This document shows, piece after piece, positions 1 to 64,000 of a DNA stretch of 64,000 bases. Below the pieces are notes generated by a model. That model was given only the letters and a program-made list of their open reading frames with translations. It was not told the origin of the DNA and searched no databases. Origin of the DNA: the human T2T-CHM13v2.0 reference genome, Homo sapiens. How positions within the stretch are numbered: position 1 is the first letter of the stretch; every line of letters begins with the position of its first letter. A program made the position numbers and the translations under genes. The DNA lies in NCBI GenBank assembly GCA_009914755.4, contig CP086569.2, forward strand, positions 9,792,001 to 9,856,000. The letters are read 5' to 3'.

Positions 1-779
1 TTTTATATTAATAGTAGGTGATGTAAGAAAGCAGGCCTTTATCAAGATAACTGACACTGGATGTCCATACCATTACTCAGGTGGGCCTTAATTCCCAGCC
101 GGGTTCCCTCCCTGGACACACACTGAAGGTCCCCAGCCATTTGGCAATCTCTTCACATTCCCAGCCCTGGAGGTAGCCCTAAAATACATGTACCTGAAGA
201 AAATAAAACATTGCCTCACACTGGAGCCCAGTGTGGTCCTCCAGATTCCGTGTGAGGTGGACTAACTTATATGGGAAGGCAGGGCAGCGGGAGTGAGGAT
301 GGCAGAGAGGATTACACATGTCAAGGCAGCCGGGGTCATGGAAACAAAACATGACTGGCCTGGGAGAAACACTGTGAAAGGACACAGACCTAGGTGGGCC
401 TCAGGTGGACATCCTCGTGGAGAAAAAGGGGGCCCTGGTTGATCTCAAAATGAGCCCCAGGTGGTAGCAGGTCTTACCGCAGGGCAGGGAGCTGGCGAGT
501 AATGATGAGACAGCTATCCCTTAAGCCCTGCTTGTCACCCACTGACTTTAGCCACATATGCATCATAGTGGCTTAAGGTGCCCCGATCCTGAAATGTGGG
601 TGTTACATGTCCCTGATGGGCCTCTCTCCCCCAACCCACGAATTGCCTGGGATTGCTCACTGCAGTCTCCTCCCGGATCCTTGGGTTCTCCATGTGGGGC
701 CCAGATCCAGGTCAAAAGGCCTCTCAGTTCCCAGCCCTTCCCAGCCCTAGGCTGCTCGCCTGGCCTCCTCTCTGTTCCG

Positions 780-1300
780 CCTCTAGGGCTGACCCTCTCT
801 CCATGGGATAGAACTGCAATGGATTGAGCCATAGGCCCTGGCTGATGATCTAGGGGACTGCAGAAGTGGGTCCAGGACAGTTCAGGTGACAGTTCAAAGC
901 CAATTCCCCAGAGACCAAGGAATGACCAGCTAGGTCCTTTCCCATGATGCCCCACGGCGAACCCCACCTCAGCAATCCTGCCAAAACCCGGGCAGTCATG
1001 TTCAGCCAAACAGCTGAATGAGCTCAGGTAGGAGGTGTACTGCCTGCAGCTGGAGGCTTGACCTTCGTGATCCCAGAACCGCTGGACTGCAGTGGAATGA
1101 GACACCCTGTAGCCTGCAGGGAGAGGAGTCAGGAAGGTTCATGCCAGTCCCACCCTCCCACACACCAGCTCCCCTACCATGCTGGGAGGCATTCCTTACC
1201 GAGGATGCCAACACAGTGCTCCTTCATGATGATTTCACTGTGGAAATAAAGGTTGGGATGAAAGGAAATCATCCTGCCACCGGTAACCGGGATGGCTGAG
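780..1300 (-). pseudogene. Antisense degenerate TSPY-like (NAP-domain) pseudogene fragment A, exon 3/4/5-like with short introns retained (unit 1)
   Basis: Minus-strand translation RMISFHPNLYFHSEIIMKEH (plus 1290-1190) aligns with TSPY exon 3 [21 protein letters not shown]. Further downstream, GLWLNPLQFYP resembles exon 5 [11 protein letters not shown], and GHHGKGPSWSFLGLWG resembles exon 4 [14 protein letters not shown]. Stops and frameshifts are present. Confidence 0.6.
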
Positions 1301-2571
1301 TTCCTCCACCTGCCGGATCAAGGAGAAAGAGGATGGATTCAATGGGACCATCTCAACTAGCCGGGCTGAGGTGGCCTACTAGCTGTAGTGAACCATGAGT
1401 TTCCCCTTCCCAGCTCTCCCACTGAGACAACCCTGGTCCCCAGGGGGACCTCAAACTGACTCAGACACTGGACTCCTCCCACAGACCCAGGCTCCCCAGC
1501 CTGACCTGCAAATCCATCACGTAGCAAAGCAGGACTTCCGCATGCTTTCCGACCCACGCCGACATCTCGTGTGCCAAACAATCTACCTCTGCGCAAGAAC
1601 TCTCCAGAGGATTGGGTGGGCAAGCCTCGTGACGCCTTGCAATTTCGCAAGAACACAGACAATGTGGAACAGGGCCATCTCCCAGACATTTGGCCAGTCA
1701 CCCTTCATTGTTGGCCCTCTATCTCTGTCTGGCGAGGAGGCAACGCCACAACTGTGGTGGTTTTTGGAGTGGGTGGACCCCGGCCAAGACGGCCTGGGCT
1801 GACCAGAGACGGGAGGCAGAAAAAGTGGGCAGGTGGTTGCAGCTGAGGGACGGGAGGGGCCGGGGGTGGTGTGAGGCGGCTGCTTCTCTGAGTTTCTGAG
1901 ATGCAGGAGGCCTTTGTGTGCTGGGTGCTGGACATGCTCCGCTGATGTCCGGGTGTGTGGTGTCCTCTTATCCTAGTCTCCCTGAGGGGTGGGCCTGTCC
2001 ACCTGAGGGAAGCCTTGTAGTTAGAAGCCACAGCAGGGTCGTGCCTGGCGCTCTCCAAGGGAATTGCGTGGGTCCAGAGGAAGTTATACAGGCTCAGGGC
2101 CTACACGCCTTTGAGTGCAGCGCCTGCAGTTGGATGAATGCGCATCTGCGGAGCTGGTGCCCGCCGTCAGGTGGTCGGCAGCCCCATGCGCCGCGAACCC
2201 GTCTTAAGCACCTTGCGTTTCTGGGGTGAGCCTGCTGGAAACAGGCACCGAGAGCAGGGGTGGTTCAATGGCTGGTAATGGCATACAGATTCCCCGTCCT
2301 CCAGGGACGTTCCCAGGGAAACGCGTCCTTCGAATTTGGGCTGTGCGCAAAGGGACCTTGGCGCCGCGATTCTCCCTTGTCAGTGCTGGCCCTGGCTCCC
2401 CTTCCCTACCACGTGCTCCCAGGGCTGCTACAAGCGAGCTGCCCTCACAGCTGCGGGAACGTGGCCTCGGCTCCCACGCTGTCCCCCATCCCCTGCCTCC
2501 TGGCTGACCCCACGTGCCTCCCACCTGGCTCCTCCCCGCAAACAGCCCCCATACCCCCCGAGGCCCGATGA

Positions 2572-3336
2572 CTATCCCCTGCTGCCCGCCATCCCAAATC
2601 GGCAGCCGCAAGGATATGGCTCTGGCTCACAAGGCGGAGATGCTCTGTGGCCTGGGGCATTCACGGAGCCCAGCTCCAAGTGAAGGACCTCCAGCGAGTC
2701 CATTGACGGCCCCGGTGTGCTCGGTCCAGGGCCAGGCTGTGCCCGCTGGCCCTCCTTCTGCCACCCCACGTCGGGCTCCACCTCAACCACCACCTCCACC
2801 TCAGCCATGATGTCTTCCACCTTCAGCACCGCCTCCTCTTCCAAGGCCGCCTCCTTGCTCTGTACCCCGGCCGTCCTCTCCAGCATTGCCTCCAGCCTGA
2901 ACACGGTTTTCTCCTGGGTGCTCCCACAGACCCTGGGCCTGCGCAGCCCAGCCCAGCCCAGCCCATGCCCCGCACCCGTAGGCTCTGGGGGCCCGCTCCC
3001 CAGCAGACCCGCTCCCTGCAAGACCCACGGGCGTCGCCCTGCTGTGAACCTGGTCCCACACCTACGTGGACCCAGGTTTCCTGAGGAGCTCCGCTGGACC
3101 CGCAGATCCCGCACTGGCCAAAGGGCTCCGGTCCCCAGCAGGCTCAACTGCGCACAGGAGCTCGGGAGCCAGAGGCCCCGGCCCTGGGCTTGCAGAGCCC
3201 CACCAACAGGCACCGCAACCGCTGCTGCGGGTGCGGGAGCCTCTGGGTCGTCAAGGCAGCGCACAACAGCGTGCGCGCAGGCCGACAATGGCCAACCCTG
3301 GCGGCTGGCCTCTGGTGTGCCCAGGGCATAGGACAA
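2572..3336 (-). pseudogene. Inverted, diverged TSPY exon-1-like pseudo-exon, head-to-head with the TSPY gene (unit 1)
   Basis: Minus-strand translation [84 protein letters not shown] aligns with TSPY exon 1 [87 protein letters not shown]. The DNA-level similarity is visible too. No downstream exons follow in frame. Confidence 0.75.
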
Positions 3337-3679
3337 GAGGCCCTTTGGAATGCTCCTTGGAGTACAGCATCCTCAGGGAGGAAGCATGGTACTCGGAGCC
3401 TCTATTTGCCTCGACCTGTGAGAGTGTGTGCCGGGGCTCTGGCCTCTACAGCAGATCAATTCCACCTCAGCACCGGCAGGCGACTTTCCTCCCACGTGCC
3501 CGCCCCGATCACTTCCCCCAGGACACCCCTGCCGCCCTAGCCCCAGCAACCAGAGAGAGTTCTCTGCATCTGCTGTATTACCTCCGTACCATCTACCTGG
3601 CCTGCCTAACGAAGAGAGATGTTTCCTGTGTTCATGACACATAGAGATGTTCATGGCTTGCCACACTGAGGATGTCAGG

Positions 3680-3959
3680 GCACAGGGCTGCCATGCCCAC
3701 AATTCCAAAGGCCACGCAGCCCGCGTGTGCCCGGATGCCTAGCTACCCGGCACAAGCTCCAAGGGCTTCTCGGAGGAGGCTTGGGCAGGGAAGGCGGGGG
3801 GTGGGGGGGCTGGAGATGCAGGCCCGCCAGTGGCTGTGCCGCCCAGGGAGACGCCCACCGCCCTCCCATTGACTGGCCACGACGGGAGGAAGTCGGCCTG
3901 GGTGCGGCCCCCCGGCCCTTCGCGCGCAGTCTCTTAGGGGGCGCCTGGAAGCCCGGCGC
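3680..3959 (+). promoter_or_regulatory. TSPY CpG-island, TATA-less promoter region (unit 1)
   Basis: Very high CpG/GC density with GC boxes (ggggtggggggg) immediately upstream of the ATG at 3960. The island extends over exon 1 and across to the inverted pseudo-exon. Confidence 0.55.
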
Positions 3960-6522
3960 ATGCGCCCTGAGGGCTCGCTGACCTACCGGGTGCCAGAGAG
4001 GCTGCGGCAGGGTTTCTGTGGCGTGGGTCGGGCAGCACAGGCCTTGGTGTGTGCGAGTGCCAAGGAGGGCACCGCCTTCAGGATGGAGGCTGTACAGGAG
4101 GGGGCGGCCGGGGTGGAGAGTGAGCAGGCGGCTTTGGGGGAGGAGGCGGTGCTGCTGTTGGATGACATAATGGCGGAGGTGGAGGTGGTGGCGGAGGAGG
4201 AGGGCCTCGTGGAGCGGCGGGAGGAGGCCCAGCGGGCACAGCAGGCTGTGCCTGGCCCTGGGCCCATGACCCCAGAGTCTGCACTGGAGGAGCTGCTGGC
4301 CGTTCAGGTGGAGCTGGAGCCGGTTAATGCCCAAGCCAGGAAGGCCTTTTCTCGGCAGCGGGAAAAGATGGAGCGGAGGCGCAAGCCCCACCTAGACCGC
4401 AGAGGCGCCGTCATCCAGAGCGTCCCTGGCTTCTGGGCCAATGTTGTATCCTTCTCAGTGTTTCTTCGTCCTTTCTAGTGGAGAGGTGCTCTCGGGGAAG
4501 TGTAAGTGACCGATGGGCAGCTCGGCGTCGATGTGACTCTTTGGGGAACAAAGGGGAGTTGCCACGGACCAATGTGGCTGTGGAAAGCCGGAGCAGGCGT
4601 GGGTACTATTGTCCTGCATGCGGCAGAGAAACCCTTGGTGATGCCGAGCAGCAGACGTTTGGGGCATCTTTTTGAAGAGCAGAAGCGAGTTCAGAGCGGA
4701 AGAGGTTTTTCAGTGAATGAAGCTATTTTTAAGGGAGTGTGATTGCTGCCCCTTGCTAGTCCGATCTGGGACTGGGCGTCTTCGGCTATAAGCAGATTCT
4801 GCCACTCCTCAGACACCAGCAAGTCTCTGCAAATCGCGCCTCCCCATGTCAGTGCAGTCAGCCTCAGAATCATACACCCTCTGTGAACACAGGAGGCCTT
4901 AGTTTACGGGGAGGGGGAGGCGAAAGGAGATCATACATGGAAGCAGATCTGAGAAATCCCCTACCCCAGCCTCTGGGTGCTCTTAGGCCTTCTTCCCTGT
5001 TGCTCCTCGCTTTCCCTTCCATCGTGTGTAAAGTCTCTTTGACCTAAATCAGATTGCAAACCACCCCCAGATGTCAGCCCTGATCACTGACGAAGATGAA
5101 GACATGCTGAGCTACATGGTCAGCCTGGAGGTGAGGCCAGGAAGACTGGGGCTAGAGGGTTTAGCGGGGGAGGGTAAGGGAAATAATTCATTCCTGTAAG
5201 CAAGAGTGAGCACCTCACCCGAAAACCTATCTAAGCTTTCTCCACCTTGTCCTGACAGGTGGAAGAAGAGAAGCATCCTGTTCATCTCTGCAAGATCATG
5301 TTGTTCTTTCGGAGTAACCCCTACTTCCAGAATAAAGTGATTACCAAGGAATATCTGGTGAACATCACAGGTGACAGGTGGCTCCCAGGATGGGTAGTGG
5401 AAGGAAGATGGTGGGTGGATCATTGCCAACGGGATCCAGCCCCCTTCCCACAAAAACTCCTGTCTCTGTAGAATACAGGGCTTCTCATTCCACTCCAATT
5501 GAGTGATATCCGGATTATGAAGTGGAGGCCTATCGCCGCAGACACCACAACAGCAGCCTTAACTTCTTCAACTGGTTCTCTGACCACAACTTCGCAGGAT
5601 CTAACAAGATTGCTGAGGTGAGTCCTCACTGGGAAACATGAGGAATGACCCCGTGTGTTCCCAGCTGCTTGGGTCACCTTTCTGAGCCCTGATGAGGCCT
5701 TTCCCGATTGAGTCCCCTGACAGATCCTATGTAAGGACCTGTGGCGCAATCCCCTGCAATACTACAAGAGGATGAAGCCACCTGAAGAGGGAACAGAGAC
5801 GTCAGGTGAGCCGTTAGTTGGCACTGGAGCTGTTTGATGCCCAGTATAAGGGGGTTGACACACCTGCCTATTCAGGGAGCCTGGGTGCTCATTTCAGAAA
5901 TGTAGAAATTGAGGCTCCTTTCGTACATGTAGAAATTCCTTGAGAGGAAGACAGAGAGTGACAGAATCCAGGACGTTCATGGCATTGGGCTGAAAAGGCA
6001 CGTTAGAGACTGCACTGCAAAGCGGGTGATAGCTGTGGAGTCTTAAGCCCAGTGAAGAATCGTCCATTTCCAGAATCAATGAGAAGTAAAGCTGAAAATC
6101 ATTCAGTTCAGTCTGTGGCACTTGATTCCACGGCTGTCAACCCCACCGGCAGTCATCCCGCCAACCCCATGAGATTGGGCTCCCTGAATGTGCGTCCTGG
6201 TCATCCTTGCCCCAAACCACAAAGGACTGTTTAGATTGATGGATTTCCTTAAGCTGTTGCCCCATCAGACTTGTGTGTGCTTTTAGGGCCCAGTGCATCT
6301 TGTTAGCTGACTCCCCTCACAGACAATACTGGGAATGGGGCAGGGATTGCGCAGAACAGTTTGTAACACGTGGTAGGAGGAAGTTTAAGGGATCACAAAT
6401 GGGGAAGGGATATCCTTTTCTCAGCGGGCCCCACAATTGAAACATTTCAAAGTATGGCTCAGAGAAAATGCGTTTTAACATGAGTTTGTGTTTCTCTAGG
6501 GGACTCCCAGTTGTTGAGTTGA
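3960..6522 (+). pseudogene. TSPY: TSPY copy with a premature stop. Six-exon structure is intact, but TGG>TGA at 5504-5506 (about Trp237) truncates the NAP domain.
   Basis: Exons 3960-4445, 5053-5130, 5259-5370, 5472-5617, 5724-5805, 6500-6522 with GT/AG splice sites. The translation matches human TSPY1 as recalled ([19 protein letters not shown]...[79 protein letters not shown]). Units 2 and 3 have gagtggtatcc where unit 1 has gagtgatatcc. The ORF track lacks the exon-4 ORF that is present in the other two units. Confidence 0.7.
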
Positions 6523-6692
6523 ATATGATGGAGCATCAGATTTTACCTAATACAGCAGAACTCCTAAGAAGTTACAGCCATATGCAGGACGGCAGTACTC
6601 AGCATGGTCTTATGCACAGGAACTAAAGGAAAAAGAGATCGAGTCACAAAAATTCAGGAAGAGGGGGTAAATGTGGATTGTATGGAATGAAA

Positions 6693-6698
6693 AATAAA
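6693..6698 (+). other. AATAAA polyadenylation signal, ~170 nt after the TSPY stop (unit 1)
   Basis: The aataaa hexamer is the first canonical signal downstream of the stop at 6520-6522. It is consistent with a short 3'UTR and a ~2.8-kb transcription unit. Confidence 0.5.
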
Positions 6699-6705
6699 CA
6701 TTCTC

Positions 6706-6774
6706 AAGGATGTGTGACTCTGTGTCTGTGTGTGTGTGTGTCTTTGTGTTTGTGTGTGTGTGTGTGTGTGTCTT

Positions 6775-6805
<31 letters not shown>

Positions 6806-6812
6806 TTATCCA
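6706..6812. repeat. (TG)n microsatellite just 3' of the TSPY polyA signal (unit 1, ~100 bp, interrupted)
   Basis: tgtgtctgtgtgtgtgtgtgtctttgtgtttgtgtgtgtgtgtgtgtgtgtctttgtgtgtgtgtgtgtgtgtgtgtgtg. Confidence 0.95.
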
Positions 6813-9463
6813 CTTTATTCGGGTGTCATAATGAATTGATCAATCCACGTGCTTTATTCTCTGCATGGAAATAACCAGTCTGCGTTGGAGCTGGGCCTCT
6901 AAAGTTGTAGAGTGAATGGGTGTGGGATGTGTTGGGATTCTTCCTACAGGACAGAGTGGGAGAGGTAAAAGCAAAAGACAGCTTAGTTGGAGGCTGACTT
7001 CGTCCTATGGAAGCAGAGATAGTTCAAGGAAAGGGGTTACTGGGTTTCCAGGGCCCAGTTTGCTGGGACCTCCAAAATCCTTCATTTTGGGTATCATCAT
7101 ACACAGTAGCTAAGCACAGGATGATGGAAATCTTAAAGTTCGCTTTCGTGTTGAATCCACATGTTCTTTTAAAGGTGAATGCATGATCCTTTTCTGGGAC
7201 AATCAGCCTCTCAGGACTTCTGAAACATCAACGTGAGAAGAAATGGGCATGTAAGGTGTATGGAGGGACTGTGGGAAAGGTGACAGAGGCATGTGGGAAG
7301 GCATTCAGGATACGCTTTTGGCAGAGATGACTAAGGGAAAACAGAAACTTACAGAAGTGAGGGGAAAGGGGGTGGATTAGTGGAATATAAGATTGTTGGA
7401 GAATCCATCCATGGACTCTCTTGTCACTTGATGACCCAGGATATGGACACTCTTGTTGATGTTTACATCTTTAGTTGTTTTAAGCTTTTCTCCAAGATTC
7501 TGTGTTAGGTGAGGAGCCAATAACGTATGTAGCTAACAACAGTACGAGTGCATTTTGTGCTCTTGCAAAGTCTAGTGAGGCTCTATTCTCCCTCGTGATT
7601 GGCACTGCAGATTGTATCTGGACCCAGGGCCCCTAAATTTTCTGTGGCCTCTTCAGCATAGTTTGCCTAAGGTTTAGAACGTAAAGCGAATATAGTTGCG
7701 GAATATGTTTTGCAAGCCTCACACAGGAGGACAAAACATACAGCTTTCATTTGTGAGTGGGAGGCTGCTTCCCAGGAATACGTGTGTCTGCACAAGACAA
7801 GGAGTTGCCTCTGTCAAGGATGGGGCAGGAGGATTTCAGTGTTGGAGGCAGAACTTTCTTTCCTGTTCCCAGATGAAACAGTTCCAACACGAGCATCCAT
7901 GTTGACCACACGCTACTAGAGTGCTAACATTGCTGTCCCGTATAGACTCCGGTCAGCACAGCTTCTGTGAGAAGAGCTATGTTGTTTCAGGGAAGAGGGT
8001 TTGACAGTCAAAGTTCCTGAATCTGTTGTGGTGCCTGCAATATGCATTCTACCCCTCCTGCTCGGTGTCAAAGCAGTTGAACTTTGAAAATCTATCGCCC
8101 GGTTTTGTCCCTGCTCCTATGCAGACCTCTGAAGCTCTGGAGCGGGAGTCTTGTCCTCCTCTGACTACCGTCCCCCTGACCCACAAACACAGGAGAAACA
8201 GGTGTTCTAAGCAAATTATTCTGAAAACAGTCGGAACACTTTGGCCCCCTCAAGCTGCCCACTATCCTACTGTGTGCATGTCAAAGACACTGTGGTCCAG
8301 TACGGTATCCCTATAGCGGCAATGGGGCAACAGATTGGTGTGTGCACTCTGGGCAACTCAGATTAGGAAACGTCTGGGGACTTGCGTATAACGAAGTCGT
8401 CTTAAAACATGTTGCCCCAAATTTAAGGCATAGGAAAATGTTGAGGAAAGGGTCTTGCAATGATTTTTCTAGGAGGTAAATAGATAAGAAAATGACCGTA
8501 AATAGATGCCAGGGCTAGTTTTGGAGCTAGCCTGTTTTAAAGTGGTGGTAGGGGAGGAGGTTTTTCCAAGGCAGGTAGCAAACCAGGAACTGTCTACGAT
8601 GGATGGGCGTGCCATGGGTTGGTGGCTCAGCCATATTGCCACCCCACGGAGTCGATGCAGCAGACTGGGCTTCTTCCTTGAATCCTACGTGCAATTCAGT
8701 CTAGTGATTTCACATGAGATCCCTTCTTCTGGTATTATCACAGATCGTGCTGAATTATACAGGCTGTGTATTGCTTCTTCCACTGAATATCCGTGCACGT
8801 GGGCCACAGATGCTAAGGGCACTGACAAATTTGCACCGTGCCTCAGTAACTCGGAAGCACATCTGTGATTTGTACCGACAGGGACTTGGTGTCTTTTCGT
8901 GTTTAAAGTAGCACGTGTGTGTTTGTGGTTGCGTATGTTTATTTCTCTGTGCGGGTTTGTATATTTTCTCTGACTCCACCTATGTCTCCGTGGTTCCGAT
9001 ATTTTTCCACACTCCCTGCGGCAATTTGCACATGCCTATCTCTACAACCATTGTAGATTTTGTATCTGTGTCTTTGAACATCTGTCACTCTCTCTCCCTT
9101 CCTTTTTTCTTTTCCTTCCTTTACACCCCTCCTTTCATCCTTCCCTTGCTTCCCCACCACACTCTCTCCATCTGTATCGTCTATGTTTCTATTCTCTATC
9201 TGGGTTTACTTTCTAATTCTGAATTCAAGGGCATTGAATTGAAAAGAAGCACTCTTCGTACTTTTATGTGTTTTAACTCATTTGGGGAATTTGGCGTGGT
9301 ATTATTTACAGGGTTCTCTCTGCCCTTTCTCATTGTTCTCCCCAGCCGGGGCTGTTATTATGTGAAAGCTGGTTTCCTTCATCACATCGCGTAGGCTCTA
9401 ATGATGTTTCGTTTATTTTGATTCTCCTCACACTACATAGTTTTAATTTACCTAATGTGACTG

Positions 9464-9768
9464 TTTTTTTGTTTGTTTTCCGAGAATGGGTCTTACTCTG
9501 TCTTCTAGGTTGGACAGCAGCCCCACGATCTCAGCCCACTGCAGCCCAGGCACCACACACCCATGTGATCCTGTCAACTCAGACTCTCACACACCTGGCA
9601 GTACAGGTGCATGCCACCCCTCCAAGCTATGTATTAATTAACTAAATACTTACTTTTTGAATGTGGGTCCATGTTGCCCCAGGCTCATCTGGAACTCCTG
9701 AGTGCAGGCAATCCTCCCACCTCAGCTTATCAAAGTGCTGGGATGACAGGTGTGACCCATGGCCCTGC
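9464..9768 (-). mobile_element. Alu element (old, diverged), minus orientation (unit 1)
   Basis: Reverse complement reads ggccatgggtcacacctgtcatcccagcactttgataagctgaggtgggagg...gcctgggctgcagtgggctgagatcgtggggctgctgtccaacctagaagacagagtaagacccattctcggaaaacaaacaaaaaaa. Confidence 0.8.
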
Positions 9769-9909
9769 CATGGCTTTGTGTTTTTTGCTTTTTTCTTCCT
9801 CCTCCTCACGTCTTGTTTTGAAACATGCACTGAAGGTTTCAATTCATGGACTATAGCCTCTGTGCCTGGAATTTCTATCTTTCAACTCATCATCAGCATT
9901 CATTGGGAT

Positions 9910-9914
<5 letters not shown>

Positions 9915-9961
<47 letters not shown>

Positions 9962-10075
9962 ATATAAGAATACCTATGTACACACATATATACGTATATA
10001 CATGTATATACGTATATATGCACATTTATATACGTATATACATGTATATACGTATATATATACATGTACACATAT
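9915..10075. repeat. (TA)n followed by an imperfect (TATATACGTATATACATG)n-like AT-rich repeat (unit 1)
   Basis: Pure (TA)22 at 9915-9958, then tatatacgtatatacatgtatatacg periodic tract. Confidence 0.9.
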
Positions 10076-10554
10076 GTATTTATTTCTCAAGTTACGAAAC
10101 GGCTTGCATTCTTTCCTGTGTCATGAAAAAGACTTTGCTAGAAAAGAAAAGCACTGCTTTATAATAAAATATTTTATTTGCATTTATTTTGTTAAGGCAT
10201 TTTAAAAATTGTATGTTTGTTTAAAAAATGTCATATGAAATGATACATATTTACAACTTAAGGCGTGATGTTCAACAGGTCATATACATTATGCATTGGA
10301 TACATCCAGCCAATCAACATATGTGTGACCTCACATAGTTGTCATTTTTGTTGTGAAAAAACTTGACCTGCACTGTATTCGAATATTTTTAGAGAAAGAA
10401 TATGTTACCACTAGTTATAGTGAGCATGCTGAAGAAAATATTTTTAACCTATTCCTCCTTTATAACTAGAAGTATGAGTTCTTCATCCAGCATCTCGTCA
10501 GTGCACCCTCTTCACCGCAGTCATTGGAGTCACTACTTCTGTGAAGTCCGCTTT

Positions 10555-11960
10555 TTTGATTTCATATAAGAATGAGATCATGTGCTACTTTCCTTTCTGA
10601 TACCTGGCTTATGTCACTTAACAGAATGGCATGCACACATTCAGCAGATTCCCACACATTCTCACAACTGGCAGGATTTCCTGATTTCTTATTGCAGCGC
10701 ATATTTACGTTGCGCATATGCGTTTTTGCCCCATTTTTTAATCCACTTATCAATGGAGGGACTCTCAGGTTGCTTCCGCATTTTGGCTACAGCAAAAATG
10801 TAATGAGTGCAGCAATAATTGCATGGGTGCGCGCACCGCTTCAACATACTGATCTGTGTACTGGCGGGCGTGCCCGGGTATTCTGATTTGCTGGATCATA
10901 TAGTGGGTGGTTCTACTTGTAGATTTCTGAAGGCTGTTTATACTTAAATAAGAGCCATAAAGCTTCTTTAATGCCAGCACTAATTTACATTCTCCCCAAA
11001 AGTGAGCAGGGAATTCGTTTTCTCTGCCTCCTCACCAGAGATTAGGGTTTTCTTTTCTTTCTTTTTTTTTTTTTTGTTTGTTTGTCTTTCGGATAATATG
11101 CATTCTGACTGAAGTGAGAAGAAATCTCATTGTGTTTTTGATTTGCATTTTCGTGATGGATTGGGGATAATGAGGAATTTTTAGTGTGTCTTCTGGGCAA
11201 CTGTATGTCTCAGTTTCACAAATGAGTCTTCGCAGCCTTCGCCCATTTGTTTTCATGCTATTGAGTTGTTGGGAGTTCCTTATGTACTGTGACTATTCCC
11301 CCATGAACAGATGTATGGTGATCCAATCATTGCTCCCATCCTGTAGGATGCCCCTTCTGTATGTTGAGTTTTCTATGGTGTGGTGAAGCACTTTAGTTTG
11401 ATATGATTCCATTCTCTATTTTTGATGGTGTTTACTGTGTTCTTGCAGTCACTTTGAGACCATCATTGCACACACGGACGCCATGGAGCTTCTTCCTTGT
11501 GATCTCTTCTGCTATTTTTATCGTTTCACATCTGACACTGGAGTTTGGTGATAAATAATCCACTTGTAAAATCCTTTGTGTGGCTATTCAGATTTCCCCA
11601 ACCTAGTTTATAGAAGATACTTGATTTTGCATTGGGCGTTCTTGCTTCTTTGGGAAAAGGCTGTGAGCTGCAAATGCAGTGACTTAGTTCTGGGCTCCTG
11701 TTGTTTTTCCTAAGCTCTAGTCTCTGCTTTTCTGCCAGTGCTATTGTATTTTGGTACAAAAAGTTTTGTAGTAGTATATCATGAAGTTAGGTAGTGGGGT
11801 GGCTCCAGCTTTGTGCTTTTTACTGGATTGCTCTGGGTTTTCAGGATCTTCTGCCATTTCATAGCAAATTTGGGATTCCCAGATTGTTTTTCTAAGAAGA
11901 ATGTGTCATTGATATTTTTACAGGGGTTGTATAGAATCTGAGGATGACTCAGGTAGTAGT
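10555..11960 (-). mobile_element. Old L1 (LINE-1) fragment covering the ORF2 C-terminal region and 3' end, antisense orientation (unit 1)
   Basis: Plus strand reads as the reverse complement of L1 ORF2. Recognisable blocks include gagatcatgtgctactttcctttctgatacctggcttatgtcacttaaca, ctcattgtgtttttgatttgcatttt, ccttcgcccatttg, gcactttagtttgat and tagtagtatatcatgaagttaggtagtggggtggctccagctttgtgcttttt, the last matching the tagtatagtttgaagtcaggtagcgtgatgcctccagctttgttcttttt stretch of antisense L1. Confidence 0.7.
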
Positions 11961-24287: not shown

Positions 24288-26850
24288 ATGCGCCCTGAGG
24301 GCTCGCTGACCTACCGGGTGCCAGAGAGGCTGCGGCAGGGTTTCTGTGGCGTGGGTCGGGCAGCACAGGCCTTGGTGTGTGCGAGTGCCAAGGAGGGCAC
24401 CGCCTTCAGGATGGAGGCTGTACAGGAGGGGGCGGCCGGGGTGGAGAGTGAGCAGGCGGCTTTGGGGGAGGAGGCGGTGCTGCTGTTGGATGACATAATG
24501 GCGGAGGTGGAGGTGGTGGCGGAGGAGGAGGGCCTCGTGGAGCGGCGGGAGGAGGCCCAGCGGGCACAGCAGGCTGTGCCTGGCCCTGGGCCCATGACCC
24601 CAGAGTCTGCACTGGAGGAGCTGCTGGCCGTTCAGGTGGAGCTGGAGCCGGTTAATGCCCAAGCCAGGAAGGCCTTTTCTCGGCAGCGGGAAAAGATGGA
24701 GCGGAGGCGCAAGCCCCACCTAGACCGCAGAGGCGCCGTCATCCAGAGCGTCCCTGGCTTCTGGGCCAATGTTGTATCCTTCTCAGTGTTTCTTCGGCCT
24801 TTCTAGTGGAGAGGTGCTCTCGGGGAAGTGTAAGTGACCGATGGGCAGCGCGGCGTCGATGTGACTCTTTGGGGAACAAAGGGGAGTTGCCATGGACCAG
24901 TGTGGCTGTGGAAAGCCGGAGCAGGCGTGGGTACTATTGTCCTGCATGCGGCAGAGAAACCCTTGGTGATGCCGAGCAGCAGACGTTTGGGGCATCTTTT
25001 TGAAGAGCAGAAGCGAGTTCAGAGCGGAAGAGGTTTTTCAGTGAATGAAGCTATTTTTAAGGGAGTGTGATTGCTGCCCCTTGCTAGTCCGATCTGGGAC
25101 TGGGCGTCTTCGGCTATAAGCAGATTCTGCCACTCCTCAGACACCAGCAAGTCTCTGCAAATCGCGCCTCCCCATGTCAGTGCAGTCAGCCTCAGAATCA
25201 TACACCCTCTGTGAACACAGGAGGCCTTAGTTTACGGGGAGGGGGAGGCGAAAGGAGATCATACATGGAAGCAGATCTGAGAAATCCCCTACCCCAGCCT
25301 CTGGGTGCTCTTAGGCCTTCTTCCCTGTTGCTCCTCGCTTTCCCTTCCATCGTGTGTAAAGTCTCTTTGACCTAAATCAGATTGCAAACCACCCCCAGAT
25401 GTCAGCCCTGATCACTGACGAAGATGAAGACATGCTGAGCTACATGGTCAGCCTGGAGGTGAGGCCAGGAAGACTGGGGCTAGAGGGTTTAGCGGGGGAG
25501 GGTAAGGGAAATAATTCATTCCTGTAAGCAAGAGTGAGCACCTCACCCGAAAACCTATCTAAGCTTTCTCCACCTTGTCCTGACAGGTGGAAGAAGAGAA
25601 GCATCCTGTTCATCTCTGCAAGATCATGTTGTTCTTTCGGAGTAACCCCTACTTCCAGAATAAAGTGATTACCAAGGAATATCTGGTGAACATCACAGGT
25701 GACAGGTGGCTCCCAGGATGGGTAGTGGAAGGAAGATGGTGGGTGGATCATTGCCAACGGGATCCAGCCCCCTTCCCACAAAAACTCCTGTCTCTGTAGA
25801 ATACAGGGCTTCTCATTCCACTCCAATTGAGTGGTATCCGGATTATGAAGTGGAGGCCTATCGCCGCAGACACCACAACAGCAGCCTTAACTTCTTCAAC
25901 TGGTTCTCTGACCACAACTTCGCAGGATCTAACAAGATTGCTGAGGTGAGTCCTCACTGGGAAACATGAGGAATGACCCCGTGTGTTCCCAGCTGCTTGG
26001 GTCACCTTTCTGAGCCCTGATGAGGCCTTTCCCGATTGAGTCCCCTGACAGATCCTATGTAAGGACCTGTGGCGCAATCCCCTGCAATACTACAAGAGGA
26101 TGAAGCCACCTGAAGAGGGAACAGAGACGTCAGGTGAGCCGTTAGTTGGCACTGGAGCTGTTTGATGCGCAGTATAAGGGGGTTGACACACCTGCCTATT
26201 CAGGGAGCCTGGGTGCTCATTTCAGAAATGTAGAAACTGAGGCTCCTTTCGTATATGTAGAAATTCCTTGAGAGGAAGACAGAGAGTGACAGAATCCAGG
26301 ACGTTCATGGCATTGGGCTGAAAAGGCACGTTAGAGACTGCACTGCAAAGCGGGTGATAGCTGTGGAGTCTTAAGCCCAGTGAAGAATCGTCCATTTCCA
26401 GAATCAATGAGAAGTAAAGCTGAAAATCATTCAGTTCAGTCTGTGGCACTTAATTCCACGGCTGTCAACCCCACCGGCAGTCATCCCACCAACCCCATGA
26501 GATTGGGCTCCCTGAATGTGCGTCCTGGTCATCCTTGCCCCAAACCACAAAGGACTGTTTAGATTGATGGATTTCCTTAAGCTGTTGCCCCATCAGACTT
26601 GTGTGTGCTTTTAGGGCCCAGTGCATCTTGTTAGCTGACTCCCCTCACAGACAATACTGGGAATGGGGCAGGGATTGCGCAGAACAGTTTGTAACACGTG
26701 GTAGGAGGAAGTTTAAGGAATCAGAAATGGGGAAGGGATATCCTTTTCTCAGCGGGCCCCACAATTGAAACATTTCAAAGTATGGCTCAGAGAAAATGCG
26801 TTTTAACATGAGTTTGTGTTTCTCTAGGGGACTCCCAGTTGTTGAGTTGA
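24288..26850 (+). CDS. TSPY: TSPY (testis-specific protein Y-encoded, NAP/SET family), apparently intact copy. CDS in 6 exons, 308 aa.
   Basis: Exons 24288-24773, 25381-25458, 25587-25698, 25800-25945, 26052-26133, 26828-26850. Splice junctions read as canonical GT...AG. The spliced translation ends ...[20 protein letters not shown]. Confidence 0.85.
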
Positions 26851-27020
26851 ATATGATGGAGCATCAGATTTTACCTAATACAGCAGAACTCCTAAAAAGT
26901 TACAGCCATATGCAGGACGGCAGTACTCAGCATGGTCTTATGCACAGGAACTAAAGGAAAAAGAGATCGAGTCACAAAAATTCAGGAAGAGGGGGTAAAT
27001 GTGGATTGTATGGAATGAAA

Positions 27021-27026
27021 AATAAA
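27021..27026 (+). other. AATAAA polyadenylation signal (unit 2)
   Basis: Same position relative to the stop as in unit 1. Confidence 0.5.
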
Positions 27027-27040
27027 CATTCTCAAGGATG

Positions 27041-27070
27041 TGTGACTCTGTGTGTATGTGTGTGTGTGTC

Positions 27071-27108
<38 letters not shown>

Positions 27109-27118
27109 TGTGTGTATG
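27041..27118. repeat. (TG)n microsatellite (unit 2, ~80 bp)
   Basis: Same locus as the unit 1 repeat, different length and interruption pattern. Confidence 0.95.
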
Positions 27119-29778
27119 TTTATCCACTTTATTCAGGTGTCATAATGAATTGATCAATCCACGTGCTTTATTCTCTTCATGGAAATAACCAGTCTGCGTT
27201 GGAGCTGGGCCTCTAAAGTTGTAGAGTGAATGGGTGTGGGATGTGTTGGGATTCTTCCTACAGGACAGAGTGGGAGAGGTAAAAGCAAAAGACAGCTTAG
27301 TTGGAGGCTGACTTCGTCCTATGGAAGCAGAGATAGTTCAAGGAAAGGGGTTACTGGGTTTCCAGGGCCCAGTTTGCTGGGACCTCCAAAATCCTTCATT
27401 TTGGGTATCATCATACACAGTAGCTAAGCACAGGATGATGGAAATCTTAAAGTTCGCTTTCGTGTTGAATCCACATGTTCTTTTAAAGGTGAATGCATGA
27501 TCCTTTTCTGGGACAATCAGCCTCTCAGGACTTCTGAAACATCAACGTGAGAAGAAATGGGCATGTAAGGTGTATGGAGGGACTGTGGGAAAGGTGACAG
27601 AGGCATGTGGGAAGGCATTCAGGATACGCTTTTGGCAGAGATGACTAAGGGAAAACAGAAACTTACAGAAGTGAGGGGAAAGGGGGTGGATTAGTGGAAT
27701 ATAAGATTGTTGGAGAATCCATCCATGGACTCTCTTGTCACTTGATGACCCAGGATATGGACACTCTTGTTGATGTTTACATCTTTAGTTGTTTTAAGCT
27801 TTTCTCCAAGATTCTGTGTTAGGTGAGGAGCCAATAACGTATGTAGCTAACAACAGTACGAGTGCATTTTGTGCTCTTGCAAAGTCTAGTGAGGCTCTAT
27901 TCTCCCTCGTGATTGGCACTGCAGATTGTATCTGGAGCCCAGGGCCCCTAAATTTTCTGTGGCCTCTTCAGCATAGTTTGCCTAAGGTTTAGAACGTAAA
28001 GCGAATATAGTTGCGGAATATGTTTTGCAAGCCTCACACAGGAGGACAAAACATACAGCTTTCATTCGCGAGTGGGAGGCTGCTTCCCAGGAACACGTGT
28101 GTCTGCACAAGACAAGGGGTTGCCTCTGTCAAGGATGGGGCAGGAGGATTTCAGTGTCGGAGGCAGAACTTTCTTTCCTGTTCCCAGATGAAACAGTTCC
28201 AACACGAGCATCCATGTTGACCACACGCTACTAGAGTGCTAACATTGCTGTCCCGTATAGACTCTGGTCAGCACAGCTTCTGTGAGAAGAGCTATGTTGT
28301 TTCAGGGAAGAGGGTTTGACAGTCAAAGTTCCTGAATCTGTTGTGGTGCCTGCAATATGCATTCTACCCCTCCTGCTCGGTGTCAAAGCAGTTGAGCTTT
28401 GAAAATCTATCGCCCGGTTTTGTCCCTGCTCCTATGCAGACCTCTGAAGCTCTGGAGCGGGAGTCTTGTCCTCCTCTGACTACCGTCCCCCTGACCCACA
28501 AACACAGGAGAAACAGGTGTTCTAAGCAAATTATTCTGAAAACAGTCGGAACCCTTTGGCCCCCTCAAGCTGCCCTCTATCCTACTGTGTGCATGTCAAA
28601 GACACTGTGGTCCAGTACGGTATCCCTATAGAGGCAATGGGGCAACAGATTGGTGTGTGCACTCTGGGCAACTCAGATTAGGAAACGTCTGGGGACTTGC
28701 CTATAACGAGGTCGTCTTAAAACATGTTGCCCCAAATTTAAGGCATAGGAAAATGTTGAGGAAAGGGTCTTGCAATGATTTTTCTAGGAGGTAAATAGAT
28801 AAGAAAATGACCGTAAATAGATGCCAGGGCTAGTTTTGGAGCTAGCCTGTTTTAAAGTGGTGGTAGGGGAGGAGCTTTTTCCAAGGCAGGTAGCAAACCA
28901 GGAACTGTCTACGATGGATGGGCGTGCCATGGGTTGGTGGCTCAGCCATATTGCCACCCCACCGAGTGAATGCAGCAGACTGGGCTTCTTCCTTGAATCC
29001 TACGTGCAATTCAGTCTAGTGATTTCACATGAGATCCCTTCTTCTGGTATTATCACAGATCGTGCTGAATTATACAGGCTGTGTAATGCTTCTTCCACTG
29101 AATATCCGTGCACGTGGGCCACAGATGCTAAGGGCACTGACAAATTTGCACCGTGCCTCAGTAACTCGGAAGCACATCTGTGATTTGTACCGACAGGGAC
29201 TTGGTGTCTTTTCGTGTTTAAAGTAGCACGTGTGTGTTTGTGGTTGCGTATGTTTATTTCTCTGTGCGGGTTTGTATATTTTCTCTGACTCCACCTGTGT
29301 CTCCGTGGTTCCGATATTTTTCCACACTCCCTGCGGCAATTTGCACATGCCTATCTCTACAACCATTGTAGACTTTGTATCTGTGTCTTTGAACATCTGT
29401 CACTCTCTCTCCCTTCCTTTTTTCTTTTCCTTCCTTTACACCCCTCCTTTCATCCTTCCCTTGCTTCCCCACCACACTCTCTCCATCTGTATCGTCTATG
29501 TTTCTATTCTCTATCTGGGTTTACTTTCTAATTCTGAATTCAAGGGCATTGAATTGAAAAGAAGCACTCTTCGTACTTTTATGTGTTTTAACTCATTTGG
29601 GGAATTTGGCGTGGTATTATTTACAGGGTTCTCTCTGCCCTTTCTCATTGTTCTCCCCAGCCGGGGCTGTTATTATGTGAAAGCTGGTTTCCTTCATCAC
29701 ATCGCGTAGGCTCTAATGATGTTTCGTTTATTTTGATTCTCCTCACACTACATAGTTTTAATTTACCTAATGTGACTG

Positions 29779-30083
29779 TTTTTTTGTTTGTTTTCCGAGA
29801 ATGGGTCTTACTCTGTCTTCTAGGTTGGACAGCAGCCCCACGATCTCAGCCCACTGCAGCCCAGGCACCACACACCCATGTGATCCTGTCAACTCAGACT
29901 CTCACACACCTGGCAGTACAGGTGCATGCCACCCCTCCAAGCTATGTATTAATTAACTAAATACTTACTTTTTGAATGTGGGTCCATGTTGCCCCAGGCT
30001 CATCTGGAACTCCTGAGTGCAGGCAATCCTCCCACCTCAGCTTATCAAAGTGCTGGGATGACAGGTGTGACCCATGGCCCTGC
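29779..30083 (-). mobile_element. Alu element, minus orientation (unit 2)
   Basis: Offset 20315 from the unit 1 copy. Confidence 0.8.
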
Positions 30084-30224
30084 CATGGCTTTGTGTTTTT
30101 TGCTTTTTTCTTCCTCCTCCTCACGTCTTGTTTTGAAACATGCACTGAAGGTTTCAATTCATGGACTATAGCCTCTGTGCCTGGAATTTCTATCTTTCAA
30201 CTCATCATCAGCATTCATTGGGAT

Positions 30225-30227
<3 letters not shown>

Positions 30228-30270
<43 letters not shown>

Positions 30271-30385
30271 ATATAAGAATACCTATGTACACACATATAT
30301 ACGTATATACATGTATATACGTATATATGCACATTTATATACGTATATACATGTATATACGTATATATATACATGTACACATATG
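30228..30385. repeat. (TA)n / AT-rich complex repeat (unit 2)
   Basis: Same locus as the unit 1 repeat; slightly shorter. Confidence 0.9.
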
Positions 30386-30863
30386 TATTTATTTCTCAAG
30401 TTACGAAACGGCTTGCATTCTTTCCTGTGTCATGAAAAAGACTTTGCTAGAAAAGAAAAGCACTGCTTTATAATAAAATATTTTATTTGCATTTATTTTG
30501 TTAAGGCATTTTAAAAATTGTATGTTTGTTTAAAAAATGTCATATGAAATGATACATATTTACAACTTAAGGCGTGATGTTCAACAGGTCATATACATTA
30601 TGCATTGGATACATCCAGCCAATCAACATATGTGTGACCTCACATAGTTGTCATTTTTGTTGTGAAAAAACTTGACCTGCACTGTATTCGAATATTTTTA
30701 GAGAAAGAATATGTTACCACTAGTTATAGTGAGCATGCTGAAGAAAATATTTTTAACCTATTCCTCCTTTATAACTAGAAGTATGAGTTCTTCATCCAGC
30801 ATCTCGTCAGTGCACCCTCTTCACCGCAGTCATTGGAGTCACTACTTCTGTGAAGTCCGCTTT

Positions 30864-32268
30864 TTTGATTTCATATAAGAATGAGATCATGTGCTACTTT
30901 CCTTTCTGATACCTGGCTTATGTCACTTAACAGAATGGCATGCACACATTCAGCAGATTCCCACACATTCTCACAACTGGCAGGATTTCCTGATTTCTTA
31001 TTGCAGCGCATATTTACGTTGCGCATATGCGTTTTTGCCCCATTTTTTAATCCACTTATCAATGGAGGGACTCTCAGGTTGCTTCCGCATTTTGGCTACA
31101 GCAAAAATGTAATGAGTGCAGCAATAATTGCATGGGTGCGCGCACCGCTTCAACATACTGATCTGTGTACTGGCGGGCGTGCCCGGGTATTCTGATTTGC
31201 TGGATCATATAGTGGGTGGTTCTACTTGTAGATTTCTGAAGGCTGTTTATACTTAAATAAGAGCCATAAAGCTTCTTTAATGCCAGCACTAATTTACATT
31301 CTCCCCAAAAGTGAGCAGGGAATTCGTTTTCTCTGCCTCCTCACCAGAGATTAGGGTTTTCTTTTCTTTCTTTTTTTTTTTTTGTTTGTTTGTCTTTCGG
31401 ATAATATGCATTCTGACTGAAGTGAGAAGAAATCTCATTGTGTTTTTGATTTGCATTTTCGTGATGGATTGGGGATAATGAGGAATTTTTAGTGTGTCTT
31501 CTGGGCAACTGTATGTCTCAGTTTCACAAATGAGTCTTCGCAGCCTTCGCCCATTTGTTTTCATGCTATTGAGTTGTTGGGAGTTCCTTATGTACTGTGA
31601 CTATTCCCCCATGAACAGATGTATGGTGATCCAATCATTGCTCCCATCCTGTAGGATGCCCCTTCTGTATGTTGAGTTTTCTATGGTGTGGTGAAGCACT
31701 TTAGTTTGATATGATTCCATTCTCTATTTTTGATGGTGTTTACTGTGTTCTTGCAGTCACTTTGAGACCATCATTGCACACACGGACGCCATGGGGCTTC
31801 TTCCTTGTGATCTCTTCTGCTATTTTTATCGTTTCACATCTGACACTGGAGTTTGGTGATAAATAATCCACTTGTAAAATCCTTTGTGTGGCTATTCAGA
31901 TTTCCCCAACCTAGTTTATAGAAGATACTTGATTTTGCATTGGGCGTTCTTGCTTCTTTGGGAAAAGGCTGTGAGCTGCAAATGCAGTGACTTAGTTCTG
32001 GGCTCCTGTTGTTTTTCCTAAGCTCTAGTCTCTGCTTTTCTGCCAGTGCTATTGTATTTTGGTACAAAAAGTTTTGTAGTAGTATATCATGAAGTTAGGT
32101 AGTGGGGTGGCTCCAGCTTTGTGCTTTTTACTGGATTGCTCTGGGTTTTCAGGATCTTCTGCCATTTCATAGCAAATTTGGGATTCCCAGATTGTTTTTC
32201 TAAGAAGAATGTGTCATTGATATTTTTACAGGGGTTGTATAGAATCTGAGGATGACTCAGGTAGTAGT
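30864..32268 (-). mobile_element. L1 antisense fragment (unit 2)
   Basis: Same element at offset ~20308. Confidence 0.7.
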
Positions 32269-32997
32269 GATGTCAATGCCGTTTAGACAATGTGCGTGTT
32301 TGTGTGCACAAGCTCAGGGCCAAGAGACACTGGGTGTCCTCACCAATACTGAGGTGGGCCTTAATATCCAGCCAGATTGCCTTCTGGAAACACACGGAAT
32401 GTCCTGTTCTGTTTTGCCATCTCTTCACATTTCCTCCCCTGTGAGCCCTGTGTGGTCCTCCAGATTCCCTGTGCGGTGGCCTGCCTTTTTTGGGGTGGGG
32501 AGTTGCTGGGTGAATGAGGATGGCGGAGGGAACCAAGTATGTCAGTGGAGCGTGGTGTCATCCAAACGGTACTTAGCAGGCCTGGGAGAGTCATTCTGGG
32601 AGGACGCAGACCTAGAGAGGCCTCAGGTGGGCATCTGTGTGGAGGGTGAGAGATCCCTGGTTGAGCCCAAACTGAACCCCAGGTAGAAGCAAGCCTCAGG
32701 ACAGGGAAGTAGCTAGCAAGGGATGATGAGGGAGCTATCTCTTGACCCTGGCTTCCCACCCATTGACCTTAGCTACTTGTGCCTATTAAGCAGATTACGG
32801 TTCCCCCATCGTGAAATGTGGGTACCACAGTTCCCTGATGGGCATTTCTCCACCAGCCCATGATGGCCTGAGTTTCCTTACTGCAGTCTCCTCCCTGAGC
32901 CTTGGCTTCTCTATGTGTGTCCTAACTCCAGGACCCACAGGCCTGTCAACCCCCAGCCCTGGGCTGCTTCCCTGGCCTCTTCTCTGTTCCCTCTCTG

Positions 32998-33488
32998 AGG
33001 GCCTAACTCCCTTGGGTAGTGCTGCAGAATATAGAGCCACAGGCCCTGGCTGATGATCTGGTGGACTGGGCAAATTGGTCGTGACAGGTCAGGTTCTGGT
33101 TCAAAGCCAATTCCTCCGATGCCAAGGAATGTCGAAGAAGGTCCTTTGCCATGATGCCCCATAGCTGCCCCACCTCAGCAATCGTGCCGTAACCTGGGCC
33201 CTCACAGTCAGACAACCAGCTGAAGAAGCTCAGGCAGTGACCTGCGGGAAACTCGGGCTTTCACCTGCATGACCCTAGAACCACTGGACTGCAGTGGAGC
33301 CAGTCGCCCTGTATCCTGGAGGGAGACGAGTCAGGAAGGCGCACGCCAGGCCCAGCTCCCGAGGTACTACCCCCTCTACTCCTCAGGGAGGATGCCAACG
33401 CAATACTCCTTAGTCGTCACTTTGTTTCCGAAGTAAATGTTGTGATGAAAGGCAAACTTCTTCCTACCCCTTGTATTCAGGGTGGCCG
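32998..33488 (-). pseudogene. TSPY-like pseudogene fragment B (unit 2)
   Basis: Offset 20308 from unit 1. Confidence 0.6.
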
Positions 33489-35789
33489 AGTTCCTCCACC
33501 TGCCTGTCCAAGAAGGAGAAACAGGGCTGTGAAGGGGCAATTTCATCTAGGTGGGCTGAGGTGGCATTCTAGCCGGGGTGAAGCATGCGTTTCCCCTTCC
33601 CAGCTTTCCCGCTGAGACACACCTGAGCCCCAGAAGGACCTCAACCTGACCAGGACCTTAGCACCCTCCCCCAGACCCAGGCTTTCCATCCTGACCTGCA
33701 AATCCAACATGCAGCTTTGAAGGACTTTCTCATGGTTTCTGAGCTCCTTGCTCTCACCAGAAAGAATCAGAACTTTTAAAGTGTTCTTTATGCCAACTTA
33801 AATTTTTCATTTTTACTACCTCATGTTTTGGATGAGGCATGTATTTTTAAATTTATTTTCACCCTTATTGTACCTCTATGATAAACTGCTTGCTTACATT
33901 CATACCGTAATTATCTCTCAGGTTACTTGTCTGTTCCTAAAGATTCACTGAAACGAAGAATTCTATATATGCTTGTATCTTTCAGCAACCGTATGTCAGA
34001 TAGCACTGCACATTACTGCAGACATCGCATATACAGGTCCAAAGGTAGAGGAAGAAGAAGAAAGCAAGCGTTAAGCTCTATACATTCCTAAAAGCATATC
34101 AGAAACTCACAAATAACAGTGAAATCAAAGAATGATCACAGCCAATTCCATTACATACCTAGACTGAAATACGAAACTTCAAAGAAAAGAAACATTAGAA
34201 CTTTGGGTTTGTAAAAATTTTCCTATATAGATAAAATTATTGGTAACTGTGTCTCACTAGAAAACGTAAACAAAAGTCCATGTTTTTCATATTTGTAAAT
34301 ATACATAGTTTTATTTCCATCAGTTATGACATGCAAGCAAGTAATAAAGTAAAAGTACAATCAAATGATATATGGAACTTCCTCAGTCTTAAAATATTCC
34401 ATGGAGACTATCAATTTTATGAAAACTATAAAGAATGCTTCATGAAACTACATTGTACAGTGCCATTTACTATTTTACTGACATTTTAAATAATCAACAA
34501 TTAAAGGGAATACATCAACATTATTTAATACCAATAACGTTATTTTTCTTGAGTAATCCTGTTGAAATTAAGGATTTTAAATAAAACATTAAAAACAAAT
34601 TATATTGACTGATTTCAGCTTTGGATGAAATCATACTTGTGTATTTGTAGTAATGCGAAGCATAACTTTCTCCTCACAATTAATCTTTTATAACATCGGT
34701 GTTATAGTTTTCTCTGACACCAACATTGTGATATCGCACAGGTTTACTGCATGCATGCATTACATGCCTCCAGAGAGTAGGCTTCAAATATATGGAAAAA
34801 TTATATTTATGAAAAAATTCTAGGAAAGGGAATGGTGAAATGGAAGAGAATTTCTCACTTGCTAACTGTTGGACATGGATTTGTATATATTTGGATATAG
34901 ACACATACTGGCACACTGTGAGTTTGCCCATGTATATATACACTTATATGAGAAACCCATAATATATGGGTTGTGTAATCTTTTAATTAATCCATAATTG
35001 TATGTGTGTGAAATTAGATAAGCGGTTACCTTTTCTTTAATCAATTTGATGGAAAGCCAAAAAAATCTGTCCACCTTCATTTCAATTAATCCAATACTGT
35101 TAACTGCTGGTAGCTTCATTCTCCTTGTTCTCTTACGGCAACCGGAAAGTTAATTCTCGCTCTAATTTGGCTTTCAAGGTGCGATCAACAAGAGTGTCAC
35201 CTTGCTGTGGATTGTGACCTCTGACTCCACCTCTGTCTTCCTTTTGCAGTCCTACCTTTGCATAGGTAACAAACTTTGTACATGGTTAAAAGGATAAAAG
35301 TTCAGTGAAATGTCAAGCCATGCTGTGAAATGTTCCATAGTTTCTATATCTCTAATTGTCCTTTGATGTTATAGAGGCAAGAAAAATAATTCAATGTTTT
35401 TCTTAGTATCTAGTCCAATGCACTCTTTCTTCATAATACTGCAAACAAGGCACTGACATGGAAACGTGGCTGGACGTCTCAAAATCTCTTCTCATTAATT
35501 ACCATTATGTTAATCACTGTTGCCCACAACTGGAATTGGACTTTGAAATCCCCTGGTGGAAATTGCTATAATGGCTCAAACTACTGGAAAGACTATCTTT
35601 TTTTACCTGAAAATATCTGATGAGCATAGACGTATGCTATATACAGGAAGATATTGTACATTAACAACATACCATCACTGCCACTCAATAATAGGTATCC
35701 CAAACCTTTGAGCCAAACTGAGCTCAGGTGCTCCCACAAACCAAGCTTTTCCCTCCACAGATTTCTTATGTCAAAAAGCCACAACTCCA

Positions 35790-36092
35790 GGCCAGGCTTC
35801 GTGGCTCTTGTTGTAATTTCTACATTTTGGGAGGCCGAGGTTGGTGGGTCACTTGAGGTCAGGAGTTGGAGACCAGCATGGGCAACATGGCAAAAAGCTG
35901 TCTCTACCAAAAATACAAAAATTAGCCAGACCTAGTGGCACTTTCCTGTGGTCCCAGCTACTTGGGAGGCTGAGGTAGGAGAACCACCTGAACATGGGTG
36001 GCAGAGATTGTATAGTAAGCCAAGATCAGACTACTGCACTCCAGCCTGGATGACACAGCGAGACCAGGACTGAAAAAAGAAAAAAAAAAATA
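35790..36092 (+). mobile_element. Alu, plus orientation (unit 2)
   Basis: Offset ~20308 from 15482. Confidence 0.85.
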
Positions 36093-36139
36093 AAGGCAAC
36101 TCCACTCGTCCACTGGCTTAGGTAAAAAATACTGGAGTT

Positions 36140-36470
36140 GGCTGGGCTCGGTGGCTCACACCTGTATTCCCAGCACTTTGGATTTTGGGAAGCTGAGTCG
36201 GGCGGGTCACCTGAGATCTGTAGTAGGAGAGCAGCCTGGCCAACATGGTGAAGCCTGGCTTCTACTAAAAATACAAAACATTAGCTGAGCGTGGTGATGC
36301 ATGCTTGTAATCCCAGCTACTGCAGAGGCTGAACCTGGGAGGCGGAGGATGTGTTGAGCTGAGATCCTGCCACTGCGCTCCAGCCTGGTCTACAGAGCGA
36401 GAGTACCCTGTGAGAAACAAAGGTGAAGAGAACAAGAAAAAAAAATGAGAAAAATAAGACCCACTGCAAA
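36140..36470 (+). mobile_element. Second Alu, plus orientation (unit 2)
   Basis: Offset ~20320 from 15820. Confidence 0.85.
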
Positions 36471-36548
36471 AGGTTGCCACAGAAAAGATTAAACATTTCA
36501 GCGACTTCTATCTTCTATCATGGAAGCCAAGGTTATTTGGACCAAACC

Positions 36549-36905
36549 TCCTGTCTTAGTTCATTTTCACGCTGCTGAAGAAGACATACCTGAAACTGGG
36601 AATAAAAGGAGGTTTAATTGGACTGACAGTTCCACATGGCTGTGGAGGCCTCAGAATCATGGTATACGAATAAAGGCACTTCTTACATGGCAATGCCAAG
36701 AGAGAATGAGGAAGAACCTGAGGCAGAAACCCCTGAAAAACCCATCAGATCCCGTGAGACTTCTTCACTGTCACAAGAATAGCATGAGAAAGACCGACCC
36801 CCATGATTCAATTACCTCCCCCTGGGTCCCACCCGCAACACGAGGGAATTCTGGGAGATACAATTGAAGCTGAGATTTGAATGGAGACACACCAAACCAT
36901 GTCAC
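36549..36905 (-). mobile_element. MaLR LTR (unit 2)
   Basis: Offset 20320 from the unit 1 copy. Confidence 0.65.
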
Positions 36906-39900
36906 TTCCCAAACAATTAAAAATTCCCAATAGAAGAAGCATTAATTATATCAAAAAGTGGTGGACCAAGAAGGAACTATTAGCCTCATATCTCAAGAAA
37001 GACTCCAGTCAAGGCCTAGGGACTACTCATGAAAAGAGTTTAATAGCCGACTCTCTCCCAGTGGATCTGGATTCCACCGGACTGTATCTTCACAGTAAGG
37101 GTGAAACAGAAGCAAACCCATTCCTATTTCCAAGCTCAAGGAACTTTGGTCAAAGTTCTCTTGGAGCTGAGCAGAACAAGGAGGCAAACAGAAAAGATTT
37201 GTGTCCCTGAGAAGTCATGGCCACAGGCTGGCTATCACACAGATTGTCAAGCCAGTTCCATATTGCATGGGTATTACAGAAAATCTCAAAACATAAATTT
37301 GTGTGTGGGTTGTCCCAGAGTAGCAGGATCTGGCAGAAGGAAATTTCCTTCTAACCCTCAAAGAATCCACATAAATCTTGTTACATCTGGGATTTTACGA
37401 TTTGCTTCAGGAATGAGAATGGCCTTAATTTTCATATCTTTTTCTACACTCAGTTTATGGCTTGTTGGCGTCAAAGTTCTGCTTGCTTCACACAATGAGT
37501 TTAGGATTTTCCCTTTTTTATTCTATAGAATTCTTCATATATATTGAAATGCTCTGCCTGGGGAAAAAAATCTGAGCCTAGCGTTTTATCTCTAGGAAGA
37601 ATCCTTTATTTCCTTGAACATTTATGAGACTATACAGATTATATATGTCTTCTTGTATCAATTTTACTAAGCTATATACATAGCTTATGTTTATATATTA
37701 TATATATAAATGTAAGATACAAATATAAAAATTATGTATAAATATGAAAATATATATAGAAAGCGATATATATGTCTATATATATAGACAGATTATAAAT
37801 ATCTGTCTATTTGATCTAAGTTTTCAAATTTGTAGGTTAAGGTGTTAATGATATTTCCTTATTAGCTTCTTAATCTATGCTGTATCTATGGTTGTGTACC
37901 TTTTAAATTCTTAGTTTTATCTATGTTTTCTCCCTTTTTTTCTAAACTTGACTGACGGTTGCATCATTTATTATATTTCTCCAACAAGCAAAGGTTAGCT
38001 TTGTATGTTTTACTAATTTTGTCTACATCATTATTCCCACACTTTAGTTTTTCAGAATTGATTCTGTTGTTTCTTTTCTAATTCTTTATTGAAATATCTA
38101 GTACATTAATTTTCAAGTTATTAGAGAAATATTTGTCTGTAAACTCCTATTGTAATATCACTTTTCTTGCTACTCACAGATTTAATCTTTAATATTGGCG
38201 GTATCATTGAGTTCTAAGTACATTTCAATTCCTAGTATGATAATCTATGAATTGCTGAGAAATAGTGTTTACAATTTTGTTGTTCTATTTCCACTTAAGT
38301 TTATTTTTACTTCTGCTAACTCAATTGAAAATTCTTTACTAATTTTTAAAATCCTTGAACCCAAGAGATGGAGGTTGCAGTGAGCTGAGATCAGGCCACT
38401 GCATTCCAGACTGAGTGACAGAGTGGAACGAGATTTCAAAACCAAACAAAACAAAACAAAACAAAACAAAACAGTCACTGGAAAGATAATAAAATACATA
38501 AATGTGGGATGTAATATGTAATCGTGATAAAATAAACTGGATTTTTTGTATAAGTTATACATATAAATGTAATGCCAAGACACTGATAAGACAACTCATG
38601 GTCTTATCTCAATACTTAGTGTCTTCATGTAACATATGTCCTTTAGGATAGTTATAGTCCGTTTTCTTTCCAGGAGAGACAGATGAGAATGCAGAAATGT
38701 TAAAGTGCAAGGGACGGAAGCTTCCAGCTGTGCCCACCTGTAACCTGACGTAGACAGTTCCACCGTTTGCTTCATTAAACATGCCAAAGGCTCTAATGCA
38801 AATGTGGTACAGAGTCACATGTTTTTGTATCTACATGATAGAAACTATAACTTCATCCCTATATAGAAGGGTATATAGCATATGCCTCAGTGATAAATAT
38901 AAGTGAATCATTGATCAGTAGGAAACCATTTTAAAAGTCTTTCATAACAGAACAAAATCCCTGAAAACATTTTCTTCTCAATCTCTGAGTTTTCTTACAC
39001 GGCTTATGAATCTCTAGCCATACTAAAGAGATAGTATGCTGCTCTTCCCACAAATTATTCATTGTATATAATTCCTGTAATCTAATAACAGTACCTTTAC
39101 ACCTCAGGGTTTAAAATGACTCCAACCTTTTTCTGTTTCTGCAATTAAAATAACTTTTTTAAGGTTTAATCTTCAGTAATTTTTTGTAATATTTTTGAAG
39201 GTATTTGACCAGGATGATTTGCTTATATACCTACCTGACGTCTCCCTTTCTTCTGAATACATATTTTATTACCCACCTATTAGATCTAAGTTTAAGAAGT
39301 TGGAATAGGGATTTAAATCTAAATTCTACATTTGAATTTACAGGAGTCAGCGAGTCCAGGAAGTGCCTTTATGCACAGACCAATATCTGGCAATGGCACT
39401 AGGAGACAAATAAGCTTTACCAGTCTCAAAGCCCTGGCTACTACAGTGAATCCACCCTTCTCCTGGATCTTATCTACTTCAGCAAAAGAAGGCCACCCAC
39501 TAAACCAGGCCCTTGTACTTTGGGTGGAAACTCCTAAGTCCTCTAGTCTCCTCAAACAGACAGCCAGGCTGCCAATTTCCACAATAATAATTTCTATAGC
39601 ACTGAGTCTTTGGTAGCCTTGTAACTGTAGCTACTGATGCTACAGTCTGGTCCCTGTATGATAAAACACCAGAGCAACAGAAACAAAAATATTGACTGAA
39701 GCCTTCTAAAATCTCTCTAAATATACCTTCAATAAATATGGTTTTTTTTACAGAACGACTGCTTTCAGCTTCCTGAACTAACGCTTGGCCTTCGCTAGTT
39801 GTCACTGTTGAAATTGATTCAAAAGTGTACATTTAACATGAAAGTCAACACAGAATTTCATGTGTCAGCAACTAAAATTTTCAAAATGTTGCAAAATACA

Positions 39901-40128
39901 AATGTGAAACTGTATTTGTGAAATTTACCATTCATTGAAATTATATTTTCATACCTACCCAGGCACAGAATTTTTTATAACTGTCTGCATGTTCTCCTCA
40001 TGTGGGGGAAAAACAGCATCAGCAGGCAGAGGAATCCTTTGAAGCTGGAGGGAGAGGTTGCAGTGATCTGAGAGTTTGCCACTTGACTGCAGCCTGGATG
40101 ACACAGTGAGACTCCAACTGAAAAGAAA

Positions 40129-40169
<41 letters not shown>

Positions 40170-41418
40170 CCAAAATTGATAAGTAAAAAAAAATCCGTAT
40201 TCGAAAACATGCTCACAGGCTAACTCCCATATCTAACACACACACACACACACACACTCACACACAATTCCTTGAAAACGAAAGTTCCACAAGGGCGAAA
40301 CAAGAAAACAAATTTAACACCCCCCAAAGAAAGTACAAAGAGTAACCTCAAAAGAACCGCAGGGGAAAACAATTCAAAATTTACAACTATCTACCCTAAA
40401 AGAAGCTGAAAGTCCCTCAAAAACTTTCCAGAGGCCATGTCCTTGTATTACAAAAATGATCATAAAAACTGGCAGGAGTAGACGAATAGAAATGCATCTT
40501 AAAACTTGCTAAACCCTTCAAGTCTCCCATAAGAATTGTAATGGAAAATGGATCGGTCGGCAGCTTTTTCCATACAATTATGAACAAATTATATTTCTTC
40601 ATACATAGATTTGTTTTTTCAATATTCTAAGGAATTAACTTTTATATTAATAGTAGGTGATGTAAGAAAGCAGGCCTTTATCAAGATAACTGACACTGGA
40701 TGTCCATACCATTACTCAGGTGGGCCTTAATTCCCAGCCGGGTTCCCTCCCTGGACACACACTGAAGGTCCCCAGCCATTTGGCAATCTCTTCACATTCC
40801 CAGCCCTGGAGGTAGCCCTAAAATACATGTACCTGAAGAAAATAAAACATTGCCTCACACTGGAGCCCAGTGTGGTCCTCCAGATTCCGTGTGAGGTGGA
40901 CTAACTTATATGGGAAGGCAGGGCAGCGGGAGTGAGGATGGCAGAGAGGATTACACATGTCAAGGCAGCCGGGGTCATGGAAACAAAACATGACTGGCCT
41001 GGGAGAAACACTGTGAAAGGACACAGACCTAGGTGGGCCTCAGGTGGACATCCTCGTGGAGAAAAAGGGGGCCCTGGTTGATCTCAAAATGAGCCCCAGG
41101 TGGTAGCAGGTCTTACCGCAGGGCAGGGAGCTGGCGAGTAATGATGAGACAGCTATCCCTTAAGCCCTGCTTGTCACCCACTGACTTTAGCCACATATGC
41201 ATCATAGTGGCTTAAGGTGCCCCGATCCTGAAATGTGGGTGTTACATGTCCCTGATGGGCCTCTCTCCCCCAACCCACGGATTGCCTGGGATTGCTCACT
41301 GCAGTCTCCTCCCGGATCCTTGGGTTCTCCATGTGGGGCCCAGATCCAGGTCAAAAGGCCTCTCAGTTCCCAGCCCTTCCCAGCCCTAGGCTGCTCGCCT
41401 GGCCTCCTCTCTGTTCCG

Positions 41419-41939
41419 CCTCTAGGGCTGACCCTCTCTCCATGGGATAGAACTGCAATGGATTGAGCCATAGGCCCTGGCTGATGATCTAGGGGACTGC
41501 AGAAGTGGGTCCAGGACAGTTCAGGTGACAGTTCAAAGCCAATTCCCCAGAGACCAAGGAATGACCAGCTAGGTCCTTTCCCATGATGCCCCACGGCGAA
41601 CCCCACCTCAGCAATCCTGCCAAAACCCGGGCAGTCATGTTCAGCCAAACAGCTGAATGAGCTCAGGTAGGAGGTGTACTGCCTGCAGCTGGAGGCTTGA
41701 CCTTCGTGATCCCAGAACCGCTGGACTGCAGTGGAATGAGACACCCTGTAGCCTGCAGGGAGAGGAGTCAGGAAGGTTCATGCCAGTCCCACCCTCCCAC
41801 ACACCAGCTCCCCTACCATGCTGGGAGGCATTCCTTACCGAGGATGCCAACACAGTGCTCCTTCATGATGATTTCACTGTGGAAATAAAGGTTGGGATGA
41901 AAGGAAATCATCCTGCCACCGGTAACCGGGATGGCTGAG
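41419..41939 (-). pseudogene. TSPY-like pseudogene fragment A (unit 3)
   Basis: Offset 40639 from unit 1. Confidence 0.6.
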
Positions 41940-43210
41940 TTCCTCCACCTGCCGGATCAAGGAGAAAGAGGATGGATTCAATGGGACCATCTCAACTAGC
42001 CGGGCTGAGGTGGCCTACTAGCTGTAGTGAACCATGAGTTTCCCCTTCCCAGCTCTCCCACTGAGACAACCCTGGTCCCCAGGGGGACCTCAAACTGACT
42101 CAGACACTGGACTCCTCCCACAGACCCAGGCTCCCCAGCCTGACCTGCAAATCCATCACGTAGCAAAGCAGGACTTCCGCATGCTTTCCGACCCACGCCG
42201 ACATCTCGTGTGCCAAACAATCTACCTCTGCGCAAGAACTCTCCAGAGGATTGGGTGGGCAAGCCTCGTGACGCCTTGCAATTTCGCAAGAACACAGACA
42301 ATGTGGAACAGGGCCATCTCCCAGACATTTGGCCAGTCACCCTTCATTGTTGGCCCTCTATCTCTGTCTGGCGAGGAGGCAACGCCACAACTGTGGTGGT
42401 TTTTGGAGTGGGTGGACCCCGGCCAAGACGGCCTGGGCTGACCAGAGACGGGAGGCAGAAAAAGTGGGCAGGTGGTTGCAGCTGAGGGACGGGAGGGGCC
42501 GGGGGTGGTGTGAGGCGGCTGCTTCTCTGAGTTTCTGAGATGCAGGAGGCCTTTGTGTGCTGGGTGCTGGACATGCTCCGCTGATGTCCGGGTGTGTGGT
42601 GTCCTCTTATCCTAGTCTCCCTGAGGGGTGGGCCTGTCCACCTGAGGGAAGCCTTGTAGTTAGAAGCCACAGCAGGGTCGTGCCTGGCGCTCTCCAAGGG
42701 AATTGCGTGGGTCCAGAGGAAGTTATACAGGCTCAGGGCCTACACGCCTTTGAGTGCAGCGCCTGCAGTTGGATGAATGCGCATCTGCGGAGCTGGTGCC
42801 CGCCGTCAGGTGGTCGGCAGCCCCATGCGCCGCGAACCCGTCTTAAGCACCTTGCGTTTCTGGGGTGAGCCTGCTGGAAACAGGCACCGAGAGCAGGGGT
42901 GGTTCAATGGCTGGTAATGGCATACAGATTCCCCGTCCTCCAGGGACGTTCCCAGGGAAACGCGTCCTTCGAATTTGGGCTGTGCGCAAAGGGACCTTGG
43001 CGCCGCGATTCTCCCTTGTCAGTGCTGGCCCTGGCTCCCCTTCCCTACCACGTGCTCCCAGGGCTGCTACAAGCGAGCTGCCCTCACAGCTGCGGGAACG
43101 TGGCCTCGGCTCCCACGCTGTCCCCCATCCCCTGCCTCCTGGCTGACCCCACGTGCCTCCCACCTGGCTCCTCCCCGCAAACAGCCCCCATACCCCCCGA
43201 GGCCCGATGA

Positions 43211-43975
43211 CTATCCCCTGCTGCCCGCCATCCCAAATCGGCAGCCGCAAGGATATGGCTCTGGCTCACAAGGCGGAGATGCTCTGTGGCCTGGGGCATT
43301 CACGGAGCCCAGCTCCAAGTGAAGGACCTCCAGCGAGTCCATTGACGGCCCCGGTGTGCTCGGTCCAGGGCCAGGCTGTGCCCGCTGGCCCTCCTTCTGC
43401 CACCCCACGTCGGGCTCCACCTCAACCACCACCTCCACCTCAGCCATGATGTCTTCCACCTTCAGCACCGCCTCCTCTTCCAAGGCCGCCTCCTTGCTCT
43501 GTACCCCGGCCGTCCTCTCCAGCATTGCCTCCAGCCTGAACACGGTTTTCTCCTGGGTGCTCCCACAGACCCTGGGCCTGCGCAGCCCAGCCCAGCCCAG
43601 CCCATGCCCCGCACCCGTAGGCTCTGGGGGCCCGCTCCCCAGCAGACCCGCTCCCTGCAAGACCCACGGGCGTCGCCCTGCTGTGAACCTGGTCCCACAC
43701 CTACGTGGACCCAGGTTTCCTGAGGAGCTCCGCTGGACCCGCAGATCCCGCACTGGCCAAAGGGCTCCGGTCCCCAGCAGGCTCAACTGCGCACAGGAGC
43801 TCGGGAGCCAGAGGCCCCGGCCCTGGGCTTGCAGAGCCCCACCAACAGGCACCGCAACCGCTGCTGCGGGTGCGGGAGCCTCTGGGTCGTCAAGGCAGCG
43901 CACAACAGCGTGCGCGCAGGCCGACAATGGCCACCCCTGGCGGCTGGCCTCTGGTGTGCCCAGGGCATAGGACAA
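43211..43975 (-). pseudogene. Inverted TSPY exon-1-like pseudo-exon (unit 3)
   Basis: ORF identical to the unit 1 version. Confidence 0.75.
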
Positions 43976-44318
43976 GAGGCCCTTTGGAATGCTCCTTGGA
44001 GTACAGCATCCTCAGGGAGGAAGCATGGTACTCGGAGCCTCTATTTGCCTCGACCTGTGAGAGTGTGTGCCGGGGCTCTGGCCTCTACAGCAGATCAATT
44101 CCACCTCAGCACCGGCAGGCGACTTTCCTCCCACGTGCCCGCCCCGATCACTTCCCCCAGGACACCCCTGCCGCCCTAGCCCCAGCAACCAGAGAGAGTT
44201 CTCTGCATCTGCTGTATTACCTCCGTACCATCTACCTGGCCTGCCTAACGAAGAGAGATGTTTCCTGTGTTCATGACACATAGAGATGTTCATGGCTTGC
44301 CACACTGAGGATGTCAGG

Positions 44319-44598
44319 GCACAGGGCTGCCATGCCCACAATTCCAAAGGCCACGCAGCCCGCGTGTGCCCGGATGCCTAGCTACCCGGCACAAGCTCCA
44401 AGGGCTTCTCGGAGGAGGCTTGGGCAGGGAAGGCGGGGGGTGGGGGGGCTGGAGATGCAGGCCCGCCAGTGGCTGTGCCGCCCAGGGAGACGCCCACCGC
44501 CCTCCCATTGATTGGCCACGACGGGAGGAAGTCGGCCTGGGTGCGGCCCCCCGGCCCTTCGCGCGCAGTCCCTTAGGGGGCGCCTGGAAGCCCGGCGC
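44319..44598 (+). promoter_or_regulatory. TSPY CpG-island promoter region (unit 3). Carries a C>T change creating an ATTGG (reverse CCAAT) motif at 44511-44515.
   Basis: Same sequence as unit 1 except cattgaTtggcc versus cattgaCtggcc. Confidence 0.5.
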
Positions 44599-47177
44599 AT
44601 GCGCCCTGAGGGCTCGCTGACCTACCGGGTGCCAGAGAGGCTGCGGCAGGGTTTCTGTGGCGTGGGTCGGGCAGCACAGGCCTTGGTGTGTGCGAGTGCC
44701 AAGGAGGGCACCGCCTTCAGGATGGAGGCTGTACAGGAGGGGGCGGCCGGGGTGGAGAGTGAGCAGGCGGCTTTGGGGGAGGAGGCGGTGCTGCTGTTGG
44801 ATGACATAATGGCGGAGGTGGAGGTGGTGGCGGAGGTGGAGGTGGTGGCGGAGGAGGAGGGCCTCGTGGAGCGGCGGGAGGAGGCCCAGCGGGCACAGCA
44901 GGCTGTGCCTGGCCCTGGGCCCATGACCCCAGAGTCTGCACTGGAGGAGCTGCTGGCCGTTCAGGTGGAGCTGGAGCCGGTTAATGCCCAAGCCAGGAAG
45001 GCCTTTTCTCGGCAGCGGGAAAAGATGGAGCGGAGGCGCAAGCCCCAGCTAGACCGCAGAGGCGCCGTCATCCAGAGCGTCCCTGGCTTCTGGGCCAATG
45101 TTGTATCCTTCTCAGTGTTTCTTCGGCCTTTCTAGTGGAGAGGTGCTCTCGGGGAAGTGTAAGTGACCGATGGGCAGCTCGGCGTCGATGTGACTCTTTG
45201 GGGAACAAAGGGGAGTTGCCACGGACCAGTGTGGCTGTGGAAAGCCGGAGCAGGCGTGGGTACTATTGTCCTGCATGCGGCAGAGAAACCCTTGGTGATG
45301 CCGAGCAGCAGACGTTTGGGGCATCTTTTTGAAGAGCAGAAGCGAGTTCAGAGCGGAAGAGGTTTTTCAGTGAATGAAGCTATTTTTAAGGGAGTGTGAT
45401 TGCTGCCCCTTGCTAGTCCGATCTGGGACTGGGCGTCTTCGGCTATAAGCAGATTCTGCCACTCCTCAGACACCAGCAAGTCTCTGCAAATCGCGCCTCC
45501 CCATGTCAGTGCAGTCAGCCTCAGAATCATACACCCTCTGTGAACACAGGAGGCCTTAGTTTACGGGGACGGGGAGGCGAAAGGAGATCATACATGGAAG
45601 CAGATCTGAGAAATCCCCTACCCCAGCCTCTGGGTGCTCTTAGGCCTTCTTCCCTGTTGCTCCTCGCTTTCCCTTCCATCGTGTGTAAAGTCTCTTTGAC
45701 CTAAATCAGATTGCAAACCACCCCCAGATGTCAGCCCTGATCACTGACGAAGATGAAGACATGCTGAGCTACATGGTCAGCCTGGAGGTGAGGCCAGGAA
45801 GACTGGGGCTAGAGGGTTTAGCGGGGGAGGGTAAGGGAAATAATTCATTCCTGTAAGCAAGAGTGAGCACCTCACCCGAAAACCTATCTAAGCTTTCTCC
45901 ACCTTGTCCTGACAGGTGGAAGAAGAGAAGCATCCTGTTCATCTCTGCAAGATCATGTTGTTCTTTCGGAGTAACCCCTACTTCCAGAATAAAGTGATTA
46001 CCAAGGAATATCTGGTGAACATCACAGGTGACAGGTGGCTCCCAGGATGGGTAGTGGAAGGAAGATGGTGGGTGGATCATTGCCAACGGGATCCAGCCCC
46101 CTTCCCACAAAAACTCCTGTCTCTGTAGAATACAGGGCTTCTCATTCCACTCCAATTGAGTGGTATCCGGATTATGAAGTGGAGGCCTATCGCCGCAGAC
46201 ACCACAACAGCAGCCTTAACTTCTTCAACTGGTTCTCTGACCACAACTTCGCAGGATCTAACAAGATTGCTGAGGTGAGTCCTCACTGGGAAACATGAGG
46301 AATGACCCCGTGTGTTCCCAGCTGCTTGGGTCACCTTTCTGAGCCCTGATGAGGCCTTTCCCGATTGAGTCCCCTGACAGATCCTATGTAAGGACCTGTG
46401 GCGCAATCCCCTGCAATACTACAAGAGGATGAAGCCACCTGAAGAGGGAACAGAGACGTCAGGTGAGCCGTTAGTTGGCACTGGAGCTGTTTGATGCGCA
46501 GTATAAGGGGGTTGACACACCTGCCTATTCAGGGAGCCTGGGTGCTCATTTCAGAAATGTAGAAACTGAGGCTCCTTTCGTACATGTAGAAATTCCTTGA
46601 GAGGAAGACAGAGTGACAGAATCCAGGACGTTCATGGCATTGGGCTGAAAAGGCACGTTAGAGACTGCACTGCAAAGCGGGTGATAGCTGTGGAGTCTTA
46701 AGCCCAGTGAAGAATCGTCCATTTCCAGAATCAATGAGAAGTAAAGCTGAAAATCATTCAGTTCAGTCTGTGGCACTTGATTCCACGGCTGTCAACCCCA
46801 CCGGCAGTCATCCCACCAACCCCATGAGATTGGGCTCCCTGAATGTGCGTCCTGGTCATCCTTGCCCCAAACCACAAAGGACTGTTTAGATTGATGGATT
46901 TCCTTAAGCTGTTGCCCCATCAGACTTGTGTGTGCTTTTAGGGCCCAGTGCATCTTGTTAGCTGACTCCCCTCACAGACAATACTGGGAATGGGGCAGGG
47001 ATTGCGCAGAACAGTTTGTAACACGTGGTAGGAGGAAGTTTAAGGGATCACAAATGGGGAAGGGATATCCTTTTCTCAGCGGGCCCCACAATTGAAACAT
47101 TTCAAAGTATGGCTCAGAGAAAATGCGTTTTAACATGAGTTTGTGTTTCTCTAGGGGACTCCCAGTTGTTGAGTTGA
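44599..47177 (+). CDS. TSPY: TSPY variant copy with an 18-bp in-frame duplication in exon 1 (extra EVEVVA) and a His>Gln change (cac>cag at 45047); otherwise intact.
   Basis: Exons 44599-45102, 45710-45787, 45916-46027, 46129-46274, 46381-46462, 47155-47177. Tandem gcggaggtggaggtggtg x2 at 44812-44847. ORF track shows [21 protein letters not shown] here versus [15 protein letters not shown] in units 1-2. Confidence 0.8.
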
Positions 47178-47347
47178 ATATGATGGAGCATCAGATTTTA
47201 CCTAATACAGCAGAACTCCTAAAAAGTTACAGCCATATGCAGGACGGCAGTACTCAGCATGGTCTTATGCACAGGAACTAAAGGAAAAAGAGATCGAGTC
47301 ACAAAAATTCAGGAAGAGGGGGTAAATGTGGATTGTATGGAATGAAA

Positions 47348-47353
47348 AATAAA
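47348..47353 (+). other. AATAAA polyadenylation signal (unit 3)
   Basis: Same position relative to the stop as in unit 1. Confidence 0.5.
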
Positions 47354-47365
47354 CATTCTCAAGGA

Positions 47366-47403
47366 TGTGTGACTCTGTGTCTGTGTGTGTGTGTGTGTGT
47401 GTC

Positions 47404-47442
<39 letters not shown>

Positions 47443-47450
47443 TTTTCCAC
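47366..47450. repeat. (TG)n microsatellite (unit 3)
   Basis: Same locus as the unit 1 repeat, different length. Confidence 0.95.
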
Positions 47451-50102
47451 TTTATTCGGGTGTCATAATGAATTGATCAATCCACGTGCTTTATTCTCTT
47501 CATGGAAATAACCAGTCTGCGTTGGAGCTGGGCCTCTAAAGTTGTAGAGTGAATGGGTGTGGGATGTGTTGGGATTCTTCCTACAGGACAGAGTGGGAGA
47601 GGTAAAAGCAAAAGACAGCTTAGTTGGAGGCTGACTTCGTCCTATGGAAGCAGAGATAGTTCAAGGAAAGGGGTTACTGGGTTTCCAGGGCCCAGTTTGC
47701 TGGGACCTCCAAAATCCTTCATTTTGGGTATCATCATACACAGTAGCTAAGCACAGGATGATGGAAATCTTAAAGTTCGCTTCCGTGTTGAATCCACATG
47801 TTCTTTTAAAGGTGAATGCATGATCCTTTTCTGGGACAATCAGCCTCTCAGGACTTCTGAAACATCAACGTGAGAAGAAATGGGCATGTAAGGTGTATGG
47901 AGGGACTGTGGGAAAGGTGACAGAGGCATGTGGGAAGGCATTCAGGATACGCTTTTGGCAGAGATGACTAAGGGAAAACAGAAACTTACAGAAGTGAGGG
48001 GAAAGGGGGTGGATTAGTGGAATATAAGATTGTTGGAGAATCCATCCATGGACTCTCTTGTCACTTGATGACCCAGGATATGGACACTCTTGTTGATGTT
48101 TACATCTTTAGTTGTTTTAAGCTTTTCTCCAAGATTCTGTGTTAGGTGAGGAGCCAATAACGTATGTAGCTAACAACAGTACGAGTGCATTTTGTGCTCT
48201 TGCAAAGTCTAGTGAGGCTCTATTCTCCCTCGTGATTGGCACTGCAGATTGTATCTGGAGCCCAGGGCCCCTAAATTTTCTGTGGCCTCTTCAGCATAGT
48301 TTGCCTAAGGTTTAGAACGTAAAGCGAATATAGTTGCGGAATATGTTTTGCAAGCCTCACACAGGAGGACAAAACATACAGCTTTCATTCGCGAGTGGGA
48401 GGCTGCTTCCCAGGAACACGTGTGTCTGCACAAGACAAGGGGTTGCCTCTGTCAAGGATGGGGCAGGAGGATTTCAGTGTCGGAGGCAGAACTTTCTTTC
48501 CTGTTCCCAGATGAAACAGTTCCAACACGAGCATCCATGTTGACCACACGCTACTAGAGTGCTAACATTGCTGTCCCGTATAGACTCTGGTCAGCACAGC
48601 TTCTGTGAGAAGAGCTATGTTGTTTCAGGGAAGAGGGTTTGACAGTCAAAGTTCCTGAATCTGTTGTGGTGCTTGCAATATGCATTCTACCCCTCCTGCT
48701 CGGTGTCAAAGCAGTTGAGCTTTGAAAATCTATCGCCCGGTTTTGTCCCTGCTCCTATGCAGACCTCTGAAGCTCTGGAGCGGGAGTCTTGTCCTCCTCT
48801 GACTACCGTCCCCCTGACCCACAAACACAGGAGAAACAGGTGTTCTAAGCAAATTATTCTGAAAACAGTCGGAACCCTTTGGCCCCCTCAAGCTGCCCTC
48901 TATCCTACTGTGTGCATGTCAAAGACACTGTGGTCCAGTACGGTATCCCTATAGCGGCAATGGGGCAACAGATTGGTGTGTGCACTCTGGGCAACTCAGA
49001 TTAGGAAACGTCTGGGGACTTGCCTATAACGAGGTCGTCTTAAAACGTGTTGCCCCAAATTTAAGGCATAGGAAAATGTTGAGGAAAGGGTCTTGCAATG
49101 ATTTTTTCTAGGAGGTAAATAGATAAGAAAATGACCGTAAATAGATGCCAGGGCTAGTTTTGGAGCTAGCCTGTTTTAAAGTGGTGGTAGGGGAGGAGCT
49201 TTTTCCAAGGCAGGTAGCAAACCAGGAACTGTCTACGATGGATGGGCGTGCCACGGGTTGGTGGCTCAGCCATATTGCCACCCCACCGAGTGAATGCAGC
49301 AGACTGGGCTTCTTCCTTGAATCCTACGTGCAATTCAGTCTAGTGATTTCACATGAGATCCCTTCTTCTGGTATTATCACAGATCGTGCTGAATTATACA
49401 GGCTGTGTAATGCTTCTTCCACTGAATATCCGTGCACGTGGGCCACAGATGCTAAGGGCACTGACAAATTTGCACCGTGCCTCAGTAACTCGGAAGCACA
49501 TCTGTGATTTGTACCGAGAGGGACTTGGTGTCTTTTTGTGTTTAAAGTAGCACGTGTGTGTTTGTGGTTGCGTATGTTTATTTCTCTGTGCGGGTTTGTA
49601 TATTTTCTCTGACTCCACCTGTGTCTCCATGGTTCCGATATTTTTCCACACTCCCTGCGACAATTTGCACATGCCTATCTCTACAACCATTGTAGACTTT
49701 GTATCTGTGTCTTTGAACATCTGTCACTCTCTCTCCCTTCCTTTTTTCTTTTCCTTCCTTTACACCCCTCCTTTCATCCTTCCCTTGCTTCCCCACCACA
49801 CTCTCTCCATCTGTATCGTCTATGTTTCTATTCTCTATCTGGGTTTACTTTCTAATTCTGAATTCAAGGGCATTGAATTGAAAAGAAGCACTCTTCGTAC
49901 TTTTATGTGTTTTAACTCATTTGGGGAATTTGGCGTGGTATTATTTACAGGGTTCTCTCTGCCCTTTCTCATTGTTCTCCCCAGCCGGGGCTGTTATTAT
50001 GTGAAAGCTGGTTTCCTTCATCACATCGCGTAGGCTCTAATGATGTTTCGTTTATTTTGATTCTCCTCACACTACATAGTTTTAATTTACCTAATGTGAC
50101 TG

Positions 50103-50407
50103 TTTTTTTGTTTGTTTTCCGAGAATGGGTCTTACTCTGTCTTCTAGGTTGGACAGCAGCCCCACGATCTCAGCCCACTGCAGCCCAGGCACCACACACC
50201 CATGTGATCCTGTCAACTCAGACTCTCACACACCTGGCAGTACAGGTGCATGCCACCCCTCCAAGCTATGTATTAATTAACTAAATACTTACTTTTTGAA
50301 TGTGGGTCCATGTTGCCCCAGGCTCATCTGGAACTCCTGAGTGCAGGCAATCCTCCCACCTCAGCTTATCAAAGTGCTGGGATGACAGGTGTGACCCATG
50401 GCCCTGC
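50103..50407 (-). mobile_element. Alu element, minus orientation (unit 3)
   Basis: Offset 40639 from the unit 1 copy. Confidence 0.8.
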
Positions 50408-50548
50408 CATGGCTTTGTGTTTTTTGCTTTTTTCTTCCTCCTCCTCACGTCTTGTTTTGAAACATGCACTGAAGGTTTCAATTCATGGACTATAGTCTCT
50501 GTGCCTGGAATTTCTATCTTTCAACTCATCATCAGCATTCATTGGGAT

Positions 50549-50552
<4 letters not shown>

Positions 50553-50586
<34 letters not shown>

Positions 50587-50700
50587 CTATATAAGAATAC
50601 CTATGTACACACATATATACGTATATACATGTATATACGTATATATGCACATTTATATACGTATATACATGTATATACGTATATATATACATGTACACAT
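50553..50700. repeat. (TA)n / AT-rich complex repeat (unit 3; shorter pure TA run)
   Basis: Same locus as the unit 1 repeat. Confidence 0.9.
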
Positions 50701-51181
50701 ATGTATTTATTTCTCAAGTTACGAAACGGCTTGCATTCTTTCCTGTGTCATGAAAAAGACTTTGCTAGAAAAGAAAAGCACTGCTTTATAATAAAATATT
50801 TTATTTGCATTTATTTTGTTAAGGCATTTTAAAAATTGTATGTTTGTTTAAAAAATGTCATATGAAATGATACATATTTACAACTTAAGGCGTGATGTTC
50901 AACAGGTCATATACATTATGCATTGGATACATCCAGCCAATCAACATATGTGTGACCTCACATAGTTGTCATTTTTGTTGTGAAAAAACTTGACCTGCAC
51001 TGTATTCGAATATTTTTAGAGAAAGAATATGTTACCACTAGTTATAGTGAGCATGCTGAAGAAAATATTTTTAACCTATTCCTCCTTTATAACTAGAAGT
51101 ATGAGTTCTTCATCCAGCATCTCGTCAGTGCACCCTCTTCACCGCAGTCATTGGAGTCACTACTTCTGTGAAGTCCGCTTT

Positions 51182-52585
51182 TTTGATTTCATATAAGAAT
51201 GAGATCATGTGCTATTTTCCTTTCTGATACCTGGCTTATGTCACTTAACAGAATGGCATGCACACATTCAGCAGATTCCCACACATTCTCACAACTGGCA
51301 GGATTTCCTGATTTCTCATTGCAGCGCATATTTCCGTTGCGCATATGCGTTTTTGCCCCATTTTTTAATCCACTTATCAATGGAGGGACACTCAGGTTGC
51401 TTCCGCATTTTGGCTACAGCAAAAATGTAATGAGTGCAGCAATAATTGCATGGGTGCGCGCACCGCTTCAACATACTGATCTGTGTACTGGCGGGCGTGC
51501 CCGGGTATTCTGATTTGCTGGATCATATAGTGGGTGGTTCTACTTGTAGATTTCTGAAGGCTGTTTATACTTAAATAAGAGCCATAAAGCTTCTTTAATG
51601 CCAGCACTAATTTACATTCTCCCCAAAAGTGAGCAGGGAATTCGTTTTCTCTGCCTCCTCACCAGAGATTAGGGTTTTCTTTTCTTTCTTTTTTTTTTTT
51701 GTTTGTTTGTCTTTCGGATAATATGCATTCTGACTGAAGTGAGAAGAAATCTCATTGTGTTTTTGATTTGCATTTTCGTGATGGATTGGGGATAATGAGG
51801 AATTTTTAGTGTGTCTTCTGGGCAACTGTATGTCTCAGTTTCACAAATGAGTCTTCGCAGCCTTCGCCCATTTGTTTTCATGCTATTGAGTTGTTGGGAG
51901 TTCCTTATGTACTGTGACTATTCCCCCATGAACAGATGTATGGTGATCCAATCATTGCTCCCATCCTGTAGGATGCCCCTTCTGTATGTTGAGTTTTCTA
52001 TGGTGTGGTGAAGCACTTTAGTTTGATATGATTCCATTCTCTATTTTTGATGGTGTTTACTGTGTTCTTGCAGTCACTTTGAGACCATCATTGCACACAC
52101 GGACGCCATGGAGCTTCTTCCTTGTGATCTCTTCTGCTATTTTTATTGTTTCACATCTGACACTGGAGTTTGGTGATAAATAATCCACTTGTAAAATCCT
52201 TTGTGTGGCTATTCAGATTTCCCCAACCTAGTTTATAGAAGATACTTGATTTTGCATTGGGCGTTCTTGCTTCTTTGGGAAAAGGCTGTGAGCTGCAAAT
52301 GCAGTGACTTAGTTCTGGGCTCCTGTTGTTTTTCCTAAGCTCTAGTCTCTGCTTTTCTGCCAGTGCTATTGTATTTTGGTACAAAAAGTTTTGTAGTAGT
52401 ATATCATGAAGTTAGGTAGTGTGGTGGCTCCAGCTTTGTGCTTTTTACTGGATTGCTCTGGGTTTTCAGGATCTTCTGCCATTTCATAGCAAATTTGGGA
52501 TTCCCAGATTGTTTTTCTAAGAAGAATGTGTCATTGATATTTTTACAGGGGTTGTATAGAATCTGAGGATGACTCAGGTAGTAGT
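51182..52585 (-). mobile_element. L1 antisense fragment (unit 3)
   Basis: Same element at offset ~40626. Confidence 0.7.
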
Positions 52586-53314
52586 GATGTCAATGCCGTT
52601 TAGACAATGTGCGTGTTTGTGTGCACAAGCTCAGGGCCAAGAGACACTGGGTGTCCTCACCAATACTGAGGTGGGCCTTAATATCCAGCCAGATTGCCTT
52701 CTGGAAACACACGGAATGTCCTGTTCTGTTTTGCCATCTCTTCACATTTCCTCCCCTGTGAGCCCTGTGTGGTCCTCCAGATTCCCTGTGCGGTGGCCTG
52801 CCTTTTTTGGGGTGGGGAGTTGCTGGGTGAATGAGGATGGCGGAGGGAACCAAGTATGTCAGTGGAGCGTGGTGTCATCCAAACGGTACTTAGCAGGCCT
52901 GGGAGAGTCATTCTGGGAGGACGCAGACCTAGAGAGGCCTCAGGTGGGCATCTGTGTGGAGGGTGAGAGATCCCTGGTTGAGCCCAAACTGAACCCCAGG
53001 TAGAAGCAAGCCTCAGGACAGGGAAGTAGCTAGCAAGGGATGATGAGGCAGCTATCTCTTGACCCTGGCTTCCCACCCATTGACCTTAGCTACTTATGCC
53101 TATTAAGCAGATTACGGTTCCCCCATCGTGAAATGTGGGTACCACAGTTCCCTGATGGGCATTTCTCCACCAGCCCATGATGGCCTGAGTTTCCTTACTG
53201 CAGTCTCCTCCCTGAGCCTTGGCTTCTCTATGTGTGTCCTAACTCCAGGACCCACAGGCCTGTCAACCCCCAGCCCTGGGCTGCTTCCCTGGCCTCTTCT
53301 CTGTTCCCTCTCTG

Positions 53315-53805
53315 AGGGCCTAACTCCCTTGGGTAGTGCTGCAGAATATAGAGCCACAGGCCCTGGCTGATGATCTGGTGGACTGGGCAAATTGGTCGTG
53401 ACAGGTCAGGTTCTGGTTCAAAGCCAATTCCTCCGATGCCAAGGAATGTCGAAGAAGGTCCTTTGCCATGATGCCCCATAGCTGCCCCACCTCAGCAATC
53501 GTGCCGTAACCTGGGCCCTCACAGTCAGACAACCAGCTGAAGAAGCTCAGGCAGTGACCTGCGGGAAACTCGGGCTTTCACCTGCATGACCCTAGAACCA
53601 CTGGACTGCAGTGGAGCCAGTCGCCCTGTATCCTGGAGGGAGACGAGTCAGGAAGGCGCACGCCAGGCCCAGCTCCCGAGGTACTACCCCCTCTACTCCT
53701 CAGGGAGGATGCCAACGCAATACTCCTTAGTCATCACTTTGTTTCCGAAGTAAATGTTGTGATGAAAGGCAAACTTCTTCCTACCCCTTGTATTCAGGGT
53801 GGCCG
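53315..53805 (-). pseudogene. TSPY-like pseudogene fragment B (unit 3)
   Basis: Offset 40625 from unit 1. Confidence 0.6.
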
Positions 53806-56157
53806 AGTTCCTCCACCTGCCTGTCCAAGAAGGAGAAACAGGGCTGTGAAGGGGCAATTTCATCTAGGTTGGCTGAGGTGGCATTCTAGCCGGGGTGAAG
53901 CATGCGTTTCCCCTTCCCAGCTTTCCCACTGAGACACACCTGAGCCCCAGAAGGACCTCAACCTGACCAGGACCTTAGCACCCTCCCCCAGACCCAGGCT
54001 TTCCATCCTGACCTGCAAACCCAACATGCAGCTTTGAAGGAATTTCTCATGTTTTCTGAGCTACTTTCTCTCACCAGAAAGAATCAGGACTTTTAAAGTG
54101 TGCTTTATGCCAACTTAAATTTTTCATTTTGACTACCTCATGTTTCTGATGAGGCATGTATTTTTAAATTTATTTTCACCCTTATTGTACCTCTGTGATA
54201 AACTGCTTGCTTAGATTCATACCATAATTATCTTTCAGGTTACTGTTCTGTTCCTAAAGATTCACTGAAACGAAGAATTCTATATATGCTTGTATCTTTC
54301 AGCAACTGTATGTCAGATAGCACTGCACATTACTGCAGAAATCACATATAAATGTCCAAAGGGAGATGAAGAAGAAGAAAGCAAGCTTTAAAATCTGTAC
54401 ATTCCTAACAGCGTATCAGAAACTCACAAATAACAGTGAAAACAAAGAATGATCACAGCCAATACCATTTCATACTTAGACTGAAATATGCAACTTCAAA
54501 AGAAAAGAAAGTTAAGAACTTTCTTTTGTAAAAATTTGTAAATATAGTTTGTAAAAATTTAAAAATATAGTTTTAAAAATTTTCCTATATAGATAAAATT
54601 ATTGGTAACTTTGTCTCACTAGAAAACATAAACATAAACAAAAATCCATCCTTTGCATATGTGTAAATATACATAGTTTTATTTCCATCAGTTATGACAT
54701 GTAAGCAAGTAGTAAAGTTAAAGTACAATAAAATGATATATGGAATTTTCTCAGTCTCAAAATATTCCATGGAGACTATCAATTTTATGAAAACCATAAA
54801 CAATGCTTCATGAAACTACATTATACAGTGCCATTTAGTATTTTACTTACGTTTTAAATAATCAACAATTAAAGGGAATTCGTCAACATTATTTATTATG
54901 AATACCGTTAATTTCCTTCAGTAATCCTATTGAAATTAAGTATTTTAAATAAAACATTAAAAACAAATTATATTGACTGATTTCAGCTTTGGATGAAATC
55001 ATACTTGTGTATTTGTAGTAACGGGAAGTATAACTTTCTCCTCACAATTAATCTTTTATAACATTGGTGTTTTTGTTTTCTCTGACACCAACATTGTGAG
55101 ATCGCACAGGTTTACTGCATGCATGCATTACATGCCTCCAGAGAGTAGGCTTCAAATATATGAAAAATTATATTTATGAAAAAATTCTAGGAAAGGGAAT
55201 GGTGAAATGGAAGAGAATTTCTCTCTTGTTAACTGTTGGTCACTGGATTTGTATATACTTGGATATAGACACATATTAGCACACTGTGAGTTTGCCCATG
55301 TACATATACACTTATATGAGAAACCCATAATATATGGGTTGTATAATGTTTTAATTAATCCACAATTGTATATGCGTGAAATTAGATAAGCGGTTACCTT
55401 TTCTTTACTCAATTTGATGGAAAGCCAAAAAAATATGTCAACCTTTATTTCAATTAATCCAATACCATTAACTGCTGGTAGCTTCATTCTCCTTGTTCTC
55501 TTACGGCAACCGGAAAGTTAATTCTCACTCTAATTTAGCTTTCAAGGTGCGATCAACAAGAGTGTCACCTTGCTGTGGATTGTGACCTCTGACTCCACCT
55601 CTGTCTTCCTTTTGCAGTCCTACCTTTGCATAGGTAACAAACTTTGTACACGGTTAAAAGGCTAAAAGTTCAGTGAAATGTCAAGCCATGCTGTGAAATG
55701 TTCCATAGTTTCTATATCTCTAATTGTCCTTTGATGTTATAGAGGCAAGAAAAATAATTCAATGTTTTTCTTAGTATCTAGTCCAATGCACTCTTTCTTC
55801 ATAATACTGCAAACAAGGCACTGACATGGAAACGTGGCTGGACGTCTCAAAATCTCTTCTCATTAATTACCATTATGTTAATCACTGTTGCCCACAACTG
55901 GAATTGGACTGTGAAATCCCCTGGTGGAAATTGCTATAATGGCTCAAACTACTGGAATGACTATCTTTTTTTACCTGAAAATATCTGATGAGCATAGACA
56001 TATGCTATATACAGGAACATATTGTACATTAACAACATACCGTCACTGCCACTCAATAATAGGTATCCCAAACCTTTGAGCCAAACTGATCTCAGGTGCT
56101 CCCACAAACCAAGCTTTTTCCTCCACAGATTTCTTATGTCAAAAAGCCGCAACTCCA

Positions 56158-56452
56158 GCCCAGGCTTCATGGCTCTTGTTATAATTTCTACATTTTGGGA
56201 GGCTGAGGTTGGTGGGTCACTTGAGGTCAGGAGTTGGAGACCAGCATGGGCAACATGGCAAAAACTTGTCTCTACCAAAAATACAAAAATTACCAGACTT
56301 AGTGGCACTTTCCTGTGGTCCCAGCTACTTGGGAGGCTGAGGTAGGAGAACCGCCTGAACATGGGTGGCAGAGATTGTATAGTAAGCCAAGATCAGACTA
56401 CTGCACTCCATCCTGGATGACACAGCGAGATCATGACTGAAAAAAGAAAAAA
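56158..56452 (+). mobile_element. Alu, plus orientation (unit 3, diverged part)
   Basis: cccaggcttcatggctcttgttataatttctacattttgggaggctgaggttggtgggtcacttgagg... Confidence 0.8.
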
Positions 56453-56503
56453 AAATGAAGGCAACTCCACTCGTCCACTGGCTTAGGTAAAAAATACTGG
56501 AGT

Positions 56504-56820
56504 TGGCTGGGCTCGGTGGCTCACACCTGTATTCCCAGCACTTTGGATTTTGGGAAGCTGAGTCGGGCGGGTCACCTGAGATCTGTAGTAGGAGAGCAGC
56601 CTGGCCAACATGGTGAAGCCTGGCTTCTACTAAAAATACAAAACATTAGCTGAGCGTGGTGATGCATGCTTGTAATCGCAGCTACTGCAGAGGCTGAACC
56701 TGGGAGGCGGAGGATGTGTTCAGCTCAGATCCTGCCACTGCACTCCAGCCTGGGCTACAGAGCGAGAGTACCCTGTGAGAAACAAAGGTGAAGAGAACAA
56801 GAAAGAAAATTAGAAAAATA
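56504..56820 (+). mobile_element. Second Alu, plus orientation (unit 3, diverged part)
   Basis: ggctgggctcggtggctcacacctgtattcccagcactttgg... Confidence 0.8.
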
Positions 56821-56912
56821 AGACCCACTGCAAAAGTTTGCCACAGAATAGATTAAACATTTCGCCAACTTCTAGCTTCTATCATGGAAGCCAAGGTTAT
56901 TTGGACCAAACC

Positions 56913-57269
56913 TCCTGTCTTAGTTCATTTTCACGCTGCTGAAGAAGACATACCTGAAACTGGGAATAAAAGGAAGTTTAATTGGACTGACAGTTCCACA
57001 TGGCTGTGGAGGCCTCAGAATCATGGTATACGAATAAAGGCACTTCTTACATGGCAATGCCAAGAGAGAATGAGGAAGAACCTGAGGCAGAAACCCCTGA
57101 AAAACCCATCAGATCTCGTGAGACTTCTTCACTGTCACAAGAATAGCATGAGAAAGACCGACCCCCATGATTCAATTACCTCCCCCTGGGTCCCACCCGC
57201 AACACGAGGGAATTCTGGGAGATACAAATGAAGCTGAGATTCGAATGGAGACGCACCAAACCATATCAC
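56913..57269 (-). mobile_element. MaLR LTR (unit 3)
   Basis: Offset ~40684 from the unit 1 copy. Confidence 0.65.
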
Positions 57270-60091
57270 TTCCCAAACAATTAAAAATTCCCAATAGAAG
57301 AAGCATTAATTATATCAAAAAGTGGCGGACCAAGAAGGAACTATTAGCCTCATATCTCAAGAAAGACTCTAGTCAAGGCCTAGGGACTACTCATGAAAAG
57401 AGTTTAATAGCCGACTCTCCCAGTGGATCTGGATTCCACCGGACTGTATCTTCACAGTAAGGGTGAAACATAAGTAAACCCATTCCTATTTCCAAGCTCA
57501 AGGAACTTTGGTCAAAGTTCTCTTGGAGCTGAGCAGAACAAGGAGGCAAACAGAAACAATTTGTGTCCCTGAGAAGTCATGGCCACAGGCTGGCTATCAC
57601 ACAGATTGTCAAGCCAGTTCCATATTGCATGGGTATTACAGAAAATCTCAAAACATAAATTTGTGTGTGTGTTGTCCCAGAGTAGCAGGATCTGGCAGAA
57701 GGAAATTTCCTTCTAACCCTCAAACAATTCACATAAATCTTGTTACATTTGGGATTTTACCATTTGTTTCATCAATGAGAATGGACTTTAGTTTTCATAT
57801 CTTTTTCTACACTCAGTTTATGTCTTGTTGGCATGAAAGTTCTGCTTGCCTTACACAAGGAGTTTAGGAATTTCCCTTTTTTATTCTATAGAATTCTTCA
57901 TATATATTGAAATGCTCTGCCTGGGGAAAAAATCTGAGCCTGTTGTTTTATCTCTAGGAAGAATCCTTTATTTCCTTGAACATTTACAAGACCATTCAGA
58001 TTAGATATGTCTTCTTGTGTTAATTTTACTAAGCTATATACATAGCTTATATTTATATCATATATAATCTTATATAAATATAAGATATAAATATAAAAAT
58101 TATAAATAAATATGAAATATATATAGAAAGCTATATATATGTCTATATATGTAGACACATTATAAAAATCTGTCTATTTGATCTAAGTTTTCAAATTTGT
58201 AAGTTAAGGTGTTAATGATATTTCCTTATTAGCTTCTTAATCTATGCTGTATCTATGGTTGTGTATCTTTTAAATTCTTAGTTTTATCTGTGCTTTCTCC
58301 CTTTTTTTCTAAACTTGACTGAGGGTTGCATCATTTATTATATTTCTCCAACAACCAAAGTTTAGCTTTGTATGTTTTACTAATTTTCTCTCCATCATTA
58401 TTCCCACCCTTCAGTTTTTCAGAATTGATTCTGTTGTTTCTCTTCTAATTCTTTTTTTGAAATATCTAGTACATTAATTTTCAAGTTATTAGAGAAATAT
58501 TTTTCTGTAAACTCCTATTGTAATATCACTTTTCTTGCTACTCACAAACTTAATTTTTAATGTTGGCAGTATCATTAAGTTCTAAGTACATTTCAATTCC
58601 TAGTATGATAATCCATGAATTGCTAAGAAATAGTGGTTATAATTTTGTTGTTCAATTTCCACTTACTTTTATTTTAACTTGGGCTAATTGAAAATTCTTT
58701 ACTAATTTTTTAAATCCTTGAACCCAAGAGACGGAGGTTGCAGTGACCTGAGATGAAGCCACTGCATTCCAGACTGACAGAGTGGAAGTAAATTTGAAAA
58801 CAAAACAAAACAAAACAAAACAGTCACTGGAAATATAATAAAATACATAAATTTGGGATGTAAAATGTTAATCATGATAAAATAAACTGAACTTCTTTGT
58901 ATAAGTTATACAAATTATTCATTGTATATAATTCCTGTAATCTAATTATAGTGCCTTTACACCTCAGGGTTTAAAACGACTCCAACCTTTTTCTGTTTCT
59001 CCAATTCAAATAACTATTTTAAGGTTTAATCTTTAGTAATATTTTGTAGTAATATTTTTGAAGATATTTGACCAGGATGATTTGCTTATATACTTATCTG
59101 ATATCTCCCTTTCTTTTGAATACATATTTTATTACCCACTGATTAGATGTAAGTTTAAGAATTTCGAATAGGGATTTAAATCTAAATTCTACATTTGAAT
59201 TTATAGGAGTCAGTGAGTCCAGGAAGTGCCATTATGCGCAGACCAATATCTGGCAATGGCACTAGGGGACAAATAAGCTTTACCAGTCTCAAAGCCCTGG
59301 CTACTACAGTGAATCCACCCTTCTCCTGGATCTTATCTACTTCAGCAAAAGAAGGCCACCCACTAAACCAGGCCCTTGTACTTTGGGTGGAAACTCCTAA
59401 GTCCTCTAGTCTCCTCAAACAGACAGCCAGGCTGCCAATTTCCACAATAATAATTTCTATAGCACTGAGTCTTTGGTAGCCTTGTAACTATAGCTACTGA
59501 TGCTACATCTGGTCCCTGTATGATAAAACACCAGAGCAACAGAAACAAAAATATTGACTGAAGCCTTCTAAAATCTCTCTAAATACACTTTCAATAAATA
59601 TGTTTTTTTTTTACAACACAACTGCGTTCAGCTTCCTGAACTAATGCTTGGCCTTCAATTGTTTTCATAGTTGAAATTGATTCAAAAGTGTACATTTAAC
59701 ATGAAAGTGAATACATAATTTCATGTATCAGCAACTACAATTTTCAAAACGATGCAAAATACAAATGTGAAACTGTATTTGTGAAATATACCATTTTTTC
59801 AAATTATATTTTCGTACCTACCCAGGAACAGAATTTTTTATAACTGTCTGCATTTTCTCCTCATGTGGGGCAAAAACAGCATCAGAGTTCTTGAATAATT
59901 TATGAAAGACAGGATGGCAATACTATACAAGTTTTACCTATACATAATACTGTATTTAGTTAATGAATAATTAGTTTCAAAAGCCTATTAAAGTATGGAG
60001 TAACTAAATAAAATATATTTAGTTCAATAATTCTAAAATACGTTTACATGAAGAAAATAAAACAATGATTAAAATACATAAACAAACAAAT

Positions 60092-60375
60092 GAGGCTGGC
60101 ATGGCGGCTCACACTTGGATGCCCAACATTTTGGGAGGTCAGTGCAGGCGGATCACAGGAGTACCAGACCAGCCTGGCAAATATGGTGAAACCAGTCTCG
60201 ACTAAAAATACAAAAATTAGCAGGACATAGTGGCATGTGCCTGTAATCCCAGCTCCTTGGAAGGCTAAGGCGTGGGAATCCTGTGAAGCTGGAGGGAGAG
60301 GTTGCAGTGAGCCGAGACTTTTCCCCTTCACTCCAGCCTGGATGACACAGTGAGACTCCATCTGAAAACACACAC
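60092..60375 (+). mobile_element. Full-length Alu present only in unit 3. Units 1 and 2 retain just its last ~110 bp (19700-19806, 40028-40126) because of a ~390-bp deletion.
   Basis: ggctggcatggcggctcacacttggatgcccaacattttgggaggtcagtgcaggcggatcacaggagtaccagaccagcctggcaaatatggtgaaaccagtctcgactaaaaatacaaaaattagcaggacatagtggcatgtgcctgtaatcccagctcc...ccagcctggatgacacagtgagactccatctgaaaa, followed by (CA)n. Confidence 0.8.
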
Positions 60376-61630
60376 ACGCACACACACATACACCCCAAAA
60401 ACTGATGAATAAAAAAAAATCCGTATTCGAAAACATGCTCACAGGCTAACTCCCATATCTAACACACACACACACAAAATTCCTTGAAAACGAAAGTTCC
60501 ACAAGGGGCAAATAAGAAAACAAATTTAACACCCCCCCATATAAAGTAGAAAGAGCAACCTGAAAAGAACCACAGGGGAAAACAATTCAAAATTTACAAC
60601 TATCTACCCTAAAAGAAGCTGAAAGTCCCTCAAAAACTTTCTAGAGACCATGTCCTTGTGATACAAAATGATCATTAAAACTGGCAGGAGTAGAAGAATA
60701 AAAATGCATCCTAAATCTTGCTAAACACTTCAAGTCTCCCATAAGAATTGTAATGGGAAATGGATCAGTCGGCAGCTTTTTCCATACAATTATGAACAAA
60801 TTATATTTCTTCATACTTAAATTTGTTTTTTCAATATTCTAAGAAATCAACTTTTATATTAATAGTAGGTGATGTAAGAAAGCAGGTCTTTATCAAGATA
60901 ACTGACACTGGATGTCCATACCATTACTCAAGTGGGCCTTAATTCCCAGCCAGGTTCCCTCCCTGGACACACACTGAAGGTCCCCAGCCATTTGGCAATC
61001 TCTTCACATTCCCAGCCCTGGAGGTAGTCCTAAAATACATGTACCTGAAGAAAATAAAACATTGCCTCACACTGGAGCCCAGTGTGGTCCTCCAGATTCC
61101 GTGTGAGGTGGACTAACTTATATGGGAAGGCAGGGCAGTGGGAGTGAGGATGGCAGAGAGGATAACACATGTCAAGGCAGCTGGGATCATGGAAACAAAA
61201 CATGACTGGCCTGGGAGAAACACTGTGAAAGGACATAGACCTAGGTGGGCCTCAGAGGAACATCCTCGTGGAGAAAAAGGGGGCCCTGGTTGATCTCAAA
61301 ATGAGCCCCAGGTGGTCGCAGGTCTTACTGCAGGGCAGGGAGCTGGTGAGTGATGATGAGACAGCTATCCCTTAAGCCCTGCTTGTCACCCACTGACTTT
61401 AGCCACATATGCATCATAGTGGCTTAAGGTGCCCCAATCCTGAAATGTGGGTGTTACATGTCCCTGATGGGCCTCTCTCCCCCAACCCACGGATTGCCTG
61501 GGATTGCTCACTGCAGTCTCCTCCAGGATCCTTGGGTTCTCCATGTGGGGCCCAGATCCAGGTCAAAAGGCCTCTCAGTTCCCAGCCCTTCCAAGCCCTA
61601 GGCTGCTCGCCTGGCCTCCTCTCTGTTCCG

Positions 61631-62151
61631 CCTCTAGGGCTGACCCTCTCTCCATGGGATAGAACTGCAATAGATTGAGCCATAGGGCCTGGCTGATGAT
61701 CTAGGGGACTGCAGAAGTGGGTCCAGGACAGTTCAGGTGACAGTTTAAAGCCAATTCCCCAGAGACCAAGGAATGACCAGCTAGGTCCTTTCCCATGATG
61801 CCCCACGGCGAACCCCACCTCAGCAATCCTACCAAAACCAAGGCAGTCATGTTCAGCCAAACAGCTGAATAAGCTCAGGTAGGAGGTGTACTGCCTGCAT
61901 CTGGAGGCTTGACCTTCATGATCCCAGAACCGCTGGACTGCAGTGGAATGAGACACCCTGTAGCCTTAAGGGAGAGGAGTCAGGAAGGTTCATGCCAGTC
62001 CTACCCTCCCACACTCCAGCTTCCCTACCATGCTGGGAGGCATTCCTTACCGAGGATGCCAACACAGTGCTCCTTCATGATGATTTCACTGTGGAAATAA
62101 AGGTTGGGATGAAAGGAAATCATCCTGCCACCAGTAACTGGGATGGCTGAG
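61631..62151 (-). pseudogene. TSPY-like pseudogene fragment A (diverged unit 4)
   Basis: Offset ~60851 from unit 1; several substitutions relative to units 1-3. Confidence 0.55.
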
Positions 62152-63256
62152 TTCCTCCACCTGCCTGATCAAGGAGAAAGAGGAGGGATTCAATGGGACC
62201 ATCTCAACTAGCTGGGCTGAGGTGGCCTACTAGCTGTAGTGAACCATGAGTTTCCCCTTCCCAGCTCTCCCACTGAGACAACCCTGGTCCCCAGGGGGAC
62301 CTCAAACTGACTCAGACACTGGACTCCTCCCACAGACCCAGGCTCCCCAGCCTGACCTGCAAATCCATCACGTAGCAAAGCAGGACTTCCGCATGCTTTC
62401 CGACCCACGCCGACATCTCGTGTGCCAAACAATCTACCTCTGCGCAAGAACTCTCCAGAGGATTGGGTGGGCAAGCCTCGTGACGCCTTGCAATTTCGCA
62501 AGAACACAGACAATGTGGAACAGGGCCATCTCCCAGACATTTGGCCAGTCACCCTTCATTGTTGGCCCTCTATCTCTGTCTGGCGAGGAGGCAACGCCAC
62601 AACTGTGGTGGTTTTTGGAGTGGGTGGACCCTGGCCAAGACGGCCTGGGCTGACCAGAGACGGGAGGCAGAAAAAGTGGGCAGGTGGTTGCAGCTGAGGG
62701 ACGGGAGGGGCCGGGGGTGGTGTGAGGCGGCTGCTTCTCTGGGTTTCTGAGATGCAGGAGGCCTTTGTGTGCTGGGTGCTGGACATGCTCCGCTGATGTC
62801 CGGGTGTGTGGTGTCCTCTTATCCTAGTCTCCCTGAGGGGTGGGCCTGTCCACTTGACGGAAGCCCTGTAGTTAGAAGCGACAGCAGGGTCGTGCCTGGC
62901 GCTCTCCATGGGAATTGGGTGGGTGCAAAGGAAGTTATATAGGCTCAAGGCCTACACACCTTTGGGTGCAGCGCCCGCAGGGGGAAGAAAGCATATCTGG
63001 GGAGCTGGTACCTGCCCTGAGGTGGTCGGCAACCCCATGCACCATGAACTCGTTTTAAGCACCTTGTGTTTCTGGGGTGAGCCTGCTGGAAACAGGCACC
63101 GAGAGCAGGGGTGGTTCAATGGCTGGCAATGGCATACAAATTCACCGTCCTCCAGGTACGTTCCCAGGGAAATGTCCCCTTCGACTTTGTGCTGTGCGGC
63201 AAGGGAACTTGGCGCCGCGATTCTCCCTTGTGAGTGCTGTGCTTGGCTCCCCTTCC

Positions 63257-63904
63257 CTACCACGTGCTCCCAGGGGTGCTACAAGAAGCTGCCCTCACAG
63301 CTGCAGCAACGTGGCTTCGGCTCCCACCCTGTCCCCCATACCCTGCCTCCTGGCTGACCCCACGTGCCTCCCACCTGGCTCCTCCCCGCAACCAGCCCCA
63401 ATGCCCCCCTGAAGCCCAATGACTATCCCTTGCTGCCAGCCATCCCGAATCGGCAGCTGCAAAGTATGGCTCTGGCCCACAAGGCGGAGATGCTCTGTGG
63501 CCTGGGGCATTCACGGAGCCCACCTCCAAGTGAAGGACTTCCAGCGAGTCCATTGACGGCCCGGGTGTGCTCGGTCCAGGGCCAGGCTGTGCCCGCTGGC
63601 CCTCCTTCTGCCACCCCACGTCGGGCTCCACCTCAACCACCACCTCCACCTCAGCCATGATGTCTTCCACCTTCAGCACCGCCTCCTCTTCCAAGGCCGC
63701 CTCCTTGCTCTGTACACCGGCCGTCCTCTCCAGCATTGCCTCCAGCCTGAACACAGTGCTCTCCTGGGTGCTCCCACAGCCCCCGGGCCTGCGCAGCCTA
63801 GCCCAGCCCATGTCCTGCACCCCTAGGCTCTGGGGGCCCGGGCTCCAACAGACCCACTCCTTGAAAGACCCACGGGCGTCGCCCTGCTGAGAACCTAGTC
63901 CCAC
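63257..63904 (-). pseudogene. Inverted TSPY exon-1-like pseudo-exon (diverged unit 4)
   Basis: Retains the ...[53 protein letters not shown]... core, but its flanks differ from units 1-3. Confidence 0.7.
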
Positions 63905-64000
63905 ACCTACGTGGACCCAGGTTTCCTGAGGAGCTCCGCTGGACCCGCAGATCTGGCACTGGTCAAAGGCCTCCGGTCCCCAGCAGGCTCAAATGCGGAC

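What the first reader, a model, noticed from the sequence alone, without database searches (positions are those of the whole stretch)
5504..5506. Unit-1 TSPY copy carries a TGG>TGA nonsense change in exon 4 (about Trp237), so it is a pseudogene embedded in the array
Units 2 and 3 read ccaattgagtggtatccggat (IEWYPD), while unit 1 reads ccaattgagtgatatccggat (IE*). Everything else in this copy is conserved: promoter, splice sites, other exons. The stop would remove the C-terminal third of the NAP domain. The ORF track confirms it: the 87-aa ORF spanning exon 4 (25706-25969, 46035-46298) has no counterpart in unit 1. An otherwise pristine copy with a single inactivating change suggests recent decay, or a variant that gene conversion could spread or erase.
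Basis: seen in the sequence. Interest (0 to 1): 0.55.

Follow-up and report, generated by a model that had tools for sequence, protein, structure and literature searches.

The report
Known TSPY pseudogene with one stop codon
One copy of the human Y-chromosome TSPY gene near the inner end of its tandem array carries a single in-frame stop codon (Trp237Stop), but the T2T-Y reference annotation already lists this copy as the pseudogene TSPY10P, so the finding is correct and ordinary.

Summary
Window 5504-5506 reads TGA where the other two array copies read TGG. The triplet is in frame as codon 237 in exon 4 of a six-exon TSPY gene with canonical splice sites. It is the only coding difference between copy 1 and copy 2, whose product is identical to human TSPY3/TSPY10.

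The window is human Y. Gene spacings of 20,328 and 20,311 bp match T2T-Y Supplementary Table 5 exactly. That places the window at T2T-CHM13v2 chrY:9,792,001-9,856,000, the last three units of the TSPY array plus its diverged flank.

Copy 1 is the locus at chrY:9,795,914-9,798,716, which the T2T consortium manually curated as "TSPY10P, pseudogene". NCBI also modelled its exact 236-residue truncated product (XP_047303209.1).

The stop lies 111 nt before the next exon junction and 193 nt before the last, so nonsense-mediated decay is predicted. Any translated product would lack 52 of the 184 residues that align to the SET structure, including a tryptophan conserved from SET to ape TSPY. All five alternative isoforms retrieved and read here include this codon, and skipping exon 4 shifts the frame.

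Copy 1 is no more diverged than its neighbours. Verdict: real, correctly interpreted, already known, low interest.

The parts
3914..6716 (+). Transcription unit of array copy 1, equal to TSPY10P of the T2T-Y annotation (chrY:9795914-9798716)
   Evidence: The ends are inferred from the window offset of 9,792,000. That offset follows from exact agreement of gene spacings (20,328 and 20,311 bp) between the window and T2T-Y Supp. Table 5. AATAAA lies at 6693.
3960..4445 (+). Exon 1 coding part (codons 1-162), starting at the ATG
   Evidence: tblastn and spliced CDS; GT donor.
5053..5130 (+). Exon 2 (codons 163-188)
   Evidence: AG/GT boundaries.
5259..5370 (+). Exon 3 (codons 189-225 plus 1 nt)
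   Evidence: AG/GT boundaries.
5472..5617 (+). Exon 4 (146 nt, codons 226-274), which carries the stop
   Evidence: AG/GT boundaries. The length is not a multiple of 3, so skipping it shifts the frame and gives ...NITDPM*.
5504..5506 (+). TGA = codon 237; the G>A change is at 5506 (c.711G>A, p.Trp237Ter)
   Evidence: G is present at this site in units 2 and 3, GRCh38 TSPY3 and TSPY10, and 20 metagenome-derived human TSPY contigs.
5724..5805 (+). Exon 5 (codons 275-301 plus 1 nt)
   Evidence: AG/GT boundaries.
6500..6522 (+). Exon 6 coding part and the normal TGA stop
24288..26850 (+). Comparator: intact copy 2 from ATG to stop, with TGG at 25832-25834; its 308-aa product is identical to TSPY3/TSPY10
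   Evidence: P0001. T2T-Y names it TSPY3 at 9816242.
44599..47177 (+). Comparator: intact copy 3 from ATG to stop, with TGG at 46161-46163; its 314-aa product carries an 18-bp in-frame duplication and His144Gln
   Evidence: T2T-Y names it TSPY9 at 9836553.
54537..54570 (.). Proximal edge of the homogeneous array; beyond it the repeat unit continues at about 94% identity
   Evidence: Window 53-57 kb is 100% identical to the GRCh38 flank after TSPY10.

Best explanation
Array copy 1 is a genuine unprocessed TSPY pseudogene. It is the third-from-last unit at the centromere-proximal end of the human Y TSPY (DYZ5) array in the T2T-Y (HG002) assembly, annotated there as TSPY10P. A single non-CpG G>A transition turned Trp237 (TGG) into TGA on an otherwise ordinary TSPY3/TSPY10-type copy. 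The promoter, 5'UTR, all ten splice sites and the poly(A) signal are in place, so the copy is probably still transcribed in testis. The stop lies 111 nt upstream of the exon 4-5 junction and 193 nt upstream of the last junction, so the mRNA should be removed by nonsense-mediated decay. Any protein made would be 236 residues long. It would keep the N-terminal region and the first part of the NAP/SET fold but lose the conserved Trp, the FFxWF segment and the NPLQYY segment at the C-terminal end of the fold, and so should not be a working NAP-type chaperone. The net effect is one fewer functional copy out of about 45. Shown here: the sequence, frame, uniqueness of the lesion, identity with the annotated locus, and what part of the fold is lost. 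Inferred: transcription, NMD and loss of function.
For: TGA is in frame and is the only CDS difference from copy 2. Copy 2's product is identical to TSPY3/TSPY10 (P0001). The exact 236-aa truncated product exists as XP_047303209.1 on the 62,460,029-bp record, which is the length of T2T-Y. T2T-Y Supp. Table 5 lists chrY:9795914-9798716 as TSPY10P, pseudogene by manual curation, followed by TSPY3 at 9816242, TSPY9 at 9836553 and TSPY15P at 9856759. The spacings of 20,328 and 20,311 bp equal the window's ATG spacings. [quoted passage not shown] TSPY residues 105-288 align to human SET structures 7MTO/2E50 (E about 1e-38), with Trp237 opposite a SET Trp. Residues 237-303 are near-identical across the human, gorilla, orangutan and chimpanzee TSPY sequences aligned. 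The five alternative isoforms read here (221, 264, 290, 294 and 304 aa) all include this codon. Skipping exon 4 shifts the frame to an immediate stop. G is present at this site in 24 other human TSPY sequences. The stated T2T-Y base accuracy is under 1 error per 10 Mb.
Against: No reads or RNA data could be examined here, so the base call rests on the assembly's published quality, and transcription and NMD are untested. The supplement does not say why TSPY10P was called a pseudogene; that the reason is Trp237Ter is my deduction from it being the only CDS lesion. The window's placement on T2T-Y is inferred from spacings and the 236-aa protein, not from a direct sequence comparison. NCBI's automatic pipeline modelled the locus as protein coding (an XP_ isoform), so the two annotations disagree on biotype.
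Confidence: 0.9

Rival explanations
1. The A at 5506 is an assembly or polishing error, or a somatic change of the HG002 cell line, within a near-identical repeat array. The copy would then be intact in the germline.
For: The array units are about 99% identical, which is the setting where reads can be misplaced. No other human TSPY sequence retrieved here carries A. No reads were available to me.
Against: The T2T-Y paper reports Q73.8 accuracy, full ONT/HiFi support and concordance with paternal HG003 reads at the structural level. The curators kept the base and reclassified the gene between annotation v4 and v5. Unit 1 has other private variants nearby (3932, 4469, 6568), so reads from this unit are distinguishable. 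The 20 metagenome contigs are presumably collapsed consensus sequences, in which a 1-in-45 allele would not be seen, so their G does not count against A.
Confidence: 0.04
2. The copy is still functional: it yields a truncated 236-aa TSPY that escapes decay and acts as a variant or dominant-negative partner of full-length TSPY, or the UGA is read through.
For: The truncated product keeps residues 105-236, including the segment that aligns to the long N-terminal helix through which SET dimerises (the dimerisation role is from published knowledge of SET/NAP structures). Pfam still scores the NAP domain above threshold in the 236-aa product (66.6 bits against a cut-off of 28.6). NCBI modelled it as a protein isoform. 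The promoter and splice sites are intact.
Against: The stop is 111 and 193 nt upstream of two exon junctions, the textbook NMD configuration. The lost 52 fold residues include the most conserved motifs. NCBI curators downgraded a chimpanzee TSPY locus with a 217-aa ORF and a 'slightly truncated' NAP domain to transcribed pseudogene. The UGA-U context is not a known strong read-through context, and I did not look for a SECIS element (own knowledge). The next in-frame Met is at residue 291, so re-initiation gives nothing useful.
Confidence: 0.04
3. The stop marks an old, positionally stable pseudogene at the weakly homogenised edge of the array, shared across Y haplogroups, rather than a recent private mutation.
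For: Edge units differ from each other by about 0.8-1%, far more than typical between-Y divergence. Unit 1 carries 26 private substitutions in 13.7 kb. [quoted passage not shown] GRCh38 also has pseudogenes embedded near array ends: TSPY6P (9507550-9510370) just before TSPY10, and TSPY7P (their placement within the GRCh38 array is partly from memory).
Against: In GRCh38 the last unit is TSPY10 without the 18-bp duplication, and TSPY6P is a duplication-bearing (2.82 kb) copy, so the end of the array is not arranged the same way. Liftoff did not map either GRCh38 pseudogene to this locus. Age cannot be estimated from one coding change.
Confidence: 0.25

Closest known systems
TSPY10P in the T2T-CHM13v2.0 (HG002) Y annotation, chrY:9795914-9798716 (Rhie et al. 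2023, Supplementary Table 5); also NCBI model XP_047303209.1
   Same: I conclude it is the same locus. It is the third-from-last array unit, has the same spacings to the next two genes, has no 18-bp duplication, and its 236-aa conceptual product is identical to XP_047303209.1.
   Different: Nothing in the sequence. The supplement gives no reason for the pseudogene call; this analysis supplies it (a single p.Trp237Ter).
GRCh38 array-embedded pseudogenes TSPY6P (chrY:9507550-9510370) and TSPY7P
   Same: They are unprocessed TSPY copies sitting inside the homogeneous array among coding copies, one of them next to the proximal end.
   Different: TSPY6P is a 2.82-kb copy of the duplication-bearing type, whereas this copy is 2.80 kb. 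Their lesions could not be read here because the fetched GRCh38 loci do not reach them. Liftoff placed them on other T2T-Y units, which proved intact.
Chimpanzee LOC134809394 (TSPY), reclassified by NCBI as a transcribed pseudogene
   Same: It is a TSPY copy whose best ORF (217 aa) has a truncated NAP domain and is treated as a transcribed pseudogene rather than a gene.
   Different: It is in a different species with a different lesion. Non-human ape TSPY uses a downstream ATG.
TSPY15P, the diverged unit flanking the array
   Same: [quoted passage not shown]
   Different: TSPY15P is about 92-94% identical to array genes and lies in the diverged flank (its unit starts at window ~60852 and the gene lies beyond 64000). 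TSPY10P is 99.75% identical to a coding copy and has only one coding lesion.

Membership tests
TSPY gene copy of the human Yp 20.4-kb tandem array (DYZ5) | Tandem repeat unit of about 20.3 kb with one gene per unit, all in the same orientation | tested here: met
   Self-alignment: units offset by 20,331 and 20,308 bp at 99.2% and 98.9% identity; one + strand gene per unit.
TSPY gene copy of the human Yp 20.4-kb tandem array (DYZ5) | Six-exon gene encoding a protein identical or near-identical to human TSPY | tested here: met
   Six exons, all GT-AG. Read through the stop, the product equals TSPY3/TSPY10 (P0001) at the other 307 residues.
TSPY gene copy of the human Yp 20.4-kb tandem array (DYZ5) | NAP/SET domain (Pfam PF00956) | tested here: met
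   PF00956 scores 70.4 bits for the intact copy and 66.6 bits for the truncated product. Residues 105-288 align to SET structures at E about 1e-38.
Unprocessed pseudogene | Retains the introns, promoter and genomic context of the parent gene | tested here: met
   The exon-intron structure is identical to copies 2 and 3. There is no private change in the ~900 bp upstream of the inferred TSS.
Unprocessed pseudogene | Disabling lesion in the reading frame relative to functional paralogues | tested here: met
   In-frame TGA at codon 237. All five alternative isoforms read include the codon. Skipping exon 4 shifts the frame.
Unprocessed pseudogene | Signs of relaxed constraint (excess coding changes) | tested here: inconclusive
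   Only 1 private CDS change, against about 1.75 expected from the unit's 0.19% private divergence. Unit 1 is no more diverged than units 2 and 3 or GRCh38 TSPY10.
Unprocessed pseudogene | No functional protein product | not testable with these tools
   This needs testis RNA or proteome data from a carrier.
Nonsense-mediated decay substrate | Premature stop more than 50-55 nt upstream of the last exon-exon junction | tested here: met
   The stop ends at CDS nt 711, the exon 4-5 junction is at 822 and the exon 5-6 junction at 904, giving distances of 111 and 193 nt (computed).
Nonsense-mediated decay substrate | Reduced steady-state mRNA from the allele | not testable with these tools
   No expression data are accessible.
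T2T-Y locus TSPY10P | Same position in the array and same sequence | tested here: met
   Spacings of 20,328 and 20,311 bp match. A 46-nt 5'UTR offset is consistent for units 1 and 3. The window start equals 64,000 x 153. The 236-aa product is on record for that chromosome. The T2T-Y DNA itself could not be fetched for a direct comparison.

The most novel reading that the evidence does not exclude
The Trp237Ter copy is not inert. It would be transcribed from its intact promoter, and a fraction of transcripts would escape decay. The resulting 236-aa protein would keep the N-terminal helix by which NAP/SET proteins dimerise but lack the C-terminal part of the fold, so it could pair with and weaken full-length TSPY. 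Alternatively, the allele is an old, positionally fixed marker showing that the last units of the array are shielded from homogenisation across Y haplogroups.
Probability: 0.06. Interest if true: 0.35.

Novelty: already known. Interest (0 to 1): 0.1.

Why it matters
It matters little beyond bookkeeping. TSPY dosage has been linked to spermatogenesis, so counts of functional copies should exclude this one: ddPCR and read-depth assays still count it. The case also shows that the curated T2T-Y annotation (pseudogene) and NCBI's automatic model (236-aa isoform) disagree for this locus. If the allele proved to be shared across haplogroups, it would be a convenient marker for how weakly the array edges are homogenised. 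That question is already being addressed with population-scale Y assemblies.

Tried and rejected
(1) I tried to fetch the T2T-Y locus through the exact 236-aa product. No gene is on record, probably because only the longest product per gene is indexed. The 308-aa product returned only two GRCh38 places, TSPY3 and TSPY10. These served as comparators but are not the source of the window: the array part is 99.3% identical and only the flank is 100%.

(2) I looked for independent evidence of the A allele. Allele-specific ORF products (42, 40 and 109 aa) were looked up by exact sequence. Neither the A nor the control G versions are in the collection, so the test says nothing.

(3) I scanned metagenome contigs for both alleles. 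The 20 contigs of human TSPY contamination all carry G. That supports G as the majority and likely ancestral state, but if, as I assume, these contigs collapse the array to a consensus, they could not show a 1-in-45 copy. The scan of bacterial and archaeal genome contigs found nothing.

(4) Literature: 'TSPY10P' occurs in no main text in the library. Hallast et al. 2023 and the published Nature version of Rhie et al. are not held. The population-scale Y preprint has no supplements held. The curation file of the multicopy-gene paper covers non-human apes only for TSPY.

(5) Considered and rejected: a wrong frame or exon assignment (the spliced CDS reproduces the protein exactly); rescue by alternative splicing; a CpG hotspot origin (the context is TGG-T, not CpG); accelerated decay of the unit.

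(6) I did not run structure prediction or the large protein searches. The alignment to solved SET structures already shows what is lost.

Full report
**Observation.** The sequence at 5495-5515 reads CCAATTGAGTGATATCCGGAT. The same 21-mer occurs at 25823 and 46152 with G in place of the A at 5506, and no match is expected by chance. The three sites are 20,328 and 20,329 bp apart. A self-alignment shows the window is a tandem repeat of about 20.3 kb. Units 1 and 2 are 99.17% identical over 34 kb, and units 1 and 3 are 98.92% identical. From about 54,537 onward the repeat continues at only about 94-95% identity.

**Gene structure and frame.** It later proved identical to the database entry for TSPY3/TSPY10 (P0001). 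It hits five exon blocks on the + strand of each unit at near 100% identity. Reading the boundaries and joining the exons gives a six-exon gene in unit 1:
- exons at 3960-4445, 5053-5130, 5259-5370, 5472-5617, 5724-5805 and 6500-6522;
- AG acceptors and GT donors throughout;
- a CDS of 927 nt.

TGA at 5504-5506 is codon 237 in frame (c.711G>A, p.Trp237Ter). It is the only CDS difference between unit 1 and unit 2. Unit 3 is also open, but carries an 18-bp in-frame duplication (VEVVAE) and His144Gln, giving 314 aa.

**Where the window comes from.** Three lines of evidence place it.
- An exact look-up found the 236-aa truncated product as XP_047303209.1, 'testis-specific Y-encoded protein 3-like isoform X2 [Homo sapiens]'. 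It sits on a record of 62,460,029 bp, which is the stated length of T2T-Y.
- Supplementary Table 5 of Rhie et al. lists the end of the array: chrY:9795914-9798716 'TSPY10P, pseudogene, manual curation' (protein-coding TSPY3 in the previous release), then TSPY3 at 9816242, TSPY9 at 9836553 and TSPY15P at 9856759. The spacings of 20,328 and 20,311 bp equal the ATG-to-ATG spacings in the window (24288-3960 and 44599-24288).
- With a 46-nt 5'UTR the window start falls at 9,792,001, which is 64,000 x 153 + 1. TSPY15P then starts just beyond the window end, consistent with the diverged fourth unit beginning at 60,852.

Window 53-57 kb is 100% identical to the GRCh38 sequence downstream of TSPY10, while the array part differs by about 0.7%. 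So this is the centromere-proximal edge of the array on a Y haplotype other than the GRCh38 one. [quoted passage not shown] The primer table names these as TSPY10P and TSPY15P. The paper also notes that all but one TSPY pseudogene fall outside the clade of coding copies. TSPY10P is the obvious candidate for the exception, which is my inference. The supplement does not say why TSPY10P was called a pseudogene. Trp237Ter is the only coding lesion, so it must be the reason.

**How ordinary the copy is otherwise.** From ATG to stop (2,563 bp) unit 1 differs from GRCh38 TSPY10 by 4 substitutions and from TSPY3 by 5. It differs from its own neighbour, unit 2, by 12. I compared it with 22 other human TSPY sequences: two GRCh38 loci and 20 metagenome contigs that contain human TSPY DNA. 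Against these, the transcript has four private changes: 3932 C>T (5'UTR), 4469 G>T (intron 1 +24), 5506 G>A (the stop) and 6568 A>G (3'UTR). All 22 have G at the stop site.

Over 13.7 kb, unit 1 has 26 private substitutions. Unit 2 has 31, GRCh38 TSPY10 has 29 and unit 3 has 14. There is therefore no sign of faster decay.

With 0.19% private divergence, about 1.75 changes are expected in the CDS and one is seen. Of all single-base changes in the CDS, 4.1% are nonsense, or 2.5% of transitions. A neutral copy at this divergence thus has roughly a 4-7% chance of carrying a stop. One such copy among about 45 is unremarkable, and if anything fewer than neutrality would give. The change is not at a CpG (context TGG-T).

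**Likely consequence.** The stop ends at CDS nt 711. The exon 4-5 junction is at nt 822 and the last junction at nt 904, so the stop is 111 and 193 nt upstream of exon junctions. By the standard 50-55-nt rule the transcript should undergo nonsense-mediated decay; this step is inferred, not shown.

No escape route is apparent:
- The five alternative isoforms read here (221, 264, 290, 294 and 304 aa) all contain IEWYPD.
- Exon 4 is 146 nt, so skipping it shifts the frame to ...NITDPM*.
- The next in-frame Met is residue 291.

If translated, the product would lose residues 237-308. TSPY residues 105-288 align to the solved human SET structures (7MTO, 2E50; E about 1e-38), and Trp237 sits opposite a SET tryptophan. 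The lost 52 aligned residues include the FFxWF and NPLQYY segments. Residues 237-303 are almost invariant across the human, gorilla, orangutan and chimpanzee TSPY sequences aligned. Pfam still detects the NAP domain in the stump (66.6 bits), so it is a truncated fold rather than no fold.

There is a precedent for how such a copy is classified. NCBI curators reclassified a chimpanzee TSPY locus with a 217-aa ORF and a 'slightly truncated' NAP domain as a transcribed pseudogene.

**Rivals.**
- *Assembly error or cell-line mutation.* This cannot be excluded without reads. It is unlikely given the published accuracy (Q73.8), the read support and the curators' deliberate reclassification.
- *A working truncated protein or read-through.* This is not supported by anything seen, but it is untested.
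- *Old and shared across haplogroups versus recent and private.* This remains open. The edge units are about 1% diverged from each other, and a population study reports positional stability of TSPY protein variants. On the other hand, GRCh38's array end is arranged differently.

**Verdict.** The feature is already annotated in the reference it comes from. Novelty: already known. Interest: low.

Noticed in passing
window 44810-44827 and 45048 (unit 3 gene, 44599-47177): The last array copy has an 18-bp in-frame duplication (VEVVAE repeated) plus His144Gln, giving a 314-aa product. T2T-Y curates it as protein-coding TSPY9, yet this exact 314-aa sequence is absent from the 15-billion-protein collection.
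   Followed up: partly
window 54537-54570 and onward to 64000: This is the proximal edge of the homogenised array. Identity to array units drops from about 99% to about 94%, with a ~485-bp deletion (unit positions 18239-18725) and a ~390-bp insertion (59885-60275). Window 53-57 kb is 100% identical to the GRCh38 flank after TSPY10. The diverged unit leads to TSPY15P just past the window end.
   Followed up: partly
window 790-2931 (-) and 12815-13142 (-), repeated in units 2-4 (e.g. 21121-23262, 33123-33450): Each repeat unit holds two degenerate TSPY-like relics on the minus strand (37-65% amino-acid identity to TSPY). One lies head-to-head about 1 kb upstream of the TSPY start codon. The two relic blocks are about 72% alike at DNA level, which suggests an old internal duplication. 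From memory they may overlap the FAM197Y/CYorf16 transcripts, but I did not test this.
   Followed up: no
window 7752-9058 (unit 1, 1-2.3 kb downstream of the gene): 18 of unit 1's 26 private substitutions fall in this 1.3-kb patch, about 1.4% against 0.19% for the unit as a whole. A few are shared with single metagenome contigs. This looks like a tract copied in from a more diverged unit, or a locally variable segment.
   Followed up: partly
window about 6740-6800, 27070-27090, 47397-47411: The (GT)n microsatellite just after the poly(A) site differs in length between the three units; unit 1 is longest, by 14-18 bp.
   Followed up: no
loci L003-L022 (metagenome contigs): Twenty metagenome-assembly contigs (ENA ERZ/O-prefixed records, 1.3-21.8 kb) contain human TSPY array sequence, which is male human DNA contamination. 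All carry G at the site of interest.
   Followed up: partly
window 3960-6522 against 24288-26850 and GRCh38 loci L001/L002: Neighbouring units are not each other's closest relatives. The unit 1 gene is closer to GRCh38 TSPY10 and TSPY3 (4-5 substitutions) than to the adjacent unit 2 (12 substitutions), so variant types are interleaved at the array end.
   Followed up: partly
T2T-Y annotation of this locus (window 3914-6716): The annotations disagree. The consortium's curated set calls it pseudogene TSPY10P, while NCBI's automatic annotation issued a protein model (XP_047303209.1, 236 aa, 'isoform X2').
   Followed up: partly
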